Program-made: the position numbers and the translations under genes
Assembly (NCBI GenBank): GCA_037189525.1
Contig: JBBCJC010000005.1
Location: forward strand, 96,001-160,000
Direction of reading: 5' to 3'
From: Gemmatimonadales bacterium
Lineage (GTDB): Bacteria; Gemmatimonadota; Gemmatimonadetes; Gemmatimonadales; GWC2-71-9
DNA: 64,000 bases
Shown: piece after piece, positions 1 to 64,000 of the stretch
How positions within the stretch are numbered: position 1 is the first letter of the stretch
Layout of the letters: each line of letters starts with the position of its first letter
Notes under the pieces: generated by a model
What the model was told of the DNA's origin: nothing
The model's database searches: none
What the model saw: only the letters and a program-made list of their open reading frames with translations

Positions 1-1063
1 TCGGAGTGTAGTTCGCCGTCGGGCGAGTATCGAAGTCGGCCTGGGTGACGTCACTGCCGCCGTCCCCGGGCTGATCGATGTGCGAGAACGCCACGACCGT
101 TTTGAGCAGAGCGCCGTCGTTGAAGCGGCGATCCCAGCGAACGGTTCCGCTCTGCCGGGCGTAGGGCGCCCCATCGCGGTAGCTGTCCGAGCGCGTCACA
201 TTCAGGTCGGCACGGAGACCGTTGTTGCCCCAGCTGTTGCTGGCCGTGCCGAGCACCCGGGCGTAACCGAAGCGACCGCCCTCGATGAAGACCTCACCGG
301 TGGGGCGATCGGTCGGTGAGCGCGTATAGGAACTGACCACGCCGCCGATGGCATCGCTGCCATACAAGGCCGAGCCCGGGCCTTTGATGACCTCGACCCG
401 TTCCGCGCCCGGGAGATTGACCTCGTAGAGCGCATTGTGATTGAAGAAGCCGGTCGACCGAGTCGGCACGCCGTCTTCGAGAAAGGCGTACATCGGCTTG
501 GTCGTGATCGGCTGACGGATGGCCGTGAAGTGACCCTCGCCGCTCAGATTGGCCACCCACGCTCCCGGCACCCGCGCCACCACCTCAGCCGGATGATGCG
601 GCAGCGCCTGTTCGAGGACGCTCCGATCGACGACTCCGACGCTGGCCGTCGCCTCGGACCGGGACTGGGCCTCGCGCGAGACACTGACGACTACGTCGGA
701 CAGAACAACCGCATCGTTGTTGAGCACGGCATCGACCACCGCGACAGCGCCGCCCGTTACCGAGACCGGGATCCGAGCCGTCTTCCAACCAATGGCCCGG
801 ATCGCGACCGTGTAGTCGCCCGCGGGAATCCCCTCGATCCGATAGCGACCATCGGATGACGTCTGCACCGACTTACCGCTGCCGATGACCTGCACCAGGG
901 CGGCGACGACCGGCTCCTTCGCGGCACCGGTCACCCGCCCTTCCACACCTCCTGTTTGCTGCGCATTGGCGGAGCCCATCATGGCCGTTGCCACGATGCC
1001 CGCCAGTCCCAACGCCCGAAGGATCCGACCGGCTCTCGACCGGTCACTCCCAAATCCCATCAT
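1..1063 (-). CDS. TonB-dependent outer-membrane receptor, N-terminal part (runs off the left edge; absent from the ORF track)
   Basis: Manual minus-strand translation from ATG 1063: signal peptide (MMGFGSDRSRAGRILRALGLAGIVATAMMGSANAQ), carboxypeptidase-regulatory-like domain (GRYRIEGIPAGDYTVAIRAIG), plug motif ERVEVIKGPGSALYGSDAIGGVV; GGAG SD at 1073-1076. Confidence 0.9.
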   Translation of the reverse strand, partial: MMGFGSDRSRAGRILRALGLAGIVATAMMGSANAQQTGGVEGRVTGAAKEPVVAALVQVIGSGKSVQTSSDGRYRIEGIPAGDYTVAIRAIGWKTARIPVSVTGGAVAVVDAVLNNDAVVLSDVVVSVSREAQSRSEATASVGVVDRSVLEQALPHHPAEVVARVPGAWVANLSGEGHFTAIRQPITTKPMYAFLEDGVPTRSTGFFNHNALYEVNLPGAERVEVIKGPGSALYGSDAIGGVVSSYTRSPTDRPTGEVFIEGGRFGYARVLGTASNSWGNNGLRADLNVTRSDSYRDGAPYARQSGTVRWDRRFNDGALLKTVVAFSHIDQPGDGGSDVTQADFDTRPTANYTP

Positions 1064-1114
1064 ATCCCCATGCTCCACTGCGGCCCCGTATCATCGGCGC
1101 CAGTGAATAGCGAA

Positions 1115-1138
1115 CTGCCCACCCGAAACGAGGGGCAG
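1115..1138 (-). terminator. Hairpin (possible attenuator) between leader ORF and TBDT
   Basis: Minus strand CTGCCC-CTCGTTTCGGGT-GGGCAG followed by TTCGCTATT. Confidence 0.45.
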
Positions 1139-1169
1139 CCAGATCTGTCAGCTGTGGTTTACCTGCGAA

Positions 1170-1583
1170 TCAGGCGACAGGAGGAGCGTGCGACGGGGGG
1201 AGGAGAAACCGGGGACGCGCAATCCGCTCGGGAGCGGCGGCGGCACCGCGGACGGACACGGACGTGGTCGGCGCCTCGGCCAGTACGACGCCAGGCTCCG
1301 GCCCGAGACCGACCGTTGCGGCACCGGTACAGGCGCCGATGCAGTGACAGTTCGCGTGAGTGCCATGCGAACCATCGGCATCGGACGACGACTCGCTCTG
1401 GGACGCATTCGCATGCTCGGCGTGGCCGCCGTGGTCATGCTGTCCGGATTGTCCTTGGGCGACCAGCCACGGTGTATCGACCGGGCACGGATCGATGAGG
1501 GGAATGATGGTTCCCGCCACCGGTGGTGAAAGCACCACCAGGAGGCTCGCCAACCATCGCCACTGCCGAAGCCGCCCGATCAT
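1170..1583 (-). CDS. DUF2946/CruR/CutF-like exported leader protein with His-rich linker, CxCxxxC and C-terminal PPSHAPP
   Basis: 137 aa; N-terminal hydrophobic segment, HDHGGHAEH, CHCIGAC, Pro-rich C-terminus; directly upstream of a TBDT. Confidence 0.75.
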   Translation of the reverse strand: MIGRLRQWRWLASLLVVLSPPVAGTIIPLIDPCPVDTPWLVAQGQSGQHDHGGHAEHANASQSESSSDADGSHGTHANCHCIGACTGAATVGLGPEPGVVLAEAPTTSVSVRGAAAAPERIARPRFLLPPSHAPPVA

Positions 1584-1589
1584 CCTTTC

Positions 1590-1618
1590 AAGGTAACAAA
1601 TGAGCGAGAAGGGGCCAA
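1590..1618 (-). promoter_or_regulatory. sigma70-like promoter, probably leaderless, for the leader ORF
   Basis: TTGGCC-N17-TACCTT (with TG extension), 6 nt before ATG 1583. Confidence 0.5.
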
Positions 1619-1635
1619 CTGACCCCGCCCTGACC

Positions 1636-2265
1636 CTACGGTGCGGACGACGGGCGCCGAGGCCGCAAGACCAGCCGGCTGGCCAGCAGAACGGCCAGAA
1701 TGGTGGCGTACACGAGCGGCTCGCTCACGTCCCGCTTGACCAGCCAGAAGAAGTGGAGCACCGCGAGCGCGGCGGCGAGATAGACGAGCCGGTGGAGCCG
1801 CTGCCAGCGCCGGCCGAGCCGGCGCACCATGGCGTTCGGCGAGGTCACTGCCAGCACGGCCAGGATCAGAAAGGCGAGAAAGCCGACCAGGACCCAGGGA
1901 TGCTCCACGATGTCGGCGCTGATGTCCGCCACCGAAAGGCGATGATCGAAGACGGCGTAGATGGCCAGATGGAGCGTGGCGTAGAAAAAGGCAAAGAGAC
2001 CGAGCGGGCGGCGGAGCCGGATCAGCACGGGCTGACCGAGCAGGCGGCGCACGGGTGTCACCGCCAGCGTCACGAGCAGAATGACCAGCGCCGAAAGCCC
2101 GGTGGTGTGGGTCAGCGTCTTGACGGGATCGGCGCCCAGATCCTGCCGGACGAGTCCGTGAATCAGCCAGGCCGCCGGCGCCAGGCAGGCAACCCAGAGC
2201 GCCGGTTTGAGGACCCATCGCACCAGCGCCGGCAGGCTGCCGGCCCTCCGCACGACATCGCTCAA
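1636..2265 (-). CDS. msrQ: MsrQ heme-binding membrane subunit
   Basis: [15 protein letters not shown] and WQRLHRLVY motifs; TTG start overlapping the msrP stop (exact start uncertain). Confidence 0.93.
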
Positions 2266-3176
2266 TAGTTCACTCGCAGATCGAGACCGCTGTAGAGCGA
2301 AGCCACCTGATCGGCATATCCGTTGAACAGGAGAGTCGGCCGACGGAAAAATTCGCCCAGCCGCCGCTCCGACTTCTGGCTCCAGCGCGGATGCGACACG
2401 TCCGGGTTGACGTTGGCGTAGAAGCCGTACTCCTGCGGAGCTGCCACGTTCCAGGTCGTCGCCGGCTGCGATTCGGAAAAGCGGATTTCGACGATGCTCT
2501 TGCCGCCCTTGAAGCCGTACTTCCACGGCACCGTGAGCCGGAGCGGCGCGCCGTTCTGGTTGAGCAGCGGCTTGCCGTAGATGCCGGTTGCCAGCAGGGT
2601 GAGCGGATGGCTCGCTTCATCCAGACGCAGCGCCTCGACGTAGGGCCAGTCGAGGGTCCGGCTCCGCTGCCCGGGCATCTGCTTGGGATCGTACAGCGTC
2701 GCGAACTCCACGAACTTCGCCTTGCTGCCGGGTTCGAGTTTCCGGATCAGATCACCCAGCCGAATGCCCTGCCAGGGAATCACCATCGACCAGGCCTCGA
2801 CGCAGCGCATCCGGTAGGTGCGCTCGACGACGGGCAGGCCCTTGAGCAGGTCGTCCAGGTCGTACGTGGCCGGGCGTTTGACCTCACCGGCCACCTTGAC
2901 CACCCATGGCTTGGTGCGGAGCGAGCCCGCGTTCCGGGAGGGATCCTCTTTGTCGGTGCCGAACTCGTAAAAATTGTTGTAGGTCGTCACGACGTCGTAC
3001 GGCGTCGGTTTGTCCTCGGGTTGACGGCCCTGTAAGGTGCGCGCCTGCACCATCCCGGGAGCGGCCAGCGCCGCCATGGTCACCCCCGCGGTTTTGAGCC
3101 ACTCGCGCCGGGTGTGATAGAGCCCTTCGTCGGTGATGTCCGAATCGGGAATGTCTGGCGCTCGACGAATCAGCAT
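2262..3176 (-). CDS. msrP: MsrP periplasmic methionine sulfoxide reductase (molybdopterin)
   Basis: Tat motif [49 protein letters not shown]. Confidence 0.96.
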
Positions 3177-3231
3177 GGCGGTTCTCCGTCTCCCTCTCGA
3201 TCCTTCCAATCTATCACGTCCGGAGACGAGA

Positions 3232-3263
3232 AAGTCGGGCAACCCGACCGGGCGGCCCGACTT
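3232..3263 (-). terminator. Hairpin downstream of tRNA-Ser(GGA)
   Basis: AAGTCGGGC (3232-3240) / GCCCGACTT (3255-3263) inverted repeat. Confidence 0.55.
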
Positions 3264-3276
3264 CGCGAATTTCCAA

Positions 3277-3364
3277 CGGTGCGAGTGAGATTCGAACTCA
3301 CGAGACCCTTAGGAGGTCTGCCACCTTTCCAGGGTGGTGCCTTCAACCACTCGGCCATCGCACC
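3277..3364 (-). tRNA. tRNA-Ser(GGA)
   Basis: GGTGCGATGGCCGAGTGGTTGAAGGC...CCACC-CTGGAAA-GGTGG, long variable arm, GTTCGAATC T-loop; CCA not encoded. Confidence 0.96.
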
Positions 3365-3435
3365 TCATGACGACTGGCGCCCGTTTGGGCCGGCGGCAAC
3401 ATAGCCCGCCCGCCAGAGAGCGTCAACGCGGCACG

Positions 3436-6234
3436 CTATCGGGCGGTTGCCTTGGCCGGACGCCGTTTGGTGGCCGTTCCCTTCGCTTTGGCCTTGGGCT
3501 TGGCGGCTGCCTTGGGCTTGGCGGCCGACTTGGCCGTCGATCCCGCTTTGGCCTTGGCCGCGCGCTTGGCACTGCCGGCGCGCTTGACCTTGGCCGTCAG
3601 CGGATCGGGCGCCGAGCGACCTTTGACCGACCGCTTGGCCCCGCCCGCCGGCTTGGCGCCCGCGCGTTTGGCTTTCGACTTGGCCTTGCCGCCACCTCGG
3701 GCAGCAATCCACTCGACCGCCTGCTCGACCGTGACGGTGGCAGGATCGATATCCTTGGGGATCGACGCGCTGACGTCGCCGTGCTTGACGTAGGGACCAT
3801 ACTTCCCTTCGTACAACCCGATGGGCGCCTGGTCGGCAGGATGCGGACCAACCTCGCGAATCGGCGTTGCCGCCATCCGGCGCCCGCGGCCCAGCTTGGG
3901 CTGCGCCAGGAGTTCGAGGGCGCGTTCGAGGGTCACGGTCAGGACGTGGTCCTCGCCCTTCAAAGAGCGATAGTCCTTGACCTTGCCCTGATCGTGCACG
4001 ATGTAGGGACCGAACCGTCCCTGCCCCGCCAGAACCCGGGCGCCGGTCTCCGGATGCGCACCGAGCGTACGCGGCAGCGCCAGCAGACCGACCGCCATCT
4101 CCAGCGTGACCTGATCGGTGGTGACACCCTTGGGCAACGAGGCCCGCTTCGGCTTCGGATTGTCGTCGGAGACGATACCGAGTTGGACGTAGGGACCATA
4201 CTGCCCGGTCAGGAGCAGAATCGGTTCAGCGGTGTCCGGATGGTTTCCGACGATTTCCGGGCCTTCGGCTTTCTGGCGCAGGACTTCGTCGACCTGATCC
4301 CGGGAGAGGTCGGCCGGCGCGGAATCGCGCGGGAGCGACGCTTTGAGGAGTTCGCCGTCTTCCGACACGACTTCGACGTACGGTCCGAAGCGGCCGATCT
4401 TGACGCTGGCACCGTCCAGCCCGTCGATCTCGATGGTCCGCGCCGCAACCGGGTCGATCCCCTTTTCGCGCGATGCGACCTGTTGCCGGAGTCCGGTGCG
4501 GCCCAAATAGAAATCGCGGAGATACGGCAACCATTCGGCGTTGCCCTCCGAGATGTCGTCGAGGGTCTGTTCCATTCCGGCCGTGAACTTGGGATCGACC
4601 AGCGACGGGAAGTGGTGCTCGAGCAGACTGGTCACGCCGAACGCGGTGAAAGTCGGCACCAGCGCCTGCCCCTGCTTCTGGACGTAGCCGCGATCGATGA
4701 TGGTGTCGATGATCGATGCGTAGGTACTGGGGCGCCCGATCCCGTCGGCCTCGAGTTCCTTGACCAGACTGGCTTCCGTGTAGCGGGCCGGCGGCTGCGT
4801 CTCGTGGGAGACGGCCGCGAGTTCCCGGCAAGCGGGGCGGTCGCCGACGGCCAGGTCGGGCAGCAAAACTTCCTGATCTTCGAGCGCCGCTTCCGGGTCG
4901 TCGCTGCCTTCGACGTAAGCGCGCAGGAAGCCGGGGAAATCGATCCGCTTGCCCGCGGCGCGGAAGGTGGCTTCCTCGACATCGATGGTGACGACCACGC
5001 TGGTGAGCCGCGCATCGAGCATCTGCGACGCCACGGTGCGCTTCCAGATCAGATCGTAGACCGCCAGCTCCCGTCCGCTCAGGCCGGTCTCCTCCGGCGT
5101 GCGGAAATGCGAGCCGGCCGGCCGGATGGCCTCGTGCGCTTCCTGCGCTGACGCGCTCTTGCTGACGTACTGGCGGGGCGACTTGGGCAGATACTGGTCG
5201 CCGTAGAGCCGCGAGACGCATTCGCGCGCCGCACCGAGCGCCTGTTGCGACAGGTGCACGGAGTCGGTACGCATGTAGGTGATGAAGCCCTCTTCGTAGA
5301 GCTTCTGCGCCGTCCGCATCGCCTCGCGAGCCGAGAGGCGCAGCTTGCGGTTGGCCTCCTGCTGCAAGGTCGAGGTGATGAACGGGGGCGCCGGCCGGCG
5401 GGTAAACGGCTTTTCCTCCGCCGACCCAACCGTCCAGGCCGCTGCCCGGAGCCGGTCGGCCAACGATTCGGCCCCGGGGCCGTCGAGCAGCACCACATCT
5501 TTTCCGGCCGCGAGCTTGCCGGTCCGCTCGTCGAAGTCCTTACCGGTGGCGAGGCGCTTTCCGGCCAGGGAGACCAACTGCGCGTCGAACGACTGATCGC
5601 GGTGTTCCAGGGTCGCGGCCAGGTCCCAGTAGACGCCGGGGACGAAGGCCCGCCGCTCGCGCTCGCGCATTACCAGGAGCCGCACCGCCACCGACTGGAC
5701 TCGTCCCGCGGACAGCCCGTACGCGATCTTCTTCCAGAGGAGCGGCGACAAGGTATAGCCGAACAACCGGTCCAAGATCCGCCGGGTTTCCTGCGCACGT
5801 ACCAGACGGTCGTCGACCGCGCGGGTCTGCTCGAGCGCCTCCCGGATCGCTTCCCGGGTGATCTCGTGAAAGACCATCCGCTTGACGGGCACCCGCGGCT
5901 TGAGCAACTCGGACAGGTGCCACGAAATACTTTCACCCTCGCGGTCTTCGTCCGTCGCGAGGATCAGTTCGTCGGCGTCGGACAGGGCCGACTTGAGTTC
6001 CTTGACGATGTGCTTCTTGTCCGACGGTACCACGTAGAGGGGTTCGAAGTCCTGGTCGACATTGACGCCGAGCCGGCTCCACTCTTCGCCTTTGACCTTG
6101 GCGGGAATATCCGACGCCCGATCCGGCAGGTCGCGCACGTGCCCCATCGACGCGACCACCTTATATCCACGGGGAAGGAACTCGCGGATGGTCCGCGCCT
6201 TGGTGGGTGACTCGACGATGACGAGAGTGGACAT
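3436..6234 (-). CDS. topA: DNA topoisomerase I with Topo_C repeats and Lys/Ala-rich tail
   Basis: [51 protein letters not shown]; repeated GRFGPY/GKYGPY. Confidence 0.98.
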
Positions 6235-6345
6235 GCCGTCCTAACTGTTGCAGTTCATGCGTGAGCGCCCGACCGCGGGCGACGCCTCCCTCCGCCGGGC
6301 CTGCGACCGGGTCGCGGGACGGGGCGGATGGGAAATTGGGGGAAC

Positions 6346-6374
6346 AGAATGACGCCCAGAGCCGGGTCTGTCAA
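6346..6374 (-). promoter_or_regulatory. sigma70 promoter for topA
   Basis: TTGACA-N17-CATTCT on the minus strand. Confidence 0.6.
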
Positions 6375-6534
6375 TTGGCGGCCGAATGGGGCCGGCTGGT
6401 CAATTCACCCGTAACCGCTTACACAACAATGCGTTAGATGTCGTCAGCCCGAAGAAAGCCTGACCGGGCCCAAGCCCCGATTTCGCGGCTGAGCGGGGCC
6501 TGGGATAGTTTTCGGCTCCTTTCACGACTGCGCC

Positions 6535-7236
6535 ATGCCCGATCTCGCATCCGGCCTCATCTACTACATCGTCTTTCTCTTTTCCGTCACCCTGCACGAA
6601 GCGGCGCACGCCTGGGCCGCCAAGCGCGGCGGTGACCTGACCGCGTACCTGGGCGGCCAGGTCTCGCTGGATCCGCGCCCGCACATTCGGCGGGAACCTT
6701 TCGGCATGGTGGTGCTGCCGCTGTTGTCGGTGGCGGTGGCCGGATGGCCCTTCGGATTTGCCAGCGCTCCCTACGACCCGCAATGGGCCATGCGCTACCC
6801 GCGCCGGGCGGCGTGGATGGCCCTGGCAGGTCCGGCCTCGAACCTCCTGCTCGTCGTGATTGCCTTCGTGCTGCTCCGGCTTGGCATCGGCGCCGGAGTT
6901 TTCGAAGCGCCGTCGAGCGTGCAGTTCGGTCATGTCGTCGCCGCGACGGGAGCCGGCTGGTGGCCGAGCATTGCGTTCATGATCGGCGCGCTGTTTTCGA
7001 TGAACCTGGCGCTCGCGATCCTCAACCTGATCCCGCTTCCGCCGCTCGACGGCAGCGCAGCAATCCCGTTGCTGCTTCCGCCCGCCGCGAGCACCCGGTA
7101 CCAGCAGTTTCTCTGGAGCCAGCCATTCCTTGCGATCATCGGCATGCTGATCGCCTGGCGGATCTTCGGACCGATCTTCCAGCCCCTCTTCCTCGAAGCG
7201 ATCCACCTGCTCCATCCCGGGACGCGCTACGGCTGA
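6535..7236 (+). CDS. Site-2 protease (M50) family membrane metalloprotease
   Basis: LHEAAH and NLIPLPPLDG motifs; multiple TM segments. Confidence 0.93.
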   Translation: MPDLASGLIYYIVFLFSVTLHEAAHAWAAKRGGDLTAYLGGQVSLDPRPHIRREPFGMVVLPLLSVAVAGWPFGFASAPYDPQWAMRYPRRAAWMALAGPASNLLLVVIAFVLLRLGIGAGVFEAPSSVQFGHVVAATGAGWWPSIAFMIGALFSMNLALAILNLIPLPPLDGSAAIPLLLPPAASTRYQQFLWSQPFLAIIGMLIAWRIFGPIFQPLFLEAIHLLHPGTRYG

Positions 7237-7340
7237 CCGGCGGGCGGAGGTAGCGGTCGTATCCTCTGCCCCTGCCCGCCAGTGGCCCCATTGGTCTACA
7301 CCAGTTTGCACCGGAAAATCGGGGGGCGAAACTCGCCCCC

Positions 7341-7369
7341 TTGACGGTTCGTAGGTCCAGACGGACAAT
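7341..7369 (+). promoter_or_regulatory. sigma70 promoter for the IclR-susC-susD unit
   Basis: TTGACG-N17-GACAAT, 10 nt before ATG 7380. Confidence 0.6.
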
Positions 7370-7379
7370 CAACCATATC

Positions 7380-8183
7380 ATGGAACAGCGTTCCACATCG
7401 GTTCGGACTGCCCCAACGGGGACGCAGGCGATCGAACGCGCCTTCGCCGTGCTGCGCGCGTTCACCAGCACGGAACCGGTCTGGACCCTGGCTGCCCTGT
7501 CCCGCCATCTCGACCTGACCAAGCCTACCGTCCTCCGATTGCTGGGCGTCCTCGAACGCGAAGCGATGATCCAACGGACCGAGCCGATGGGCAGCTACCG
7601 TCTCGGCCCCGGAGCGATCCAGTTGGGCGCGGTGGCCCGGCGCTCGATCGACTTCCATACGGCAGCACGGCCGGAGCTCCAGCGCCTCGCCTGGAGTATC
7701 GGCGAAACGGCCAGCCTCGAAGTGCTGGTCGGGTCGGATGTCATGATCATCGACGAAATCCGCGGCCGTTTCCGGGGCAGCACCTTCGACGCCCTCGGCT
7801 CCCGCTGGCCTGCCCACGCCGCCGCGACCGGCAAGGTCCTGCTGGCCGCGGCGCGCAATGCCGGCAGCGATGCGTGGCTGCAGTTCGTGCGCGGCGTCAC
7901 CCGCGGGCGTTTGCCGCGCTTTACCGATCGCACCATTACCACCATGAACCGATTGCTCACGGAACTCTCCCGCGTCAGCCGGCAGGGATACGCCACCGGC
8001 GTGGAAGAGCTGGAGAGCGGCTACGTAGCAATCGCGGTACCGATTTCCGATTTCCCGGGCAATGCCGTCGCCGCGCTGTGCGTCGGCGGACCGGTGGCAC
8101 GGCTGCCGGCCCGGCGGTTCCCCGCGCTGGTACGGGAACTGACCGATGCCGCCCAAACCGTTTCACGGCGGCTGGGTGGTTGA
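7380..8183 (+). CDS. IclR-family transcriptional regulator
   Basis: AIERAFAVL...LTKPTVLRLL HTH; AHAAATGKVLLA, RQGYA, IAVPI effector-domain motifs. Confidence 0.93.
   Translation: MEQRSTSVRTAPTGTQAIERAFAVLRAFTSTEPVWTLAALSRHLDLTKPTVLRLLGVLEREAMIQRTEPMGSYRLGPGAIQLGAVARRSIDFHTAARPELQRLAWSIGETASLEVLVGSDVMIIDEIRGRFRGSTFDALGSRWPAHAAATGKVLLAAARNAGSDAWLQFVRGVTRGRLPRFTDRTITTMNRLLTELSRVSRQGYATGVEELESGYVAIAVPISDFPGNAVAALCVGGPVARLPARRFPALVRELTDAAQTVSRRLGG
7381..7395. promoter_or_regulatory. Candidate IclR operator palindrome
   Basis: TGGAAC-AGC-GTTCCA perfect dyad over the first codons. Confidence 0.5.
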
Positions 8184-8255
8184 CGACAGGTCGTTGTTGC
8201 AGAACGCATGAGACACATCGGGTGCAGTCACGGTCATCATCCTAGGAGAACCATC

Positions 8256-11200
8256 ATGGAGTATTGGCGATGTCGGTTCCTGACACCCATCGGTCTCGCA
8301 TTGGCGTGCGCGGTGACCGGAGCGGCCGGGCTCGATGCCCAGTCGATCCGCGGCACCGTATCCGACTCGACCGACCAGCGCCCGCTCGAAGGGGCCAACG
8401 TCGTGATCGTCGGGACGATGCTGCGGAGCGTGACGGGCACCGATGGTAATTACGTCATCCGCGGCGCCCCCGCCGGACAAACCGTCACGGTGCGGGCTCA
8501 ACGCATCGGCTACGCGCCGGTCACTCGCGAGGTCAGCGTGCCCGCCAACGGCGAAGTCGTCGCGAACTTCGTCCTGGCCGTGCGTCCGATGCAACTCGAT
8601 GAAGTCGTCTCGCTCGGTTACGGAACGGCGTCCCGAGCAAGCGTGACCGCGGCCGTCACCTCGATCGGCGGCGAGCAGGTCCTGGGCGAACCAGTGGCTG
8701 GCATCGATGCGGCACTGCTGGGCAAGGCCGCCGGGGTCCAGGTGATTCAGAACGCCGGCACTCCCGGGAACGGCATCACGATCCGGATCCGCGGCTCGGC
8801 CTCGCTGAGCGCCAGCAACCAGCCGCTGTATGTCATCGACGGTGTGCCGATCACCTCGGAAAGCATCGGGCAGCTCGACTTCGGCGGGCAGGAAATCACG
8901 GGCGTGGCCGGCCTCGCGATTGCTGATATCGAACGGATCGACATCCTGAAGGACGCGGCTGCCGCAGCCATCTACGGCTCACGCGGTTCCAACGGTGTCG
9001 TCCTGATCACGACGAAGCGCGGCAGCGGCAGCCCGTCGATCACGCTCAATGCCTCGATCGGTACCCAGAAGGTTACCCGGCGCGTCGATCTGCTCAACGC
9101 GACCGAATACCTGATCTACATGAATGAGGGCGCCGAACGGGACGGCTATGGCCCCGACTATTACGGGGTCGTTGGCGTCGATGACGTCGTCAGCACCGAT
9201 TGGCAGGACGCCATCTTCCGAACCGCGCCGATCCGCGACATCGTGCTCGCTGCCGCGGGCGGAACCGATTTTCTCCGCTACCGGGTGTCCGGCTCCTACT
9301 TCGATCAGGTCGGCACCACGCTCGGATCGGGGTATCGGAAGCTGAGCAGCCGGATGAACCTCGACTTCAACAAGGGACAGCGGCTGACTTTTGCCGGCGG
9401 GCTGTCCGTCACCGGCGAGGACAACGCCCGCATCATCAGCGACGACGCCGTGCTCGGCACCATTCCGAACGGTCTCGCGTCGCCGCCGACCGTACCGGTC
9501 CGATTGGCCGATGGCTCATACTCGACGATCGACGACGGCCTGATCTATCCGAACGCCGTGGCCATCGGCGAGTACAACACGGCCAACGCCCGCTCCAATC
9601 GCATCCTGGGCAGCTTCGAGACCCGGGCGCAGTTGCTGAGCACGCTCACGCTGTCCGGCCGGGTTGGGGTCGACTTCCTGCGGCTTCATGAAACCCGGTT
9701 CGCCTCCCAGAAGGTCGCCGGCTCCGACGCCGAACGCGGCAACGGTATCGCGACCGACGCCTTCTCGGCTAACAACAAGTACGTCTTCGACGCCATGCTC
9801 GCCTACCAGGGCCAGACGGGAAAGCATTCCCTCGGCATGACCGGTGGCGCGAGCGCCGAACTCAATCGTTCCAGCTGGAACTACGTGCGCGGCGAAGGGA
9901 TGGGCGACGAGCGGTTCAACCAGGTGCAAAATGCGGCCATCATCACCGGGTGGGATGGCGCCTACGAGGAAAACAACATGCTGGCCGGCTTCGGCCGGGT
10001 CAACTACAGCTGGGCCGACCGCTACCTGCTGAGCGCGAGCTTCCGATACGACGGCTCCTCGCGATTCGGACCGAGCACGAAGTGGGGCTTCTTCCCGGCG
10101 ATCTCGCTGGCCTGGATCGTCTCGGAAGAGTCGTTCCTCAAAGACTGGCGCGCCCTCGATCAGCTCAAGCTCCGCGGCAGCTACGGCCTGACGGGCAATC
10201 AGGCCAGCCAGTACTACCCTTGGCAGGGTGTGGTGTGCACGAGCAACTACGGCCCGGTGTCCGGCCTCGCTCCGTGCAGCCTGTCGAATGAAGACTTGAA
10301 GTGGGAGCGCACCGCCCAGCTCAACCTCGGCGCCGATTTCACGTTCTGGACCGGCCGCATGACGTTCTCGGCGGACTGGTACCGGAAGCAGACCAACGAT
10401 CTGCTGGTCGATCGGCCGGTCACGACGACCTCCGGGCAGAACAGCATCTTCAGTAACGTCGGCAACGTGCTCAACACCGGGGTCGAGTTCCAGCTCACTG
10501 CGCAGCCGTTCTACTCGCGCACCGGGCTCAATTGGACCACGACGCTCAACCTGTCGCACAACAAGAACAAGGTCACGGCGCTCTACAACAATGAGCCATT
10601 TTCGGATGGATGGAGCGATGCCAACCGGGTCGAAGTCGGCCTGCCCATCGGGGCGTTCCATCTCTTCCAATTCGAAGGTGTCGATCCGCAAACCGGCGAT
10701 GCGCTCTATCGGACGGCCGACGGCGGCGTCACGACCGACCCGACCAACGAGGATCGAGTCATCGTCGGGAGCCCGTGGCCGACCTGGACGGGCGGCATTA
10801 CCAACGCGCTGGCCTGGAAACAGTTCGACCTGAGCTTCCTGTTCCAGTTCAGCGTCGGGGCCAAGATCTACAACGCCATGCGGCTCTATGCCAACGACGG
10901 CGGATACTACGCCGACAACAAGTTCCGCTTCGCGTGGAATCGCTGGCAGCAGCCGGGTGACATCACCGACGAGCCGCGTGCCAGCGCCGACGGTCTTTCC
11001 GGCGCGCGGCTTCCCTCGAGCCGCTTCATCGAAGATGCGGACTACCTGCGGCTCCTGGATCTGACCTTCGGCTTCCAGTTGCCCTCGGGCATGGCGCGGT
11101 CGCTCGGCATGTCCAACGCCCGGGTCTATCTGTCCGGTCACAACCTCATCACCATTACACCCTACAGCGGATATTTCCCGGACGCCAATTCGACGGGCGC

Positions 11201-11285
11201 CAGCTCGAACGTTTCGCTCGGAACCGACTTCTATACTTATCCGCTCGCCCGAAGCATCCGGTTCGGCGTGCAGGCAGGGTGGTGA
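8256..11285 (+). CDS. SusC/RagA-family TonB-dependent receptor
   Basis: AGGAG [52 protein letters not shown], terminal [15 protein letters not shown]. Confidence 0.95.
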   Translation: [1009 protein letters not shown]

Positions 11286-11288
11286 GCC

Positions 11289-12623
11289 ATGACGACTCTG
11301 AATCGACACATCACCCGATTGGCGCTCGGCGCCGCGCTGACCCTGTCGCTGGCAGGCTGTGATTCGCTGCTCAACACCGAACCGCCTACGCAGGTACCGG
11401 ATCAGACCGCCATCGTCAACGCCGGCGGCGCCCGCGCGGCGCTGATCGGCGCCTACGCATCGCTGACCCACGACGCGCTCTATGGCGGCGACCTGCCGGT
11501 CTTCAACGATCTCTACGCCGACAACGCCCGACACTCCGGCACCTTCCCCACCTATGCCGATGCCGGCGCGTATCGGCTCCGGGCCGAGAACGGCGATGTC
11601 GCCCGGATCTGGCGATACACCTACATCACGATCGACCGGGTCAACCGGATCATCGAGAAGGTGCCGGAACTGAGCGACCTCTCCGATGCGGAGAAAGCGG
11701 ATATCATCGGCCAGGCCCGGGCGCTCCGCGCGCTCAGCTACCACAACCTGGTCCGGTCGTACGGCGGTGTCCCGCTGGTCCTGGTCACGCCGAGCGGCCC
11801 GGATGAAGCCTCTCAAATCACCCGTGCCACGGTCGACGAGGTCTACACCCAGATCACCACCGATCTCGAAGCAGCCTCATCCGGCATCACCACCACCAAT
11901 ACCAACCGGATCACGGCGGGAGCGGTGCTGGCGCTGCTGGCGCGGATCCACCTGTACCGGGAGCAGTGGGCCCAGGCGGTGGCGCGCGCCAATCAGGTCG
12001 AAGCGCGCGGCTACGATCTGGCGTCGAGCTACGAAGACCTCTTCCCCGCCACGGCGACGGAAACATCCGAGGAAATCTTCAAGGTCTACTTCGACGCCGC
12101 CAACTATCAGTTGCTGGGCTGGTACTACCGGGCCCGCGGCTGGGGTGGCCGCGGCGAACTGAATGCCCGGCCAAGCCTGGTTGCGGCCTACGAAGCGAGC
12201 GATGAGCGGCTGGCCTGGAGTATCGACACCAGCGTCCCGACTGTGACCAAGTGGCCCACCGGCGACGGCGCGGAGCATTTCCACGTGATCCGTTTTGCCG
12301 AGGTGCTCCTGATCAAGGCCGAGGCGCTCGCCAGGCAGGGACAACTCGGCCCGGCCGTCGACGTCTACAACCGGATTCGTGAACGGGCCGGCCTGGCCCC
12401 GCACACGCTGGGCGTCGAAGTCACTTCGCAGGCCGAGGTGATTGCGGCCGTCGACAAGGAACGCCGGCTGGAACTCGCCTTCGAGGGTGATCGGTTTCCG
12501 GACCTGGTGCGCACCGGCCGGGCCGTGGCGGTCATGGGTATCGAACCGTTCCGGCAGCTGTGGCCGATTCCCTACTCCGAAATCGTGGTGGCTCCGGGCC
12601 TGACCCAAAACCCGGGTTACTGA
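11289..12623 (+). CDS. SusD/RagB-family lipoprotein
   Basis: Lipobox LAGC; IRFAEVLLIKAEA, ERRLELAFEGDRFPDLVR, terminal QNPGY. Confidence 0.95.
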   Translation: MTTLNRHITRLALGAALTLSLAGCDSLLNTEPPTQVPDQTAIVNAGGARAALIGAYASLTHDALYGGDLPVFNDLYADNARHSGTFPTYADAGAYRLRAENGDVARIWRYTYITIDRVNRIIEKVPELSDLSDAEKADIIGQARALRALSYHNLVRSYGGVPLVLVTPSGPDEASQITRATVDEVYTQITTDLEAASSGITTTNTNRITAGAVLALLARIHLYREQWAQAVARANQVEARGYDLASSYEDLFPATATETSEEIFKVYFDAANYQLLGWYYRARGWGGRGELNARPSLVAAYEASDERLAWSIDTSVPTVTKWPTGDGAEHFHVIRFAEVLLIKAEALARQGQLGPAVDVYNRIRERAGLAPHTLGVEVTSQAEVIAAVDKERRLELAFEGDRFPDLVRTGRAVAVMGIEPFRQLWPIPYSEIVVAPGLTQNPGY

Positions 12624-12641
12624 GCCGTCTCCTGCACAGGC

Positions 12642-12680
12642 CGAGGGCCATGGGTCATCCCCATGGCCCTCGTCGTTTCT
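12642..12680 (+). terminator. Intrinsic terminator after susD
   Basis: 13-bp perfect stem CGAGGGCCATGGG/CCCATGGCCCTCG followed by TCGTTTCT. Confidence 0.7.
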
Positions 12681-12709
12681 ACGGCGTCGTTTCTACGAAC
12701 GCTGCAGTC

Positions 12710-12910
12710 CTACGCCTCCGGACTCGCCGGCCCGCTCTCTGCCCGCGTCCGCCGATAGCGCCACAATCCGAGCACGCCGGCTCCGACCAGACCGATGGCA
12801 AGGTACATGAGCCCTGGCGGCGGACCCGGCGCGGGCGGCACTGCGCCACAGGTGCCCATCAGGGCGCAATCGGGTGGCCCGGGGATCTGGAGCAGCAGCG
12901 ACAGCAACAT
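12710..12910 (-). CDS. 66-aa membrane microprotein (Cys pair, Pro-rich segment, TM helix, basic cluster)
   Basis: GGAG SD upstream; DCALMGTC-PPAPGPPPG-LMYLAIGLVGAGVLGLW-RYRRTR. Confidence 0.55.
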   Translation of the reverse strand: MLLSLLLQIPGPPDCALMGTCGAVPPAPGPPPGLMYLAIGLVGAGVLGLWRYRRTRAESGPASPEA

Positions 12911-12930
12911 GGCGTCTTACTCCCGGAGAC

Positions 12931-12972
12931 ACGACGAGCGGGGCCGGATCGGATCCAGCACCCGCTCGTCGT
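12931..12972 (-). terminator. Hairpin directly 3' of tRNA-Ser(CGA)
   Basis: 12-bp perfect inverted repeat ACGACGAGCGGG/CCCGCTCGTCGT with further inner pairing. Confidence 0.55.
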
Positions 12973-12984
12973 TATGACATGCTA

Positions 12985-13071
12985 CGGACAGGGAGGGATT
13001 CGAACCCTCGATACCGTTGCCGGTATACCGGTTTTCGAGACCGGCTCCTTCAGCCACTCGGACACCTGTCC
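12985..13071 (-). tRNA. tRNA-Ser(CGA)
   Basis: GGACAGGTGTCCGAGTGGCTGAAGGAG-CCGGT-CTCGAAA-ACCGG, long variable arm, GGTTCGAATCC; CCA not encoded. Confidence 0.96.
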
Positions 13072-13220
13072 TCTAAGTCTACAGCTCCCGACTGCAAACA
13101 TCGGACCCACCGGAACCGGGAGCGCGCGGTAAGCTAACAACGGCGTCCCGCATCGCCAAGCGGCGGCGAACGATGCAGCCGCAGACTGCGGCATCGCCTC
13201 CAGAGCCGCCCATGTCCCTC

Positions 13221-13261
13221 TAAACGAACTCGGGGGACACGGCGGAATGCCGTGCCCCCCG
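13221..13261 (-). terminator. Terminator after the second susD
   Basis: Stem CGGGGGACACGGC/GCCGTGCCCCCCG; minus-strand tail AGTTCGTTTA. Confidence 0.6.
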
Positions 13262-13309
13262 AACTCACCTGCTCACACCATGACGGGCGTTATGAGCCCT
13301 GCTCGCTCG

Positions 13310-14686
13310 TCACGGGTTACGGTCGAGACATGCCGCGGTCCCGCCGAGGTTGGGGTTGTTCGACTCCTCTTGCGGCAGCGGCATGTTGACGTCGGTTCCG
13401 TAGGAACCACCCGCCTTGTGCCAATCGCCGGTCGGGAAGACGGTGTTCTGCGCCCGGCCGTACTGGCGGACCAAGCGACGCAGGTCGCCCATCCGCTGGC
13501 CGCGGGCAAAGGTCCAGAACGCCTTTTCCCGGAGGATCTGATTCAACCGGGCGTCGGCGGAGCCGGCGTCGTCCAGCGGCGGGAGGTCAATCGTTGCCCG
13601 GGCGGCATTGAGGATGCCGAGGGCTGCACCGGCGTTGCCGGCCTCGAGTTGGGCCTCTGCCTCGATCATACGCCCATCGACACCCTGGAGCAGCGCCACC
13701 GAGGCCTCGCGGGTCGGCCAGAGCAGCTGCAAATGGAGCGGCTGCTGCCCGTCGTCCCGCGCGGCCAGCGTCACACCGGCCTGGGGACAGGGCGCCTGAC
13801 ATACGGGCACCCGCGGATCGGCCGCGGTCACGAAGTTGATCCCGTTGCCGCCCTCATTGTTCGCGACGCTGTAGCGCCGGGTGAGGATGTTCCAGTTCCA
13901 GATATTGTTGTTGGCCGCGTTGACCGAGTGATTGACGTCGTACGTGTAGTTGGTGGGCACACCGGCCACCGCGGTCGCCGCTTCGCCGGGCCGATCCAGA
14001 TTGAGGAGGATCCGTCCCTTGGTCAGATTGAGCGCGTGACGGACGCGCACATCGCCCGCCGTCGTTCCGGTCACGACCGCCAACCCGTCGTTGACGTGCC
14101 CGAGCGCCCGCTCATACGCCTGCGTCGTGGTGATCTGGTCACCGTAGCGCACCGTACCATCGAGCTCGATGTCACTGAAGATGAGCCCGTTGCAGAACGC
14201 CTCGGCCGCCTGATTGACCAGGAAGCCCTGAACGAAGTGCATCTCACCCGTCTGCCAGGCCGGCGCCGTCGGGAGATACTGCTGCAGCAACCCGACCGCC
14301 TGGAAGGCGGACTGGCGGGCGCGATGCAAGTTGCGCACGGCCGCCGTCAGGAAGGTATTCGCGGGTAACATCTCGCGCCGATCGAACTGATGACGGTCGA
14401 CGAAGGTGTCACCGTTGATCCACTCGTCCGCGAAGAGGCCGCCCAGGAGGAGCAGGCTCTCGCCGCCGGTCGTAGCCGCGTTGAACCGCGCCAGCGCGCC
14501 GATGCGCACCGCGTTGGCGCCCGCGGGCGACTCTACGGCTCGTGGATCAATGATATCCGGCGATTCGACTTCCAGGAGATCGCCAGCCGAGCACGCCGAC
14601 AGCGCCAGCGTACTCGCCGCGAGGACGGCGGCAAAGCCCGCCATCCGAACACACCGCGGCCGGGTCTGATTCTGAGAGAAATTCAT
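13310..14686 (-). CDS. SusD/RagB-like lipoprotein
   Basis: Lipobox LSAC; MIEAEAQL, REKAFWTFARGQRMGDLRR, PLPQEESNNPN; follows a SusC-like gene. Confidence 0.88.
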   Translation of the reverse strand: MNFSQNQTRPRCVRMAGFAAVLAASTLALSACSAGDLLEVESPDIIDPRAVESPAGANAVRIGALARFNAATTGGESLLLLGGLFADEWINGDTFVDRHQFDRREMLPANTFLTAAVRNLHRARQSAFQAVGLLQQYLPTAPAWQTGEMHFVQGFLVNQAAEAFCNGLIFSDIELDGTVRYGDQITTTQAYERALGHVNDGLAVVTGTTAGDVRVRHALNLTKGRILLNLDRPGEAATAVAGVPTNYTYDVNHSVNAANNNIWNWNILTRRYSVANNEGGNGINFVTAADPRVPVCQAPCPQAGVTLAARDDGQQPLHLQLLWPTREASVALLQGVDGRMIEAEAQLEAGNAGAALGILNAARATIDLPPLDDAGSADARLNQILREKAFWTFARGQRMGDLRRLVRQYGRAQNTVFPTGDWHKAGGSYGTDVNMPLPQEESNNPNLGGTAACLDRNP

Positions 14687-14698
14687 GTCATCCACCCT

Positions 14699-17600
14699 TT
14701 ACAGGCCGAGCGTGAGACGGAAGGTGAAGTAGGTCGGCGGCGCAAAGGACTGGAATTCCGACGGGTTGTTCCCCGTGGTTGCCAGGGCCTCGGGGTCGAC
14801 CCCCGTGTACTCCGTCCACAGAATGCCGAGGTTCCGCGCGGCGAGCGACACCATGAGACTGCGGGCGCCGATGGCCGACGCCAACCGGTCTGATCCGCGG
14901 TACGACAGCGACACCTCACGCAACCGGATGAAGTCAGCCTTCTCCATGAAACCACCGCCGCCGATGGCCGTGCCGTGCTGTCGGACGGCCACCACGCGGG
15001 CCTGCTCGAACAACGGCGCCGTCGGGTCGATCAGCCCGCGGCAGTTGTTGCGGCTCTGGCACCGGATCCGCTCGGTGTTGTTGTAGTTGAGGTGCCCGCC
15101 CTTATAGTCGAACTGGCCCGTCAACCGGACCTTCCGGTTGAAGAAATCGAACCCGTTGGTCACCACGAACTCGCGGGTCGGCTGCGACGGACCGAGGTAT
15201 TCGGGTTCGGTGCCGACGAAGACCTCGTTCAGGTCCGGGTTGGCGCTGTAGCTGAGGATGCCGTTCCCGTCCTTGTCCTCCCAGCCCAGCAACCGGTGAT
15301 TCCACCAGCCGAAGAGCGGATAACCTTCGACGTTGCGGGAGGTGGCGCCGGCGCCCGGCGGCACGCCGCCCAGGCTGACCAGTTCGTTCTGGTTGAGCGA
15401 GCCGCTCACGGCCAGATCCCATCCGAAGGCCCGGGCATCCAGGATCTGCCCCTGCACCATCAACTCCCAGCCCCAGTTGCGCACCTCGCCCAGGTTTTCG
15501 AACCGGGACGTGGCGCCCGTGCCGAGCGACGGCGGCAGCACCCGGCTGATGAGGGCGTCCTTGGACCGCTTGTTGTACCAGGTGACTTCGGCAATGACCC
15601 GGTTGCTGAAGAAGGTGCCGTCGAGCCCGACCTCGACCTCCGAGGAGCGTTCCGGCTTGAGGTCGCGATTGCCGAGCGCACTGTAGACCAGACCCGGCTC
15701 TTCACCGGATTCGCCCACGTTGGTGGTCGGCGAGTAGAACTGCACGGCCGCCGTGGTGCTCGGCTGCACACCCGACGCGCCGTATGCCGCGCGGAGCCGG
15801 AGCTGGTTCACCGCGCTGCCCCGCGGGAAGAAGCCCTCCTCCGACACGACCCACGATGCCGACAGCTTCGGATAGAACACGGTCTTGAAGTCGGCGCCGA
15901 AGGCGCTGTTCCGATCCGAGCGCACCGCGCCGGTCAGGAAGAAGCGGTCGCCGAACGCAAGGTGCTGCTCGACGTAGGCGCCGATGGTCCGGGTTTCACT
16001 GTTCGACTCGTCGGAGGACAGGATCGCCGCCGACGTCACCGTGGTGGCTCCGGGAGGAAGCTCCGACCCCGAGGCGCCGTTCCGGTCGAAGGTATTGCGG
16101 TTGTACTGCACACCGACCGTCGTCTTGGACTCGATGGACGAGGTCACCAGCCGGGTGGCCGAGACCGCCGCATCGAGGGTGTGGGCGAACATGTTGGTGC
16201 GGTTGTCCCGCTTGAAACCGAGCGCGTCGGTTCCGGACACGGGGCACTCCGAGAAGCGGCAGAGCTGCGTTTCCTTGCGGCCGACGTAGTCGATGCCGTA
16301 GGTCGCGCGGCCGCTCAGCCACGACCGGGGCCGCCATTGGAACGTGGCAGAACCGACGAAGCGGTTGACGTCCTGATCGGTGGTGGTGCGATAGATCTCG
16401 CGCGGCGTGACGGTGCGATACCCGTACAGCGTATCGCCCGCCGCATTGAGCATGTACTTGTAGCCGTGACCGCCGTAGGTATTGGTGGCCAACCCCGGCA
16501 CGCCGGAGTCATCGCTCCGGGTCAGGCGCACCTCCTGCTGCGTATAGCCGAGGCTCACCGCAATGTCGGCAGACGAACTCAGCGCCACGTCGAGGTTGGA
16601 TCGGACGGAATACCGCTTGAGCGCGTTCGGGTTCTCCTGCTCGGGACGAAGCGCAATGCCGCGGGCCGAGAGCCAGCGCTTGTCGAACTCGGGGATCTTC
16701 GTCACCCCATCCTCGGTCTCGAACTCGCCGTGCACGAAATAGCGGACCGCATCCGAGCCGCCGCGAATCTGGAGGCCGTGCTGCTGGCGGTATCCGGTTC
16801 CGTACGGGGTGGCATCGGGATCTTCGTGGAGATTGTAGACGGTGACGCTGTCCTGCGTGCAAGCCCTCGAGACCACCTGCGTGAGAATACACTGGGTGAA
16901 GTTGGTCAGTCGGGAGGCGGCCGTCCAACCCCAGTAGGCATCCGGATACTTGTTGCGATCGGTGAGCGCCGTCTGCTCGGTGTAGTAGGTCCACTGCGAG
17001 CGGCCCGCGACACCACGCTTCGTCCGGATCACGATCACGCCGTTGGCGGCGTCCGTTCCGTACAGCGTGGCGGCCGACGGACCGCGGACCACTTCGATCG
17101 ACTCGATCTCTTCCGGGTTGATGTCGTTCATGCGCGACACGGTCGTGCCGCCGACACCGATCGACGACGAGCCCGTCGTTCCTTCGACCCGGACGCCGTC
17201 GATCACAAAGATCGGGTTATTGCTGAGCGACATCGAGCTGTTGCCGCGGATCCGGATCCGGCCGCCGCCGCCCGTCTGGATCGGCGGCGTCACGTACACG
17301 CCGGCGGCCCGGGAGGTCAGCATGTCGGTCATGTTGGAGATCGATTGCGTCTCCAGAACCTCGGCCGCTTTGACCGTGGCAATCGAGTTACCGACCTCGA
17401 TGCGGCGCTGCTCACCGGTGGCGGTCACGACGAGGGGCGTCAACTCCATTGCCCGCGCCTGCATCTGCGCATCGACCGTGACCCGCTGTCCCGCCACGAC
17501 CGTGACTTCGCGCGAGATCTCGGCGTACCCGATGCTCAGGATGCGCAACGTGAACGTTCCCGCGGTCACACTGGCGATGGTATAGGCCCCGCTGCTGTTG

Positions 17601-17782
17601 GTGACGGCACTGACGTTGGTACCGACCACGCTGACCTGCGCCGCCGCGATGGGCCGCTGCGTCAGCGCGTCGACGACAGTACCCGATATCGAGCCTGTCG
17701 CCTGCGCATGCACCGGCCCCGCGAGCAAGGCAGCAGCGAGCAGCCCCAATACCGGCGCACATGGGTTCTTTCGACTCACCAT
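14699..17782 (-). CDS. SusC/RagA-family TonB-dependent receptor
   Basis: Start MVSRKNP with GAGG SD; DINPEEIESIEVVRGPSAATLYGTDAANGVIVIRTKRG, DLKPERS. Confidence 0.94.
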   Translation of the reverse strand: MVSRKNPCAPVLGLLAAALLAGPVHAQATGSISGTVVDALTQRPIAAAQVSVVGTNVSAVTNSSGAYTIASVTAGTFTLRILSIGYAEISREVTVVAGQRVTVDAQMQARAMELTPLVVTATGEQRRIEVGNSIATVKAAEVLETQSISNMTDMLTSRAAGVYVTPPIQTGGGGRIRIRGNSSMSLSNNPIFVIDGVRVEGTTGSSSIGVGGTTVSRMNDINPEEIESIEVVRGPSAATLYGTDAANGVIVIRTKRGVAGRSQWTYYTEQTALTDRNKYPDAYWGWTAASRLTNFTQCILTQVVSRACTQDSVTVYNLHEDPDATPYGTGYRQQHGLQIRGGSDAVRYFVHGEFETEDGVTKIPEFDKRWLSARGIALRPEQENPNALKRYSVRSNLDVALSSSADIAVSLGYTQQEVRLTRSDDSGVPGLATNTYGGHGYKYMLNAAGDTLYGYRTVTPREIYRTTTDQDVNRFVGSATFQWRPRSWLSGRATYGIDYVGRKETQLCRFSECPVSGTDALGFKRDNRTNMFAHTLDAAVSATRLVTSSIESKTTVGVQYNRNTFDRNGASGSELPPGATTVTSAAILSSDESNSETRTIGAYVEQHLAFGDRFFLTGAVRSDRNSAFGADFKTVFYPKLSASWVVSEEGFFPRGSAVNQLRLRAAYGASGVQPSTTAAVQFYSPTTNVGESGEEPGLVYSALGNRDLKPERSSEVEVGLDGTFFSNRVIAEVTWYNKRSKDALISRVLPPSLGTGATSRFENLGEVRNWGWELMVQGQILDARAFGWDLAVSGSLNQNELVSLGGVPPGAGATSRNVEGYPLFGWWNHRLLGWEDKDGNGILSYSANPDLNEVFVGTEPEYLGPSQPTREFVVTNGFDFFNRKVRLTGQFDYKGGHLNYNNTERIRCQSRNNCRGLIDPTAPLFEQARVVAVRQHGTAIGGGGFMEKADFIRLREVSLSYRGSDRLASAIGARSLMVSLAARNLGILWTEYTGVDPEALATTGNNPSEFQSFAPPTYFTFRLTLGL

Positions 17783-17951
17783 GAAGTACCTCGACAATTG
17801 TGGTAGGGAAGGCCCCGTTCGGAACCTGGCGGCACCCGACGGTGTCTGGCGCGCAGAGACGCCTATGGCAAGGTGAGGCATGAGGCGTGAGCCGTCAAGG
17901 TGCGCGGGCCAGCTTCTTGTCTGGCCCGCCCCGCCCGCTGTTGCGAGGCCG

Positions 17952-19295
17952 CTACGTTGCGACCGGCAGGCGCCGCTTGACCTCGAGATTGAGGAGCCAG
18001 AGAGCAAAGATGGCGTGCACGGTCGTGGCCACCACAGAGACCCGCCAGGTCCAGTGCAGCTGGAAGCCCGGCAGCCGCGAAACCCAGATCGCCGGCCCGA
18101 CGAAGACCACCAGACGGACCGTGCTGCTGATGATCGACGGCAAGGTGTTCCCCATGGCCTGGAACAGCCCGGAACAGGTAAAAACCAGCCCGGATGCCAC
18201 GAAATTCCACGAAATCGTGCGCAAAAAATCAGTAGCGACAATGACTACCGCTTCGTCACCCGCAAATGGACGTACCAGCCATTCCGGACGCCAGTGCGCA
18301 AAAAGTGTCATCGTCACCATCACCGCCGACCCGATCCGGGCCGCCGCCCAGAACGTCTCACGCACCCGCTGGTAATTCCGCGCCGCCACATTCTGCCCGG
18401 CCACCGGCGCCGCGGCAAACGCCACCGCCATGGCGGGGAGGAAAATCGCCTGCATCACGCGGGAGCCGACGCCGTAGCCCGCCTGCGCGGCCGATCCGAA
18501 ATCCCGAATAATCCAGTAGACTACCGCCATCGACAGAAACATCAGGGCAAACTCGCCCCCGGCGGGCACCCCGATCCGGAACAACCGTTTCCAGGTGGCC
18601 AGGTCGGGACGAATCAAGGCGGAGTCATAGCCGACGAAACGGTCGAACCGGCGGAAGTAGGCGTACAGAACGAAGACGCCGATTGCTACGGAAATGGTGC
18701 TGGCCAGCGCCGCCCCGGCCACGCCCAGCGGCCGCCCGGTGCCCCACCCCGCAATCAGGATCGGCGCCAGCAGCGCATTGAGGAGCACCGTGAACATCTG
18801 CAGCACCATGGTCGGCTTGGTGATGCCGTGCCCTCGCAGCGCCGACCCCATCGAGACCAGCGCAAACTGCAGAGCTAGCGCCGGCAGGAACCAGTAGAGA
18901 TAGGTCACTCCGGCTGTGATGGTTGCCGCATCGGCGGCCACGAACTCGAGATACGGACGCGCCAGGAACGCCCCCGCACCCAGCACCAGCATACCGGCGC
19001 CGGCGGCGAGGACCAGACTCTGATTGAAGACCAGATTGGCGTCGTGACGGTCTTTGCGTCCGGCCGCGTGCGCAATCAAAACCATGGTGCCGATCCCGAG
19101 CACCTGGGTCAGCGCCATCACGATGAACTGGACGTTCCCCGCGGCGCTGACGCCGGCAATTGCCGCTTCCCCCAGCCGCGCAACGAAGTAGAGGTCGACC
19201 ATCAGATAGAGCGTTTGAAATACCATTCCGATGGCGAGCGGAATCGCCAGGCGGACGATATGCTTGGGGATAGAACCGACGGTAAGATCGTGCAC
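17952..19295 (-). CDS. MATE-family efflux transporter
   Basis: DLTVGSI...QTLYLMVDLYFVARLG; about 12 TM segments; VAGQNVAA. Confidence 0.93.
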   Translation of the reverse strand: MHDLTVGSIPKHIVRLAIPLAIGMVFQTLYLMVDLYFVARLGEAAIAGVSAAGNVQFIVMALTQVLGIGTMVLIAHAAGRKDRHDANLVFNQSLVLAAGAGMLVLGAGAFLARPYLEFVAADAATITAGVTYLYWFLPALALQFALVSMGSALRGHGITKPTMVLQMFTVLLNALLAPILIAGWGTGRPLGVAGAALASTISVAIGVFVLYAYFRRFDRFVGYDSALIRPDLATWKRLFRIGVPAGGEFALMFLSMAVVYWIIRDFGSAAQAGYGVGSRVMQAIFLPAMAVAFAAAPVAGQNVAARNYQRVRETFWAAARIGSAVMVTMTLFAHWRPEWLVRPFAGDEAVVIVATDFLRTISWNFVASGLVFTCSGLFQAMGNTLPSIISSTVRLVVFVGPAIWVSRLPGFQLHWTWRVSVVATTVHAIFALWLLNLEVKRRLPVAT

Positions 19296-19346
19296 GAGGT
19301 CTGGTCGAGGTTGATGAACGAGAACGGGAATCGAGTATGAAGGCCG

Positions 19347-19970
<624 letters not shown>

Positions 19971-19983
19971 TTACACTCCCAGA

Positions 19984-20015
19984 TGAGCATCGTTCTCACA
20001 TGGGAATAATTCTCA
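19984..20015. promoter_or_regulatory. Two tandem Fur-box-like 7-1-7 sites
   Basis: TGAGCATCGTTCTCA (19984-19998) and TGGGAATAATTCTCA (20001-20015) versus TGAGAATnATTCTCA; AT-rich patch upstream of a siderophore receptor. Confidence 0.7.
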
Positions 20016-20041
20016 TTTATTATCATCGAGGCATCTCACTC

Positions 20042-22468
20042 ATGAAGAAGCCGAAGAAGAAGCGGTCAGCCGATCACCCAGGCGACCGTCTGACCGACCC
20101 TGCCCCCGTTCCGGCGGACCAACCCGCCACCCGATTGGCCCTCCCCGGCAAACTGGCCCTGGCTGGCAGCCTGCTAACCGGCGCGTTCTTCGGATGGCTG
20201 ACCCCCGACATCGCGGAAGCCCAGGTTCCCACCGATCCCGAATCGACTCGCCAGACCGTCCGACAGTTCGACATTGCCCCCGGCACCCTTCGGACCGTCC
20301 TGGAACAGTTCCAGGCTCAGACCCGGATTCGCACCATTCCCCCGGCCGGGATCTCACTCGATGCTCCATCACCCGGCCTGACCGGTGCCTTTACACCGGA
20401 AGCCGCGTTGCGACAGATCCTCACGGGGACCTATCTGACCTTCCGGTTCGAAGGGCCCACGCTCGTTCGCCTCGTGCGCGCGGCGCCCGATGCGGATACC
20501 CCGGTCCGCCTGGCCGAGGTAACCGTCGCCGCGGCTCCGGTGCCCGCGCCAAGTTCGCCGAAACTCAACGGACCGCTGCGGGACACGCCCCAGACGATCA
20601 CCATCGTCTCGTCGAAGCTGATCGAGCAGCAGGGCGCGGTGACCCTGCGCCAGGTCCTCCGCAACGTACCCGGCGTGACCATCAACGCCGGTGAAGGAGG
20701 CGCCACTCCCGGCGACAATTTCAACGTGCGTGGCTTCAGCGCCCGCGGCGACATGTTCGTCGACGGCGTCCGGGATCTCGCCGGATTCAGTCGCGAGTCG
20801 TTCAACATCGAACAGGTCGAGGTGGTCAAAGGACCGGCGTCGACCTACAGCGGACGGGGCTCGACCGGCGGCTCGATCAACACCGTGAGCAAAACGCCCA
20901 AGGCCAGCACCCTGCGGCAGATCCAGGCCGGGATCGGCAGCGCAGACTATCAACGGGTCACCGCCGACCTCAATCAGCCGCTGGGCAACGGCGCCGCCGT
21001 CCGGGTCAACGCGCTCTATCACGATGCGGATATACCGGCCGTGGATGTCGTCACCAGCCGCAACTGGGGCATCGCGCCGTCCGTCGCCATCGGCCTGGGT
21101 TCCCGAACCCCGGTGAGCGTCAGCTACGCACATCTCGATATCAAGGGGATTCCCGGCTACGGGATTCAGACCTTCGACAGCGTGCCGCAGCAGTTCGATA
21201 CCCACAAGTTCGTCGGCCTGCTCGCCCGGGATCACGAGTACGTGAAGACCGACCAGGCCACTGCCCGAATCGAGCACCACATCTCACCGAGCCTCCGGGT
21301 CAGCAACCAGTTGGGCTATTCCAAAGCCAGCGTCGACCGGGTCATCACCTTTGCCGGATTCAACGGCGCGCGTTCGTCACGCTCGCACGTCACGTCCGAT
21401 GAAGCCCTGGCCAACCAGACCAACCTGACCGCCGAGTTCGGCACCAGACAGGTGGGACACCGGCTCTCGGTGGGAGTCGATTATACCCGGGAGGAAGGCA
21501 CCTTTACCAACTGGGCGCTCTCGGCCCCGCCGGCCATCACCAACCTTGCCAATCCCAACCCGAACGATCCGGTCACCGGAACGCCGACGCTCAATCCGGC
21601 GCGGCGAACCGTGGGCAAGACCCTCGCCGTCTATGCCTTCGAAACACTGCGGCTGGGCGACAAGATCGAACTGAGCGGTGGACTCCGCTGGGACGACTTC
21701 AGCCCCGAATTCTACCCGGCGTCGAACGCCACCACGATCCCCGACCCGCCGGCCCAGGCATCGGTGCTCAACTGGCGCGCAGGAGCCGTCTTCAAACCGC
21801 GGCCGAACGGCAGCATTTACGCGGCCTATTCGACCTCGTTCAATCCGTCGCTCCAGACGATCCAGTACGAGGGCACCAGCACGCTCGATCCGGAGCGCAA
21901 CCGCAGTCTCGAAGTTGGTACCAAATGGGACGTCGCGGACGGCCGGCTGGCCCTGTCCGCCGCGATCTTCCGCACCGACAAAACCAACGCGCGCACCTCG
22001 GATCCAAACGATCCGGCGCTTGGTACGGTACTCGAAGGAGAACAACGGGTTCAGGGTTTCGAGCTGGGCGCCACCGGGTATCTGACCCCGGCCTGGAGCC
22101 TGTTCTTCGGCTACAGCTATATGGATAGCGAGATCCTCAAATCCCGTAACGCGTCCCAAGTGGGCTCCGGGATGCCGAACGTACCGAAGCACAGCCTCTC
22201 GGCCTGGACCAGCTACGCCGTCGACCAGCGTCTCGATGTCGCGCTGGGCGCCCGCTTCGTCGACGATCGTCTCCTGTCGCTCGGGCGCACCACCATGGTG
22301 CCGAAGTACTGGGCATTCGATGCGACGGGCAGCTACCGCATCCTCAAGGAGCTCGCGCTCAAGATCGAAGTGCACAACCTGACGGACGAACTGTACTACG
22401 AAAGCGGGCGATTCTGGACACCCGCGCCTGGTCGGTCGGTCCGCATGTCGACCCTGATTTCCTTCTGA
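20042..22468 (+). CDS. Fiu/PiuA-like TonB-dependent siderophore receptor with N-terminal STN domain
   Basis: FDIAPGTL...[11 protein letters not shown] (STN); [40 protein letters not shown]; followed by piuC. Confidence 0.92.
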
Positions 22469-22478
22469 CACCTCAACG

Positions 22479-22505
22479 GGCCGTCCGCGCACCTTGCGGA
22501 CGGCC
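22479..22505. repeat. 10-bp perfect stem-loop between receptor and piuC
   Basis: GGCCGTCCGC-N7-GCGGACGGCC, no U-tract. Confidence 0.6.
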
Positions 22506-22533
22506 GCACTTGCCCTACGAAACGAGTCCATCG

Positions 22534-23214
22534 ATGCTGTTCCATATCCCGGAGGTGCTGACGGCGGCGCAGGTTGCTGAGGTGCGCGCCCAACTCGACC
22601 AGGCCGTCTGGGTCGACGGTAAGGTCACGGCCGGTCACCAGTCCGCCCAGGCCAAGCACAACGAACAGGTGCCGGAAGATCATCCGGTCGCCCGCCAGCT
22701 GGGCGATCTGATCCTCCAGGCCCTGCAGCACCATCCGACCTTCATTGCCGCGGCGCTGCCGCTCAAGGTCTTCCCGCCGCTGTTCAACCGGTACCAGGGC
22801 GGACAAGCCTTCGGCACACACGTCGACAATGCCATCCGCCAGGTTGTCGGTACTCCGTTCCGGATTCGGACCGATCTGTCGGCCACCCTCTTTCTGAGCG
22901 CCCCCGACGAATACGACGGCGGTGAGCTCGCCATCGAGGACACCTACGGGGTCCACAGCGTCAAGCTGCCGGCCGGCCATCTGGTGCTCTACCCTTCGAC
23001 CAGCCTTCACCATGTCCGACCCGTGACCCGCGGCGCCCGGGTCGCGTCGTTCTTCTGGCTCCAGAGCATGGTGCGCGACGACGGCCAACGGGCGCTCCTC
23101 TGGGACCTCGACACCGCCATCCAACACATCGGTCGAGATGTCCCCGACCACCCGGCCACGGTACAGTTGACGGGCGTATATCACAACCTGATCCGCCGCT
23201 GGGCCGACGCCTAA
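22534..23214 (+). CDS. piuC: PKHD-type Fe(II)/2-oxoglutarate dioxygenase (PiuC/YbiX)
   Basis: [51 protein letters not shown]. Confidence 0.94.
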
Positions 23215-23225
23215 CGTCCCTCCCC

Positions 23226-23266
23226 AAACGACGATGTCCCGCAACGCACCGAGCGCTGCGGGACAT
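23226..23266 (-). terminator. Terminator for clpB (possibly bidirectional)
   Basis: ATGTCCCGCA/TGCGGGACAT stem; minus-strand tail CGTCGTTT. Confidence 0.6.
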
Positions 23267-23288
23267 GGTCATGAACCGGCAAAGAGAA

Positions 23289-25886
23289 TCAGCGGCGCTC
23301 GATCGTCAACTCGCTCCCGCTCCGGTCGACCAGAACGGTATCACCCTCCTCGTAGCTTCCCGCCAGCAGAGCCGATGCGATCGGATTCTGCAGCATGCGC
23401 TGGATCGCGCGCTTGAGCGGGCGCGCACCATAGACCGGATCGTAGCCCCGCTCGGCCAGCAGCGAACGAGCCTCCGGCGTGACCTCCAGTACCAGGTTCT
23501 TGGCGCGCACCAGTGCCGCCAGCCGCTCGACCTGCAGGTCGACGATGCGGGCAATGTCCCGCTCCGACAGCGGATGGAAGACGACGATGTCGTCGACCCG
23601 GTTGAGGAACTCCGGCCGGAAATGGCTCCTGAGTTCGGTGCGGACCCGGTCTTCGACCGCCGACCACTGCTCCGTCCCGACCACCGCCGCGGCATCGACG
23701 ATCAGATGGCTCCCGATGTTGGAGGTCATGATCACCACGGTGTTCCGGAAGTCGACCTGTCGCCCCTGGCTGTCGGTCAGACGGCCGTCATCGAGCAACT
23801 GCAGGAGGACGTTGAACACGTCCGGATGCGCCTTCTCGATTTCGTCGAACAGAACCACGCTGTACGGGCGCCGGCGGACGGCTTCAGTGAGCTGGCCGCC
23901 CTCTTCGTACCCGACGTATCCCGGCGGCGCGCCGATCATCCGGGCCACCGAGTGCTTCTCCATATACTCCGACATGTCGAGCCGGACCATCGCCCGCTCG
24001 TCGTCGAAGAGGAACTCGGCCAGGGCTCGCGCCGTTTCCGTTTTACCGACACCGGTCGGGCCCAGGAAGATGAACGAGCCGGTCGGCCGATGCGGGTCCT
24101 GCAACCCGGCCCGGCTCCGTCGCACCGCGTTGGCCACCGCAGCAAGCGCTTCGGCCTGGCCCACCACCCGGTGGCCAAGTTCGGCCTCGAGCTTCGAGAG
24201 CCGCTCCCGTTCGGATTCGAGCATCCGGGTTACCGGAATCCCGGTCCACCGCGCGACGATCTCGGCGATGTCCTCGTAATCGACCTCTTCCTTGAGGTAC
24301 TTGGCGTTGGCCTGGATCGACGCCAGTCGCTCCTCTTCCCGCGCAATCTCCTGCTCCAGCGCCGGAATTCGTCCATAGCGAAGCTCGGCCGCCTTCTGCA
24401 GATCGCCGCGACGGGTGACCTGATCGACCTCGGTCTTGAGCTGCTCCGCCTCCGCCTTCTTGCTCTGCAAGAGGTGGATCGCCGCCTTCTCGGCCTGCCA
24501 CTGCGCCTTCATCCCCGCCGACGTCTCCTTGAGCTCGGCAATTTCCCGCTCGACGGCCTCACGGCGCTCGACACCGGCCTTGTCCTTTTCCTTGAGCAGA
24601 GCCTGGCGCTGGATCTCGAGCTGCAGCACTCGACGCTCGACCTCGTCGATTTCGAGCGGCATGCTGTCGATTTCGATCCGCAGCTTGCTGGCCGCTTCGT
24701 CGACCAGGTCGATGGCTTTGTCCGGCAGGAAACGATCGCCGATGTAGCGATCGCTCAAGGTCGCCGCCGCCACCAGCGCGTTGTCGGTAATCCGCACGCC
24801 GTGATGGACTTCGTACTTCTCCTTGAGCCCCCGCAAAATCGCGATGGTGTCCTCGACACTCGGCGCCCCGACCACCACCGGCTGGAAGCGCCGTTCGAGC
24901 GCCGCATCCTTTTCGACATGCTTGCGGTACTCGTCCAGCGTGGTCGCACCCACGACATGGAGTTCGCCCCGCGCCAGGGCGGGCTTGAGCATGTTGCTCG
25001 CGTCGACCGCGCCCTCGGCGGCGCCAGCCCCCACCAGGGTATGCAGCTCGTCGATAAAGACGATGAAGCGCCCCTCCGCTTCGGTCAGTTCCTTGACGAC
25101 CGACTTGAGGCGCTCCTCGAACTCGCCACGGTACTTGGCGCCGGCCAGCAGCTGGCCGATGTCGAGTGCGACGATCTCCTTGTCCCGGAGGCTCTCCGGT
25201 ACGTCACCCTCCACGATCCGCTGCGCCAGCCCCTCGACGATGGCCGTTTTACCCACGCCCGGCTCACCGATCAAAACCGGATTGTTCTTGGTGCGACGAG
25301 AGAGAACCTGCATGACCCGGCGGACCTCTTCGTCCCGGCCGATGACCGGATCGAGTTTTCCGGCGCGGGCCTGATCGGTCAGGTTCCGGGTAAAGCGCTC
25401 CAGCGCCTGGTATTTGTCTTCGGGCGACTGATCGGTCACCCGATGGCTGCCGCGGACCCCGGCCAGGGCATCCCGCAGATCGTCGGCGCTGACGCCGAGC
25501 CCGGTGATGATCATCCGGGCGGCGGAGCCTTTTTCGTCGACCAGGGCGAGCAGAAGGTGCTCGGTGGAGACGTAATTGTCGCCCAGTTCCTTGGCGTCCT
25601 TTTCGGCCCGATCGAACACCGCATGGAGTTCCCGGCTCAGGGTCGGCTCGACCCCGCCGGACTGGGTCGGCAGCTTGGCGAGCTCCCGTTCCGCCGCGTC
25701 GACCAGCGCCGTCACATTGAGTCCAGCCTTCTGCAGCAACGGGCGGACGACCCCTTCTTCCTGCTCCAGTAGAGCAGCGAAGAGATGGGCGTCATTGGCG
25801 ACGGGATTGCCGCGGCTCTTCGCAAGCTCGATGGCATCGCGAAAGGCTTCCTGCCCCTTGATCGTCAAACGTTCCGGTCGAATCAT
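23289..25886 (-). CDS. clpB: Chaperone ClpB
   Basis: Two AAA+ modules ([16 protein letters not shown]), long coiled-coil M domain, YGARPLKR. Confidence 0.98.
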
Positions 25887-25976
25887 CGATTCCTCGAGTC
25901 AGTCATTCGTGCCGCGACGGCTTCGCCTGCCAGCTCGTCTTTCATTTTAGGTAACATTTCCACGTCAGACGAAGAG

Positions 25977-25990
25977 GCAACCGCCGTACC
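25977..25990 (-). promoter_or_regulatory. Candidate sigma54 (-24/-12) promoter for clpB
   Basis: Minus strand GGTACGGCGGTTGC = GG-N10-GC, close to TGGCACG-N4-TTGC. Confidence 0.55.
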
Positions 25991-26088
25991 TTGGAAATCG
26001 GCCTGTATGGCACAACACCAACGACATGAATGACAATAGCTTACCTCGTGTTACCTAAGACCCTATCTTGGCTGCGCCGAAATGGCAG

Positions 26089-26859
26089 CTACTTCGCCGG
26101 ATGAACCCAACTCGGCTCGGACCAGAAGCCCAATGCCGGCAGCGCGGCCCCGTCTCCCAGGTGGTACCGGACGTAGCGATCGAGCAGCCGACGGTGCGCC
26201 GCCAGGTAGCGGCCGTCCAGCGCGGGCAGGTCGCCCCGCCCCTCGATCAGCGCCTCCAGGTCCCGCAGATCGTCCGGGCTCAATCGGCTGGTCTCGACCG
26301 TACGCGCGCAGGTTGGGCAGAGCACCCCGCCGTGGGCCGGGGAGAACGCGACAGCCCCCTGCTCCCGCCGAACCGGCATCCCGTCGCGAGCGCAGACGCC
26401 CAGCGTCGGAGCAAAGCCGAGATGCGCCACGAGGCCCCAGATCGAGCGGAGCCCCACGACGGCGACCACCTCCGCCGGGATCCCCTCCAGCACGTCGAGG
26501 GCATGACGAAAGAAGTCGTAGGTCGCGGCGTGCCGGTCGCTGGGGGCAAACCGGAGCATCAACTCGCCCAGGACCGTGGCCACGGCGTAGCGCTCGATGT
26601 TGGTCGCCAGCGCTTCGGGAACGCGGCCGACGTCGAACGCGCTCAGGGTGTGGAGATCGGAATGGCGGGCCAGGTGGATCGTCGCGGTTCCGTCGCTCAA
26701 GATCTGGAGCGAGGCACCGAAGGCACTGCGGGGTCGCCGGGCGCCCTTGGCAATGACGCTGACGACGCCGAGTTCCCGGGTCGCCAGCCGGGCAATCTTC
26801 GAGCTTTCACCGTACGGGATGGTGGACAGAATGGTGGCCGGTGTTTCGATCGGGGCCAT
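26089..26859 (-). CDS. recO: DNA repair protein RecO
   Basis: YGESSKI, IAKGARR, LGFAPTLGVCARDG, GGVLCPTC. Confidence 0.92.
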   Translation of the reverse strand: MAPIETPATILSTIPYGESSKIARLATRELGVVSVIAKGARRPRSAFGASLQILSDGTATIHLARHSDLHTLSAFDVGRVPEALATNIERYAVATVLGELMLRFAPSDRHAATYDFFRHALDVLEGIPAEVVAVVGLRSIWGLVAHLGFAPTLGVCARDGMPVRREQGAVAFSPAHGGVLCPTCARTVETSRLSPDDLRDLEALIEGRGDLPALDGRYLAAHRRLLDRYVRYHLGDGAALPALGFWSEPSWVHPAK

Positions 26860-26890
26860 GGAACCCGTTACCTCGGCCGACCAGGCCGGA

Positions 26891-27979
26891 TCACTGGGCC
26901 GTCAGCCCGACTTGCCCGCCCAGTCCCGGCAACTGAACCAGCGTCACGGCCACCGGGCAGACGCCAACCGCGAGGTCCCGCGCCTGCGTCAGGTCCGGCC
27001 GGAAGACCCGGAGACGGCCGGCCTGGCCGGTTTCGCATCCAGTGGCCTCGATTGCGTAGATCCGGCCGGCGGGGTCAACCGCTGCCGCAACGTTACTCAG
27101 GACGAAGATCCCCTCGCCGGCGCCGCGGACCACCCGACGGGTCCGGGTGTTGAACTCCATCAGCCCGTCGCGAATCGAGGTCACGAACAGGCGCTCGGCG
27201 CCGTCGGAGGCCACCCCCCAAGGCACGAAGCCAAAGCCGGCAAAGCTGCCGACCTCCTGCCGCTGGATCGGATCGACGATGCTGAGCCGGCCGGAGACCT
27301 CGCTGGTCGTGTCGCCGGTGCTGACGATGTAGATGAGCCCGTCCCCGCCGAGCGTGGCAGACCGGGCGTTGCCGGGACTGGGCAGCGGAATCGAGTCGCG
27401 GCCGACGGCCCGCGCGTTGGTCTGCGGATCGACCACCGTGATCCAGCTCTCACCGAGCGAGCAGGTCCCTTCCGGACAGGGTTCCACGTTGGCATTGATC
27501 ACGAACAGACGGCCGCGCGTCACGACCAGATCGCGCGGGTACTGGCCCACCTCCACGCTCGCGGTGTCGCCCGTGGTGAGGTTGAGCCGAGTAACGGTAT
27601 TGGTCCCGGCATTCGCGACGTAGGCGACCTCTTCGCTGAGCAACACCACGGCGGACGGCTTGGATCCGGCCGGAAACGTGTACCAGTCCCGGACGTCTTC
27701 CATCCGAAGGTCAAAGACAGCGACGGAGTCGGTGGTGAGGCTCGACACGATGGCGACCCTGCCAACCGCGGAGACATCGGACGCCCCGCCCCGGAGGCCG
27801 GGCGCCAGGATCTTGCGCGACGGCCGCCCAACCTCGGTCGGAATGAGCGAGAGGGTATTTTCGCCGGCATTGACGACGAGAAGTCGTTCTTCGGGCGGCG
27901 GCAGCGGTTCCGTGGTCGCGGCGCAACCCGCCAGACCACCGACCAACAGGAGCGGAAGGAAACGATCGACGACAGCCAT
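26891..27979 (-). CDS. YncE/YVTN beta-propeller lipoprotein (BtuG-like)
   Basis: Lipobox LAGC; repeated VVNAGENTLS, YVANAGTNTVT, VGQYP, VGVCP. Confidence 0.75.
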   Translation of the reverse strand: MAVVDRFLPLLLVGGLAGCAATTEPLPPPEERLLVVNAGENTLSLIPTEVGRPSRKILAPGLRGGASDVSAVGRVAIVSSLTTDSVAVFDLRMEDVRDWYTFPAGSKPSAVVLLSEEVAYVANAGTNTVTRLNLTTGDTASVEVGQYPRDLVVTRGRLFVINANVEPCPEGTCSLGESWITVVDPQTNARAVGRDSIPLPSPGNARSATLGGDGLIYIVSTGDTTSEVSGRLSIVDPIQRQEVGSFAGFGFVPWGVASDGAERLFVTSIRDGLMEFNTRTRRVVRGAGEGIFVLSNVAAAVDPAGRIYAIEATGCETGQAGRLRVFRPDLTQARDLAVGVCPVAVTLVQLPGLGGQVGLTAQ

Positions 27980-28027
27980 CTCAGGAACGATACCGGGACC
28001 GACCGGTTCCGGGCAAATGGAGCCCGG

Positions 28028-28810
28028 TCAGGCTCCGCTCGGCTGACGTCTCGGCACGATCTGCGGCACCCCATCCTCCAGGCGAATCCGCACCGGCCAG
28101 GCAAAGACGCGCTCGATCAGCTCGGGCTCCAGAACCTCGGTCGGGGGGCCGCTCGCGACGGTCCGGCCCTCGTGCATCAGCACCATGGTGTCGGCAAAGC
28201 GCGCGGCCAGGTTGAGATGATGGGTCACCACGAGGCTGGCCATCCCGCCGTCGGTCAGCCGGCGCACCAGTTCGAAGATCTCCATCTCGTGGCCCAGGTC
28301 GAGCGACGCCGTGGGTTCATCCAGCAGCAGGATCGCGGGCTCCTGCGCCAGCGCCCGCGCAATCCGAACCCGCTGCCATTCGCCGCCCGACAGGGTATCG
28401 ATCCGGCGACCGATCAGATGGCTCACGTCGGCCCGCGCCAACCCCGCGGCAATGGCAGCCCGGTCGCCGGGGCCAAGCGGTTCGAGCGCACCAAGCCAGG
28501 CATAGCGGCCGAACCCGACCAGTTCTTCGACCCGCCAGGAAAACGGATAGTCCTCCCGCTGCGCCACGGCGGCAATGCGCCGGGCCCGATCCCGGGCGGT
28601 CCAGCTGTCGATCGAGCGTCCCTCGAGTTCGACCCGGCCGGCGTTCGGCGCTACCGCCCCGATCAGCGTCCGCAGCAAGCTGGTCTTGCCGCTGCCGTTG
28701 GGACCGACCACGGCAACCAGCCGCCCGGGCTCGACCGTCAGGCTAACGTCGTCGACCGCCGGACGGCCGACGCCCGGATAGCGAAGGGTCACGCCATGCG
28801 CGGCAAGCAT
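28028..28810 (-). CDS. Cobalamin/Fe-siderophore ABC transporter ATPase (BtuD-like)
   Basis: GPNGSGKT, LSGGEWQRVRIARALAQEP, LLDEPTASLD. Confidence 0.93.
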   Translation of the reverse strand: MLAAHGVTLRYPGVGRPAVDDVSLTVEPGRLVAVVGPNGSGKTSLLRTLIGAVAPNAGRVELEGRSIDSWTARDRARRIAAVAQREDYPFSWRVEELVGFGRYAWLGALEPLGPGDRAAIAAGLARADVSHLIGRRIDTLSGGEWQRVRIARALAQEPAILLLDEPTASLDLGHEMEIFELVRRLTDGGMASLVVTHHLNLAARFADTMVLMHEGRTVASGPPTEVLEPELIERVFAWPVRIRLEDGVPQIVPRRQPSGA

Positions 28811-29775
28811 CAGGCCAGCGACCGCCGCACCAGCGCGGCAAAGAGCGGCACGCCGATCAACGCGGTGATCGCGCCGATCGGCAGTTCCGCGGGCCGAAGG
28901 ACGGTGCGCGCGACCGCGTCCGCCAGAATCAGCAGCCCGCCACTGGCCACGAACACGGCGGGCAGCAGCGCCGCGTGCCGAGGACCGACCCAACCGCGCA
29001 TGGCATGCGGAGCGAGCAGGCCGACGAACCCGATCATCCCGCTGACCGCGACGCTGGCGGCGGTGAGCAACGCGGTGGCCAGAAAGACGAGCCGTTTGGT
29101 CCGCTCGGTCCGGAGCCCCAGCGCATGGGCCGGTTCATCGCCCAGGGAAAGGAGGTCGAGCGAGCGGGACGCGCCGAAGAGATAGAGGAGCGGCAGCACG
29201 GCGTAGAGGACGAACGCGGTCACGGCCGGCCAGCTCGCCGCCGCGAAGCCGCCCAGCAGCCAGAGAAACGCGTTGCGAAGCTGGGCCGCCTCCGACAAGG
29301 CCAGGAGCGCCGAGGTGAGGGCTCCGCAGAGCGCGGCAACCACCACGCCCACCAGCACCAAAACCCGAGGTTCGAGCCGGGTTCCCTGCACCACCGCCAC
29401 GCTGTAGACGGCCGCGGATGCCGCCAGGGCGCCGACGAATGCCGCAGTCGGCACCGCAAAGAGCCCAGCAAAGCCGAGCGCAATTGCCGCAACCGCTCCC
29501 AGCCCTGCGCCGCCCGAAATGCCCAGCAGATATGGCTCTGCCAGCGGGTTCCGCACCAGCGCCTGGAGCGCAGCGCCGGACACGCCGAGCGCGCCACCGA
29601 CGGCAAAGGCCAGGAGGATCCGCGGCAAGCGAAGCTGCCAGACGATGGCCCCGGCCGGTCCGTCGGGGTGCAGCACCCCGTCGATGACTTGCGGGATCGG
29701 CATGGCCACCGCGCCAATGGCCAGCGCCAGCAGAATTGCCGCCACGGTCGCGAGACCCAACAGCAGCAGTTTCAT
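28810..29775 (-). CDS. FecCD/BtuC-family ABC permease
   Basis: LRLPRILLA, RNPLAEPYLLGISGGA, IGFVGLLAPH, ELPIGAITALIG. Confidence 0.94.
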   Translation of the reverse strand: MKLLLLGLATVAAILLALAIGAVAMPIPQVIDGVLHPDGPAGAIVWQLRLPRILLAFAVGGALGVSGAALQALVRNPLAEPYLLGISGGAGLGAVAAIALGFAGLFAVPTAAFVGALAASAAVYSVAVVQGTRLEPRVLVLVGVVVAALCGALTSALLALSEAAQLRNAFLWLLGGFAAASWPAVTAFVLYAVLPLLYLFGASRSLDLLSLGDEPAHALGLRTERTKRLVFLATALLTAASVAVSGMIGFVGLLAPHAMRGWVGPRHAALLPAVFVASGGLLILADAVARTVLRPAELPIGAITALIGVPLFAALVRRSLA

Positions 29776-30683
29776 CGTCCGGCGGTTTCGAGGACGCTGC
29801 GCAACTGGCGGACGGCCTCGCCGATCCGCGGGCTCGGCCGGTTGAACATCGACCCGGACACCCGGAGCAGACGCCGTTCCCGAACGGCCGGCACGACCTG
29901 CCACTCCGGCTTGGCGAGGAAGGCCGGTTCGCTGTCGCCGACGACCAGGATCCAGTCCGGATCGCGATCGACCACCGATTCGATCGAGACGACGAACGAC
30001 GGGCGCTCGCTGTCGGCATACAGGTTGACCGCACCGGCTCGACGGAGAATCTCGTTGAGGTAGCTTCCCGCGCCGATCACGATGGGCGGGTCGCTCCAGG
30101 TGACGATCAGCACCGTGGGTGGCGTGGCGCTCGATACGGTGGCGGCGTCGAGGTCGGCCCGCGTCTCTGCAACCAGACTGTCACCGGTGGCGGGACGGCC
30201 GAGTGCCGCGGCAAGGAGCCGGGTATCGCGTTCGAAGTCGCTCAGCTGATCGATGCCGATTTCCAGGACCGGAATGCCGAGCCCGCGCAGCTTGGTGATG
30301 GCCGAGACATTGCCCGGCGAGCGATACGCGACCACCAGATCGGGCCGCTGGCCGACTACGGCTTCGACGTTAGGCATCACGCCATCGCCGACCGACGGGA
30401 CCTCGAGCGCTTCGGCCGGATAGTCACACCAGCGGGTTCGGCCGACCAGAGTGGTGCCGGCGCCGAGCGCATAGATCAATTCGGTGGCAGCGGGAATCAG
30501 CGAGACGACGCGCGTGGCCGGTGCGGCCAGGGTTGTGGTGTGGCCGCCGTCATCGGTAAAGGTGATGGCGGGAACCGGGTCGCTGCTGCGAGCACAACCG
30601 GCCAGCCACGCAGCCAGGAGCGCGGCGGCCAGGCGGCGGACGATCCGATCAGGTCCGCCGAGGACGGGTCGCGAGGGCCGCAC
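29772..30683 (-). CDS. BtuF-like periplasmic binding lipoprotein (start uncertain; GTG at 30683)
   Basis: Lipobox LAGC; RVVSLIPAATE, GRTRWCDYP, PNVEAV, NRPSPRI. Confidence 0.88.
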   Translation of the reverse strand: MRPSRPVLGGPDRIVRRLAAALLAAWLAGCARSSDPVPAITFTDDGGHTTTLAAPATRVVSLIPAATELIYALGAGTTLVGRTRWCDYPAEALEVPSVGDGVMPNVEAVVGQRPDLVVAYRSPGNVSAITKLRGLGIPVLEIGIDQLSDFERDTRLLAAALGRPATGDSLVAETRADLDAATVSSATPPTVLIVTWSDPPIVIGAGSYLNEILRRAGAVNLYADSERPSFVVSIESVVDRDPDWILVVGDSEPAFLAKPEWQVVPAVRERRLLRVSGSMFNRPSPRIGEAVRQLRSVLETAGR

Positions 30684-31764
30684 GAAGCTGTTCCGCGAGG
30701 ACGGAGCGGTCGCGTTCGAGCTGCGCGCGCAACTCGGGCTGTGTGTCCGTTTGTTCCAGAGTCCGGTCGAGCCCGGCAATCCGATCGGCCAGCTCCACGG
30801 ACGACGGCATCGGAAGCTGCGCATTGGGACGCCGGCGCTTCAGCACGACCCAGCTGAGCAGCAGGAGTCCGAGTGCGGTCACCGCCACCGCGACGGGCAA
30901 CACCCCTGCCCCGAGCGAGGTCCGGGGAAACACCAGCACCAGGCCGGTTTCATTTCCCGCTGCCGCAAAGCGACGGAACGAACGCCCTTCGAACATCTGC
31001 GGCGGGCCCTGCACCCAGCGCCCTCCTTCGACCCGAACCGCCGCTTCCTCGATGAAGACGTCGACCGAATCGACCCCGAGCGTGGCCAGTTCCAGACGGC
31101 GCTGCTCAGCCGGCACCTCGTACTGGATCAGCAGTTCCTTCTCACCCGGCGACAACGGCGCAAAGACCAGGACGCTGTCGTCGCGAAACTCGATCGCATC
31201 GGGCGAAAGTTGCGAGAGCGCCCCGCCCCCCACCTGCGGATTGCGAACGTCCGAGGGCAGCGCCGCCGCCCAGGTCGGCGTCAGCGAATCGGTCCCGACC
31301 CGTGTCGCGACGCCGCGGTTGTCGAGCACCAGCCAGTCGACCACGGTGCGCGCCCCGATCGCGTCGGGGGCGCCCACCACGAGCGTTCGGCTCCGCGCCG
31401 AAATGACGGCCGTCGATGCGGTGTCGAAGACGAAGAGCCGAACCATCGTGTCCGGGCGCGCCGGATTGGTTGCCAACGGTGTGGAGAAGTACTCGATCCC
31501 GGCATACCGGACGCTGACCAGATAGTTGGCCGTGGTATCGGCCGGGAACCGAAAGGCAAAGCGGCCCCGCGGATCGGTGAGGACCGTATCGATCGGCCCC
31601 TGCGTGGCGCGACCGACCTGATGCAGCACCACGCGCACTCCGCCAACCGCCGTCGTATCCGTCAGCTGCGGACGAACGACCGACCCCTCGGCGCGGGTTG
31701 GCCGCTGCGCCTCGAGCGGCAGCGCGGCCAGCGCCAGGAGCGCCAGCGACCAGCGGGCCGTCAT
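30649..31764 (-). CDS. Exported hypothetical protein with carboxypeptidase-regulatory-like N-domain and C-terminal TM plus helix
   Basis: Signal peptide; TDPRGRFAF, YAGIEY; TM near the C-terminus; 4-nt overlap with the upstream gene. Confidence 0.7.
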   Translation of the reverse strand: MTARWSLALLALAALPLEAQRPTRAEGSVVRPQLTDTTAVGGVRVVLHQVGRATQGPIDTVLTDPRGRFAFRFPADTTANYLVSVRYAGIEYFSTPLATNPARPDTMVRLFVFDTASTAVISARSRTLVVGAPDAIGARTVVDWLVLDNRGVATRVGTDSLTPTWAAALPSDVRNPQVGGGALSQLSPDAIEFRDDSVLVFAPLSPGEKELLIQYEVPAEQRRLELATLGVDSVDVFIEEAAVRVEGGRWVQGPPQMFEGRSFRRFAAAGNETGLVLVFPRTSLGAGVLPVAVAVTALGLLLLSWVVLKRRRPNAQLPMPSSVELADRIAGLDRTLEQTDTQPELRAQLERDRSVLAEQLRAALATRPRRT

Positions 31765-32258
31765 GGCTGGAACCGTCCCAGATCCTCGGGGTCGAGCTTG
31801 GACAGGAACCGTTTGAGCGCTTGGGCGCCGGCAGTCGGGTCATCGGCGGCCGGCCCGGCGGGGTCCGATTGGCCGTCGTCGTGCAGCAGATCCTCGCTGA
31901 CGAAAATCGGCGCATCGAAACGGAGGGCCAGCGCAATGCTGTCCGAGGGGCGAGCATCGACCACGAACATCTGATCGCCGCGCGCCACCAGCAACTCGGC
32001 GTAGTAGGTATTGTCACGAAGCGCCGTGACGGAAACCCGGCGCAATTCGCCGCCCAGCCCCAGCAGCATCTGTTTGAGAAGATCGTGTGTCATTGGGCGG
32101 GAAGGATGGTCGCCCCGGAGCTCCGCCGCGATGGCATTGGCTTCCGAGGCGCCGATCCAGATTTGGAGACTGCGGCTGCCCCCGACCTCATGCAGCACCA
32201 CCACCGGGGTGTTGGTGCTGCGCTCGACGCCGAGATGGGCCACCGTCATCCGAACCAT
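31761..32258 (-). CDS. Bifunctional nuclease (DUF151/BFN) family protein
   Basis: IWIGASEANAI, RPMTHDLL, DARPSDSIALA. Confidence 0.92.
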   Translation of the reverse strand: MVRMTVAHLGVERSTNTPVVVLHEVGGSRSLQIWIGASEANAIAAELRGDHPSRPMTHDLLKQMLLGLGGELRRVSVTALRDNTYYAELLVARGDQMFVVDARPSDSIALALRFDAPIFVSEDLLHDDGQSDPAGPAADDPTAGAQALKRFLSKLDPEDLGRFQP

Positions 32259-32272
32259 GCCGGAAGGGTGGC

Positions 32273-33499
32273 CTACCTCTTGGCAACGGTCAAGAGATCC
32301 CGGACTTTGTTGGTCTCTTCCCAGGGGAACAGCGTGACCTGCTTGCCGCCAACTTTTGCCGATACCGATTTCCGGCCGAAGTGGCCGTACGCCGCCGTGG
32401 GCCGGTAAATCGGCCGCCGGAGCTTGAGCGCCGTCGTGATGCCGGCAGGGGTCAGATCGAAGACCTCGCTGACGATCCGCTCGAGCTTGGTATCGGGCAG
32501 CTCACCGGTGCCGAAGGTGTTGACCATGACCGACACCGGCTGCGCGACACCGATGGCGTAGGCCACCTGCACTTCGCAACGCGCGGCCAGCTTGGCTTCG
32601 ACGATGTTCTTGGCGACCCAACGCACCGCGTAGGCTGCGGACCGGTCGACCTTGGATGGGTCCTTACCGCTGAAGGCGCCGCCGCCGTGCCGGGCCATGC
32701 CGCCGTAGGTATCGACGATGATCTTCCGGCCCGTCAATCCCGCGTCGCCGTGCGGTCCGCCGATCACGAAACGGCCGGTCGGATTGATCAGGAACTTGAT
32801 CCCGCGCGACTCGAAGCCCGCCTTCTCGAGCACCGGACGAATCACTTCGCTGATCACGGTGTCGCGAATGGTGCCGTACGAGAGCTGGCGATTACCGAAT
32901 CGCTCGGCGTGCTGGGTCGAAACCACCACCGTCTTGACCGCGACCGGGCGATCGCCCTCGTACTCGACCGAGACCTGGCTCTTGCCGTCGGGACGGAGCC
33001 AGTCAACCTGATCCAGACCGTGAAGGCCCTTGCGCACCGCGGCGAGCCGCTCGGCAATCCGGTGCGAGAGGATGATCGGCAGCGGCATCCGCTCGCGGGT
33101 TTCGCGAGTGGCATAGCCGAACATCATGCCCTGGTCGCCCGCGCCCTGCTCGCGGTCTTTCTTGACGTCGACACCCATCGCAATGTCGGGCGACTGGCGA
33201 TCGATCGACGACAAGACGGCGCAGGTGCGGCTGTCGAAGCCGAACGACGCATCGGTATACCCGATCGACGCGATGGTGTCGCGAACGATGTCGGGGATAT
33301 GCACGTAGGTCTTGGTCGAAATCTCACCGGCGACGACTGCCATACCCGTCGTGACCAGCGTCTCACACGCCACCCGCGCGTTCGGATCATCGGCAATGAT
33401 CGCATCGAGAACGGCGTCAGAAATCTGATCGGCCACTTTGTCGGGATGGCCTTCGGTGACAGACTCGGAGGTGAAGACGTGGCGCGGAGCGCGAGCCAT
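32273..33499 (-). CDS. metK: S-adenosylmethionine synthetase
   Basis: [40 protein letters not shown]. Confidence 0.98.
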
Positions 33500-33586
33500 G
33501 GGCATCGATCCGGGAAGAGGTGACGGAAAAAAGGGCACGAAACTCGGGCGGAAACCTAGTCGGCTCGGGACCCTGCGGCAACCGAA

Positions 33587-35350
33587 TCAGGGCGCCAGAA
33601 GTCGTTGGTCGACATAGCCTTGCACGGCTTGCTGCAGCACCCGCGTGATGCTCGCGACATCGGGCTCGAGGAGCGCCTGACGAGCCGCCTCCCGACTGAC
33701 CGAGGCGGGAACGTTCCGAACCATCCATTTGACCAGCGGAAGGGTCGGCGGCGCCACGCTCAGAATCTGGAAGCCCATCCCGACCAGCAGGACGGCGCTC
33801 AGCGGGTCCGATGCCATTTCTCCGCAGATGCTGACCGGGATGCCCGCATCGCGGGCGGCCACGCGGATGTGCTCGAGCTGCCGGAGCACGGCCGGATCGA
33901 GCGGATTGAAACGATCTGCCAGGTGCGCACTGCCCCGATCGACGGCCAGGGTGTATTGCGTCAGATCGTTGGTGCCGATACTGAAAAATTGCGACACCGC
34001 CGCCAGCCGATCGGCCATCACGACGGCCGCCGGAGTTTCGATCATGACCCCGAGGTCGAGCGCAGCAGCCGTGCGGACCCCGTCGGCCGCAAGCCGCGCA
34101 GATTCTTCGCGGATCAGCTCGCGCGTGGCCAGCACTTCGTCGACGCGGGTAACCAGCGGCAACATGACCTTCACGTTCCGCTCCGCCGCAATCCGAAGGA
34201 GCGCCCGGAGCTGGGGCCGGAAGATCTCCGGCCGATCGAGACAGACCCGGATCGATCGCCAGCCCAGGAACGGATTCGACTCGGCGTGGGTCTCGAAGGC
34301 CGCCGGGAACTTGTCGCCCCCCAGGTCGTAGGTGCGGATCACGACCGGATGGTTGGGAAAGGCGGCGCAGACCCGGCGGAAGTACTCGAGCTGCTCCAGT
34401 TCGGTCGGCACGTGGGCCCGTCCCGCCACCAGGAGCTCGGTGCGCAGCAGGCCGACCCCCTGCGCTCCGTGCCGCACCGCCATCTCGATTTCCTCGGGCA
34501 GATCGACGTTCCCCATCAGGGTCACCTCGACGCCGTCGGGGGTCACGGCCGGCTGGCTGGCGGCCCCTTCGAGGGCCAGGCCGAGCTTGAAGCGACGATT
34601 GGCCCGGGCGCGCGCGAGTTCGAGTTCGTCGGGCGTCGGATCGATCACCACCGTTCCGGTATAGCCGTCGATCAGCACCATGGTATCGGTGCGGATCCGG
34701 TTCATCGCTCCCGACGCTCCCATGACGGCCGGGATGCCGAGCGAGTGGGCCAGGATGGCGGCGTGGGAGGTACGGGTGCCCTCTTCGCTGACCAGGCCCA
34801 GCAACTGATCTCGATCGAGCTGGACCGTCAGCCCGGGCGACAACTCACGCGCCACGATGATGACGTGCTCCTGCCTGCGTACCGCGGCCAGCTCGTCGTC
34901 GGGCCGCCCCATCAGTTGCCGGAGGGTATGGATCTGGACCGCGGTCAGGTCGGTGAGTCGTTCCCGCATCCGCTGATTGGCCATTTCGGCAAACGAGACG
35001 CGGAGTTCCAGCGCCTTGAACTCGTAGGCCGTTTCGGCGCTCAGATTGTTCTTCCGGATCAGGTGTTCGACCGCGTTGAGAAAATCGCGGTCCTGCGCCA
35101 TCATGATCTGCGCTTCGAAGATCTGGGATTCTTCAAGACCGGCGGAGTGCAACACCCGCTCACGGAGATGATCGAGATGCCGAACCACCGCTTCGACGGC
35201 GACCCGAAGCCGTTCGACTTCTCCTTCGACTTCGTCCGGGGTGACCGAACGATCCGGCACGTCCGGAAACCTGCGCTCGAGCACCGCCACCGGCCCGTAC
35301 GCAATGCCCGGCGATACCCCGACCGCGCGCAGGGTCCGTGACTCGGTCAT
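33587..35350 (-). CDS. ptsI: PTS enzyme I
   Basis: TSHAAI, GLLRTE, RTYDLGGDK, MIETPAA, FSIGTNDLTQY, CGEMA. Confidence 0.96.
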   Translation of the reverse strand: MTESRTLRAVGVSPGIAYGPVAVLERRFPDVPDRSVTPDEVEGEVERLRVAVEAVVRHLDHLRERVLHSAGLEESQIFEAQIMMAQDRDFLNAVEHLIRKNNLSAETAYEFKALELRVSFAEMANQRMRERLTDLTAVQIHTLRQLMGRPDDELAAVRRQEHVIIVARELSPGLTVQLDRDQLLGLVSEEGTRTSHAAILAHSLGIPAVMGASGAMNRIRTDTMVLIDGYTGTVVIDPTPDELELARARANRRFKLGLALEGAASQPAVTPDGVEVTLMGNVDLPEEIEMAVRHGAQGVGLLRTELLVAGRAHVPTELEQLEYFRRVCAAFPNHPVVIRTYDLGGDKFPAAFETHAESNPFLGWRSIRVCLDRPEIFRPQLRALLRIAAERNVKVMLPLVTRVDEVLATRELIREESARLAADGVRTAAALDLGVMIETPAAVVMADRLAAVSQFFSIGTNDLTQYTLAVDRGSAHLADRFNPLDPAVLRQLEHIRVAARDAGIPVSICGEMASDPLSAVLLVGMGFQILSVAPPTLPLVKWMVRNVPASVSREAARQALLEPDVASITRVLQQAVQGYVDQRLLAP

Positions 35351-35610
35351 TCGCCGAACCCTGAGGCAATCAAAGCAACCAGCGCGTCCATCGCGGCCGC
35401 TTCATCGGCGCCGTTGGTCCGGATCAGCAGCGAACTGCCCTGCTCCGCGGCAAGCATCATCACCCCCATGATGCTCTTGCCGTTGGTGGCCTGTCCGTCT
35501 TTTTCCAGTTCGATCTCACAGGCAAACCCCGCAGCCAGCTTAACCAGCTGCGCAGCCGGCCGCGCATGCAGGCCAAGCGAATTGACGATCGTCGCGGTGC
35601 GTTCGGTCAC
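35347..35610 (-). CDS. ptsH: Phosphocarrier HPr
   Basis: GLHARPAA and KSIMGVMML. Confidence 0.96.
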   Translation of the reverse strand: MTERTATIVNSLGLHARPAAQLVKLAAGFACEIELEKDGQATNGKSIMGVMMLAAEQGSSLLIRTNGADEAAAMDALVALIASGFGE

Positions 35611-36338
35611 GAAACACTCCAGTACCAGAGGAGGACGACAGCCATCGTTGCAAGGGTAATGATTCGCGCGCTGGGCACCCGAACCCGGACCAGCGCCGCC
35701 ACCGTGCCGCCGGCCGCGCCCACGCTTGCCGCCGCGATACCGGAACTCGCCGCTCCGGGCACCAGCAGCCAGCGGATCACGAACGGCACCGACAGGGCGA
35801 CGAGAAACCCCGCCGCCAGCCCCACCTGTCCGACCCGTTCGGGCAGCCGGGATCGTTTGAGCGCCGCGGCCACGTCGACCCCGGCATCGAAGCCGAGCTG
35901 TACGCCCCAGTACGTGACATAGAGTCGGAGTAGCGCATAGCCCATCACGCCCGCAATCACAGCGGCGGGCCCGACCACGATCGCGCCCAGCAGCAGGATC
36001 GCCATGACCGCCGGCACCACGCCGATCCAGAAGAGCTGGTCGCCCAGCGCACCGAGCGGACCCGCCAGCGCCGTTTTGAGCCGCTGAACGGTCGTGCCCG
36101 GCTTACCGGCCAGCTCCGCGCGAGCCGCAGCACCCACGGCGATTCCCGCCAGGTACGGATGCGCGTTGAACAGTTCGGTCGACCGCGCCACCGCGGCCGC
36201 ATGGCGCTCGGGATCGGCGCGCAGGTCGTCGAGCAGCGGCAGGCTGGCGTACCCGGTGCCGACACCCTGCATCCGCTCGTAGGTCCAGGAGCTCTGCAGA
36301 ATCAGGAGCCGCGCCACCACCCGCCCGAGCGACGTCAT
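35607..36338 (-). CDS. PTS mannose-family EIID
   Basis: QSSWTYERMQG, FNAHPY, GPLGALGDQLFW. Confidence 0.9.
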   Translation of the reverse strand: MTSLGRVVARLLILQSSWTYERMQGVGTGYASLPLLDDLRADPERHAAAVARSTELFNAHPYLAGIAVGAAARAELAGKPGTTVQRLKTALAGPLGALGDQLFWIGVVPAVMAILLLGAIVVGPAAVIAGVMGYALLRLYVTYWGVQLGFDAGVDVAAALKRSRLPERVGQVGLAAGFLVALSVPFVIRWLLVPGAASSGIAAASVGAAGGTVAALVRVRVPSARIITLATMAVVLLWYWSVS

Positions 36339-37000
36339 AAAACGGTCGCTCCGAGCACACCAACCGCCGTCCCCGCCGCGACCCAGCGCCAGCGCGGCCC
36401 CGACCTCGCACTTGCCACCGCGCCGTGCGCCACCGACCAGGCGCCGCCGGCCAGCGCCACGGTGCTGAGCGCCGTACCGAGCACGACCGGCGGCAGCCAG
36501 CCGGTGGCCGCCACCAGCGCGCCCAGACCGACCGCGATCGCGCCGACCAACGCGCTCCGCCCCACATCATAGCCGAGACAGGTCCAATGGACCCGTGTCA
36601 CCGCTGCCGCATCGCCTCCGCTCAACCGGTCACTGAAGCGCTGCACCGTCACAGCGCAGAGCCGACGAGTCAACGGCAGCGTCACTCCGGCCGCCATACC
36701 CAGTATGATCCCGGCGGCGGTCGCAATACCAAGGACGACCGGCCAGTCGCGGCCCGCGGCAATCAGCGTGGCCGCTACGGTGGCCGCGCCGAAATCGGGA
36801 TAGCGGGAGCTGCCGACCGGTACCACATCGAGTGCAAACAGTTCGAGCAAGGCGCCGACCCGAAGGCCAGCTTCGACATCACCGGCGAGGGCTCCAGCCC
36901 CGGCGCCAACGACGAGCGGCCGAGAGAGCAGCGCCTGCAGCACGCTCACCAGGTCGAGCCCGGCCAGCGTGGCCCAGAGCCACAACATGGTCAGCGTCAC
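36335..37000 (-). CDS. PTS mannose-family EIIC
   Basis: LSRPLVVG, GALLEL, PVGSSRYPD; hydrophobic. Confidence 0.85.
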   Translation of the reverse strand: MTLTMLWLWATLAGLDLVSVLQALLSRPLVVGAGAGALAGDVEAGLRVGALLELFALDVVPVGSSRYPDFGAATVAATLIAAGRDWPVVLGIATAAGIILGMAAGVTLPLTRRLCAVTVQRFSDRLSGGDAAAVTRVHWTCLGYDVGRSALVGAIAVGLGALVAATGWLPPVVLGTALSTVALAGGAWSVAHGAVASARSGPRWRWVAAGTAVGVLGATVL

Positions 37001-37473
37001 ACGCGAAGGTCTCCAACGTCGACCGGAGGCGAGGTGGGCAGATCCTGCGCCGATACGGCCACGCCCGCGGCCGCAAGCGACTGGAGGTCCGCCAGCTCGG
37101 CATCGGTCAGATAGACGAACCGGAGGTATTCGCGACGCCCCGGCCCGGCATGCACGCCGCCCACGTTGACGGCGCGAATCCCGTGGAAGGCTCGCGCCAG
37201 ATCGGCCATGGCAGCCACCGTCCCGGTCAGCACCAGCACCCGTTCGGGGCCGGCCGCCAGTACCGCCAGCCGAGCCGGCGCGTCGTCGGGACTGAGGAAC
37301 TCGACCGCGATCCCGTCGGGTGCGGCCATCCGGTAGAGATCCTGTTCGAAGTCACTCGCCGCCACCTCGGCGTCCACCAGGACGACCCGGCCGATCTCGT
37401 AGGGACGTCCCCACCCGATCACCACCTGGCCGTGGATCAGCCGGTCGTCGATCCGGGCGACGACAATGCCCAC
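36997..37473 (-). CDS. PTS mannose-family EIIB
   Basis: RIDDRLIHGQVVIGW, VNVGG. Confidence 0.92.
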   Translation of the reverse strand: MGIVVARIDDRLIHGQVVIGWGRPYEIGRVVLVDAEVAASDFEQDLYRMAAPDGIAVEFLSPDDAPARLAVLAAGPERVLVLTGTVAAMADLARAFHGIRAVNVGGVHAGPGRREYLRFVYLTDAELADLQSLAAAGVAVSAQDLPTSPPVDVGDLRV

Positions 37474-37848
37474 CTAGCGCACTCCGACGGCCCGGGAGCC
37501 GGTATCGATGATCCGGCGCACCGCGTCGTCGAGCGGCAACTCGCGCCGGAAGACGAACTCGACCAGCATTGCGAGATTGACGCCGGTGATGACCCGGACA
37601 TCGTCGCGTCCCGCGAGTTCACGGGCCGCCGCCAGCAGGCACGACCCCGCCGGCATGTCGACGAAGAGGATGCCCGGCCCCGCCGGCAGCGCCTGGGCAA
37701 CCCGCTGCTGAAGCAGGCCCTTGTCGCAGCCGTCGTTGGAAATCGGCACCAGCGCGCCGCGGACGCCGCTGACCGACTCAGCCGCCGCCACCAGTGCCGC
37801 CGCGAGTTCGCCGTGGCACACGACGACACCCCGCAGAGGCTGGCTCAT
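37474..37848 (-). CDS. PTS mannose-family EIIA
   Basis: VVCHG, FVDMPAGS, TGVNLAML. Confidence 0.9.
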   Translation of the reverse strand: MSQPLRGVVVCHGELAAALVAAAESVSGVRGALVPISNDGCDKGLLQQRVAQALPAGPGILFVDMPAGSCLLAAARELAGRDDVRVITGVNLAMLVEFVFRRELPLDDAVRRIIDTGSRAVGVR

Positions 37849-38810
37849 TCGTAGTCCTCTTGGAGATACTCCCGCAAGCCGCGCTGCTCTTTCATCCGCT
37901 TGATCAGGCGATCGTTGAATGCGGTGGCCGAATCGACGCCGGTCAGTCGCAGCAGGTGGGTCATGGCCACCACTTCCGAAATGACCGTGAGGTTCTTGCC
38001 CGGGTTGAGCGGCACCACGACCTTGGGCACCTTGACGCCGAGTACCGTGGTTTCGACCCGTGACAGGCCGGTGCGGTCGACCTCCCCGGCGTTGTTCCAG
38101 TCTTCCAAATGGACGATCACCTCGATCCGCTTCTGCTGACGCACGGCGCGGATCCCGAAGAGCGCCGGAATGTCGATCAGCCCGATCCCGCGAATCTCCA
38201 TGTGATGCGCCGCCAGATCATGCCCGCGGCCGATCAGCACCTCGGTGCCGCGCAGCGTGGCAATCACGACATCATCGGCAACCAGACGGTGACCGCGCTC
38301 GACCAGATCGAGCACGCATTCGCTCTTGCCGATGCCGCTGCGGCCCGTGAAGAGCAACCCGACACCGTAGACGTCGGCCAGCGAGCCGTGCAGCGTCGTG
38401 GTCGGCGCAAAGGCCGCCTCGATGATCGGCTTGACCGCCCGATAAAACTCGGCCGTCTTGAGGGTGGTCCTGAGGACGGCAATGCCCCGTTCCCGCGCCG
38501 CCGTGATCATCGGCTCGGGCGGACTCTGCCCCTTGGTGATGAACACCCCGGGCAGATCGAAACTGAAGAATTGGGTCAGGACGTTGCGTCGAAAGTCTTC
38601 GGGCAGCGACGAGAGATAGCTGATTTCCGTCTCACCCAGGACGTGGAGCCGTTCGGGCACGAATCGACCCGTGTATCCGGCCAGCACCAGTCCCGGGCTC
38701 GAGATGTCGGCTTCCTGGAGCGCCCGGTCCAGCCCGACCTCCCCTGTCAGCGATTCGAGCTGCAGAGGATTGCCGCGCCGGACCAGGAGCTCCCGAAGCC
38801 GTAAGGTCAC
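37845..38810 (-). CDS. hprK: HPr kinase/phosphorylase
   Basis: LHGSL, GRSGIGKSE, LVADD, HMEIRGIG. Confidence 0.96.
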   Translation of the reverse strand: MTLRLRELLVRRGNPLQLESLTGEVGLDRALQEADISSPGLVLAGYTGRFVPERLHVLGETEISYLSSLPEDFRRNVLTQFFSFDLPGVFITKGQSPPEPMITAARERGIAVLRTTLKTAEFYRAVKPIIEAAFAPTTTLHGSLADVYGVGLLFTGRSGIGKSECVLDLVERGHRLVADDVVIATLRGTEVLIGRGHDLAAHHMEIRGIGLIDIPALFGIRAVRQQKRIEVIVHLEDWNNAGEVDRTGLSRVETTVLGVKVPKVVVPLNPGKNLTVISEVVAMTHLLRLTGVDSATAFNDRLIKRMKEQRGLREYLQEDYE

Positions 38811-39121
38811 TGACGGATGCTCGCCTCCCGGCGATCCCGCCGGGCCTGAGTAGTTGATCGTTCGAGTTGCCGGCGGATCTTGTTTTCCGCCCGATCGAGC
38901 GCCGTGCGGTGATCCGGACCTACTGCGGAACCGACCAGTACCTGACCACGCCGGACATGGAGTCGCACTTCAGCCTGATGCCCCTCGGGAACTACGTCGA
39001 AGACTACCTGGCTCTCCAGTGTATGTGGCGAGAAATGCTCGAGACGGTCCATGACGGAAATGGCACGTTCACGAAGCAGATCCGTGATTTCACAGTGGCG
39101 GGCAGTGACGGTCGTCATCAT
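38807..39121 (-). CDS. hpf: Ribosome hibernation factor (HPF/RaiA)
   Basis: VTARHCEIT...ALDRAENKIRRQL; position upstream of hprK. Confidence 0.8.
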   Translation of the reverse strand: MMTTVTARHCEITDLLRERAISVMDRLEHFSPHTLESQVVFDVVPEGHQAEVRLHVRRGQVLVGSAVGPDHRTALDRAENKIRRQLERSTTQARRDRREASIRQ

Positions 39122-40248
39122 GTCGTTTCTCCTCGGGTTGCACGATCGATGATTTCCTGCAGGTGCCGTTCGGTTCGAGCCGCCGCGTCCTCCCAGGTCC
39201 AGCGCGCTGCATGCTGCCGAGCCGCAGCGCCCAGGCGGGCCACCGTGGCAGGCTCAGACACCATTGCCAGCATTTGCCGGGCCAGGGCGACGGGGTCGCC
39301 GTGTGGCACCAGAAGGCCAGTCTCGCCTGCCCGCACGGAATCCCGCAGGCCGGGACTGTCCGACGCAATGGAAGGGGTTCCACATGCCGCCGCCTCCATT
39401 ACGGTGATGCCCCATCCCTCCTTGGGTGAAGGAAATAGATTTGCCCAGGTCGTGCGCAGGAGCCTGAGCTTGACGGCCTCGTCGACGAACCCGTGAAATC
39501 GAACCGATTTCCCGAGGCCGAGCGAGGCAACCAGCGCCTCCAGACGGGGGCGGTCGTCGCCGGCGCCGGCAATGTCCAGCCGGACCTCCGGGCGATCACG
39601 ATGTACCAGGGCCAGGGCCCGAATGGCCAGGTCCACGCCCTTATACCGCTTCAAACGCCCTACGTATAAGAAGGAGGGAGGATCGGAACGGTCAAGGGCC
39701 GGGTCCGGGCTGAACCGGTCCGGATCGATTCCCGGATGGATGACCGTAATTCGGTCCCTGGGAACACCCCGGGCCACCAGGTCATCCCGGGTGCTCTCGC
39801 TGATGACATGAAACCACGACCGCCGGTAGGCCAGCGGCATCAACCGCTCGGCGAGCACGACAGCGGTGGCCATGGGCCACGACGCCTCGTGGTACGCAGT
39901 GGTTCCGAAGAGGTGCGGGACGATGACGCAGGACGGGATATCGACGCCAGCTGCGCAGTAGAGCGGCAGCTTGTTGACGTCTTCGACCAGGATATCGTAG
40001 GAGCCGGTGCGAAGCGCCCGGCGGACCGCCGCGCGGCCGCGTAGCGCAAAGCTGTGCCGGCCGCCGTGCCGCTCGATCGTAATGCCGTCGCGAACGGCCG
40101 TCGGCGCGCCGCCGGGCCAGCCGGCGCAGACCAGATGGACCTGGTGCCCTCGGGCGGCCAGACGGCTGAAGAGTTCGAACAGGTGGATTTCGGCTCCACC
40201 CGCGTAGGGATTGTCGAGGTCCTGCCAGTTGAACAGCAGGATCCTCAC
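39118..40248 (-). CDS. Glycosyltransferase family 4
   Basis: GGAE, YVGRLKRYKG, EGWGITVMEA. Confidence 0.92.
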   Translation of the reverse strand: MRILLFNWQDLDNPYAGGAEIHLFELFSRLAARGHQVHLVCAGWPGGAPTAVRDGITIERHGGRHSFALRGRAAVRRALRTGSYDILVEDVNKLPLYCAAGVDIPSCVIVPHLFGTTAYHEASWPMATAVVLAERLMPLAYRRSWFHVISESTRDDLVARGVPRDRITVIHPGIDPDRFSPDPALDRSDPPSFLYVGRLKRYKGVDLAIRALALVHRDRPEVRLDIAGAGDDRPRLEALVASLGLGKSVRFHGFVDEAVKLRLLRTTWANLFPSPKEGWGITVMEAAACGTPSIASDSPGLRDSVRAGETGLLVPHGDPVALARQMLAMVSEPATVARLGAAARQHAARWTWEDAAARTERHLQEIIDRATRGETT

Positions 40249-40658
40249 AAGAGGCCGAGGCTCCTGGCTACCCGGTCGAGCACTCCGTTGACGAACGGCG
40301 GCGACTGGGGCGTCCCGAACCGATGCGCCACCCAGAGCGCCTCGTCGATGGCCACTCGCGGCGGCACCTGCCCGCTGCGCAGTTCATGCGCACCGATCCG
40401 GAGGATGTTGCGGTCGATCGCGGCCAGGCGTTCGATCCGCCAGTTGTCGGTGGCCTGCTGCAGCACGGCATCCAGCTCGCCGCGCGCATCCCAGACCTCC
40501 TGCGCCAGCCGCTCGGCCAGATCCAGTACCGTCGGCTCCGGCCCCGTCAGGCGCGCCAGGCCGGGCACGACACTCGCGAGCGGACGGTCGAGCGTTTCCG
40601 CCGCATAGAGCAACTGCAGGGCGCGGGCGCGGCCCCGGGTTTCGGTACGGAGCCTCAT
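40245..40658 (-). CDS. nusB: Transcription antitermination factor NusB
   Basis: RARALQLLY, IDRNILRIG, VAIDEA, FVNGVLD. Confidence 0.94.
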   Translation of the reverse strand: MRLRTETRGRARALQLLYAAETLDRPLASVVPGLARLTGPEPTVLDLAERLAQEVWDARGELDAVLQQATDNWRIERLAAIDRNILRIGAHELRSGQVPPRVAIDEALWVAHRFGTPQSPPFVNGVLDRVARSLGLL

Positions 40659-41122
40659 GACGCCCTCACCTGGCGGATCACATCAGCCGCCCGAATCGCG
40701 GCCTCGGCCGCTTCATATCCCTTGTTGCCGGCCGAACCGCCGGCGCGCTCGAGCGCCTGCGCCATGGTATCGACCGTGAGCAGGCCGAACCCGACCGGCA
40801 GGGCGCGGGTCGTGGACACCGCACCGAGCGCGCGCGAGGTCTCGCCGGCGACGAACTCGAAGTGCGGCGTCTCACCCCGAATCACCACTCCGATGGCGAC
40901 CAGTGCGGTATACCGATTCTGCTCGGCAAGCGCCGCCGTCACACTGCCCAGCTCGAAGGCGCCGCTCACCCAGACCACGTCGATGGCCGACTCGGCCACG
41001 CCGGCGTCGCGGCAACAGGCCAACGCCCCGTCGAGCAGCTTGGTCGTCACCCGCTCATGATAGCTGCTGACGACGATACCGATCCGGCCCGCGGCGCGGA
41101 GCTGACTGCGTAACTCGTTCAT
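40655..41122 (-). CDS. ribH: 6,7-dimethyl-8-ribityllumazine synthase
   Basis: VSGAFE, IRGETPHFEFV, GNKG. Confidence 0.95.
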   Translation of the reverse strand: MNELRSQLRAAGRIGIVVSSYHERVTTKLLDGALACCRDAGVAESAIDVVWVSGAFELGSVTAALAEQNRYTALVAIGVVIRGETPHFEFVAGETSRALGAVSTTRALPVGFGLLTVDTMAQALERAGGSAGNKGYEAAEAAIRAADVIRQVRAS

Positions 41123-41129
41123 CGCTGCC

Positions 41130-42347
41130 TCAGTGACCGATCAGATGACCGAGCTTGTCGCGCTTGGTCGCAAGGTAGGCGCGATTGTCTTCGGTGGGCG
41201 GCAGCACCAGCGGCACCCGCTCCACGATCGACAGCCCGTAGGCATCGACACCCACCACCTTGCGCGGATTGTTGGTCATCAGACGAATGGTCGTGAGCCC
41301 CAGATCGCGCAGGATCTGGGCGCCGATGCCGTAGTTGCGCAGGTCGGGCGCAAAGCCGAGATCCTGATTGGCCTGCACCGTGTCGGCCCCGCTGTCCTGC
41401 AGCTCATAGGCGCGCAGTTTGTTGAGCAGCCCGATCCCGCGGCCCTCCTGATCGAGATAGACGATTACGCCCCGCCCCGCTTCAGCCACCTGGCGCATGG
41501 CGGCGTCAAGTTGTTCGCCGCAGTCGCAGCGCAGCGAATGGAAGACGTCGCCCGTCAGACACTTGGAGTGCATCCGGACCAGCAGGTTGGGCTGCCCTTC
41601 GGCATCGCCGTAGACCAGCGCGACATGCTCCGCGGCATCCACGTCGTTCCGATACCCGACGATCCGGAAAACCCCATACGGCGTCGGCAGCCGCGCTTCC
41701 GCAATCCGGTGGACCAGCCGCTCCTGCGTCAGCCGGTAAGCCACCAGCTGCGCCACCGTTACGAACGTCAGCCCATGTCGCTCGGCAAACTCGAACAGTT
41801 CGCCGCGTCGCGCCATGGTGCCGTCGGGATTCAGGATCTCGCAGATCACCGCCGCCGGGTTGAGTCCCGCCAGCCGCGCAAGATCTACCCCGGCCTCGGT
41901 CTGGCCCACCCGCTGCAGCACTCCGCCGGGCCGGGCCCGGAGCGGAAAGATGTGTCCCGGACGCCGGAGATCGTTCGGCTGCGTTTCCGGACGAATCGCC
42001 ACCTGGATGGTGCGAGCCCGGTCGGCGGCCGAGATACCGGTCGTGACACCGAAACGCCGCTCGGCATCGATGCTGACCGTGAAGGCCGTTCCCATCGACT
42101 CCGAGTTTTCGAGCGTCATCTGCGGCAGCCCCAGCTGATCGCACCGCTCGGGCGTCAGGGTGAGACAGATCAGGCCGCGGCCATGAATCGTCATGAAGTT
42201 GATCAGGTCGGGCGTCACCAGTTCCGCCGCGGCGACCAGATCCCCTTCGTTTTCCCGATCTTCGTCGTCCGCCACGATGATGCACTTGCCGTTGCGGAGA
42301 TCGCTGATTGCCTGCTCGATCGTTCCAAAACCCATATCTGCCTGCAC
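41130..42347 (-). CDS. ribBA: DHBP synthase / GTP cyclohydrolase II
   Basis: [42 protein letters not shown]. Confidence 0.97.
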
Positions 42348-42354
42348 ACCGCCG

Positions 42355-42951
42355 CTAGCCGCGGCGACTCCCGACCAGATGTTTGACGTACTTTCCGATC
42401 ACGTCGCCCTCGACGTGGACTCGACTGCCCCGCTCCAGACTCCCAAGCGTGGTCACCGCCAGGGTGTGGGGAATCAGCGAGATCTGAATGATACCGACTT
42501 TCGGGATTGCATTCACCGTGAGACTGACCCCGGCCACGGTAATCGACCCGAGCGGAATCGAGACGGCCGCCACCGCCCGGGGCACCTTGAGATCGACCAG
42601 CCAGGCGTCGCCCGCGTGCCGGGTACCGGTCACGGTCGCAATCCCGTCGACATGGCCCTGGACCAGGTGGCCGCCCAGGCGGTCGCCCACTCGCGCGGCC
42701 CGTTCGAGGTTGACCCGGCTCCCCGGCGCCAATTCTCGCAGCAGGGTCCTCTCCAGCGTGGTCGCAATCGCATGGACCCGAAAGCCGCCCCGGACCCGCC
42801 GCTCGACCGTTAGGCAGGCCCCGTCGACCGCGATGCTCTCGCCGATTTCGAGCCCGCGATACGGCGCCCGGATGGTCAGATCGAGTCCCCCACTCTTCGT
42901 CGGCTTGGCAGCCTCGATCCGGCCGATGGCGGTAATGATCCCGGTGAACAT
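42355..42951 (-). CDS. ribE: Riboflavin synthase
   Basis: MFTGII, SIAVDGACLT, VNLERA, GGHLVQGHVD. Confidence 0.95.
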   Translation of the reverse strand: MFTGIITAIGRIEAAKPTKSGGLDLTIRAPYRGLEIGESIAVDGACLTVERRVRGGFRVHAIATTLERTLLRELAPGSRVNLERAARVGDRLGGHLVQGHVDGIATVTGTRHAGDAWLVDLKVPRAVAAVSIPLGSITVAGVSLTVNAIPKVGIIQISLIPHTLAVTTLGSLERGSRVHVEGDVIGKYVKHLVGSRRG

Positions 42952-42952
42952 C

Positions 42953-44023
42953 TCAGGCCCGATCGAACATGAGGAGGGTGTCCTGACCCAGCGCCTGTCG
43001 CTCGACGATGGTCCAGCGCTCGGCCTGCAACAGCGAAGGAACCTCGAAGCCACGCACCGCCTTGATCCCATGATCGCCGAGCCAGACCGGACTCACGATC
43101 CAGGCAAAGCGATCCACCAGCCCGCGCGCGAGCAGGCTGCCGCTCAGTCGCCCGCCCCCCTCGATCAGGATCGAGTCGATTCCCAACTGCTTGAGTTCCG
43201 AGAGCCCTTCGGCCAAATCACTGGTCAGGATGATGTCGACTCCGCGATCGGTCAGCGCATTCCGTTCGTTAGGCACGAGCCCGTCGCCGATCAGCACCGT
43301 GTGGCGCACCGCGGCGGTCCGGACCAGCGCCGAGTCGAGCGACAGCCGGCGCCGGCCAAGGAAAACCACCCGGGCGGGGGCGGTCCGGGGTTCGAGCGCG
43401 CCGCGCACGGTGAGCGACGGATCGTCGACCTGCGCCGTCCGGCCTCCGACCCCGATCGCTGCGAAGCCGGCCCGAAACCAGTGGACCCAGTCGCGCGCTT
43501 CCTCGCCGGAAATCCAGCGCGACACCCCGGCACTGTCCGCGATACAATGATCGAGGGAGGTGGCCAGCTTGACGGCCACGAACGGGCGATCGAGCTCGCT
43601 CACCGCATTCAGAAACGCCGAATTGAGTCGCTCGGCCGCTTCCCGTCCTAGGCCGGTCGCGACCTCGATACCGGCCTCCTCCAGCCGGGCCCGGCCACCC
43701 GCCGCCACTGGATTCGGATCCAGGCTGGCAATCACCACCCGGCGGATTCCGCTCGCAATGATTGTCTCGGCGCAGGAGGGCTGCTTGCCGGCGTGGGCAC
43801 AGGGCTCCAGGGTCACCACCATCGTGGCGCCCCGGGCACGCGGACCCGCCGCCGCCAGCGCAACTGCTTCGGCATGGGGACCGCCATACTCGGCATGGTA
43901 CCCCTCGCCGACGATCTGATCGCCGGCGAGGACTACGGCCCCGACCATGGGATTGGGATGGACTCGGCCCCAGCCCCGTCGGGCCAGTTCGAGGGCGCGG
44001 TCCATGGCGCGAACTTCGATCAC
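42953..44023 (-). CDS. ribD: Riboflavin biosynthesis deaminase/reductase
   Basis: PNPMVGAV, PHAE, TLEPCAH...C, KLATSLD, LIEGGG. Confidence 0.96.
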   Translation of the reverse strand: MIEVRAMDRALELARRGWGRVHPNPMVGAVVLAGDQIVGEGYHAEYGGPHAEAVALAAAGPRARGATMVVTLEPCAHAGKQPSCAETIIASGIRRVVIASLDPNPVAAGGRARLEEAGIEVATGLGREAAERLNSAFLNAVSELDRPFVAVKLATSLDHCIADSAGVSRWISGEEARDWVHWFRAGFAAIGVGGRTAQVDDPSLTVRGALEPRTAPARVVFLGRRRLSLDSALVRTAAVRHTVLIGDGLVPNERNALTDRGVDIILTSDLAEGLSELKQLGIDSILIEGGGRLSGSLLARGLVDRFAWIVSPVWLGDHGIKAVRGFEVPSLLQAERWTIVERQALGQDTLLMFDRA

Positions 44024-44025
44024 GC

Positions 44026-45012
44026 CTACAGTTTAAACCCGAGCCCCGCCCCGCCGAAGAACCGGCCCGATTTGGTATCGCTGGCCCTGAAAATGGTGGT
44101 CTGCCCGTCGCCTTTGCCGACCTGGAAGCCGGCCTCCAGCGTCAGCCGGGCCACCGAACCCAGCGCCACGGCAAAGTTGGTGGCGGTCACGATCCGCATG
44201 GTCGACACCGTCGAGTCAGCCCGGGAGGACGCGAGTCCGGTGGCCGGATCGCGGAACACGACCGAGTAGTTGCCCTTGATCAGGTCGGCCCCGCCCCCCG
44301 CAGTGAACTCGAAGGCGCCAAACTTGTGCCCCAGCATCAGCCGGGTGGTAATGGCCGAGACCGACAGCGTGTAGGCGTAGTCGCTGCCCGCATTGAGGTT
44401 CCCGACGGCGAATTTGGGGAGATTACTCTGCCCCACGTTGAGACTCACGGTCGGCATCGCGGAGGTTGGCACGAACGCCAGACGGAGGCCGTAGCCAAAG
44501 CCGAGCGCCATCCCGGCCACGCGACGCGTATCGGGAGTAAACCGGAAGTAGCCTCCCGCATCGTCGGGCATGGCGGTCACCGAGCCCAGGAAATCGGCCG
44601 AGGCGGCGCCGACCGGGAGAGCTTTCTGAAAGAGACCGAGGCGGAGATCCAGCCTGGGAGCGATGAACGAGGCGCGCCGGAGCGCCGGAACGGTATCGAC
44701 GCTGCCGTCATAGACCGTCGACGGCAGCACGGCCCGGAGCGCCGTGAATCGGAAGGTGACCCCGATATCGCCGAAGCCTCGTCCGCCGGCGGCGGTGCCG
44801 AGGCTCGGGTTCCCGCCGGTTGCCAGGAGCGCGGCAAACGGCGTGGTGGTAGTCAGAGCGTCGTATCCGGCGCGACAGACGGCCTGGGTCGCGCCGATGT
44901 GGGTCTCACACGGATGCGGAGCTGGCGGCTCCGGTTCGGTTTGGGCACTCGTGGTCGCCGCGCACACGAACGTGACGGCGAGGCCGATCAGCGTGGCGTA
45001 TCGCCTCTGCAC
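44026..45012 (-). CDS. Exported hypothetical protein, possible outer-membrane beta-barrel
   Basis: Signal peptide; alternating beta-strands; ends FFGGAGLGFKL; fills the purM-ribD gap. Confidence 0.65.
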   Translation of the reverse strand: MQRRYATLIGLAVTFVCAATTSAQTEPEPPAPHPCETHIGATQAVCRAGYDALTTTTPFAALLATGGNPSLGTAAGGRGFGDIGVTFRFTALRAVLPSTVYDGSVDTVPALRRASFIAPRLDLRLGLFQKALPVGAASADFLGSVTAMPDDAGGYFRFTPDTRRVAGMALGFGYGLRLAFVPTSAMPTVSLNVGQSNLPKFAVGNLNAGSDYAYTLSVSAITTRLMLGHKFGAFEFTAGGGADLIKGNYSVVFRDPATGLASSRADSTVSTMRIVTATNFAVALGSVARLTLEAGFQVGKGDGQTTIFRASDTKSGRFFGGAGLGFKL

Positions 45013-45036
45013 GCGGATCCCCCTGAAAAGCCAACG

Positions 45037-46059
45037 TCAGGTGAATCGCACTCCGCCCTGCCCGGCACGGACCTCTCCGGCGATCCACGTCTCGATGCCC
45101 ACCTTGCGAGCGGCTTCCCGCACGCGCTCGGCTGCGTCGGGCGGAACGGCCACGACTAGCCCGGCCCCGATGTTGAAGACCTGGCGCATCTCGTCGACCG
45201 AGACCTGCCCGGCTTCCATCAGGAAGGTGAACAGCGGCGGCCACTCCCAAGAGCGGGACTCGATGACCGCGTCCAGGGTGGAGGGCAATACCCGGACCAG
45301 ATTTCCCTCGAGCCCGCCCCCGGTGATATGGGCAATCCCGTGGACCAGATCGAGCACCGGATAGACCGCGTGAAAGTAGCTCTGATGGACCGCCAGAAGG
45401 GCCTCGCCGACGGTCGTGCCGGTGGCGCTAAGTGCTGAATCGACCGAGAGTTTGAGCCGATCGAAGCAGATCTTCCGGGCCAGGGTGTAGCCGTTGGTAT
45501 GGAGCCCGGTCGAGCGGTAGCCGATCAGGACATCCCCCGCCCTGATGGCGTCGCCGTGAAGGGCGGCAGATTCCTCCACCACCCCGACAATCGTGCCGGC
45601 CAGGTCGTAGTCGCCGGGGGCGTAGATGTCGGGCAGCGAGGCGGTTTCGCCGCCGGTCAGCGCCATCTCGTGGGCCCGGCAGCCGCGCGCCACCCCTTCG
45701 ACGATATCGGCAAGCTGGATCTCAGTCAGGCCGTTGGAGCCGATGTAATCCTGGAACGCGATGCCGCGGGCGCCGTGCACCAGGATGTCGTTGACGCTGT
45801 GGTTGACGATGTCCTCGCCCACCGTGTCGTAGCGCCCCGCCAGCTTGGCAACCAGGACCTTGGTGCCGACGCTGTCGGTGCTGGTGACCAGGATCGGCTG
45901 CTTCATCCCTTCGGGAATGCGCACCATGCCGCCGAACGCGCCCACCAATCCGCGGGAAAGCGGCGTCCTGGTGCTGGCGACGGCCTGGCCGATCCGCCGC
46001 TTGGCGGCCGCGAGCGCGTCGAGATCGACGCCGGCAGCTGCGTACTGCGGCCCGCTCAT
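45037..46059 (-). CDS. purM: Phosphoribosylformylglycinamidine cyclo-ligase
   Basis: YAAAGVD, DSVGTK, GGETA, GLHTNGY, AHITGGG. Confidence 0.96.
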   Translation of the reverse strand: MSGPQYAAAGVDLDALAAAKRRIGQAVASTRTPLSRGLVGAFGGMVRIPEGMKQPILVTSTDSVGTKVLVAKLAGRYDTVGEDIVNHSVNDILVHGARGIAFQDYIGSNGLTEIQLADIVEGVARGCRAHEMALTGGETASLPDIYAPGDYDLAGTIVGVVEESAALHGDAIRAGDVLIGYRSTGLHTNGYTLARKICFDRLKLSVDSALSATGTTVGEALLAVHQSYFHAVYPVLDLVHGIAHITGGGLEGNLVRVLPSTLDAVIESRSWEWPPLFTFLMEAGQVSVDEMRQVFNIGAGLVVAVPPDAAERVREAARKVGIETWIAGEVRAGQGGVRFT

Positions 46060-46976
46060 GGTAACTCCTCCGCCGAAGGGACTTTGGTCAGCTCGACGAA
46101 CGCCTGAACCCGTTTCTGCACGGTGTCGAAGTCGACTTTTTCGAAACCCTTGATCCCGAAACCCTGCACCGCAAACGACCCCATCGCCGAGCCGTAAACC
46201 ATGGCGCGGCGCATCTGCTCGGGCGCCGCCGAGCCCGCCCGCGCGAGGTAGCCCATGAACCCGCCGGCAAAAGCATCGCCGGCGCCGGTCGGATCGAAGA
46301 CTTCCTCCAACGGGTACGCCGGTACGTAAAAGGTTCGCCCCGGCTCGAGCAGGAGCGCACCGAACTCACCCTGTTTGATCACGACCCGGGTCGGGCCGTG
46401 TTCCAGAATCCAGCGGCCGGCCTTGTGGATGTTCCACTCGCCCGAGAGTTCGCGGGCTTCGCTATCGTTGACGAGCAGCATGTCGACCCGCTTGAGCAGC
46501 GCCATCAACTCCGGCCGCTTGCTCTGGATCCAGTAGTTCATGGTGTCGCACGCCACCAGCTTGGGCGTGTCGAGCTGTTCGAGTACCGTGAGCTGCAGCT
46601 CTGGATCGATGTTGCCCAGGAAGAGGAAGTCCGACGATTCCCACGCCGCCGGCAGCTTGGGCCGAAACGCCGCAAAGACACCGAGCCGGGTGTCGAGCGT
46701 TTCGCGGCTCTGCAGGTCGTAGCTGTATTTGCCCTTCCAGCGGAAGCTCTCGCCCTTGGCGCGCTCGACGCCGGTCCAGTCGATCCCGCGCGGCGCGAGC
46801 CGGTCGAGTTCGTGCACCGGATAGTCGTCGCCCACGACGCCGACCACCTTGACCTTGGACAGGAGAGACGCCGCCACACTGAAGTAGACGGCGGATCCGC
46901 CCAGCGCATCGGCGGTTTCGCCGAACGGCGTGTAGATGGAATCGAGGGCAACGCTCCCGACCACGAGCAAAGGCAT
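46056..46976 (-). CDS. PfkB-family carbohydrate/nucleoside kinase
   Basis: VGSVALD, LGGSA, DTMNYWI, DPTGAGDAFAGG. Confidence 0.93.
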   Translation of the reverse strand: MPLLVVGSVALDSIYTPFGETADALGGSAVYFSVAASLLSKVKVVGVVGDDYPVHELDRLAPRGIDWTGVERAKGESFRWKGKYSYDLQSRETLDTRLGVFAAFRPKLPAAWESSDFLFLGNIDPELQLTVLEQLDTPKLVACDTMNYWIQSKRPELMALLKRVDMLLVNDSEARELSGEWNIHKAGRWILEHGPTRVVIKQGEFGALLLEPGRTFYVPAYPLEEVFDPTGAGDAFAGGFMGYLARAGSAAPEQMRRAMVYGSAMGSFAVQGFGIKGFEKVDFDTVQKRVQAFVELTKVPSAEELP

Positions 46977-46981
46977 GATGA

Positions 46982-48619
46982 TTACATCCGTTCCGGGGCG
47001 GAGAGCCCCAAGAGTTGGAGTCCGTTGCGAAGGACGATGCGGGTGGCGCGGGCCAGCACGAGACGCGCCCGTTCGACGTCGGGCGCTTCGCCCAGGACGC
47101 GGCAGTGATGGTACCAGCCGTGTGCAATCCCGGCGAGTTCTTCCAGGTACGCGGTCACTCGATGCGGCTCCCGATCGGCGGCAGCCTTGGCTACCTGCTC
47201 CGGAAAGACGGTCAAGGCCTTGAGCAGTTCCTGATCCTGCGGCGCCGGCAGTCCCGCCAGGTCCGCAGTATCACCGGCGTCCTCGGGCGTCTTCCCGGCG
47301 GTCCGGAAGATCCCGCTCATCCGGGCGTGCGCCATCTGGACGTAGAAGATCGGATTCTCGTCGGTCCGCTTCTGCGCCAGGTCGATGTCGAAGACGAACG
47401 GGGTATCGGCTCGGCGCATCAGGAAGAAGTAGCGCGCGGCGTCGGTACCAACTTCGTCGAGTAGATCGCGCAGGGTCACGAAGTTCCCCGCCCGCTTGGA
47501 CATCTTCAGCTCTTCGCCGCCCTTGACCACTTTGACCAGCTGGACCATCGGCACCTCGAAACTCGAGGCCGGGTGACCCAGCGCCACCAGTACGGCGCGC
47601 ATCCGCGGGATGTAGCCGTGATGGTCGGCGCCCCAGACATCGATCAGGTTCTCGAACCCGCGCGAGAACTTGTCGACGTGATAGGCAATGTCCGGGGTCA
47701 GATAGGTGTAGCTGCCGTCGCTCTTCTTGAGGACTCGGTCCTTGTCGTCGCCGAACGAGGTGGTCCGCATCCAGACCGCGCCGTCCTGTTCGAAGATCAG
47801 GCCGCGCGACCTGAGCAGATCGAGGGTCGCCTCGATCTTACCCGAGTCGTAGAGCGACTGCTCGGAGGTGTGGACATCGAAGACCACGCCGAAGTCGCGG
47901 AGCAGCGTGTCCTGCTCGATCCGCTGGCTCTCCAGCGCAAACTGGCGGCAGACCGGCAGCGCTTCGGCTTCCGGCAGCTCGGCAAAGGCCGCGCCCTCGC
48001 GGGCCAGCAGCGCAGCGGCGGATTCGATCAGATACTCGCCGTGGTAGCCGCCTTCAGGGATCGACGCCTCCCGGCCGGCCGCCTGCTGCACCCGGGCCCA
48101 GAGGCTCTGCGCCACCTTGTCGATCTGGACGCCCGCATCGTTGATGTAGAACTCGCGGGTCACGTCGTGTCCGGTCCACTCCAGCAGCGCGGCGAGCGCA
48201 TCACCCAGCGCAGCACCACGACCGTGCCCGACATGCAGCGGACCGGTGGGATTGGCGGAGACGAACTCGACGTTGACCTTCTTGCCTGCCCCTGTCGTCG
48301 ACCGTCCGTAACCGGCATCGGCCGCGATGATGCTCGACAGTTGGCTCGCCAGGGCATCCTCGGCCAGCCAGAAGTTGATGAAGCCCGGGCCGGCGATTTC
48401 GGTCTTGGCAATCAGCCCGGCCGGCAGCGCCAGCTGCGCAATGACCGACTCGGCCAGCTTGCGCGGATTGGCCTTGAGCGACTTGGCCAGCACCATGGCG
48501 AGATTGGTGGCGAGATCACCGTGGCCGGCATCGCGCGGCCGCTCGACCACGAAGGCCGCATCGGGCGCGCCGAGTGCGGCGGCAATGCGGGCCAGCTCGG
48601 CGCGAATCGGATCGGTCAC
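46982..48619 (-). CDS. argS: Arginine--tRNA ligase
   Basis: SANPTGPLHVGHGR, WGADHHGY, KMSKRAG, YVQMAHAR. Confidence 0.97.
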   Translation of the reverse strand: MTDPIRAELARIAAALGAPDAAFVVERPRDAGHGDLATNLAMVLAKSLKANPRKLAESVIAQLALPAGLIAKTEIAGPGFINFWLAEDALASQLSSIIAADAGYGRSTTGAGKKVNVEFVSANPTGPLHVGHGRGAALGDALAALLEWTGHDVTREFYINDAGVQIDKVAQSLWARVQQAAGREASIPEGGYHGEYLIESAAALLAREGAAFAELPEAEALPVCRQFALESQRIEQDTLLRDFGVVFDVHTSEQSLYDSGKIEATLDLLRSRGLIFEQDGAVWMRTTSFGDDKDRVLKKSDGSYTYLTPDIAYHVDKFSRGFENLIDVWGADHHGYIPRMRAVLVALGHPASSFEVPMVQLVKVVKGGEELKMSKRAGNFVTLRDLLDEVGTDAARYFFLMRRADTPFVFDIDLAQKRTDENPIFYVQMAHARMSGIFRTAGKTPEDAGDTADLAGLPAPQDQELLKALTVFPEQVAKAAADREPHRVTAYLEELAGIAHGWYHHCRVLGEAPDVERARLVLARATRIVLRNGLQLLGLSAPERM

Positions 48620-48960
48620 TCCGCCGCCTTCTTGGTTGATTTCTTCGCCGGCTTGGCGGCGGGCTTGGCAGACGCGTCCTTGGGCGTGCTGTCACTCGAG
48701 GCGCTCGAGCTGTCGCTCTTGTCCGCCTTGGGCGCGCTGCTGCTCTCCGACGAGGAGGACTCCTTGCGGGGCCCCTTCCCGTCTTTGCCATAGTCGGTGA
48801 TGTAAAAGCCGCTGCCTTTGAAAATGAGGCCGGCTCCACCGGAGATTACCCGCTTGGCCGCCGCCCCGCATTCGGGGCACTTGGACTTGGGCTTATCAGA
48901 GATGCGCTGGAACGCTTCGAAACGGTGCCCTTTGGCACACTGATACTCGTACGTCGGCAT
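48616..48960 (-). CDS. FmdB-family zinc-ribbon protein with low-complexity tail
   Basis: MPTYEYQC...CPECG...FKGSGFYITDY. Confidence 0.92.
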   Translation of the reverse strand: MPTYEYQCAKGHRFEAFQRISDKPKSKCPECGAAAKRVISGGAGLIFKGSGFYITDYGKDGKGPRKESSSSESSSAPKADKSDSSSASSDSTPKDASAKPAAKPAKKSTKKAAE

Positions 48961-49188
48961 GGATCCTGGTCAGACGGCGTAAACAGATACAACCAATAAA
49001 CTTAGCCGACTTCCAGCCTCAACGCCAATCCCTCTGCCAAGCCCCTGCTGCCGCCCTAAATGCTCGAACGGTACGGCGCAGTACCGGTAGGCCTCTGGCG
49101 CCCACGCCGCCTGCGCACTAACGTGCGATCCACAGGGCCGGCCCGACTCTCCCGCTTGTTTATACCTTACATCCCGGATGTGCTTCGC

Positions 49189-51084
49189 ATGGACGAATTG
49201 CAGGCGCGAATCCTCGTCAAGCGCCTGGAGCAAGAGGCTGCCGCGCGGCCCTTGGCATATCGACTGCGAGTCGCCTGCCTCGCACTACTTGGGTACGGAT
49301 ACTTCGCAATGCTGGCGGCTTTTTCAATTGCCATCCTCTATGCGAGCTACATAGAAGGGGAGATCATCCGCGGCACGATTCCAGCGCTCTTAATTCTTGT
49401 CTTGTTGCTCTCCGCCTTCTGGATCAGGCTGGCACCTCCACTTGGCGTTCCGCTTCGCCGGAGTGAGGCTCCGGATCTCTGGGCGGCAATCGACCAAATA
49501 CGAGTTCAACTTCGGGCGCCCAAAATTCATGAAATTCGTATCAGTGACAAGCACAACGCCGCCATCGCGCAGATTCCCCGGCTAGGGATCTTTGGGTGGT
49601 ACAAAAACTATCTTGTCCTTGGCTTCCCATTGCTTCAGAGCCTCAGCCGAGATCAGGCGTTAGCCGTCATCGGGCATGAGCTCGGGCACCTGTCCAGGAA
49701 TCACGGCCGCTTTGCTGGATGGATTTACCGCCTCCGCATCGCTTGGAGCCGTCTGCACGCAATGTTCGTACGTCTGCACGCAATGTTCGTAAACGAACCC
49801 CACAGCCGCTGGTACGTTCTGTTCGTTCCGTTCATCAATCGGTATGCCCCGTACTTCGAAGCCTATAGCTTCGTCCTGGCTCGAGCCGATGAATACATCG
49901 CGGATCAATGCGCTGCTCAGGTAACAGATCAGGAGGCCGTACGGAGTGGATTGGTCCGGTTGGCATCGGTATCTCGATTCGCTCACGAGACGTTCTTGAG
50001 CTCGATGACCCCGCACCTGAAGAACGAACCTGAGCCACCGGGTGACATTCCGACCAGACTGGCCACCTACCTCCAGGAGCACGCAACGCAAGAGCGTCTC
50101 GCCCGTTACAGGGTCAATGCGGCCGCAGAACGGACCGGTTGGTCCGATACGCACCCGAGTCTGACAGACCGCCTCCGGGGACTCGGGTGGAAGGAGGTGC
50201 CGGAGCCTTCATGGTGCGCGCCGCCACAGCCTGGAGCAGATGCGGCTACCGTACTGCTGAGTCATACGACAATCGGACAGGTATTGGCTCGCCTGGGCGA
50301 CCACTGGCGGTCCACCTATCGTGATTTCTGGAACACAACCCACCATCGGATTCTGATGATTCAGGAGGACTTAAGCGCGCTCGAGGCGCGCGCAGCAACC
50401 GAGACGCTACCGCGCGCGGAGGCATGGAGTCGAATTCGTCTGACGCATCAACTCGACCCCAATCGGGCGTATCCCATGCTGCTGCCGTTCATTGCGGCCC
50501 ATCCGGACCACGCCGAGGCCCGTCTCTATTTCGGCCGCCACCTGGCAGATTTGGGAGACGATGCGGGAATAGACCACCTTCGCAAGGCAAGTCAACTCGA
50601 CGAGGACCTTCTGGTTCCTGCGTACCGTCTCATCGCCGTCGCTCTATCGTCCAAGGGCCGGCGTCAGGAAGCACTCTCGTTCGAGCGGACGGCAGAGGAC
50701 CGTGCAACGATCCTCGAAGCCGCCGATCTCGAGCGCCGTACCATGTCCCGAAAGATGGTTCTCGAGCCGGTCACTCTCCCCGCCGAGACCATTGCAGCTC
50801 TGCGGACGGCGGTAGCGCGATACCCAGATGCAATTCGAGTATATCTGGCCCGGCGGCGGGCTGAGACTTTGCCTGAGCGGCCCTGTTATCTGCTTGGCGT
50901 ACTACCGCGCCGGAAGCACCACCAGCAAGTGATCGACGAAGCCGACCTCCTCACACGACTGACCAACGACATCGAATGGCCGAAGTACGTCCAGGGCGTG
51001 ATCCTTGAGGACGACAACCGATGGCTACTTCATCGGATGCGTACTGGAGCCATCTTGCTCGACTCTCGACCCAATGATCAGTGA
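49189..51084 (+). CDS. M48 (HtpX/Ste24) metallopeptidase with C-terminal TPR-like region
   Basis: N-terminal TMs; HELGH, EYIAD, DTHPSL. Confidence 0.9.
   Translation: MDELQARILVKRLEQEAAARPLAYRLRVACLALLGYGYFAMLAAFSIAILYASYIEGEIIRGTIPALLILVLLLSAFWIRLAPPLGVPLRRSEAPDLWAAIDQIRVQLRAPKIHEIRISDKHNAAIAQIPRLGIFGWYKNYLVLGFPLLQSLSRDQALAVIGHELGHLSRNHGRFAGWIYRLRIAWSRLHAMFVRLHAMFVNEPHSRWYVLFVPFINRYAPYFEAYSFVLARADEYIADQCAAQVTDQEAVRSGLVRLASVSRFAHETFLSSMTPHLKNEPEPPGDIPTRLATYLQEHATQERLARYRVNAAAERTGWSDTHPSLTDRLRGLGWKEVPEPSWCAPPQPGADAATVLLSHTTIGQVLARLGDHWRSTYRDFWNTTHHRILMIQEDLSALEARAATETLPRAEAWSRIRLTHQLDPNRAYPMLLPFIAAHPDHAEARLYFGRHLADLGDDAGIDHLRKASQLDEDLLVPAYRLIAVALSSKGRRQEALSFERTAEDRATILEAADLERRTMSRKMVLEPVTLPAETIAALRTAVARYPDAIRVYLARRRAETLPERPCYLLGVLPRRKHHQQVIDEADLLTRLTNDIEWPKYVQGVILEDDNRWLLHRMRTGAILLDSRPNDQ
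49750..49791 (+). repeat. Perfect 21-bp tandem duplication inside the M48 gene
   Basis: CGTCTGCACGCAATGTTCGTA x2, encoding RLHAMFV RLHAMFV. Confidence 0.95.
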
Positions 51085-51123
51085 GGTACCGCGCGTCGTC
51101 CGAGGATTGCCATATTGGTACAC

Positions 51124-51330
51124 ATGAAGACGACACGAAACATCGACGACCGGCTACTGGCCGAGGCTCGCAGACTCACCCAGATCGAGGAAAAAACTGA
51201 GCCGGTTCGCGCTGACCTCGAAGCGCTGATCGCTCGGGAAAGCGCTTGTCGACTCGCTCGCCTCGGCGGATCCGAGCCTGTCATGCGACCGATCCCTCGC
51301 CGGCGGTCGCGGTCGCGCCGCGCCTCGTGA
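51124..51330 (+). CDS. vapB: VapB-family antitoxin (possibly decaying)
   Basis: MKTTRNIDDRLLAEARRL...EALIARESACRLARLGGSEP; stop overlaps the vapC GTG. Confidence 0.8.
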   Translation: MKTTRNIDDRLLAEARRLTQIEEKTEPVRADLEALIARESACRLARLGGSEPVMRPIPRRRSRSRRAS

Positions 51331-51392
51331 TCCTGGTCGACACATCGGTCTGGATCGACCACCGCCGCCGGGATAACGACCTGCTGGAGATG
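51327..51392 (+). pseudogene. vapC: VapC PIN toxin, 5' fragment only
   Basis: GTG-ILVDTSVWIDH; PIN similarity ends after about 22 codons, where the opposite-strand pseudogene begins. Confidence 0.8.
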
Positions 51393-51822
51393 TTATGGCG
51401 CCCCACGGACGCTGATGGGAGCCTTCAACGTGGGCAGTCCCTCGAGGTCGACCCGAACCCGATACGTGCCGCGCGAAACGTTGGCGAAGAGTGCAGTGCG
51501 ATACGTCACGCCTACCGATAGCAATCGTGTCGACCCACGATTCCAAGCAGAGGGTGGTACTCACCCGGGGAAACGCTCCCGAGCCGAGATCGTGTTCGAC
51601 AGCAACGTTTATCTCACGTGGATACTGTGTACACGACGGGTTCGTCACCGCGGTTGCTCAGATCGACACGCGCGATAAACTTCCCACCCCGTTCCACGAT
51701 GGCGGGCTCGATCGTCAGTGTGGCCTGGAGCGGTCCGGACTCGGCGGATAGGCCCCCGCGGTAAATAGGACGCTCGCCAGGAGCGCAGCAACCCATGGCG
51801 ATGATCGATGAGTCGAAGTCAC
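51393..51822 (-). pseudogene. Frameshifted fourth paralog of the Ig-like lipoprotein array
   Basis: Pieces in different frames: signal-like MTSTHRSSPWVAALLASVLF; GPLQATLTIEPAIVERGGKFIARVDLSNRGDEP; ANVSRGTYRVRVDLEGLPTLKAPISVRGAP*. Confidence 0.75.
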
Positions 51823-51826
51823 CGGG

Positions 51827-52279
51827 CTACTCCACCTGCAGCTTTCCGGACAGTTCGGGCAACTCCATATGGAAATTGAAGTCGACCCGAAGATCGAACG
51901 TTCCGGACCTGCTGCTCGCCATGAGCGGCTGACGGAGGGTGATCTGTTCCGCGGGTGGAATCGTCTCGGTCAGTCCCTCGGGTACGCAGACGTCGAACCG
52001 CTGGATCGGTGAGGCCCCCGGCTGCCCATCCGGCCCGTTACTGACCGAAACGGTCAGCGGATAGCAACCGCGCGTCTGTAGTGAGATCGGCTGATCGGTC
52101 CGGTTGATCAGGTCGACCCGCACGTCGAACTGCTGGTTCACGGCTGCGGTCCCTGGCTCGAGGGAGAGGACGGCCCGCAAACCGTCACGTTCGAATTCGG
52201 GTCGCATGGAGTCGCAAGCGGAGGTGACCCCACCAGCCATCAGCGCGACAACGGTCCTTACTGCTACTCGATATGACAT
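51827..52279 (-). CDS. Ig-like (BsuPI-like) lipoprotein, paralog 3
   Basis: Lipobox TSAC; FDVRVDLINRTDQPISLQTRGC...C...TIPP...GTFDLRVDFNF. Confidence 0.8.
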   Translation of the reverse strand: MSYRVAVRTVVALMAGGVTSACDSMRPEFERDGLRAVLSLEPGTAAVNQQFDVRVDLINRTDQPISLQTRGCYPLTVSVSNGPDGQPGASPIQRFDVCVPEGLTETIPPAEQITLRQPLMASSRSGTFDLRVDFNFHMELPELSGKLQVE

Positions 52280-52493
52280 TTAGGTACCTCTCCCGCGGCA
52301 GATCCAGGTAGAAACTGACTTACACTCCCCCCCATGCCTGCCGCGATGAATCGAAAGTATCCCGCGCAGCTTCGTGGGGCAAACACCCTCACACTACCAT
52401 GACCCGCGCACAACCGAAAACGTCACTTCCGACGGTGTATTCGGCCCAGGTTCAATACTCGGGTATGACGAAGCGGCTTAAGTCAGCCATGGT

Positions 52494-52952
52494 TTACTCT
52501 ACCCGCAGCTTCGCGCCCAGGCTCGGCAACGCTTCGGTGAAATTGAAGTCGACGCGAAGGTTGAAAGTCCCGCTGGTTACGTTTGCAACCAGCGGCATCT
52601 TGGGAGAGACGCGGCCACCCGGCGGAATGGTATACACACCACCAATCCCAGTGCAAAAGACCGTCGGGGGTACGAACGCCCCAGCGAGTTGCTTCGACCC
52701 CTTCGTCACCGTGACCTCGAACGCGCGGCACGATCCCGTCCTCAGTTCGATCGACCGGTTACCACGATTGATCAGGTCGACCTGGACCTCGAACGAGCCA
52801 TTGGTCGGGACGACGTCGGGCGCCACCACCACGACGGCGCGCAAATCCCCGAACTCGAACGACGAGGGACCAACGGCGTTACAACCTCCCAGAAGCAGTC
52901 CGATCGTCATAGCCAGGGACGAATATCCCAGGGAAATGATCCCGCGGATCAT
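52494..52952 (-). CDS. Ig-like (BsuPI-like) lipoprotein, paralog 2
   Basis: Lipobox LGGC; FEVQVDLINRGNRSIELRTGSC...C...TIPP...GTFNLRVDFNF; ATGA overlap with paralog 1. Confidence 0.8.
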   Translation of the reverse strand: MIRGIISLGYSSLAMTIGLLLGGCNAVGPSSFEFGDLRAVVVVAPDVVPTNGSFEVQVDLINRGNRSIELRTGSCRAFEVTVTKGSKQLAGAFVPPTVFCTGIGGVYTIPPGGRVSPKMPLVANVTSGTFNLRVDFNFTEALPSLGAKLRVE

Positions 52953-53398
52953 CGAATCACCATCTTCGTGGTCACCTCTCGCACGAACGGCTGGAGGATC
53001 CATCTCACCGTCACCTCATACTCACCCGGGGGCGCGTTGGCCGTCAAATGCGACGGGAATTCGCGCGAGCCCTGGGCAGGAACCGGAAAGGACGTGATCG
53101 CCGCCGTACATACATTGGTGGTCCCAGGGGTCATCGGCGTGTAGTCGACCCCCTTGCGAACGACCCGCACGCCGTACGCACATCCACTTCCACTCGAATA
53201 ATTGGCCAGATTGTCCGATCGGTTCTGGATCAAAGCCCGAACCGTGAGCTGCTGGCCACGTTCGACGACCGCAGGATCGAGCGACACGCTGACGGCGCGA
53301 TCGCCTTCATCGTAAGATTCCGGCGCGACCGTGCCGCACCCGGCAATCAGGCCGATGGCTGCGATTCCTCTCAGTATGAAACCGGCGGATTGGCGCAT
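52949..53398 (-). CDS. Ig-like (BsuPI-like) lipoprotein, paralog 1
   Basis: AGGAGG SD; lipobox IAGC; LTVRALIQNRSD...GC...VCTAAI...PGEYEVTV. Confidence 0.8.
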   Translation of the reverse strand: MRQSAGFILRGIAAIGLIAGCGTVAPESYDEGDRAVSVSLDPAVVERGQQLTVRALIQNRSDNLANYSSGSGCAYGVRVVRKGVDYTPMTPGTTNVCTAAITSFPVPAQGSREFPSHLTANAPPGEYEVTVRWILQPFVREVTTKMVIR

Positions 53399-53472
53399 GG
53401 TCGACCTCCTTAATCTGTCAGACAATCGATGATTCGGAGGCCGATCCCGCTACCTGCGCTATGTTACCTGCG

Positions 53473-54933
53473 CTATTGTCGCGCGGCGGCCTCCGCCGTT
53501 TGCAACAACCGATCCAGCATCGAACGTTCGAGCAGTTGCCCCCGCACCACGACCGTCTCGATCGTCCGGGTATTGCCGATATCCGCCAGCGGGTCGAGCC
53601 GCAGCAGTACCAGGTCGGCAATCTTCCCCTCCGCCACGGTGCCGCTCTCCGGCCGGCCCGCTGCCTCCGCAGCATTACGCGTGGCGGCCTGAATGGCCTG
53701 GAGCGGCGTCAGTCCGATGTCGACCAGCACCTGCAGTTCCCGATGCAGGCTGAATCCGGGTACCAATGGCGGCACTGGTACATCGGTGCCTGCGACGAAC
53801 TTGGCTCCCGCCCGCGCCAGCGGCGTAAACGACGAGATGAGCACCTTCCAGCGCGCCTGCTCCGCCTCGACTACGGCCCTGGCCGCGAGCGCCGTCGCCG
53901 GGAGACGACCACCCGAGGCATAGCGGAGTTCCGGCAGCGCGCGCAGCACCGGGTCGTTTGGTCTATACCTGTTTTCCATGACCACGAACGTCGGGTCGAA
54001 CCAGACATCCTTGCGCGCCGCGTACTCCGCAAACTCCCGGGCGGCCACCGTGTCAGTGACCGCAATGGCTGAATCGATGGCTGCGATCTTGAGAGCAAAG
54101 ACACGCTCCACCAGCTCCCGCCCTGACTCGGCGGTTGCCCGGACCTCGGCGGCCGCCGCCTGGAAGGCCGAGCGGATCGCGGCGGCCTGCGCGCCATTCT
54201 CGAAGGCCAGGCCGAACGAATGCTCGATGGTCCGCTGCCCCGAATCGATGGCCTCCCTCGCCGTGACCTCGTCGGGAATGTGGCCGGCGACGGCCAAGCC
54301 ATGCTTGCGCGCCTGGCGCAGCACCGCAAAGTATGGCTCTCGCGGGAGCAGCGAATGGACCTTGATGACGTCGACCCCGGCCGCCGCGAGCGAATCGACC
54401 ACTCGCTCCGCATCTCCCGCAGTAGTGAGCCCCACTCGGCCGTTAGGCGCCATCTCGAGGACCTTCGGATCGTCGAGGATCGGCCCCGCCATCATGATGG
54501 TCGGGCCAAGCACTCGGCCGGCCCGCACCTCCTGGCGCCAATAACCGATCTGCTGCAGGTCGGTGCCGACATCGCGAACAGTGGTAACACCGTTGGCCAG
54601 GTAGAGCGGAAAGCCCAACTCCCGATAGCCGCCCTGATGGGTATGCATATCCCAGAGCCCGGGAATGACATACATCCCCCGCCCGTCGATGCGCAGCGTC
54701 ACGGAGTCGGAGGCAAACGCCCCCATCGGTCGGATGGCCACGATGCGATCGCCATCGATGGCAATCGACATCCCCGGCACCGCGCCACGATCGGTGCCGT
54801 CGATCAGGACGACGTCCTCGATCAGCATCGAGATGCGGAGCGGTGTATCCTGGCACCCGACAAGACCAATCAGCATGGCGAGACCCAGCAGACTGGACCA
54901 TAGCGAGCGGCGGTAACGACGCATCTGTCTCAT
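53473..54933 (-). CDS. Amidohydrolase-family lipoprotein (start approximate)
   Basis: Lipobox LVGC; PGLWDMHTH, TIEH, AGTD, GKIADLVLL. Confidence 0.92.
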   Translation of the reverse strand: MRQMRRYRRSLWSSLLGLAMLIGLVGCQDTPLRISMLIEDVVLIDGTDRGAVPGMSIAIDGDRIVAIRPMGAFASDSVTLRIDGRGMYVIPGLWDMHTHQGGYRELGFPLYLANGVTTVRDVGTDLQQIGYWRQEVRAGRVLGPTIMMAGPILDDPKVLEMAPNGRVGLTTAGDAERVVDSLAAAGVDVIKVHSLLPREPYFAVLRQARKHGLAVAGHIPDEVTAREAIDSGQRTIEHSFGLAFENGAQAAAIRSAFQAAAAEVRATAESGRELVERVFALKIAAIDSAIAVTDTVAAREFAEYAARKDVWFDPTFVVMENRYRPNDPVLRALPELRYASGGRLPATALAARAVVEAEQARWKVLISSFTPLARAGAKFVAGTDVPVPPLVPGFSLHRELQVLVDIGLTPLQAIQAATRNAAEAAGRPESGTVAEGKIADLVLLRLDPLADIGNTRTIETVVVRGQLLERSMLDRLLQTAEAAARQ

Positions 54934-55035
54934 ACCATTCGGTTCAAATGAAGTGAAACGCCGCACCAGCAGCAGCTGGCGCGGCGGTATTCGCTGGCAG
55001 CATCGCCAGCAAGTTAACTCACCACAGAGGCGGCC

Positions 55036-55980
55036 TCAGGCAAACGGCGCAGAGGCCTCGTCGAGCGCCGCGATCTCATCGGCCGAGAGGGCGAGCTCCG
55101 GCACAGCCAGCAACTCACGAAGTTGCGTCGGGCTGGTTGCGCTGGCCAGAGGGGCGGTGACGGTCGGTTTGGCAAGTACCCACGCCAACGCGACGGTCGC
55201 GACTGCAACGCGGTGACTCGACGCGATGGCGCGAAGCCGGTCGACGACGGCCAGACCGTCGGCATTGAGATACGGCGAGACCCCACCCGCCCGCGCCGCG
55301 CCCTCGAGGTCCGCCGCGGTACGGTACTTACCCGTCAGGAAGCCGCTCGCCAGCGCGAAGTACGGGAACACCGACAAACCGTGGCGCTGGGCCAACGGCG
55401 CGAAGATCTCCTCATAGCTCTTCCGGCTCACCAGGCTGTACTGCGGCTGCAGCGCAACCGGCTGCGCCAGGCCCTGCGATGCGGCCAGCCCGACCCACTC
55501 CTCGATCCGCTCCGGCGCGAGATTGGAGATCCCGACATAGCGGACCTTTCCCGCCTCCACCAGGCGGTCGAAGGCTCCGGCAATGTCTGCGACGGGAATA
55601 TCCGGATCATCGTGGTGCGCATAGTAGAGGTCGATGTAATCGCTCTGGAGACGCCGCAACGACGCATCGGCCGCGCGGGCAACCGTCTTCGGTGCGAGCC
55701 CCTTGAGCTCGGGAAGCCCACCGACCTTGGTCGCCATGACGATGGCGTTCCGATTGCCGCGACGGCGCATCCAGTCGCCCAGGATCGTTTCCGATTCCCC
55801 GCCGACGTTACCCGGCACCCAGATCGAGTAGGAATCCGCGGTATCGATGAAGTTGCCACCGCCAGCTACGAAGGCGTCCAGAACGACGTCGGCGCCGGCC
55901 CTGTCGACCGTCATGCCGAAAACGTTGCCGCCCAGACCCATGGGGAAGATGTCCAACTCGGAATTACCAATGCGTGCCAT
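55036..55980 (-). CDS. Aldo/keto reductase
   Basis: GLGGNVFG, DTADSY, IDLYYAH, GKVRYVGISN, LASGFLTGKY. Confidence 0.95.
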   Translation of the reverse strand: MARIGNSELDIFPMGLGGNVFGMTVDRAGADVVLDAFVAGGGNFIDTADSYSIWVPGNVGGESETILGDWMRRRGNRNAIVMATKVGGLPELKGLAPKTVARAADASLRRLQSDYIDLYYAHHDDPDIPVADIAGAFDRLVEAGKVRYVGISNLAPERIEEWVGLAASQGLAQPVALQPQYSLVSRKSYEEIFAPLAQRHGLSVFPYFALASGFLTGKYRTAADLEGAARAGGVSPYLNADGLAVVDRLRAIASSHRVAVATVALAWVLAKPTVTAPLASATSPTQLRELLAVPELALSADEIAALDEASAPFA

Positions 55981-55988
55981 CGTACCCT

Positions 55989-57038
55989 CTATACCGTGGA
56001 TGCCACTTGGCCCGCCCGATCACCCGTCGTGATCAGACCGGTCAGGAGTTCGTAGGAGTGAAGCCGAGCGGGAAACTCTGTGATCAAGTCCTGGATGATG
56101 AACTCGTCGACGGCCAGATCCGCCCCCAGTTGCTCGAGTTGCTCACCAACCTGCTCGATGGTCCCACCGATGAAGCGGGGCGGAACACCACTACCGGGCT
56201 GATAGCGCTCGAGGGCGGGCGCGCCGCCCAACTGCGCGACGGCAGCATCCGGCCCAGGAAGCGGCGCCCGCAGGTTGCCCTGCCGCAGGTGCTGATACAT
56301 GACGTGAACCGGCGCCAACTGTCGCCGCGCCTCCGCCTCGCTGTCTGCGCAGACGACGTGTACCGCCAGCCGCACGTCGGGACTGGTAACTCGCGTGATA
56401 CCCGTCGCCGGCGTAAAGTCCCGCCGGTATGATCCGATCAGATTCGGCACGCCCTGCTGGTTGATGAACCCGGCCACCACGTAGCGCAGGCCGAGCCGGG
56501 CCGCCGCAGCTGCGCTCCAAGTGCTCGAGCCGAGCAGGTGGAGTTCGGGCAGGGCGTCGATGGTATCGAGCGGATTACGCGCAAAGGGATGATTCGGGGG
56601 AAAACCGTGTTCGAGCCAGGCCACCAGCTCGTCGATCTGCTGATCGGAGTCCGCGCGATAGGGACGGCTCCGGTCCTGCTGCAGCGCGAAGTCGGTGATC
56701 GGTCCGGTGGTGGCCCGCCCGGCGCCCAGATCGATTCGCCCGGGAAAGAGTTCGTTCAGGGTGCAGAACACCTCGGCGACCTTGAACGCGCTGTAGTGAT
56801 TGAGCAGCACCGAACCCGAGCCGAGCCGGATCCGCGAGGTCTGCGCGGCAATCGCTGCGATCAGCACCTCGGGCGCTCGGCCCGCTACGGACGGAGCGCC
56901 ATGATGCTCCGCGACCCAGTAGCGATGATAGCCCCACTGATCGGCAGCGCGGGCAAGTTCGAGGCTGTGCTGCAGCGCGACGTCCCGCGTTTCGTCTTCC
57001 CGAACCACCGAGATGTCGACGATCGACAGCCGCGTCAT
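55989..57038 (-). CDS. LLM-class (luciferase-like) flavin monooxygenase
   Basis: GYHRYWVAEHH, RIRLGSGSVLL, GRIDLGAGRA, LLGSS. Confidence 0.92.
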   Translation of the reverse strand: MTRLSIVDISVVREDETRDVALQHSLELARAADQWGYHRYWVAEHHGAPSVAGRAPEVLIAAIAAQTSRIRLGSGSVLLNHYSAFKVAEVFCTLNELFPGRIDLGAGRATTGPITDFALQQDRSRPYRADSDQQIDELVAWLEHGFPPNHPFARNPLDTIDALPELHLLGSSTWSAAAAARLGLRYVVAGFINQQGVPNLIGSYRRDFTPATGITRVTSPDVRLAVHVVCADSEAEARRQLAPVHVMYQHLRQGNLRAPLPGPDAAVAQLGGAPALERYQPGSGVPPRFIGGTIEQVGEQLEQLGADLAVDEFIIQDLITEFPARLHSYELLTGLITTGDRAGQVASTV

Positions 57039-57733
57039 CGGACAGGCGGCGGATCGATGGCGCAACCGTCGTCGTCGCACTGGTCGCCCTGATCCTTCCG
57101 AGCCGGCGACTCGGCAACCTGCTGGAGCGCTTCGAGGAACACGTCCGTCGGTTGCGCACCTTCCAGGGCCCACTGATCGTCGAAGACGAAGGTCGGCACC
57201 GCGCGCACCCCGACCGCCCGCGCCTGACCGAACTCCGCGTCGAGTTCGGCGGCCCCTTCATCGGATGTGAGATAGCCGGCGACTCGGTCCCGATCCATTC
57301 CCACCGCGACGGCCTGCTCGGTCAGCAGCGCCGGGTCCGCGATATTGCCGCCCCGGGTAAAGTGCTGGTCGAAGAGCCGCTCCATCAGCGCTCGCTGCAC
57401 CGCCGGTCCGTACTCCCGCTCCGCCAGGCGCAGCAGACGATGCGCGGTTCGCGTGTTCACGGCAAGCGCAATCGTCCAGTCGATGGCGATACCTTCCCGC
57501 TCCGCTGCCGCCGACACGTTGCTCAGCATCCCGCGCGCCCGATCGCCGTAGCGGCCCTCGAGATAACGGGTCAGCGGAACCGCCTCGCGCGGCGCGGCGG
57601 GATCGAGCTGATAGGGGCGGAAGACGACGTCGACCTCATCTGCCGACGGCAAAGCGGCCAGCGCTTTGGCAAAGCGCCGCTCACCGATATAGCACCACGG
57701 ACACACGATGTCCGAATAAATCTCGACCTTCAT
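57035..57733 (-). CDS. DsbA/FrnE-family oxidoreductase
   Basis: SDIVCPWCYIG, VPTFVF, GAQP; C-terminal CDDDGC. Confidence 0.93.
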   Translation of the reverse strand: MKVEIYSDIVCPWCYIGERRFAKALAALPSADEVDVVFRPYQLDPAAPREAVPLTRYLEGRYGDRARGMLSNVSAAAEREGIAIDWTIALAVNTRTAHRLLRLAEREYGPAVQRALMERLFDQHFTRGGNIADPALLTEQAVAVGMDRDRVAGYLTSDEGAAELDAEFGQARAVGVRAVPTFVFDDQWALEGAQPTDVFLEALQQVAESPARKDQGDQCDDDGCAIDPPPVR

Positions 57734-57811
57734 ATCTCTCCTCGATCATCGGTCGGTTCGCTGCCGATACAGCAACCGATTGTCGACCGATGAACCATTG
57801 CCGTAAAAAAA

Positions 57812-58258
57812 TCAGAACGCCTTGAGCACCCGGAGCAACACGTCGCGCTCGGCCTCGGGGATCGTCGCGTCGAAACTGGCCTCGACCTGGCGCAATCGTT
57901 CGGCGCCTTCTCCGTGCCGAGCCAGGCCATCTGGCGTGATGACGACGCGGGTGGATCGCCGATCGTCGGGATCGGGCTCGCGGCGCACCAGACCATCCGC
58001 CTCGAGCCGATCGACCAGCTGCGTCATATTGGATCGGACACAACTCAGCCGCGCCGCCAGCTCACTCAGCGCCAGCGGCGACTCGGCGCGCACCAGTTCG
58101 TTCAACACCCCGTACCGGGCGAGCGAAAGCCCCACCTCACCAAAGGTGTCCTCCAAGCGGGCCTCGACCGACTGCATGGCGTAGAGCAGCGAGAACATCA
58201 CCGAGCAGCTCGGGGCGCCCGATTCAGTCGTTTCGCGGGGTGGACCAACATTGTTCAT
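57812..58258 (-). CDS. MarR-family regulator
   Basis: LSELAARL...NMTQLVDRLEADGLVRR..DPDDRR. Confidence 0.93.
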   Translation of the reverse strand: MNNVGPPRETTESGAPSCSVMFSLLYAMQSVEARLEDTFGEVGLSLARYGVLNELVRAESPLALSELAARLSCVRSNMTQLVDRLEADGLVRREPDPDDRRSTRVVITPDGLARHGEGAERLRQVEASFDATIPEAERDVLLRVLKAF

Positions 58259-58286
58259 AGATGAACCATAGTAGACGAACCTATGG
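58253..58286. promoter_or_regulatory. Candidate MarR operator over its own start
   Basis: GTTCAT-AG-ATGAAC dyad (58253-58266) plus CCATAG...CTATGG; TACTAT -10 on the minus strand. Confidence 0.5.
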
Positions 58287-58346
58287 CATGCAACGAAGCC
58301 GCCTTTTGCGCCACGACCCTCGAGCGGGCCGTGGCGCAGGGAGGCG

Positions 58347-59789
58347 TCAGGGTGTGGACGCGACCGGGAACCGGTTGGAGGTGTACATGGACATCCGATC
58401 TGCCGCGGGCGGGTCGAGATTGGCCAGGGCCGCGACCACCCAGCCCGTGTCCCGGAAGATTTCGAGATCGCCGTTCATGCCGGGTGCGCCGCCCCCATGG
58501 CCGACGGCGCGCTGGCCGTTGACCGTCTTCTCGACGAATCCGTAGGCGTAACGCCCGCCAAGCGCATCGACTTTGCCGGTCAGCAACAGATCGGTGTGCT
58601 TGGCATCGAGCAGCTTGTGGCCGGTGATTGCATTGGCGAAGCGCACCAGGTCGCCGACGGTGGTATAGCCGCCGCCAGCTGCGGTGCCCCGCCAGGGTAG
58701 CGTTTCCGTGTTGGGCTTCCAATCGCCGTCCTCGCCGCGCAGGTAGCCGGTGGCGCGCCCCTCGACGGCTTCGCTCTCGGGCTCCAGCCCGGTCCGGGTC
58801 ATCCCGATCGGGAGGAAGACATGGTCGCGGACATAGTCGTAATAGCTCTGCCCGGACACGCGCTCGATGATGATGCCCGCCAGGACGAAGCCGTAGTTGC
58901 TGTACTGGAAGCGCGCGCCAGGTTCGTAAAGCAGGTCGCGAGCGCCGTAGAGTTTGAGATAGTCGTCGTGAGTGCGCAGCGTGCTCCGGTTGGCCATGAA
59001 CTGCGGCCCGAAAATGTCGCCCGTGCCGCCGGTGTGAGTCAGCAGGTGATGGACGGTGACTTTGGTCGCGACGTTCTGATTGGGATAGTCCTTGATATAG
59101 GTCCCGATCGGCGCATCGAGCTTCACCTTCCCTGCCTGCACCAGCTGTATCACCGCAACGGCGGTAAACATCTTGTTCATCGACCCGTTTCGGAATCGGG
59201 TTTCCAGAGTATTGCGGGTCTGCTTGGCACGATCGGCCATGCCCCATGCGCCGGAGACGGCCTCCTTGCCGTTATGCGTTGCCAGCACCGCCCCGGCAAA
59301 TCGATCGGCGGCGGCGCGCCGGTCTCCCTCGGCCTCGACTTCCTTCGCCAGGTCGGCAGTGCTGCCCACCCGCACAATCGGTGTCTCGAGCGGAATACCG
59401 GGCTGCAGCTGCATGCTGGTCAGGCGATGCGGAGCTGCCGCCTCGACCTCGACCGTGACGCGGACCAGCGAGGCGTCGTTGTCTCGCTCCTGCAGCAGGG
59501 CGACCGCGCGGGTCGGAGTCGACTCGGTCAGGCGGATGAAAGTGAACCCGCCGGTCCGCTCGCGGAAGCGCATTTCCTGGCCGGCGACGGCTGCGCGCGA
59601 CGGATAGTTCTCCTTGAGGAAAGCTTCGTGCGCCGAGCGGTTGTTGGCGTTGAAGCTCTCGAGCCAGCGGGTGAGTTGGCGGGAGGCGGGCGTTTCCTGC
59701 TGGGCAACCGCGGGGACAACGATCGCCGTGAGGGCGACGAGGGCGAGGGCGACGAGGCGCCGAAACGGATTGGTCATGTTGGAGAACAT
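58347..59789 (-). CDS. Serine hydrolase, beta-lactamase/class C-like family
   Basis: Signal peptide; SMNK (SxxK), LLTHTGG, YSN, GHGG. Confidence 0.92.
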   Translation of the reverse strand: MFSNMTNPFRRLVALALVALTAIVVPAVAQQETPASRQLTRWLESFNANNRSAHEAFLKENYPSRAAVAGQEMRFRERTGGFTFIRLTESTPTRAVALLQERDNDASLVRVTVEVEAAAPHRLTSMQLQPGIPLETPIVRVGSTADLAKEVEAEGDRRAAADRFAGAVLATHNGKEAVSGAWGMADRAKQTRNTLETRFRNGSMNKMFTAVAVIQLVQAGKVKLDAPIGTYIKDYPNQNVATKVTVHHLLTHTGGTGDIFGPQFMANRSTLRTHDDYLKLYGARDLLYEPGARFQYSNYGFVLAGIIIERVSGQSYYDYVRDHVFLPIGMTRTGLEPESEAVEGRATGYLRGEDGDWKPNTETLPWRGTAAGGGYTTVGDLVRFANAITGHKLLDAKHTDLLLTGKVDALGGRYAYGFVEKTVNGQRAVGHGGGAPGMNGDLEIFRDTGWVVAALANLDPPAADRMSMYTSNRFPVASTP

Positions 59790-59837
59790 ATCGCCCGGCC
59801 CACCAGGACGTCTTGAACGCCAGCAAGCCGGCGGGAT

Positions 59838-60647
59838 TCAGGCCGAGCGGCGGGCGAGCGAAGCGCGGTAGGCGCCGGGCGTCATGCCGGTGTAGCGCTT
59901 GAAGGCGCGCGTCAGATGGCTCTGATCGGCAAAGCCGACCGCCAGGGCGACCTCCGCGAGCGGGCGATCCAGATCGACCAGCACGCGCCGAGCCTGGGCC
60001 ACGCGGCGACGCCGGGCGTAGTCGCCGACGGAGCAGCCGTAGCAGCGACGGAAGACGGCGGCAAAGTGGACCGGGTGGACGCCGGCCATGGAGGCCAGAT
60101 CGCGGAGCGACGGCGCCGCCGTTGAGGTGCTGTCGAACAGGTCGGGCGCGTCCGCAAGCCAGCCGGGGCGGCGGAGACACTCGGTCAGCGGGAGCCGGCA
60201 GAGTCCCGCCGCGACCTCGGCGGTGAGGGCATCGACGGTCAGCGGATCGCTCCCCTGCTCCACCGCGGCAGCGAGCCGGGTTCCGGCCTCGGCGACCGGA
60301 CCGCCGCGGGTTTCGGACGGAGTGTCGGTGGCAAAACCGTGTTCGAGCATCCAACCGAGCCAGGCGGGCCCGGGCTCTAAATTGAGGGCGCGGACCGGCC
60401 GCTCGAGGGTGATGGCGTGCCGCATACCCGGCGGATGCCACGCGACGGAGAGCGGCTCGCAGACCCGTTGCCGCCGGCCGAACCGCTCGGTGTAGCGGCC
60501 GCGGTGGATCAGGCAGAGATAGGGTCGTTCGTGGGCGTGCGCGGGGGCGCCGGCGGTATACCGGATGTCGGTCAGCCGGAGGTCCGGGGTGACGTAGGTT
60601 CGGGATGGTACACCGAGGAAACGCCCCGGCGGGAGGGCCGCGCGCAT
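59838..60647 (-). CDS. AraC-family transcriptional regulator
   Basis: HAHE cupin; AGVHPVHF, GFADQSHLTRAFKRYTGMTPGAYR. Confidence 0.92.
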   Translation of the reverse strand: MRAALPPGRFLGVPSRTYVTPDLRLTDIRYTAGAPAHAHERPYLCLIHRGRYTERFGRRQRVCEPLSVAWHPPGMRHAITLERPVRALNLEPGPAWLGWMLEHGFATDTPSETRGGPVAEAGTRLAAAVEQGSDPLTVDALTAEVAAGLCRLPLTECLRRPGWLADAPDLFDSTSTAAPSLRDLASMAGVHPVHFAAVFRRCYGCSVGDYARRRRVAQARRVLVDLDRPLAEVALAVGFADQSHLTRAFKRYTGMTPGAYRASLARRSA

Positions 60648-61140
60648 AACCGTAAGATGCACTGGATGGGCCCAGGGTTGCGGCTGCACGTCCAGGGGAT
60701 CAGCGGTCCCGCTTCGCGCACGGGCGGCGAATGGCCTGGCATTGTCACCGATTGAGATGGAAAATACCGCCGATCGACGCGGAGATGGCACTGACACAGG
60801 TGGACAAGTCACCGGTCGGCACGGAGGTGACCCTAAACGCAGGCGAGCATGCTATCGAATGGTGCGGAGATGCCGATCGGCATTGGGACCTGATGAGAAT
60901 CAACGGTCGAGCGGCAAGTATTCTATGGGCTTGGGCTGATGACCAGGACGTTTATAGTGGCTACCATTCGGAGCGGATTTCGAACCCGACGACTGTCCTG
61001 ATCAGCGGCACGCTGGGCTGATCGGCCACGCAGGTTCGTGGTTTGCGACGCTGATTCGACTGTCGGGCCCAGCCGCCTAAGCGACAGCCAACAGGATTTG
61101 GCGGCGCGGGGCGGTATTATTCTGGTACGGCTCCTCTTAC

Positions 61141-61167
61141 AAGCTATACATGAGTTAGACCGCAGTC
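61141..61167 (+). mobile_element. Candidate attI / first cassette junction (GTTAGAC at 61154-61160)
   Basis: GTTRRRY core. 61154-61167 is the exact reverse complement of 61840-61853, as expected for a cassette end. No attC stem upstream. Confidence 0.55.
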
Positions 61168-61180
61168 CGAACATCTTTCT

Positions 61181-61852
61181 ATGATCCGAAGCTGGCGTCG
61201 CGTAGCAGAAGCCCTTCTTCCGGAACTTGTCCAGGGCAAGCGAACGCGCACCTTGTCCGAGTTCTTCTTTGACCTCGTACTCGCCGTCCGGGCAGCCGGG
61301 CCCGAGTCCGATCTGTTCCTGCGTGCGAATGCCTTTGCCGCGTACAGCTTACATCCCGACCGGCATCGCTCGGTCCGACGGACCCTCATCACGGATTACG
61401 TGCGGCATCTCGCGGCAGATCCGAACCTCCGCCTCGCCCTGGCAGCCTACTTTCTCAACGACGCCCATCGACTCAGCCCCGCGCTGCAGCCCGTTCTACC
61501 GAGCGAGGAGTTGGCCCTTTGGGAAGCGGCGCTCGCCGCGGCGGGGCCGCCTCGAGCTCAATGGTCTCGGGCCGATCTTGAGGCGATCGCGGCTCATGCG
61601 AGCGCGCATGAGCCTCGGGTTCAAGCGAGCCTGGTGGTGGGCTGCTACCATTGCGTAGACGTGCTTTCGCCTGCCCGCATCACGGAATGGATTCCATCCC
61701 TACAGGCTGGGGTACCGCGGACGGCGCTCTGCCCCCAATGTGGGATTGATGCCATTCTGCCGGACGATGTTCCCGGTGCAGCGCTTACAAAGCCACTCCT
61801 CGCTGCGATGGAGGCCTATTGGTTTGGGGATCTGGGTACGACTGCGGTCTAA
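61181..61852 (+). CDS. Gene-cassette protein: helical N-domain plus Zn-ribbon (GCYHC...CPQCGID) C-domain
   Basis: 223 aa; stop codon lies inside the attC R'' box. Confidence 0.8.
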   Translation: MIRSWRRVAEALLPELVQGKRTRTLSEFFFDLVLAVRAAGPESDLFLRANAFAAYSLHPDRHRSVRRTLITDYVRHLAADPNLRLALAAYFLNDAHRLSPALQPVLPSEELALWEAALAAAGPPRAQWSRADLEAIAAHASAHEPRVQASLVVGCYHCVDVLSPARITEWIPSLQAGVPRTALCPQCGIDAILPDDVPGAALTKPLLAAMEAYWFGDLGTTAV

Positions 61853-61987
61853 CAAGGTGTTGCAGCGGGCAGGCACGGCGGGGTGCCGGTTTGCGGAGTC
61901 GCGGCCGCGCCCTCATGTTAGTGGGAGGCCGGCGCGGCCGGTCGGCTCCGTGAGCACGCCTGCCGCTGAACACCAAAGTCGTTAGGC
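61847..61987 (+). mobile_element. Integron attC site (141 bp)
   Basis: R'' GTCTAAC; L'' GGTGTT[G]CAGCGG[G]CAGGC pairs with GCCTG-CCGCTG-AACACC leaving two unpaired bases; R' GTTAGGC. Confidence 0.9.
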
Positions 61988-61999
61988 AGCATTGCCAGC

Positions 62000-62374
62000 A
62001 TGGAATCAACTCGTCGAATGCCGGTGCCGTTCAACCGGAAGACTCGCCAACCCGGGCGCGGGCACTTGGTGCCGAAGCTGACCGCAACCACTGGCGGCGG
62101 TTTCCTCCGTCTGCCCGGGCTACGGCCCGTCGAATACAGCATGATCGGCTTCCTCGGGCCGGCCGTTACGACGGGCGATGTCCTTGAGCGGTGGGAAGAA
62201 TCCGCACCACTTCCGGTCCCCCGGGCTGCAGCCGAAGCCGCGATCGACGAGTACCTCCGGCAGATCCAGGGGTTCAAAGTCGGGATGATTGTCGAGATCA
62301 GCTATGGTCCTGGCGGATTCCTGCTGACAATGGTGGCGCGGACGCCGCATTCGGAGGATCGTCCATTGCCATAA
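62000..62374 (+). CDS. Gene-cassette hypothetical protein
   Basis: 124-aa ORF starting just after the attC R' box. Confidence 0.6.
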   Translation: MESTRRMPVPFNRKTRQPGRGHLVPKLTATTGGGFLRLPGLRPVEYSMIGFLGPAVTTGDVLERWEESAPLPVPRAAAEAAIDEYLRQIQGFKVGMIVEISYGPGGFLLTMVARTPHSEDRPLP

Positions 62375-62430
62375 GTGCGGACTCGAGGTAGTCACCGCCC
62401 TCTGACGCAGACGCTTGGTTCGGAGTGGGG

Positions 62431-62560
62431 GATTTGCAGCGGACAGCCGGACAAGTCTCCTCTGACGGAGCCGAGCGACCACGACTCGACTTTTGAACGT
62501 TATCGCCGATCTGCACGTCTAAATCCTGTCGTCAAGACGATTCCATCGGGCTCGTTAGCC
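62431..62560 (+). mobile_element. Degenerate attC
   Basis: TTTGCAGCGGACAGCCGGACAAGTC...CGGAG resembles the other attC left arms; GTTAGCC at 62554-62560; R'' lost. Confidence 0.45.
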
Positions 62561-62608
62561 GGCCTACGTCGGTCGCGTTCACATTCTCCCCCTCGAGGGG
62601 CAACCATC

Positions 62609-63022
62609 ATGCGTGTTCTAGTAGTCTACACGATGTTCCTGGCGCTCCAGCTTGGGCCGACTGAATCCCGCGCCCAACCGCGTCGGAGTGTCCCGGTCGG
62701 CGACTACCACATCCACCTGATGAGCGAGTCCGCGGCCAGACTCTTATTGGGGCCGACACTGGCCGAGGTCGAGCTACCCGCGGAGAGCGATCTCGTGATC
62801 CGCCAGTGGAGCGCGCGATCAAGGCGGTGGATCGCGCGTCGTTCACGGCTCCGTTTACGGCGGACGGCCTGTTGGGCCTGGCAAACGGCTGGGCTCGCGG
62901 GAGCGCGGCGATCCGCGGCGCCCCGGCGCTCACGTGGGACTGCACCGTTCGTTGAGCTTCGCTACATGGTGAATCGCCGTCTGTTCGACGGTCTCGTCGT
63001 GGCCGTGGGAGCGAGCTTCTGA
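62609..63022 (+). pseudogene. Mosaic or deleted cassette ORF (amidohydrolase-like start DYHIH, frameshift, unrelated 3' end)
   Basis: GAGGGG SD and signal peptide, then DYHIHLMS; the frame degrades after VELPAE. Confidence 0.45.
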
Positions 63023-63029
63023 TGCTCGC

Positions 63030-63090
63030 GTATAACGAAGGTTTGCAGCGGGCGGCTGGGCAAGTCCTTTCGGAGTCGCGGTCGCCTCCC
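63030..63090 (+). mobile_element. Left half of an attC (right arm missing)
   Basis: GTATAAC-GAAGGTTTGCAGCGGGC...CGGAGTCGCGG, shared with the intact attC. Confidence 0.6.
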
Positions 63091-63123
63091 TGTCGGTCAG
63101 CGAAGCACAATGCTGAATCAGGC

Positions 63124-63464
63124 TCAGCCAAGAGCTAAAAAGACAGCCTCGGTATCCGTGACAAACGCCTCAATGTCCGCAGCATGAGCCCGCAGGAGTG
63201 CGACAATGGTCTCCGTCGAAACATTCCCTAAACGAATCCAAACAACCTTCGGCGGTGTACCGCGAATTAGACTGAGTTGATGGAAGTCGGCGTCTTTAGT
63301 GACAAGTACGAACCCGCCATCGCCGGCGTACTGCCAGACCTGAGCATCGCTGGCTTCAGCAAGCCCCAACAGCGACGTGTGGGACGACCCCGGAAAAAGA
63401 TCGCCGAGTGAGACGGCGAGATGGCGAGATGGCGCGAGAGGTTCTGATCGAAAAGAAGCTTCAC
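63124..63464 (-). pseudogene. DUF5615 PIN-like toxin, frameshifted
   Basis: MKLLFDQNLSRHLA in one frame and ...SDAQVW...VTKDADF...PPKVVWIRLGN in another. Confidence 0.88.
63411..63434. repeat. 8-bp tandem repeat causing the toxin frameshift
   Basis: AGACGGCG-AGATGGCG-AGATGGCG; deleting one AGATGGCG restores LSRHLAVSLGD. Confidence 0.9.
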
Positions 63465-63688
63465 GCGGCCGGGATTGACACCATCTTACGTTCCCGATCC
63501 GCGGCAAATGCCAAGCAAGCCCGGATGTCCTCCGAAGTGAGTTCAGGAAAATCCGCCAGAATCTGGGCTTCAGTCATTCCCGAGGCCAGGTACTCGAGAA
63601 TATCCTGAACAGCGATGCGCAATCCCCGAATCGTGGGTTTTCCGAATCGCTTTTCGGGGTCGAGAGTGATAAGCCGTTGATAGTCCAT
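63461..63688 (-). CDS. DUF433 antitoxin
   Basis: ITLDPEKRFGKPTIRGLRIAV...GMTEAQILADFPELTSEDIRACLAFAA. Confidence 0.94.
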   Translation of the reverse strand: MDYQRLITLDPEKRFGKPTIRGLRIAVQDILEYLASGMTEAQILADFPELTSEDIRACLAFAADRERKMVSIPAA

Positions 63689-63695
63689 AGGTTAG

Positions 63696-63724
63696 ACGAT
63701 ACGGCCTTAGCCAAAATCGCGCAA
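63696..63724 (-). promoter_or_regulatory. Leaderless sigma70 promoter of the DUF433-DUF5615 operon
   Basis: TTGCGC-N17-TATCGT, 7 nt before ATG; no SD. Confidence 0.55.
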
Positions 63725-64000
63725 TGCTGGGGCGAGGAACACGAGTTGGGAGATCAGGTTGAGAGAAGTGCGGGTTCGACGTCCTATCTCTTCCGCCGCC
63801 CGGATGCACCTGGTTTATGGATTTTTCGTGCTCCGATTACTGTACATTGGAATTTCCGTCATGTGCCGTACAAGGAGCCACCCTAGCTGAGCAAAGGGAA
63901 ATAAAAGTTGGTAAGTCCCGCTTGCCGGCACGGCGCGTGGGTTCGTAGACTTGAAGGGACCGTCGAGCCACTCTCCGAACCGGAGTTGTTCCATGCGCAG

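Follow-up and report, generated by a model that had tools for sequence, protein, structure and literature searches.

The closest described counterparts of the leader considered here are two peptides that head copper operons, and the following statements about them are taken from parts of the cited reports. CruR of Bordetella pertussis (Bp2923; DUF2946/PF11162) is the leader of the cruR-bfrG(crtA)-bp2921 operon (PMC9426467), and its translational arrest has been shown (PMC12992588). Little change is tolerated in the 45-residue spacing between its Cys motif and its arrest motif (PMC9426467), and CruR needs the Arg of its RAPP sequence (PMC9426467, PMC12992588), a residue that is also irreplaceable in ApcA, ApdA, and ApdP (PMC12992588). 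CutF of Rhodobacter capsulatus, the first gene product of cutFOG, stalls at a PPP sequence without a RAPP (bioRxiv 10.1101/2025.02.05.636593, PMC8456105) and carries a CxxxC motif (PMC9973294). The RQH-class peptides ApdA, ApdP, and uDF_RQH_Lachnospirales likewise end in x-A-P-P after a localization signal, and the last of these, a HAPP peptide, was arrested in vitro in a His-dependent manner (PMC10987492).

A leader of comparable anatomy precedes a TonB-dependent receptor (TBDT) gene at one end of the window, the 64,000-nucleotide stretch of Gemmatimonadales DNA that was analyzed. We consider it on balance probable that this conserved leader, which heads a TonB-receptor operon, acts in cis as a copper switch like those formed by CruR and CutF. 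The components of the leader and the receptor gene are as follows.

1170 to 1583, minus strand: leader ORF P0001, 137 amino acids, CruR/CutF-like by its DUF2946 match and family alignments
1512 to 1583, minus strand: export-type N terminus, basic then hydrophobic, approximately residues 1 to 24, from its sequence, a conserved pattern, and a predicted helix at residues 2 to 17
1485 to 1487, minus strand: Cys33, the first conserved Cys, present in all 141 aligned members
1356 to 1439, minus strand: His-rich linker, H49 to H76, with the H54 column at least 90% conserved
1329 to 1349, minus strand: CHCIGAC, the predicted metal site (C79, C81, and C85), with C79 and C81 invariant and G83 and C85 at least 90% conserved
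1179 to 1199, minus strand: PPSHAPP, the predicted arrest motif, with P129, P134, and P135 invariant and A133 at least 90% conserved; pairing tests bear on its codons
1 to 1063, minus strand: 5′ part of the TBDT gene, 783 amino acids from the ATG at 1063, ending outside the window at G000:C5:94712

The original prediction had described a 137-residue ORF with His residues at positions 49, 51, 54, 57, 73, and 76, Cys residues at 79, 81, and 85, and a terminal PPSHAPPVA, and every residue number proved correct; further His residues are present at 80 and 132, and HAPP comprises residues 132 to 135. Its inventory of Cys residues overlooked C33, which is invariant, as are C79, C81, P129, P134, and P135, among the 141 aligned members. 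The export signal that it proposed agrees with the basic and hydrophobic N terminus and the predicted helix, as judged from sequence. Likewise, the separation of approximately 47 residues that it gave between the Cys cluster and the stall site corresponds to 46 residues between C85 and H132, with 45 to 47 being typical in the family, and the receptor ATG at 1063 places the leader 106 nt upstream of the TBDT gene, as had been claimed. When the genome was translated in six frames (26,131 segments), the pattern CxCxxxC, a gap of 43 to 49 residues, and x[AG]PP followed by a stop codon occurred in only 2 segments, the leader ORF and one paralogue, and thus the anatomy of the leader exceeds chance. 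The ORF has the features by which CutF-like and CruR-like upstream ORFs are recognized in a published rule set (PMC9973294): fewer than 150 amino acids, a signal in its sequence, a Cys/His motif, and a PP within the last 15 residues. An AlphaFold2 model built from the 141 sequences (pTM 0.30) contains only N-terminal helices and lacks a compact metal site, and the chain after residue 47 is predicted to be unstructured.

The leader matches DUF2946 across nearly the entire Pfam profile (positions 2 to 117 of 117; E = 0.11), with a score of 13.6 bits. DUF2946 is its nearest Pfam family over the full profile, as the original prediction would have it, but the score lies below the gathering cut-off of 23.7 bits. 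Those of 14 locus-derived homologues that matched scored 10.5 to 18.4 bits. At E ≤ 0.1, 31 of 141 members have DUF2946 as their best Pfam match, and 2 have the next most frequent family. No NCBIfam family was found for the leader in a scan of that collection. Its neighbors in the atlas are two Gemmatimonadota clusters followed by DUF2946 clusters at 0.95 and 0.94. The CxxC of DUF2946 is replaced by CxCxxxC, which contains the CxxxC of CutF, and the terminal RAPP is replaced by HAPP, whereas the DUF2946-type spacing of approximately 45 residues between Cys and arrest motif is retained (46 in the leader). Three Rhodospirillaceae or other loci with receptors of the same subfamily have leaders of the CxxC-46-RAPP form scoring 22.1 to 27.2 bits, one of them above the cut-off; this one, the Rhodospirillaceae locus L047 (receptor identity 42%; leader 27.2 bits), has SCO and PCuAC genes downstream. 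Profile-profile comparison with these three RAPP leaders gave a weak match (probability 66–70% over 20–30 columns). The leader thus likely works as CruR and CutF do without formal membership in PF11162.

A search profile built from 18 leaders, all lacking the Arg, matched 153 of 401 Gemmatimonadota genomes and 1534 clusters at E ≤ 1e-3, as well as three places in the leader's own genome. Where a source names family members, they are called hypothetical protein. Four close homologues retain both CHCIGxC and PPSHAPP. Among 60 related genomes, all seven receptor orthologues are preceded by a leader, which ends in HAPP in two cases, TAPP in four, and NGPP in one. A species collection yielded 40 orthologue loci, 14 with Gemmatimonadota-type titles, and the leader is present in all 13 of these that have upstream DNA, although some copies are frameshifted and three repeat loci from the 60 genomes. 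Among the 26 orthologous-receptor loci not titled Gemmatimonadota, several of which have no upstream DNA, the leader pattern occurs in three; two such loci directly follow a multicopper-oxidase-type gene.

The best 150 profile matches include 139 that fit CxCxxxC-spacer-xxPP, and in 124 of these 139 the spacer from the last Cys to xAPP is 45 to 47 residues. Endings among the 139 are TAPP (101), NAPP (8), HAPP (3), NGPP (3), IAPP (3), LAPP (2), QAPP (2), TGPP (1), and SGPP (1), with 15 read off-register. RAPP occurs in none of the 139 matching proteins and none of 94 locus leaders, an absence that is biased by the Arg-less search profile. Therefore, of the Gemmatimonadota-type combination of CxCxxxC and HAPP that had been proposed, CxCxxxC is conserved but HAPP is a minority form. 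TAPP is the norm, which rules out HAPP as a family signature and means that His is not the defining residue. The anticipated conservation of CxCxxxC, a terminal xAPP, their spacing, and linkage to a TBDT was otherwise found among the homologues.

To assign a metal, we consulted the neighbors of the leaders in 80 loci fetched from the 401-genome match list, in which 81 leaders at 78 loci had a downstream ORF that passed our filters. The first downstream gene is a TBDT for 58 of the 81 leaders (57 with a Plug domain and one split TBDT). Second and third ORFs numbered 121, of which 18 (pyr genes, repeats, and doubtful frames) were removed and to which 5 were added, leaving 108 that were scanned. 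CopC, CopD, PCuAC, SCO, CtaG, MbnP, di-haem CCP_MauG, or multicopper oxidase genes are present in 23 of the 78 loci, three of which count on CCP_MauG alone; at the other 55, none of the few genes covered by the scan belongs to a copper family, and these counts have no baseline from random TBDTs. Nickel, cobalt, and zinc families are absent from the 189 neighbor ORFs scanned. Of the two paralogous leaders in the same genome, one heads MbnP, a CCP_MauG protein that we presume to be MbnH-like, and CopC, and the other is followed by a SusC/SusD-like pair and a multicopper oxidase. At the level of the family, the TBDT and copper-gene counts fit a first gene of copper-homeostasis operons. A ZnuD-like receptor of the same genome is preceded by a CxxC-45-RAPP leader, and the Arg-less form is thus not a lineage-wide replacement.

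The leader's own operon comprises only the TBDT gene and a gene for a BNR-repeat lipoprotein that contains AACPCC, with pyrR next, and includes no recognized copper gene. The receptor has Plug, barrel, and CarboxypepD_reg domains. Its nearest solved structures are the PQQ transporters PqqU/YncD (E = 5e-30), and CrtA is not among its 30 PDB matches. No NCBIfam model reached its cut-off, and TIGR01778 (OprC) is outside the best 25 of 33 matches. Receptor records with Gemmatimonas or Gemmatimonadales in their titles are the closest (92% and 64%), in agreement with the taxonomic assignment that the original prediction had proposed. In those publications on TBDT-BNR operons covered by our search, nothing matching this operon was found. 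Copper as the substrate of this receptor is inferred from the family only, given that its own operon has no recognized copper gene.

Features of the mRNA between the two genes suggest how the leader may act on the receptor.

1064 to 1169, minus strand: 106-nt intergenic region with two hairpins predicted by folding, the second of which (1111 to 1072) contains GGAG
1065 to 1076, minus strand: candidate receptor ribosome-binding sequences GGAG (1076 to 1073) and GGGGA (1069 to 1065), based on the fold and on conservation of GGAG in four of five aligned loci

A second in-frame ATG of the receptor is located at 1060. A GTG at 1078 was ruled out as the receptor start because it overlies the conserved GGAG.

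The codons for PPSHAPP are C-rich, and their predicted pairing partner is the receptor start region. Of 94 leaders, 70 use CCT or CCA for the first Pro of xAPP, compared with a share of 12% for these two among the Pro codons that long ORFs use on three contigs of the leader's genome, and synonymous positions around the motif contain less G (26.5% versus 40%). In the leader's own transcript, C exceeds G from 1261 to 1141 (49% versus 28% at 1221). Pairing was evaluated for the 57 of 94 leaders that have a signal-bearing ATG and a Shine-Dalgarno (SD) sequence better than −5.5 kcal. The 18-nt segment that spans Ala to the stop codon is predicted to pair with its own start region at −16.0 kcal/mol versus −12.6 kcal/mol with swapped regions (z = −10), where z and p are overstated because the genomes are related, and where starts were picked partly by SD strength. 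This signal is strongest over the SD and start windows, and for segments −93 to −9 |z| does not exceed 2.04. The difference was smaller (−13.5 versus −12.5 kcal) in a pass over 93 loci whose start codons had been left uncurated and were in part wrong, that of this locus included.

When the predicted stall site is covered in the folding model, for which we assumed the size of the ribosome footprint, the mean predicted cost of opening the start region falls from 12.5 to 9.2 kcal across the 57 leaders. The drop exceeds 1 kcal in 42 of the 57, whereas a control block produces such a drop in 4 of the 57. Recoding Ala-Pro-Pro lowers the opening cost in 28 and raises it in 6. For the leader's own copy, covering the site reduces the modeled cost from 15.5 to 9.6 kcal. 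GGGG at 1069 to 1066 is the predicted partner of the arrest codons, and AUG opening increases from 0.39 to 0.67. However, a local hairpin retains GGAG at 1076 to 1073 whether or not the site is covered (unpaired 0.08 and 0.11), and the opening cost does not drop when Ala-Pro-Pro is written in common codons (16.4). The switch as modeled in this copy is only partial.

Upstream of the leader, the following features are relevant to its transcription.

1590 to 1595, minus strand: candidate −10 box TACCTT, 6 nt before the leader ATG at 1583, based on TAnnnT enrichment across leaders
1613 to 1618, minus strand: candidate −35 hexamer TTGGCC, 17 nt before the −10 box, with a similar hexamer in three close homologues, below the threshold of a consensus scan
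1636 to 3176, minus strand: upstream neighbor outside the switch, a gene pair with Pfam matches to ferric reductase-like transmembrane and molybdopterin oxidoreductase domains, which we take to be msrQ/msrP-like

TAnnnT is located 5 to 8 nt before the candidate ATG in 46 of 78 leaders, compared with 106 of 1983 ordinary ORFs of the genome, and the same spacing occurs at 88 of 16,265 internal ATGs. This enrichment suggests that the leader transcript is likely leaderless. The promoter of its own that had been proposed for the leader is consistent with TACCTT and the enrichment, but a consensus promoter scan at its thresholds identified no site before the leader. The msrPQ-like pair ends 52 nt before the leader ATG, and a terminator scan between msrQ and the leader yielded no terminator-like site, so that read-through into the leader is possible.

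The anatomy of the leader, its 45- to 47-residue spacing, the linkage of the family to TBDT and copper genes, the rare Pro codons, and the complementarity to the start region are all evident in the sequences, and we propose a mechanism that would draw on each. The leader would be translated from a leaderless transcript, and the ribosome would pause at His-Ala-Pro-Pro when the Cys cluster has just emerged from the exit tunnel and while the signal occupies the translocon. Such a paused ribosome would cover the C-rich codons, preventing both their pairing with the receptor start region and Rho loading. When copper is scarce, the pause would persist and the receptor and the BNR lipoprotein would be produced. 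Binding of copper by C33, C79, C81, C85, and the histidines would cause folding that pulls on the chain and frees the pause, after which the start region would be masked and the operon turned off. We prefer this CruR polarity because the cargo consists of uptake and oxidase-assembly proteins. Because of the C-over-G stretch and the presence of Rho in the genome, CruR-like Rho termination may also act. The main doubt regarding arrest is that the Arg of the best-studied stalling motif is absent.

Other readings of the same features can be considered. The opposite polarity, in which a weak di-proline pause relieved by EF-P is prolonged by periplasmic copper and unmasks the start to turn the operon on, would follow CutF, whose described features are CxxxC, the Arg-less tail PEPEGPPPRL, and control by SD unmasking. 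The export signal conserved across the leader family and the CutF/SecM-like pairing with the start region agree with this arrangement, and the paralogue that heads the SusC/SusD-like pair and multicopper oxidase fits it better. We nonetheless regard it as unlikely, given that the cargo is mostly uptake and cytochrome-oxidase assembly (TBDT, CopC/D, PCuAC, SCO, CtaG, and MbnP), as headed by CruR homologues, and that the spacing matches the 45 residues of CruR, whereas the C73-to-PPP distance reported for CutF is shorter. That Rho-dependent termination is the main output, as in CruR, with the C-rich codons serving as a Rho loading site and pairing being secondary, seems quite improbable to us. 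Although the excess of C over G, the synonymous depletion of G, the presence of Rho, and the GGAG hairpin that stays closed in the model of the leader's own copy would suit it, a Rho site would not yield stronger pairing with own than with swapped start regions. Rho termination and masking of the start region are compatible and follow identical logic.

Regulated arrest may also be dispensed with entirely, if the leader product is a Cys/His peptide that is secreted and binds metal, and if routine translation of the leader up to and including termination opens the next start by translational coupling. The pairing segment extends to the stop codon, so that any terminating ribosome covers it, and the Arg needed in tested RAPP peptides is absent. 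We hold this to be very unlikely, since a metal chaperone leaves unexplained why P129, P134, and P135 are invariant while their synonymous codons vary, why the spacer has a fixed tunnel length, and why the chain is predicted to be unstructured after residue 47. Finally, the switch may be the same but its signal another (nickel, zinc, cobalt, or the redox state of periplasmic thiols), in which case the receptor would take up a cofactor, PQQ-like or of another type. The His-rich linker, the similarity of the receptor to PqqU/YncD, the adjoining msrPQ, the TlpA-like genes in related operons, and the observation that CutF-like proteins are not all copper-specific (according to parts of PMC9973294) are in its favor. 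However, the metal-related neighbors are of copper families only, and the ZnuD-like receptor of this genome has a different, RAPP-ending leader, which makes a signal other than copper seem to us a distant prospect.

Our preferred reading, a copper switch of CruR polarity, can be compared with the known systems as they appear in the consulted parts of the literature. Like CruR, the leader is the first gene of a TBDT operon, with an export signal, an early semi-conserved Cys, a long intergenic region, a Cys motif approximately 45 residues before a terminal xAPP, and a 3′ stretch in which C exceeds G, and the two families share CopC, SCO, PCuAC, MbnP/H, and AhpC-TSA neighbors. It differs in having CxCxGxC rather than CxxC and in scoring below the PF11162 cut-off. 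Moreover, H, T, or N replaces the required Arg in the family, a conserved Pro is present three residues before, and the Pro codons at the motif are rare, whereas the RAPP of CruR uses frequent codons (PMC9426467). The leader transcript is likely leaderless, whereas the CruR start site is located 45 bp upstream (PMC9426467), and pairing with the downstream start region is predicted for the leader. By the matches given above, the receptor is assigned to neither CrtA nor OprC. With CutF the leader shares a Sec-type signal, CxxxC, an Arg-less proline tail, and, as predicted here, masking of the downstream ribosome-binding site. It differs in that its cargo is an importer rather than a detoxifying oxidase, its tail is xAPP rather than GPPP, its predicted masking strand is formed by the arrest codons rather than an intergenic stem-loop, and its polarity is likely opposite. 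In contrast, the RQH-class peptides precede sec/yidC genes and sense translocation (PMC10987492, PMC12992588), and ApdA and ApdP tolerate no change of the Arg (PMC12992588).

HAPP and a CxxxC-type Cys motif, which the original prediction presented as marks of a Gemmatimonadota-type version, are less new than this implies, as HAPP arrest (PMC10987492) and the CxxxC of CutF (PMC9973294) are both in print. TAPP does not occur in the main text of the RAPP surveys PMC12992588 and PMC10987492, and the searched passages of the same two papers contain neither NAPP-type nor NGPP forms. Likewise, the searched supplement of PMC12992588 has no match for TAPP or for words beginning with Gemmatimonad, and three supplementary files of PMC9426467 have none for the latter. 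Three small supplementary files of PMC9973294 also gave no match, although the full list of CutF-like proteins may lie elsewhere and could include the family. A literature search, with most subscription papers outside its scope, returned no description of a Gemmatimonadota or TAPP-type leader.

The leader family is thus best described as a Gemmatimonadota variant of the CruR/CutF type that lacks the Arg. The principle has already been published, and the contribution is a variant rather than a new kind of switch. A bolder and tentative possibility, which we regard as doubtful, is that Pro-x-x-[Thr/His/Asn]-Ala-Pro-Pro in slow codons is a phylum-wide, Arg-independent arrest code whose codons would also mask the next ribosome-binding site, on leaderless mRNAs and in copper operons only. 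With RAPP used for the zinc-type receptor of the same genome, one cell would then use two stalling chemistries according to metal. If the family acts as we propose, post-transcriptional copper sensing would extend to a large unannotated family in a phylum common in soil and sediment. Its more than 1000 sequence clusters form a natural library for asking whether xAPP arrest needs Arg, as systematic mutagenesis of ApdA and ApdP indicates, and the leaders may flag otherwise unassigned TonB receptors as candidate copper importers, which here would be a PqqU-like subfamily together with a BNR lipoprotein.

Two paralogous leaders accompany the main leader in its source genome (G000; C2, C3 and C5 are its contigs, and L numbers denote loci read from genomes), which also encodes a leader of the classical arrest-motif type.

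G000:C5:364754-365128, minus strand: paralogous HAPP leader (locus L105), the first gene before a SusC/SusD-like pair and a multicopper oxidase
L106:7020-7409 (G000:C3), minus strand: third paralogous leader, with CxCxxxxC and YATAPP motifs, heading MbnP, CCP_MauG and CopC genes
L187:435-836 (G000:C2:1098034-1098435), plus strand: classical CxxC-45-RAPP leader, upstream of a ZnuD-like TonB receptor

The SusC/SusD-like pair and Tat-type multicopper oxidase behind the HAPP paralogue are unusual cargo for the leader family, and the polarity of this leader is possibly opposite to that of the main leader. The CCP_MauG product headed by the third leader is a di-haem protein. Downstream of the RAPP leader, which was not picked up when the source genome was searched with PF11162, the ZnuD-like receptor is joined by a His-rich lipoprotein.

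The receptor subfamily of the main leader has a usual partner, and the window itself contains a tRNA-like stretch.

L001:9405-10709, just beyond the window edge, minus strand: BNR-repeat lipoprotein gene, with a conserved AACPCC motif and a CPH motif; the usual partner
window 3272-3362, minus strand: Ser-type tRNA-like stretch, judged by eye, flanked by msrP and a topoisomerase I gene

The two lipoprotein motifs may form a metal or redox site. At the Rhodospirillaceae loci L052 and L059, the same set of receptor, BNR and TlpA genes directly follows a multicopper-oxidase-type gene, without a leader.

Other family leaders (L115, L173, L181 and L182) head an outer-membrane protein of ~350 residues that begins with a GHAPIGVMG(D/E)H motif; Phenol_MetA_deg is its Pfam match at best, and it is a candidate for an unrecognised copper channel. 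At L126, L167, L153 and L121, genes for Asp/Asn beta-hydroxylases or fatty-acid hydroxylases lie directly 3′ of the leaders and then run into PCuAC, SCO or CtaG.

In many family-f1 genomes (L107-L118), the leader-receptor cassette lies immediately upstream of pyrR-pyrB-pyrC, and the receptor type and subsequent genes differ between genomes. The cassette at the pyr genes is a constant site with swapped cargo.
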